Source: Promethearchaeota archaeon | Lineage (GTDB): Archaea > Asgardarchaeota > Lokiarchaeia > Sigyniarchaeales > SOKP01 | Direction: 5' to 3' | Assembly (NCBI GenBank): GCA_048941015.1 | Contig: JBHLNZ010000072.1 | Location: forward strand, 1 to 14,811 | Length of the DNA: 14,811 nt | Shown: in pieces, positions 1 through 14,811 of the stretch | How positions within the stretch are numbered: position 1 is the first letter of the stretch | How the letters are laid out: each line of letters opens with the position of its first letter | The notes under the pieces: generated by a model | What the model was told of the DNA's origin: nothing | What the model saw: the letters and a program-made list of their open reading frames with translations, nothing else | The model's database searches: none | Translations under genes and position numbers: made by a program

Positions 1-111
1 AGAGTCTATTTAATTTCTAAACTAGTAACTTATATATATGAAATAGCATCATGGACAGAAGAGACATCAGATTATTTGAGAGGATTAATTATTAAATATC
101 CAAGTAGATAA
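1..111 (+). CDS. 3' end (partial) of probable DUF47/PhoU-like phosphate transport regulator
   Basis: Frame +1 reads RVYLISKLVTYIYEIASWTEETSDYLRGLIIKYPSR* (TAA 109-111). This resembles the DUF47 C-terminal helix (i..iad.aEd.aD.l..l..k) and sits 14 bp upstream of a pit gene, the usual DUF47-PiT arrangement. Confidence 0.7.
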   Translation, partial: RVYLISKLVTYIYEIASWTEETSDYLRGLIIKYPSR

Positions 112-125
112 AAGTTGAAAGTAAA

Positions 126-1094
126 ATGGCCTTAATATATATTATAGTAATCTTTTTGGTAATTTCAATCATCATTAGCTTTGGCATTGGAGCTAATGAT
201 GAAACAATGGCAACATTATATGGTTCTAAAACCCTATCGATGAGAGAATTGCTTATATTAGCTACGATCTTCGCTATTTTGGGAGCAACATTTTTAGGAA
301 ATGCTGTTAGTGAAACTGTGGGAAAAGACTTATTAGCATTTGAAGTAACAAACTCAATAGTTTTAACTATTTTAATTTCAACTGCTATATGGCTAATTAC
401 CTCTTCAGCATTTGGTCTACCAATTTCTACAACTCATGCAACTATAGGAGCGATTATTGGAATAGGTTTTCTTTTAGGTGGAGGATTTGGCGTTAATTGG
501 TTAACTATTTTAGAAATGGGTATTTGGTGGTTATTATCTCCTGTTATAGGATACCTAGTAACTTATGGGACTTACAAGCTAATTCACAAGCTTATTATTA
601 ATAAATTAAATGGTTTTAAAAGCTTTATAAAAACTGAAAAATATTTCTCGTATATTTTACTTGCTGTTATATGTTGGACTGCATTTTCTAGGGCAGGAAA
701 CGATTGTTCTAATGCAGTGGGAATCGTGGTAGGGGTGGGAACAGGAATAGATACCAATATACTGCTTCTATTCACCGGTTTAAGTTTGGCAAGCGGGGTG
801 GTAATATTAGGTCGTGGTGTTATCAAAAATGTGGGTACAATTACTGAATTACATCCAAGTACCGCATTTGCCAGCGAAATTCCAATAGCAATTATATTGT
901 TTTTTGGAACATTATTAGGAATTCCATTATCTGGTTCTCATATGCTGGTTGCATCTTTAATTGGACTAGCTAAAGCAAGAAGAGCTCCAACTAAAAAAGG
1001 TTTATGGAAAATTGTAATCATTTGGTTAATTACTTTTCCTATAGCTGCTTTTCTATCCATTGCACTTTACTTTCCAATTAATATAATTATCTGA
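126..1094 (+). CDS. pit: Inorganic phosphate transporter, PiT family
   Basis: 322-aa polytopic membrane protein with both PiT signature repeats (FGIGAND..; SRAGNDCSNAVG) and the LPISTTH / GIPLSGSH motifs. Confidence 0.92.
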   Translation: MALIYIIVIFLVISIIISFGIGANDETMATLYGSKTLSMRELLILATIFAILGATFLGNAVSETVGKDLLAFEVTNSIVLTILISTAIWLITSSAFGLPISTTHATIGAIIGIGFLLGGGFGVNWLTILEMGIWWLLSPVIGYLVTYGTYKLIHKLIINKLNGFKSFIKTEKYFSYILLAVICWTAFSRAGNDCSNAVGIVVGVGTGIDTNILLLFTGLSLASGVVILGRGVIKNVGTITELHPSTAFASEIPIAIILFFGTLLGIPLSGSHMLVASLIGLAKARRAPTKKGLWKIVIIWLITFPIAAFLSIALYFPINIII

Positions 1095-1329
1095 AACTAT
1101 TCTGTCTCTTTATATAAATATATTACAATCTTATTTACATATATGTATAATTTTTTCATTTAAAAATAGAGCAATTGAGCTTAATGAGCAATCATTATAT
1201 TCAAAAATTCTTACAGAATTTCTTAATTTTTTTCCAAAAAATATACTTTTTAAACGAATAGACTGTTATTTGTCATTTTATAAAAAATAAAAATAAAATA
1301 CAATTCGATAGATTATTAAAACGGTTAGC

Positions 1330-1482
1330 TTATTCTAATTTTTTATAATCGTGTTTTGTTGCGAGATGCATAGTATTTTGAGCGCCACAACTCTCACAAT
1401 ACTCTCTTAGAGTATGGTTAAATTCGCTACATGAAGTACATATGTATGGATAGGTTTTCTTATATAGTTTAGGGTTCATCAT
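1330..1482 (-). CDS. Small C4 zinc-finger protein (50 aa), RanBP2/NZF-type spacing; not in ORF track
   Basis: MMNPKLYKKTYPYICTSCSEFNHTLREYCESCGAQNTMHLATKHDYKKLE*, giving C-x2-C-x3-N-x6-C-x2-C. It is a GC-richer island in an AT-rich spacer, with a BRE/TATA-like element upstream and T-tracts downstream. Confidence 0.8.
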   Translation of the reverse strand: MMNPKLYKKTYPYICTSCSEFNHTLREYCESCGAQNTMHLATKHDYKKLE

Positions 1483-1502
1483 AATAAAAGATCCATTGCA
1501 TA

Positions 1503-1518
1503 AATTTAAACTCTTTGG
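1503..1518 (-). promoter_or_regulatory. Putative archaeal BRE + TATA box for the small zinc-finger gene
   Basis: Minus strand CCAAAGAG-TTTAAATT, with the TATA centred about 24-27 nt upstream of the ATGs at 1482/1479, consistent with a leaderless transcript. Confidence 0.4.
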
Positions 1519-1724
1519 TGTAATCCTAAAGATTTTATTTATTGTAAAAAATTTTCTTCAAAGCGTAAATTTAATATTAATAAATTATAGATTTAACTAG
1601 ATTCTAAAATTTTTTTTGAGTATATTAAATTTAATAAAAGAATTAACTTTAATCTTTAATTTTCTTTGCATAAACTCTACGAAATAGAAATATGATTCAA
1701 ATATAATAAGGAAGAATAACTTTT

Positions 1725-3116
<1,392 letters not shown>

Positions 3117-3120
3117 TTAA

Positions 3121-3140
3121 TAAATGAATAAGTTCATTTA
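3121..3140. promoter_or_regulatory. Palindromic candidate operator upstream of tpl
   Basis: TAAATGAA-TAAG-TTCATTTA: a perfect 8-bp inverted repeat with a 4-nt spacer, 26-45 bp upstream of the tpl ATG. Confidence 0.35.
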
Positions 3141-3373
3141 GATTCAAAAAGCTTACTGTAATTTTATCCCATGTTATTCCCATTCAATCAATTAAACTTT
3201 GGATAAATTACGGATTAGGAGTATATTAAAACATAAATTAGCAAGAGCCTCTCCTAAGAATCTCTAGCTTCGAATTAATTCTATTGAAGTAGAAAAATTA
3301 GACCATCATTGTAGACGAGCAGTTAAAGAAATCACTCCCAGCAGAATTTAGGGAAGATGGAAAATTAATGTTT

Positions 3374-3853
3374 TTACTTCCATTTCGTTAAGATCTCTTC
3401 GCGTTGAAATATAGCTCGACTGGTAAAAAACAAGCCTAAGTCGATTATAGCAAGAATTCCTGCAATCAATAGCAATGTGTTAACGTCGAGTGTAATTACA
3501 CTAATTTCGGTAAGTAAATATAGTGCAAAGAATGGAATGATTGTGAGGACTGCTAATTGTTGAGCGGATCGAACATCCTTCACGCGAGAAGAAATTATGA
3601 CGCTTAATTCTATACTCATAATGCATCCTAGGGGAGAATCTAAAAGAATCATAGTCGCAAAGAACCAATTTGGGAAATATATATAACCCACTTTAGTAGT
3701 AGTAAAAATATCCATGAGAACCATGAATATAACAGCACTAATAAATATCATGATTATTACAGCCAGGAATGCTGCTAAACTCTTACCGAGCAAGATTTCA
3801 TCATCAGTGGTCGGAGTCGCTAATAAGGGTTCAAGAGTTTTCTCAGTTTTTTG
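3374..3853 (-). pseudogene. 5'-truncated ABC-2-type transporter permease remnant
   Basis: The frame upstream of the TTG at 3793 continues as QKTEKTLEPLLATPTTDDEILLGKSLAAF (the ABC-2 permease EK..KTLE.LLATP...EILLGK motif), followed by ISSRVKDVRSAQQL and FQREEILTKWK. The N-terminal half is absent, there is an in-frame TGA at 3911-3913 and no ATG, and no ATPase gene is adjacent. Confidence 0.75.
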
Positions 3854-3959
3854 TAAGATAGTTAGTTCCTTAAACGGTATAATTAAATTAATTATATAAG
3901 GCGATACCTTTCAAACCATAAATAAGTAAGTTAATGTGAAATTATAATTATTTAATGCT

Positions 3960-4784
3960 CTACTTCTTTTTAGCTCTTAAGGAAAACATCATTGGAATTG
4001 AAAATTCAAATGATTCAAATTCCCAGTAGCCATCCTCTCTCTTTCGCATGTCAGGATGAATTTGGAAAAATCCAAAAGGGAATTCATGTAGAAATTCTAT
4101 TTCAAGTCCGTTTATTATTAAAGAATTGATTATTTCGCTCATAGGGTGAAACCATTCATAAGTAACTTTGTTTTGTATTTTTTTATCTGTGGATGCATAA
4201 GATGTGTCATCTTCAAATCGAACTGGTTTATTTTCATTAAAATAATTGAAACCTATTTTGAAGCTTTTCTTATAATGCTCATCAACTAGATTTCCGAAAG
4301 GATGTCCCTCGATTATATAGAAAATTCCTCCTGGTTTTAAGAAATGGCTTATAACTTCAGCCCATTTATAAAGATCAGGTAACCAGCAAAGCACACCATA
4401 AGATGTAAAAACAATGTCAAAATTCTCTTTTTTTATTCTTTTTGGTATATCATAAATATTTGAATGAATAAATTCTGAAGATATATTGAGCTCATTACTC
4501 AACTGTTGTGCTAATTCAATAGCTTTATCTGAAAAATCAATACCAACTACTCTGGCTCCCAATCGAGCCCACGAGAGGGTATCCAATCCAAAATGACACT
4601 GAAGATGGAGAAGATTTTTTCCATTAACATCCCCCAATTCTTCAATTTCTATTGGTAAAAGTGAGCTTTTTCCTTCTTTAAATCCTTTTAAATCATAAGT
4701 TTTAGAATTAGAATTAATCTTAACTAATTCATTCCAGCGTTTTAAATTAGTGTTAAAATATCTTTCATTATTCAATATTATCAC
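3960..4784 (-). CDS. Class I SAM-dependent methyltransferase
   Basis: Variant motif I LLHLQCHFGLDTLSWARLGARVVGIDFS, plus FDIVFTSYGVLCWLPDL and LKPGGIFYIIEGHP. GTG start; exact start uncertain. Confidence 0.88.
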   Translation of the reverse strand: MIILNNERYFNTNLKRWNELVKINSNSKTYDLKGFKEGKSSLLPIEIEELGDVNGKNLLHLQCHFGLDTLSWARLGARVVGIDFSDKAIELAQQLSNELNISSEFIHSNIYDIPKRIKKENFDIVFTSYGVLCWLPDLYKWAEVISHFLKPGGIFYIIEGHPFGNLVDEHYKKSFKIGFNYFNENKPVRFEDDTSYASTDKKIQNKVTYEWFHPMSEIINSLIINGLEIEFLHEFPFGFFQIHPDMRKREDGYWEFESFEFSIPMMFSLRAKKK

Positions 4785-4829
4785 AGCAAATAATGGTTTA
4801 AAAGGAATTTTGTGCTAAAGTAATTAATC

Positions 4830-5249
4830 TTATATTTTTATAATTCTTAGTTCTTGTTTTGAATTAGCAGAACCAGCTAAAATAGAATCGTTGATATTTA
4901 AATTACTAAAAGACAATTTGCTATTTTTTGTAATAATACAATTTTCTAATTTGAAATTGTCTCCAATGCTAACATTATCCAATACTATTGAATTGGATAT
5001 TTCTACATAATCTCCGATAATTGAATTCGCTCCAATATACACGTTTGGACCTAAAAGAACATCGTCTCCAATTTTAACTTTTTCTTCCAAATAAACGGGC
5101 TCAATAAAGGTTGGATAATCTCCCAAATAATTATCAACCTTATTAGTTAATTTTTTTAATGTTTTACGGAATAAAGGTAATATATTAAATTCCTTAATAT
5201 TTTCAAGATTCTCACATAATTTCTCTATTTCTTGTATTTCTTCAATCAT
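4830..5249 (-). CDS. Stand-alone left-handed beta-helix (hexapeptide repeat) protein, similar to the C-terminal domain of NDP-sugar pyrophosphorylases
   Basis: Hexapeptide repeats FIEPVYLEEKVKIGDDVLLGPNVYIGANSIIGDYVEISNSIVLDNVSIG. There is no nucleotidyltransferase LAGGxGTR domain. Confidence 0.75.
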   Translation of the reverse strand: MIEEIQEIEKLCENLENIKEFNILPLFRKTLKKLTNKVDNYLGDYPTFIEPVYLEEKVKIGDDVLLGPNVYIGANSIIGDYVEISNSIVLDNVSIGDNFKLENCIITKNSKLSFSNLNINDSILAGSANSKQELRIIKI

Positions 5250-5262
5250 AATAATCCCATTT

Positions 5263-5982
5263 TTAATTAATACCCATCATTTTTATTAATTTATCAATAT
5301 TTTCACCAGTCTTAGCACTTGTTGTTATAATCTCAATAGACGGATTGATTCTTTTAGCGTCAGAAATCATCTTATCAATATTAGTCCCTAATCTTTCTTG
5401 AAGATCGATTTTATTAATTACAGCTATATCAGATGATTTAAAAAGCATAGGGTGTTTTTCAACTACCCATTCACCTTCAGTTATCGAGACGATAACGATT
5501 CTTTTGTCAGTTCCTAAAATAAATTCTGAGGGACATATTAGATTTCCAACATTTTCAATAAAAATAATATCGTAATTCTGTAATTCTTTATTTCTTATAA
5601 TTTGATAGATATGATAAGCATTTAAAGCACATTCTCTACCAGTATTAATTTGAACTGTTTCTGCTTTATGCTTTTCTATGCGATTAGCATCGACTCTTGT
5701 TGTGATGTCTCCACATATAACTAAAAGACGATAATTTGATGCTAGTTTTTCAGTAATTTTTTCTAATATTGCTGTTTTACCAGCTCCAATTGCTCCAACA
5801 ATATCAAATGATTTAATCTTATGATTCCGAAACTTCTTATTTATTTCTTCAGCTAATATCTCATTGTCTCTTTCAACTTCTTTTTTCGTCTGGATAACAG
5901 AATCTCTAATTTCATCTCTTGCTAAATTAGTACTTTCTAGTTCTTTAATTCTAGTGAATTCTTTTTCATCTCGTTCTGACAT
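5263..5982 (-). CDS. hypB: HypB-family (G3E/SIMIBI) metallochaperone GTPase, archaeal type
   Basis: P-loop GAIGAGKT, QINTGREC, IFIENVGNLICP, SITEGEWVVEKHP, INKIDL, TSAKTGENI. Confidence 0.9.
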   Translation of the reverse strand: MSERDEKEFTRIKELESTNLARDEIRDSVIQTKKEVERDNEILAEEINKKFRNHKIKSFDIVGAIGAGKTAILEKITEKLASNYRLLVICGDITTRVDANRIEKHKAETVQINTGRECALNAYHIYQIIRNKELQNYDIIFIENVGNLICPSEFILGTDKRIVIVSITEGEWVVEKHPMLFKSSDIAVINKIDLQERLGTNIDKMISDAKRINPSIEIITTSAKTGENIDKLIKMMGIN

Positions 5983-6036
5983 TTTAAGAATTTCCGTGAT
6001 TAATTCTAGGAATATGTATTTTAAAGAAGTATTGAC

Positions 6037-6044
6037 AAAAAAAA
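6037..6044 (-). terminator. Putative oligo-T terminator after the dehydrogenase gene
   Basis: T8 tract on the minus strand about 22 nt after the TAG at 6067. Confidence 0.3.
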
Positions 6045-6066
6045 TTTTTGATTGTAAGAGTTTATA

Positions 6067-7089
6067 CTAATTTTTCAATTTATTTTCCGTATAACAGGGT
6101 ACTGGAAGATCTTTCATGGTTAATAATCCTGGCTTCGCATTTATTACGATTGGGATTAAATTTGCTACTATTGCTGCAGTTCCTATATCACCATGAACAC
6201 CTCCCACTATTTTTTGATGAAGGGAAGGAATACCGTCTACTTCTATGCTATCATATTCTTCATGGTCACCAGCATAAGCCACGAAATCTAAAACAAAAAT
6301 TTCCTTCTTATCTTTTTTTGCTACTGCTTTACTATTTAAGCCACATACATTGCCTTTGTATACCGTTTCTCCATAAGAGGTTACAAATTCTTTGCTTATA
6401 ATTATTGGATTTGGAGGAAATTCATCTAGAGTGTCATATTCAATTCCTAAAGCTCCAGCAATCATTTGTATTGATTGAATTAAACCAATATGGCCTGTAA
6501 TTTCATTATTATTTATTTTTTCATAAAATTCTTCGACTTTTAGGCCAGTTCCGATTTTGCGTTGAAATGATTCTCTTCGTTTAGCTGAATTTATCATTCT
6601 TGTAATTTTAATGGAGTGCACTTGTTGACAAGGGGCTGTTAAAACAATTGGAAGTAAATCCATTAAATAGCCAGGATTTATTCCCGTTCCAACAATGGTT
6701 AGGCCTTTAGTTAGAGCAATGTTATTTAATTCTTCGGAAATTGTGGGATAATTTTTATAGGGATAAGATAATTCTTCACAGATAGAAAGGACATTACAAC
6801 CTGAGTTTAATGCTTGCTTAATTATTGGTACTACTTTCTCCAGTGAGGATGATGTTGCTATAAAAACTAAATCTATATCCATTTGAGAAAGTATTTCAGC
6901 CAAATTAGATTCCACTTTTAAGCTTGTATCTTTAACATTAAGAATTTCACTTAAAAGTTTTCCTTTTAATGATTTGTCAATATCAATAACAGCTTTAAGA
7001 TCGATATTTTTTCTTTTAATTAGTAAATCCGCGATAATTTTTCCCATTGGTCCTAAACCAACTTGTAGTACATTGAATTTAGTATCCAT
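6067..7089 (-). CDS. NAD(P)-dependent amine dehydrogenase family (2,4-diaminopentanoate dehydrogenase Ord-like / DapB-N fold)
   Basis: Rossmann motif VLQVGLGPMG, GCNVLSICEELSYP, GTGINPGYLMDLLP, KIGTG, GHIGL and C-terminal GGVHGDIGTAAIVANLIP...PGLLTMKDLP. AGGAG SD at 7098-7102. Confidence 0.8.
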   Translation of the reverse strand: MDTKFNVLQVGLGPMGKIIADLLIKRKNIDLKAVIDIDKSLKGKLLSEILNVKDTSLKVESNLAEILSQMDIDLVFIATSSSLEKVVPIIKQALNSGCNVLSICEELSYPYKNYPTISEELNNIALTKGLTIVGTGINPGYLMDLLPIVLTAPCQQVHSIKITRMINSAKRRESFQRKIGTGLKVEEFYEKINNNEITGHIGLIQSIQMIAGALGIEYDTLDEFPPNPIIISKEFVTSYGETVYKGNVCGLNSKAVAKKDKKEIFVLDFVAYAGDHEEYDSIEVDGIPSLHQKIVGGVHGDIGTAAIVANLIPIVINAKPGLLTMKDLPVPCYTENKLKN

Positions 7090-7145
7090 TTATTTTTCTC
7101 CTTATTTTTAATTTTAATCATAAAAGAAATTACTATTAATTTAAA

Positions 7146-8489
7146 TTATAAATTAAACTGAGCTTGAGAAACTGGTTGTCCAATATTTTCTATTACATTT
7201 TGAATTTTCGTAAAATGTTCTTTTTTCTGAGCCATTGATAGAGAGCCTAATCCATGCAAACCAGAGATATTTCGATTAAAAAGAGCTAAATGGAGTAGCG
7301 ATTCTCGTTTTTTATGAGTAAATTCAATTATTTGTTTGATCGAAGGATTTTCAATCCACTTTTTAAGTACATGAAGCATTATGATTGATTTATGCCCTAC
7401 TGCTTTAATCGGTAATTTATTTTCAGTAAAAAATCGATCAAAATTTTTGAGTAATTGGTCTCCTTCTTTATTTATTCTGTCATATTCTTGTTGTGATTTT
7501 TTTAATATTTCTATAGTTTTTAGTCCTGCAACCATACTGAGCGGATAACCTGAAAAGGTACCCCCTCCAATTAAAACTTGATCATCTTCTAAAGGACTAG
7601 AACGTTCTATTATATCTTCTCTACCACCAATCGCACCAATCGGTAATCCACCTCCTATTATTTTACCCATTGTTGTTAAATCTGGTATTATATTTAGTTT
7701 ATTCTGATATAAACCATTCATAAATCTATAACCTGTAATTATCTCATCAAAGATTAAGAGAATATTATTATCCATAGTTTCTTCTCTTAATCTCTTCAAA
7801 AATTCAATTTCAACCGGAAATCCCCCTCCCCCTCCTAAAACGGGCTCTAAAATTATAGCGGCTAAATTATTCTTGTTTCTCTTGATTTGATCAAATATGC
7901 CATCATTATTAATCTCAAAAGTTAATACTCCTGCTTTTTCTGAATCAAGTAGACCTGGCGAAGTTTGACCATTAATTAGACTACCGACACTGTAATATAA
8001 ACTATCACTTGCACCATGCCAACCTAATTTAGCTTTAGCTATTAATCTCTTTCCAGTATAAGCTCTGGCTAATCTTGTAGCATACATTGTTGCTTCTGTA
8101 CCTGTAACACAAAATCGCATCATCTCAATACCTGGATTATTTTGAATGATTGTATCTGCCAATTCAACTTGATATTTGGTTAAAGTTCCAAAATGCCATC
8201 CTTTTGATAAGTGATCCTTTATTTCTTGTTGAATTATTGGATGATTATGGCCTAGAATCATAGCAAAATGACCGTTCCAACAATCAAGATATTCATTACC
8301 ATCAATATCCTTTAAAAAAGGTCCATTCGCAGATTCAATAAATATCGGAAAACCACCAATTAAATTTAAATTAAAGGTTCGAATAGTATGTGAAATGCCC
8401 CCAGGTAAGACTCTAAGTGCTTTTTCCCAGAGTGATTTTGATTTCATCCTATTTTTTTTATAAAGTTCTAACTCTTCTTGAATAAACAT
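7146..8489 (-). CDS. Class III PLP aminotransferase, glutamate-1-semialdehyde aminomutase-like
   Basis: DIDGNEYLD, ILGHNHP, RFCVTGTEATMYATRLARAYTG, LLIFDEIITGYR, PLP-lysine DLTTMGKIIGGGLPIGAIGG and GGTFSGYPLS. Divergent from canonical HemL and with no hem genes nearby. Confidence 0.85.
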   Translation of the reverse strand: MFIQEELELYKKNRMKSKSLWEKALRVLPGGISHTIRTFNLNLIGGFPIFIESANGPFLKDIDGNEYLDCWNGHFAMILGHNHPIIQQEIKDHLSKGWHFGTLTKYQVELADTIIQNNPGIEMMRFCVTGTEATMYATRLARAYTGKRLIAKAKLGWHGASDSLYYSVGSLINGQTSPGLLDSEKAGVLTFEINNDGIFDQIKRNKNNLAAIILEPVLGGGGGFPVEIEFLKRLREETMDNNILLIFDEIITGYRFMNGLYQNKLNIIPDLTTMGKIIGGGLPIGAIGGREDIIERSSPLEDDQVLIGGGTFSGYPLSMVAGLKTIEILKKSQQEYDRINKEGDQLLKNFDRFFTENKLPIKAVGHKSIIMLHVLKKWIENPSIKQIIEFTHKKRESLLHLALFNRNISGLHGLGSLSMAQKKEHFTKIQNVIENIGQPVSQAQFNL

Positions 8490-8612
8490 CTAAAAGATCT
8501 TCAAAGTATTTTTTATAATATAGTTTGAAATAATTTTTTACTTTTTGATTTTATCATTGATCTAATGAAGTCTTAATTAATGAAAAAAATTAATATTAAA
8601 TTAGAATTAAAG

Positions 8613-9173
8613 TTAAACATCATCCATTCCATAGAAATCTAAAGCTAAAGGAATTTGATGCCTATGGAAATAAAGTGATTCTAAAGATTTATTTAATAGA
8701 TAATTGTAAAAGAGCGTTATTAATTCTTGCAAAGATAATTTTTTAAGATGATTTCTATTATTGATATCGATAGAAAGGTCTTTCGAATTTCTTATTTTAT
8801 CAATAATTACGTTATAACATTTAAAAGGATTTATTTGATGAAGAAATTCAATTAAAGGTATGATAAATAATCCCGTTTCATTAATTATTATATGAATTAT
8901 AGGATTAATTGCTTGAATTGGAAAATTTCTTTTTAGTACTTTAAAAGCAGCAAATCTTACGGATTTGTCAGGCTCAGATATAAATATATTTTCTAGAAAT
9001 TCAAATATTTTAATACTTTTAGGATTAATTTTATTAATATATCTAAGGGATTCTATTCTCTGAGCATCATTATTACTCGTTTCTATTATGAAAATCAAAA
9101 AATCTAATGCTGCTCTTTTACTTAAATATGCATTTTGATAATATTGATAAACCTTTTTTGGAGAGTACATCAT
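8613..9173 (-). CDS. HEAT-repeat-like helical protein
   Basis: RIESLRYINKI...FLENIFISEPDKSVRFAAFKVL resembles PBS-HEAT repeats and, from recall, the N-terminal module of Lokiarchaeal LRR proteins. No LRRs follow. Confidence 0.65.
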   Translation of the reverse strand: MMYSPKKVYQYYQNAYLSKRAALDFLIFIIETSNNDAQRIESLRYINKINPKSIKIFEFLENIFISEPDKSVRFAAFKVLKRNFPIQAINPIIHIIINETGLFIIPLIEFLHQINPFKCYNVIIDKIRNSKDLSIDINNRNHLKKLSLQELITLFYNYLLNKSLESLYFHRHQIPLALDFYGMDDV

Positions 9174-9315
9174 TTTTAGATAGAAAAACTTACTTATCTA
9201 TATGACTTTTCTCAATTTCATATTTTTTTTTAAAATTAATTAAAACATTTGAAAAAATAAATTTTTTTAATAATAGAATCATCCAAATTTTTTTTAAATT
9301 TATTCTGATTAATAA

Positions 9316-9876
9316 ATGATAATGGTTGAAGATACCGAAAAAATTGAAATAATTGATAAAACAGAGAATAATTCTAGATTAACTCCACTTTTGAATATTT
9401 TTTGCTCGATTTTTGTAATAATCCTTGCTGGGATGGGATTTATATTATTTTTAATATATCCCTATTCACTTATGGGCTTTTTCATTAGTCTTTTCACCAT
9501 TTCAATTATGATGATGTATTTATTTTATCAATCAAAATCAAAAGGAATTATCAGAAAATTTACCCTTACCCCTTTAGATATTGAATTTTTAATGCCCAAT
9601 AAACCATATTTCCATATCAAATGGTCCGAATTTGATAAAATTGAGATAATCTTAAAAAAACTTGAAATGAAGCCTTTTGAAGTTTATGAGCTCCATTTTA
9701 TTAAAAACGATTCAAAAAGGTTATTTAAGTTTAGTATTCTTGACTTCAATAAGGCAAATTCGTCTCAGATCTTATATTTATTAAAAACCTATGCTAAAAT
9801 AAATAATAAAGAATTTAAAGCTCAAAAAGAAAGATTGATTTCTGGAATAGTCTTAGTGGAGGATCTTATAATATAA
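9316..9876 (+). CDS. Membrane protein: two N-terminal TM helices plus a soluble, possibly PH-like beta domain
   Basis: Two hydrophobic segments (about aa 25-50 and 52-70), then FTLTPLDIEF...FHIKWSEFDKIEI, a pattern typical of prokaryotic PH-like domains. Confidence 0.65.
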   Translation: MIMVEDTEKIEIIDKTENNSRLTPLLNIFCSIFVIILAGMGFILFLIYPYSLMGFFISLFTISIMMMYLFYQSKSKGIIRKFTLTPLDIEFLMPNKPYFHIKWSEFDKIEIILKKLEMKPFEVYELHFIKNDSKRLFKFSILDFNKANSSQILYLLKTYAKINNKEFKAQKERLISGIVLVEDLII

Positions 9877-9917
9877 TTTAAATATAAGAAGTTGTAAGAT
9901 ACATAATTGATGTTCAA

Positions 9918-11258
9918 TTATTCAACTCTTGCACCACAATTAGGACAAACATGAGCATTAGTTAAAGTTGTTCCACATATCTTACAAAGTTTAATTAATC
10001 TCTTTTTTGGTGGTTTTAATGAAGTTATTGAGATTTTCTCTTGAACCTGTGTGCTTTCTTCTGGAATGGATATAATAGTTTCTGAAATTTCGGGGACGAT
10101 ATTCTGATGATTATTTTTTGGTTTTATTTCTATTTCTTGGCCAAAATACCCACCAATTCTAACTTTTTTAGGTGTTAATTCTTTATCTTGATCAGATAAA
10201 CTTAAAGATTCTGTTTCGATATATTCATCATTATGACCGAGTGAATCTTCTAAAAAATCTTCATCAATTACCTTTTCCTCATAAAGTTCGTTTTCAGCCA
10301 TACCTAAATTGGATTCACTTTCCTCAAAAATCTCACGTTTATCCTGATCTTCTTCATATATTAGATTTACAATATCTTCATCCAATTTCAATAAAGTATC
10401 ACATTGAACGCATCTAAAAAGATGCTTGAAACCAATATTATTAGAAATAGAATATTCAGCAGCACAACATGTATGATATTTAATATTACAATTATAACAT
10501 TTATGGATTTCATCAGAATGGGCATCACATATTGGACATAATTCCTGCTGGCATATATCACATATTTCTTTATCTTCAGAATCTAGAGATATTAAATCAA
10601 CAGCTAGTCTTTCATAAAATGTTTTATCTTCTTCTAAAATATAATCGTCTTGATCAGGTTGAATAACATTAAATTCTGTTTTACTTTGTACCAGTGAAAT
10701 AAGGATATTTGGAAATAATTTTGGATCATTACAATAAAAAACACCACTATGAGTTTCAGATGATATCACTTTTAGTTTAACATCATCATCATAAAATTTC
10801 GCATCACCTATCCGAATAATATCAATAAAAGTATCAAAGCGTCTAGCTTTTATTAACAAATCATAGAGAGCAGTGTGGTAATCTTCAGATAATTTACTTG
10901 GAGTATCAGAAATTATTATAATTCGATAATTTTTTCTAGCTTTTTGACTTTTTCTGAAAACATAAGATAAGATCTCAAATAACCCATTTTCTAAATAACT
11001 CTGTTTAATTTCTCGCTCATCCCACTTATCATTTATAACCTCAATTACTGGGTCAATAATTTTTGCATCATAAACCGTAATTGGAGCCCCCTTTTCTTGA
11101 AATAAAAGTACACCGTAAGAACTAAGAGAGTTATATTTTTCTTTTTCCTTAGTAAATCCACTTATACCTTTTATTAGAGGTTTTTTTTTAAGAAAATCAG
11201 TAAGAAGATCAACATAAAAGATAAATTCTTCCGAATTTATTGTTATTTTCCTAAACAT
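9918..11258 (-). CDS. vWA-like domain + PHD/RING-like zinc finger + acidic linker + C-terminal zinc ribbon (paralogue B)
   Basis: vWA strands FIFYVDL, YGVLLF, RIIIISDTP, FIDIIRIG, ISSETHSGVFY. Cys cluster CDIC-CPIC-CYNC-x4-H-TCC-RCVQC (10401-10562). C-terminal CKIC...CPNC. SD-like GGAAGGG at 11261-11267. Confidence 0.8.
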   Translation of the reverse strand: MFRKITINSEEFIFYVDLLTDFLKKKPLIKGISGFTKEKEKYNSLSSYGVLLFQEKGAPITVYDAKIIDPVIEVINDKWDEREIKQSYLENGLFEILSYVFRKSQKARKNYRIIIISDTPSKLSEDYHTALYDLLIKARRFDTFIDIIRIGDAKFYDDDVKLKVISSETHSGVFYCNDPKLFPNILISLVQSKTEFNVIQPDQDDYILEEDKTFYERLAVDLISLDSEDKEICDICQQELCPICDAHSDEIHKCYNCNIKYHTCCAAEYSISNNIGFKHLFRCVQCDTLLKLDEDIVNLIYEEDQDKREIFEESESNLGMAENELYEEKVIDEDFLEDSLGHNDEYIETESLSLSDQDKELTPKKVRIGGYFGQEIEIKPKNNHQNIVPEISETIISIPEESTQVQEKISITSLKPPKKRLIKLCKICGTTLTNAHVCPNCGARVE

Positions 11259-11307
11259 ATCCCTTCCAAATCAAATTAGATAAATATATTCAAAAAATAC
11301 ATTAAAA

Positions 11308-11318
11308 TTATATAAAAA
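11308..11318 (-). promoter_or_regulatory. Putative TATA box for paralogue B
   Basis: Minus strand TTTTTATATAA about 50 nt upstream of the ATG at 11258. Confidence 0.35.
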
Positions 11319-11404
11319 TTATAACATAATTTTTATTTATGCTTATTGAAAAATATTAATCTTATTGCTAGTAATGAATTTCTAAGTAATCAAAGTGAAT
11401 AGAG

Positions 11405-11410
11405 AAAAAA
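11405..11410 (-). terminator. Putative oligo-T terminator after paralogue A
   Basis: TTTTTT immediately follows the TAA at 11411 on the minus strand. Confidence 0.3.
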
Positions 11411-12772
11411 TTATTCTAATAACTTATGACCACAATAAGGACAGGAATTATTAACTTTTTCTATGCTCTTAATAAGAGTCCCACATTGAGGACATCTAAT
11501 AATATCTTGTACTGGGTATTGTTTTACACCATCTTTAGATAGTACTGATGGTTTACGATACTTGATTTTATCTACTACTCTTTCTAATGTTGTTATTTTT
11601 TTTTCTATCTTTTTATCTCCATCAGAATCAGAAGGTGTTTTAATGATTTTTCGATAAACAATCTTATCACCTTCTTTAGAAACTGCATATATTTTTCCAA
11701 AAAATCCTCCTATCCTAACATTTTTTGGTTTAAGAACTTCAGGTTTTTCATCTTTAGTTCTATTATGTAAAGAAACTTCTGATTGGTGAGTTTCAGTAAT
11801 ATTTAAAATATTTTTCTCCAACTCTTGTTTTATAAATTTTTCAGCTGATTCAATTTGTGAGTTTTCAGGAATTACAATGTCATCTTGATTGATTTTTAAT
11901 AGAATATCGCAACTAGGATTTGGACAACGAAAAATATGAGGTATTCCAATATTGTTTTGTATAGCGTAATTAGTTATACAGCAGTTGTGATAACAACTTC
12001 CGCAATCTTCACAGATTAATGGAATATCATTAATATCTGTACAAACTGGGCATATATCTTCTTTACAAAAATAACACTTTAAATCTTGTTGCTCGAGAGA
12101 GGGAAAAATTAAATCTTTTGCGAGATAAGAATAGAAGTCATAATCATCCTTACTAATTTTAACTTTAGATATTTTATCTCCAGAAATTTCTAAATCTTGT
12201 TTTACTATTATTAATTTTTTAATTATTGAAGCAAAATCCTTCTTTTCATGGACATAGAAAATTTCACCATTAGTATCGCTAGCAAGAATGTTTAATTTGA
12301 CATCATCTTTAAAAAATCTTTTTGATTTATCTGAAATCCTAATTATGTCTATAAAAGTTGGAAAATTTTTGATTTTTGAAACTAGATTGAATAACGCTTC
12401 AGTGTATTCTTCTGATAAGTCGCTTGGAGTATCAGTTATAACAATTATTCTATTTTGTTTGGACTTTTTTCTTACTGTTTCGGCTATATATGAAAAACAG
12501 TAAAATAAACCATTTTCAAAAAAAGATTGTTTCTTTGGACGTGTTTTCCAATTCTCTTCAATAGCATTTGTGATTATATTCGAATCTTTTTTGCCCGTTA
12601 TAAAGATGGGATCACCTTCTTCTTGAAAAATCAGTAAACCATAATGTCCTTTAAGATTTATCTTATTTTTTTCTGCTATATAGTTTTTTATAGCCTTTAT
12701 TAAATCTTTTTTCTTTAAAATTTCTTTTGTTAAATCCAAATAGAAAAAAACATCTTCATAAAAAGCGCTCAT
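11411..12772 (-). CDS. vWA-like domain + PHD/RING-like zinc finger + linker + C-terminal zinc ribbon (paralogue A)
   Basis: VFFYLDL, YGLLIF, RIIVITDTP, FIDIIRIS, LASDTNGEIFY. Cys cluster CYFC-CPVC-CEDC-x4-H-NCC-RCPNPSC (11909-12076). C-terminal CPQC...CPYC. Colinear with 9918-11258. Confidence 0.8.
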   Translation of the reverse strand: MSAFYEDVFFYLDLTKEILKKKDLIKAIKNYIAEKNKINLKGHYGLLIFQEEGDPIFITGKKDSNIITNAIEENWKTRPKKQSFFENGLFYCFSYIAETVRKKSKQNRIIVITDTPSDLSEEYTEALFNLVSKIKNFPTFIDIIRISDKSKRFFKDDVKLNILASDTNGEIFYVHEKKDFASIIKKLIIVKQDLEISGDKISKVKISKDDYDFYSYLAKDLIFPSLEQQDLKCYFCKEDICPVCTDINDIPLICEDCGSCYHNCCITNYAIQNNIGIPHIFRCPNPSCDILLKINQDDIVIPENSQIESAEKFIKQELEKNILNITETHQSEVSLHNRTKDEKPEVLKPKNVRIGGFFGKIYAVSKEGDKIVYRKIIKTPSDSDGDKKIEKKITTLERVVDKIKYRKPSVLSKDGVKQYPVQDIIRCPQCGTLIKSIEKVNNSCPYCGHKLLE

Positions 12773-12925
12773 AAATGTAAAAATAACTCCAGATAATAAT
12801 TTAATTAAAGAATATTTTCTTTAATTATTTTTTATCTTACAAAATTTAAATAATAGATAGTTATATTACTTATTAATAAAAGTGAGAAATCTTCATAGAA
12901 ATAGAAAAAGAGTGAATGTATTAAA

Positions 12926-14811
12926 ATGGAGCAATTCTTAAAACAATTACATCTGTCTGAAAATGCAATTAAAATTTATCTTCAATCATTAGGTCGTTTA
13001 CCCTTATCATTTTTTGAGCTAAACTCAATAATACCTAATTTATCTAAAGGAGATTTTCAAAATACAATTAATGAACTTGTTGAACAAGGTTTATTGATCC
13101 CTATTATTCCTCAAGCTCCTGAAATTGTACCGCAATATCTAGCCATTCCTCCTTTTAATCCGATAATATCTTATATTTCAAATATTAATGCTAACCTTGA
13201 AAGCATTAAAAATCAATTACATCAATTACTAGCTAATACCCTTAAAAAAATTTTTCAGCAAAATGTAATTATAGAATTAGATACAACCTTTACAGCCATC
13301 CATGAGCTAAGAAAAGATTTTGAAGAAGAAACCATTATTCAAAAACAAGATGTTGATGATATTGTTCAAGGAATGGAAAATCTTAAAGTAACAGAGCAAA
13401 TTTTAAATGATCTTCATCAGACTGTTAAAGGGTTAATCCAAGTTGAGTTTTCTAATTTAATTAAGCTAATTACAAACCTAAAAAATGAGATACTTAAAAA
13501 TTTAGAATTGATAGATTTAAAGAAGCAAGAACAAGAAGTAATAATGGTTATAGAGAATGTCTTTAAATCAAATTTAGATAAACTTCTAAAAGATTTTACT
13601 ATAAAATTATATGAATTAATTGAAACAGAATTTACAAACACTATTGAATCATTAAATAATATTATAAGTTCAACTTTTCGCTTTAGGGATGATTTTAAAA
13701 TGCTTTTAGTTAATATTTTAAATAATTTTGAAATCAAAATTAATAATATTACAGAATTCATTAAAAAGAAGAAGGAAACTCTTTCAGATGATCTAAATTC
13801 ATTTGAACAAGCAATCGAGAAAAGTTTTGACCAAATAATCCGTAATTCAGTAGAATCTGTAGCAGCATTGAATAATCCTATTGATAAATTAATGAAAGGC
13901 TATTACTTAGCAATAACTAAATCTGATGCAGTAAAAGTTAATGATTTTTGGCTAGTCAAGAATTTATCTCGTGTAAATGAAGAGATTAAGAACCTTATTA
14001 ATAATTCAAAGAATGAACTAACTTTAATTCTACCCAAGATTGAAAATCATTTAGAATTAGAACAATTTAAGAAAATTTCTAGTACTCTAAAGATAAAGAT
14101 AGCTTCCTCAGAAGCTCATACTAATAGTAATGTAAAGAAGTTTAAAGAGATAAAAGCTTTGGAATATAAAATGCTTAAAAATGAAAATATTATTATAATG
14201 AAGGGAGACGATAATTATATCGTTATAGGAGTTATTGAAAATAAAAGAGATTTTATGAATAATTTCATTGGATTTGGAAGCAATAATAAACCATTAATTA
14301 ATTTGATTGAGCCTATTATCAAAACTACATGGAATATAGCAAGTTCTGATTTGTATGAAGCTCCTAAATCTATTGGGATGAAGAAAACAGAAATTAGTAA
14401 TGTTGAAGTATCTAAACCTGAAACTTTAAAACCATTTAAGCCAATTCCGGAACCTAAATCAGTTTCACCTGCTGATTCCTCTTTAAATGTAAAAAAGGGC
14501 CAATTTATTAGTCCAAGTCAAACAGTTATTAGAGAGAATGATTTTTCACAGAAAATTCAACACCAAGTAAGTTTTACATCAAAAGTATCACCTAAAGAGG
14601 GAAATGATACTAGTAATCTTATAAGTAATGCATTTTATACTTTAATCCAGAAGTTAGGTACCTTAAAGGGCTATCAATTTAGTCAAGAATTACAGAGTGT
14701 ATCTGACTTAATATTAGAAAAAAAAGGATTTTCTACAACTTTACATAAGTTAAGAAGTTTAATCCTTAAATATAAAGAAAATAATTCAGTTTTAAATCAA
14801 ACAGAGATAAA
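12926..14811 (+). CDS. Large multidomain protein (partial, >628 aa): TrmB-like winged HTH + long helical/coiled-coil region + PLD-like (TrmB effector-type) domain + Pro/Ser/Lys linker + helical C-terminal domain; not in ORF track
   Basis: Open frame from ATG 12926 to the window end. MEQFLKQLHLSENAIKIYLQSLG...INELVEQGLL...YLAIPP is a TrmB HTH pattern. About 250 aa of amphipathic helix follow, then FWLVKNLSRVNEEIKNLINNSKNELTLILP...MKGDDNYIVIG (PLD-like fold, no HKD motif). Confidence 0.85.
   Translation, partial: MEQFLKQLHLSENAIKIYLQSLGRLPLSFFELNSIIPNLSKGDFQNTINELVEQGLLIPIIPQAPEIVPQYLAIPPFNPIISYISNINANLESIKNQLHQLLANTLKKIFQQNVIIELDTTFTAIHELRKDFEEETIIQKQDVDDIVQGMENLKVTEQILNDLHQTVKGLIQVEFSNLIKLITNLKNEILKNLELIDLKKQEQEVIMVIENVFKSNLDKLLKDFTIKLYELIETEFTNTIESLNNIISSTFRFRDDFKMLLVNILNNFEIKINNITEFIKKKKETLSDDLNSFEQAIEKSFDQIIRNSVESVAALNNPIDKLMKGYYLAITKSDAVKVNDFWLVKNLSRVNEEIKNLINNSKNELTLILPKIENHLELEQFKKISSTLKIKIASSEAHTNSNVKKFKEIKALEYKMLKNENIIIMKGDDNYIVIGVIENKRDFMNNFIGFGSNNKPLINLIEPIIKTTWNIASSDLYEAPKSIGMKKTEISNVEVSKPETLKPFKPIPEPKSVSPADSSLNVKKGQFISPSQTVIRENDFSQKIQHQVSFTSKVSPKEGNDTSNLISNAFYTLIQKLGTLKGYQFSQELQSVSDLILEKKGFSTTLHKLRSLILKYKENNSVLNQTEI

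Follow-up and report, generated by a model that had tools for sequence, protein, structure and literature searches.

Two adjacent, co-oriented genes in an Asgard archaeon encode paralogous proteins of one architecture, a vWA domain followed by a RING/PHD finger of putative three-zinc type, a linker, a beta-meander and a C-terminal zinc ribbon. We tentatively propose, with a confidence somewhat short of even, that the two serve as sister subunits in a hetero-oligomeric vWA-RING adaptor or scaffold, specific to their lineage and resembling a ubiquitin ligase. The genes lie in the window, by which we mean the whole 14,811-nucleotide stretch analysed (contig C11 in an Asgard MAG of 3.59 Mb and low GC content). 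On its minus strand, as are all features of the two genes given below, gene A occupies positions 9,918 to 11,258 (446 aa) and gene B positions 11,411 to 12,772 (453 aa), as read from open reading frames and their translations. The initial annotation had described a tandem of co-oriented paralogues with a single architecture and colinear motifs, and this holds: the proteins can be aligned end to end (34% identity, E 2e-76) and the quoted motifs are present in the alignment. With B as query on its own genome, A and B were the only two copies detected. Orthologues show 55-98% identity for A and 55-77% for B. Pfam is almost blank for the two proteins (in B, VWA_2 with E 0.014 and Zn_ribbon_3 with E 5e-5), NCBIfam gave nothing useful, and a literature search found no paper that describes the family. 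The architecture is a new variant among known vWA plus RING designs.

The distribution of these proteins is narrow. A joint A+B profile gave strong matches in the window's own order, in 129 of 134 genomes of the window's family (f1), 14 of 14 of its sister family (f3) and 4 of 4 of f4. The single f2 genome yielded a weak match only (1.3e-14), as did genomes elsewhere in the class, and about 240 genomes from other classes of the phylum yielded none. Only in f1 do the two genes stand in tandem beside a divergent TrmB-like neighbour, here called N647. Three closed genomes of the sister family (4.3, 4.4 and 6.0 Mb) carry relatives of the single-copy type; among closed f3 genomes, there is one A/B-like gene in G135 and in G143 and there are two dispersed ones in G138, never in tandem and never beside N647. 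Phylogenetic trees recover an A clade (98) and a B clade (100) as sisters inside a clade (99 SH-aLRT) without f3 genes, with the f4 gene in an outgroup clade. Thus, the duplication arose inside family f1 or at its base. A and B split after f1 had diverged; a recent lineage-specific duplication is one of the outcomes that the initial annotation had named as contrary to its own proposal of a TFIIH-like heterodimer.

The vWA domain covers residues 5-190 of B (positions 12,203 to 12,760) and about residues 11-195 of A (10,674 to 11,228), where it is colinear with that of B. An AF2 model based on a 28-row alignment of B orthologues gives residues 5-190 the classical vWA order of strands and helices, and both proteins have the Rossmann-like alpha/beta fold of the superfamily and lack its MIDAS signature (DxSxS ... 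T ... D). The degenerate metal site noticed in the initial annotation was borne out by the residue profiles: A has D17-L-[LI]-x-D and, at the end of beta4, SDTPS, and B has D13-L-T15-K-[DE]17, N87 and D114, D-x-S-x-S being kept only in the branch of two further paralogues, C and D, described below. Having no metal site, the vWA of A and B probably serves as a plain protein-docking surface.

The finger of B (11,909 to 12,076) is a RING/PHD-type C4HC3 cross-brace with the ligands C233, C236, C254, C257, H262, C265, C283 and C288, and its C4HC3 counterpart in A runs from C233 to C286 (10,401 to 10,562). These eight ligands, as in RING-type fingers, recur in every one of 62 superfamily rows, two of which have His in place of C265. 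Four further residues, C241, C244, C264 and H279, are invariant in A and B; the full set is confined to the A/B-like clade, most members of which have it, and suggests a third zinc site. In a second model (B residues 196-453, from a 73-row alignment) the finger adopts a RING fold with pLDDT 95-98. Its structural neighbours are mostly RINGs, the nearest being the RING E3 domains of FANCL and Listerin, and Foldseek with the finger model returned nothing at E<=0.001. The finger equally has the marks of a PHD finger, namely the C4HC3 pattern, C-x2-C-x4-H-x2-C spacing and, two positions ahead of ligand 7, an aromatic residue. This spacing is conserved, as is F281-R-C283, and the best PDB sequence matches are PHD fingers (KDM5D, 0.0085; MTF2, 2.5e-4). 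B keeps C-x-[FLI]-C, Y269 and C-P-x-C, and A has V or I instead of the proline of C-P-x-C. Most single-copy genes of f3 type carry this proline, as B does; it is ancestral, kept in B and lost in A. Both proteins have Asp directly after the last Cys, at the linchpin position, and no linchpin Arg. This Asp and the probable extra zinc site call for caution in reading A and B as ligases.

Over the 28-row alignment of B orthologues the first 300 residues are highly conserved and the Cys/His array is invariant. Past a variable linker follows a conserved block, VRIGGFFGK...KEGDK, which forms a three-stranded beta-meander (residues 350-376, positions 11,645 to 11,725; model strands 155-180, pLDDT about 84), and then the C-terminal C4 zinc ribbon (11,429 to 11,494; pLDDT 91-95) that accounts for the Zn_ribbon_3 match. 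A carries the corresponding beta-strand motif VRIGGYFG, conserved within its variable linker (10,104 to 10,163), so that VRIGG[FY]FG is common to the meanders of both proteins, and its own C4 ribbon (9,933 to 9,986) matches Zn_ribbon_3 weakly and has invariant Cys columns.

Searching the genome with the Pfam Ssl1 model uncovered the paralogues C (G000:C122, 397 aa) and D (G000:C105, 390 aa). These dispersed genes have an intact DxSxS MIDAS, match Pfam VWA (63.6 bits), and combine the vWA domain with a RING/PHD finger that bears the full I/W/P RING signature and a C-terminal Prok-RING_1 domain (33.8 bits). Homology of A/B to C/D over vWA and finger is demonstrable from sequence profiles: in hhalign the B and C/D families align with 99.75% and E 2.5e-27 over 279 columns spanning both domains, and the core C4HC3 ligands are identical. 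C and D end in a second finger, whereas A and B end in the beta-meander and ribbon; the former are dispersed and class-wide, the latter tandem and family-restricted. When 1.84 billion representatives were searched with a HMMER profile, 210 matches in all were obtained, and they grade continuously from A/B into C/D, with intermediates that bridge both groups by BLAST. The 150 matches listed are A/B-type proteins, their fragments and other members of the vWA-RING superfamily; at HMMER sensitivity these 150 do not connect to generic vWA or eukaryotic families. C-type genes occur throughout the window's class and are absent outside it among the genomes searched. The whole superfamily is found only in this class, to judge by the organism names attached to loci and homologues the Lokiarchaeia (Promethearchaeia at NCBI), and A/B-like genes in one order. 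Superfamily members of 1,100 aa carry a C-terminal extension without annotation.

N647 (12,926 to 14,811, plus strand) is a protein of about 650 aa, by translation, whose gene runs off the end of the window. It comprises a TrmB-type winged helix (by eye), a long coiled coil, a TrmB-regulator/PLD-like region and a C-terminal helical domain. It has no Pfam match; in its own ESM-Atlas clusters 25-33% of members carry PF01978 TrmB, and more distant neighbours are TrmB regulators. Synteny across Asgard genomes, proposed as a check in the initial annotation, revealed a constant unit N647(-)/B(+)/A(+) over 80 loci, with N647 in 77 and A in 71; the nine loci without a separately called A mostly lie at the end of a contig or of the fetched stretch. 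Genes downstream of the unit vary among loci, and N647 orthologues co-distribute with the tandem pair (131 of 134 in f1). The divergent spacer between B and N647 (12,773 to 12,925, 153 bp; median 154 bp in 77 loci) includes a conserved ATATTTAA-like block near B. The B-A spacer measures 152 bp (11,259 to 11,410), with a median of 153 bp over 71 loci; an A/T-rich block within it is conserved, and gene A may therefore have its own promoter. There is no ubiquitin-system gene near A and B in the window or the compared loci; the genome as a whole has at least four E2-like genes (UQ_con 90.6, 88.2, 37.1 and 27.9 bits).

If A and B do form a ligase-like adaptor or scaffold, they are most likely made together and act as a hetero-oligomer, possibly with the finger of one partner resting on the vWA of the other, as the p44 RING does on the p34 vWA. 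Heterodimeric RING ligases consist of one E2-binding and one supporting subunit. On this model B, which appears to retain the ancestral E2-contact-like residues, would be the active subunit, and A, which seems to have lost one of them, the supporting subunit. Together they would present a bound client to an E2-like enzyme from the ubiquitin-type system of Asgard archaea; alternatively, the complex may simply scaffold a larger assembly. The divergently transcribed N647 is probably a regulator or partner of the pair.

A serious rival model, though on balance an unlikely one, is a purely structural scaffold in the p44/p34 mode (PMC5737387), without common descent or ligase chemistry and possibly acting on DNA with N647. 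The MIDAS-less vWA and the extra zinc site suggest such a structural role, the missing linchpin Arg and the lack of ubiquitin-system genes nearby point in the same direction, and the conserved pairing with an HTH/coiled-coil protein fits. However, both B and the ancestral single-copy genes preserve residues like the E2 contacts of RINGs, the C/D relatives display the complete I/W/P signature, and N647 is only a candidate interactor of A and B.

The neighbours of other superfamily members raise the rather improbable idea that A and B are regulators or effectors of small-GTPase and cytoskeleton pathways, for example an E3 or adaptor for Ras/Rag-like GTPases. Three genera of the sister family have their single A/B-like gene in divergent orientation to one for a Ras-family GTPase (Pfam Ras, 138-151 bits), which is followed by an actin homologue (265-280 bits), and a Gtr1/RagA-Arf-like GTPase of about 400 aa is encoded divergently from C in the window's genome and in three sister-family genomes. 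Yet the A/B pair in its own family has no GTPase neighbour, the actin orthologue of the window's genome has neither a GTPase nor a vWA-RING gene alongside, and three other superfamily clades have no adjacent GTPase in contexts limited by short contigs. Asgard genomes are very rich in small GTPase genes, and some adjacency is thus expected by chance.

Compared with PDB sequences, the C/D profile matched Rpn10/S5a best (1.7e-18), followed by a bacterial vWA (4rck, 1.1e-14), p44 (3.7e-14), Ssl1 (8.5e-10), MERIT40 (1e-7), integrin and ArnB (both about 1e-6) and Tfb4 (5e-3). This ranking indicates a vWA of the Rpn10/p44 kind, with Rpn10 nearest by sequence. Conceivably, but with a low probability, the eukaryotic intracellular vWA proteins p44/Ssl1 and/or Rpn10 could have their closest prokaryotic sister, or even their source, in the Lokiarchaeial vWA-RING superfamily, in which case A and B would be a parallel p44/p34-style heterodimer with a new three-zinc RING. 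We consider it very unlikely that A and B are themselves Rpn10-like ubiquitin receptors or proteasome-associated vWA proteins: the sequence similarity to the Rpn10 vWA is visible only through the C/D and superfamily profiles and the A/B profile alone does not find Rpn10, Pfam detects no UIM or other ubiquitin-binding motif in A or B, and the window offers no proteasome gene context.

The likeness to TFIIH p44/p34 put forward in the initial annotation survives as a structural resemblance. The top Foldseek and VIA matches of the A/B vWA are p44, Tfb4 and p34; in the structural comparison p44 leads (18.9-17), by little margin, over the almost equally good ArnB (17.3), Rpn10 (17.3) and integrin I domain (16.1), with Sec23 at 16.2 and p34 at 15.9. 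The nearest named non-Asgard clusters in the ESM Atlas, which are leads only, are TF2H2/Ssl1 (0.85-0.89) and Tfb4 (0.82). C and D narrowly exceed the Pfam Ssl1 cut-off of 27 (31.6 and 30.2 bits in the genome search, 29.8 and 28.6 bits by hmmscan) and stay below the Tfb4 cut-off, also 27 (23.3 and 14.9 bits; 22.6 and 16.4 bits), and the conserved neighbour N647 is a protein of DNA-binding TrmB type. Nevertheless, it is extremely improbable that A and B stem from the same pair as Ssl1 and Tfb4 and work with archaeal XPB/XPD in transcription or repair. A and B match neither Pfam Ssl1 (PF04056; hmmscan at E<=1, six-frame genome search at E<=10) nor Tfb4 (PF03850; hmmscan and genome search) nor C1_4, the TFIIH C1-like/RING domain (PF07975), and the B-family profile finds only PHD/RING and ribbon matches among PDB sequences and no vWA, p44, p34 or Rpn10. 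By the trees, a duplication within or at the base of f1 cannot be the one behind p44 and p34, and orthology of the pairs is excluded. The window holds no helicase gene. The A/B pair is a look-alike, not an ancestor, of the TFIIH pair.

Two other assignments were rejected. A and B do not have the Sec23/24 architecture of Zn finger, trunk vWA, beta-sandwich, helical and gelsolin domains. An anti-phage defence system was discarded because PADLOC gave no match for A, B or N647 at E<=0.01 and because ordinary metabolic genes make up the conserved surroundings of the pair.

The A/B family, kept in nearly all genomes of one Lokiarchaeia family, unites two building blocks known from TFIIH, the proteasome and ubiquitin ligases of eukaryotes. 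With it, the still poorly understood ubiquitin-type system of Asgard archaea gains candidate substrate adaptors or E3-like components, and the family is a clean example of a paralogous vWA plus zinc-finger pair arising independently of p44/p34. Its narrow distribution limits its bearing on eukaryogenesis.

Several known systems place similar parts together. Plant RGLG1/2 join a vWA-type docking domain and a RING finger in one polypeptide. The WAV3 family likewise consists of eukaryotic vWA plus RING ligases (PMC12852372). Both differ from A and B in domain order and vWA subtype and are analogies only. Rpn10/S5a (PSMD4) has UIMs after its vWA and, unlike A and B, neither RING nor ribbon. Relative to the C4HC3 fingers of RING E3s (FANCL, Listerin, Nse1, Slx1, RING-CH), those of A and B have the four extra conserved ligands, Asp after the last Cys and a spacing that fits a PHD finger equally well. 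In comparison with TFIIH p44/p34, the A/B pair stems from a separate duplication restricted to one archaeal family, with no relative found in other Asgard classes; the A/B finger is nearer to FANCL and Listerin than to the p44 RING, and the beta-meander and zinc ribbon are additional features of A and B.

Divergent from the tandem paralogues A and B, which combine a vWA domain with a RING/PHD-type finger and a zinc ribbon, lies a conserved TrmB-like gene, N647 (12926-14811, + strand), which encodes ~650 aa and is truncated by the end of the window; a full-length copy is present at another locus (L008:3892-5865, - strand). The protein has no Pfam match. By eye, a TrmB-type winged helix is followed by a coiled coil of ~250 aa and then by a TrmB-regulator/PLD-like region, and the C-terminal domain is helical. 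Each genome also has several weaker N647 paralogues. Orthologues of the tandem pair and of N647 co-distribute, N647 being found in 131/134 of the family of the window (f1).

Several MAGs carrying B orthologues come from one NCBI batch (JBHL... accessions) and bear titles that name them as Hodarchaeota, Odinarchaeota, Thorarchaeota or Hermodarchaeota. Their B orthologues are 52-70% identical, and L008, which NCBI lists as ‘Candidatus Hodarchaeota archaeon DZ1B.201’, is identical to G261, which the genome collection assigns to the window’s own genus. The phylum names in these titles look unreliable.

The interval separating A from the aminotransferase gene holds two 186-aa ORFs, neither with a Pfam match. 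A homologue of the + strand ORF (9316-9876) is convergent with A and directly downstream of it in 30 of the 80 compared pair loci. For the - strand ORF (8613-9173), a homologue was found in 7 loci. The window also includes a block of six co-directional genes (1725-8489, - strand) encoding a class-III aminotransferase, a 2,4-diaminopentanoate dehydrogenase-like protein, a CobW/HypB-type GTPase, a hexapeptide transferase, a methyltransferase, and a beta-eliminating lyase. Many loci have this block, whole or in part, downstream of the pair; it appears to be a catabolic cluster for amino acids of the ornithine/lysine type.

The superfamily includes further architectures. In P0339, an A/B-like vWA domain is fused to a patatin-like phospholipase. 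Five members of ~1,100 aa (P0340, P0342, P0343, P0353, and P0358) have the vWA, finger, and ribbon followed by ~650 aa for which there is no Pfam match.

The dispersed paralogue C (G000:C122) consists of vWA, RING, and Prok-RING_1 domains and has an intact MIDAS. In the window’s own genome (L110:5836-8446) and three sister-family genomes (L104, L105, and L106), it forms a divergent pair with the gene for a ~400-aa Gtr1/RagA-Arf-like GTPase, an arrangement absent from two other orders of the class. Neither a GTPase nor an A/B-like gene adjoins the own-genome actin orthologue (G000:C24; L121:7061-8176). In the sister family, the single A/B-like gene is divergently adjoined by a Ras-family small GTPase gene (138-151 bits to Pfam Ras); after the GTPase gene comes an actin homologue (265-280 bits to Pfam Actin). 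This gene order is kept across three genera (L099:7791-9829 in G135, L100:4074-5864 in G143, and L101:4394-6295 in G138).
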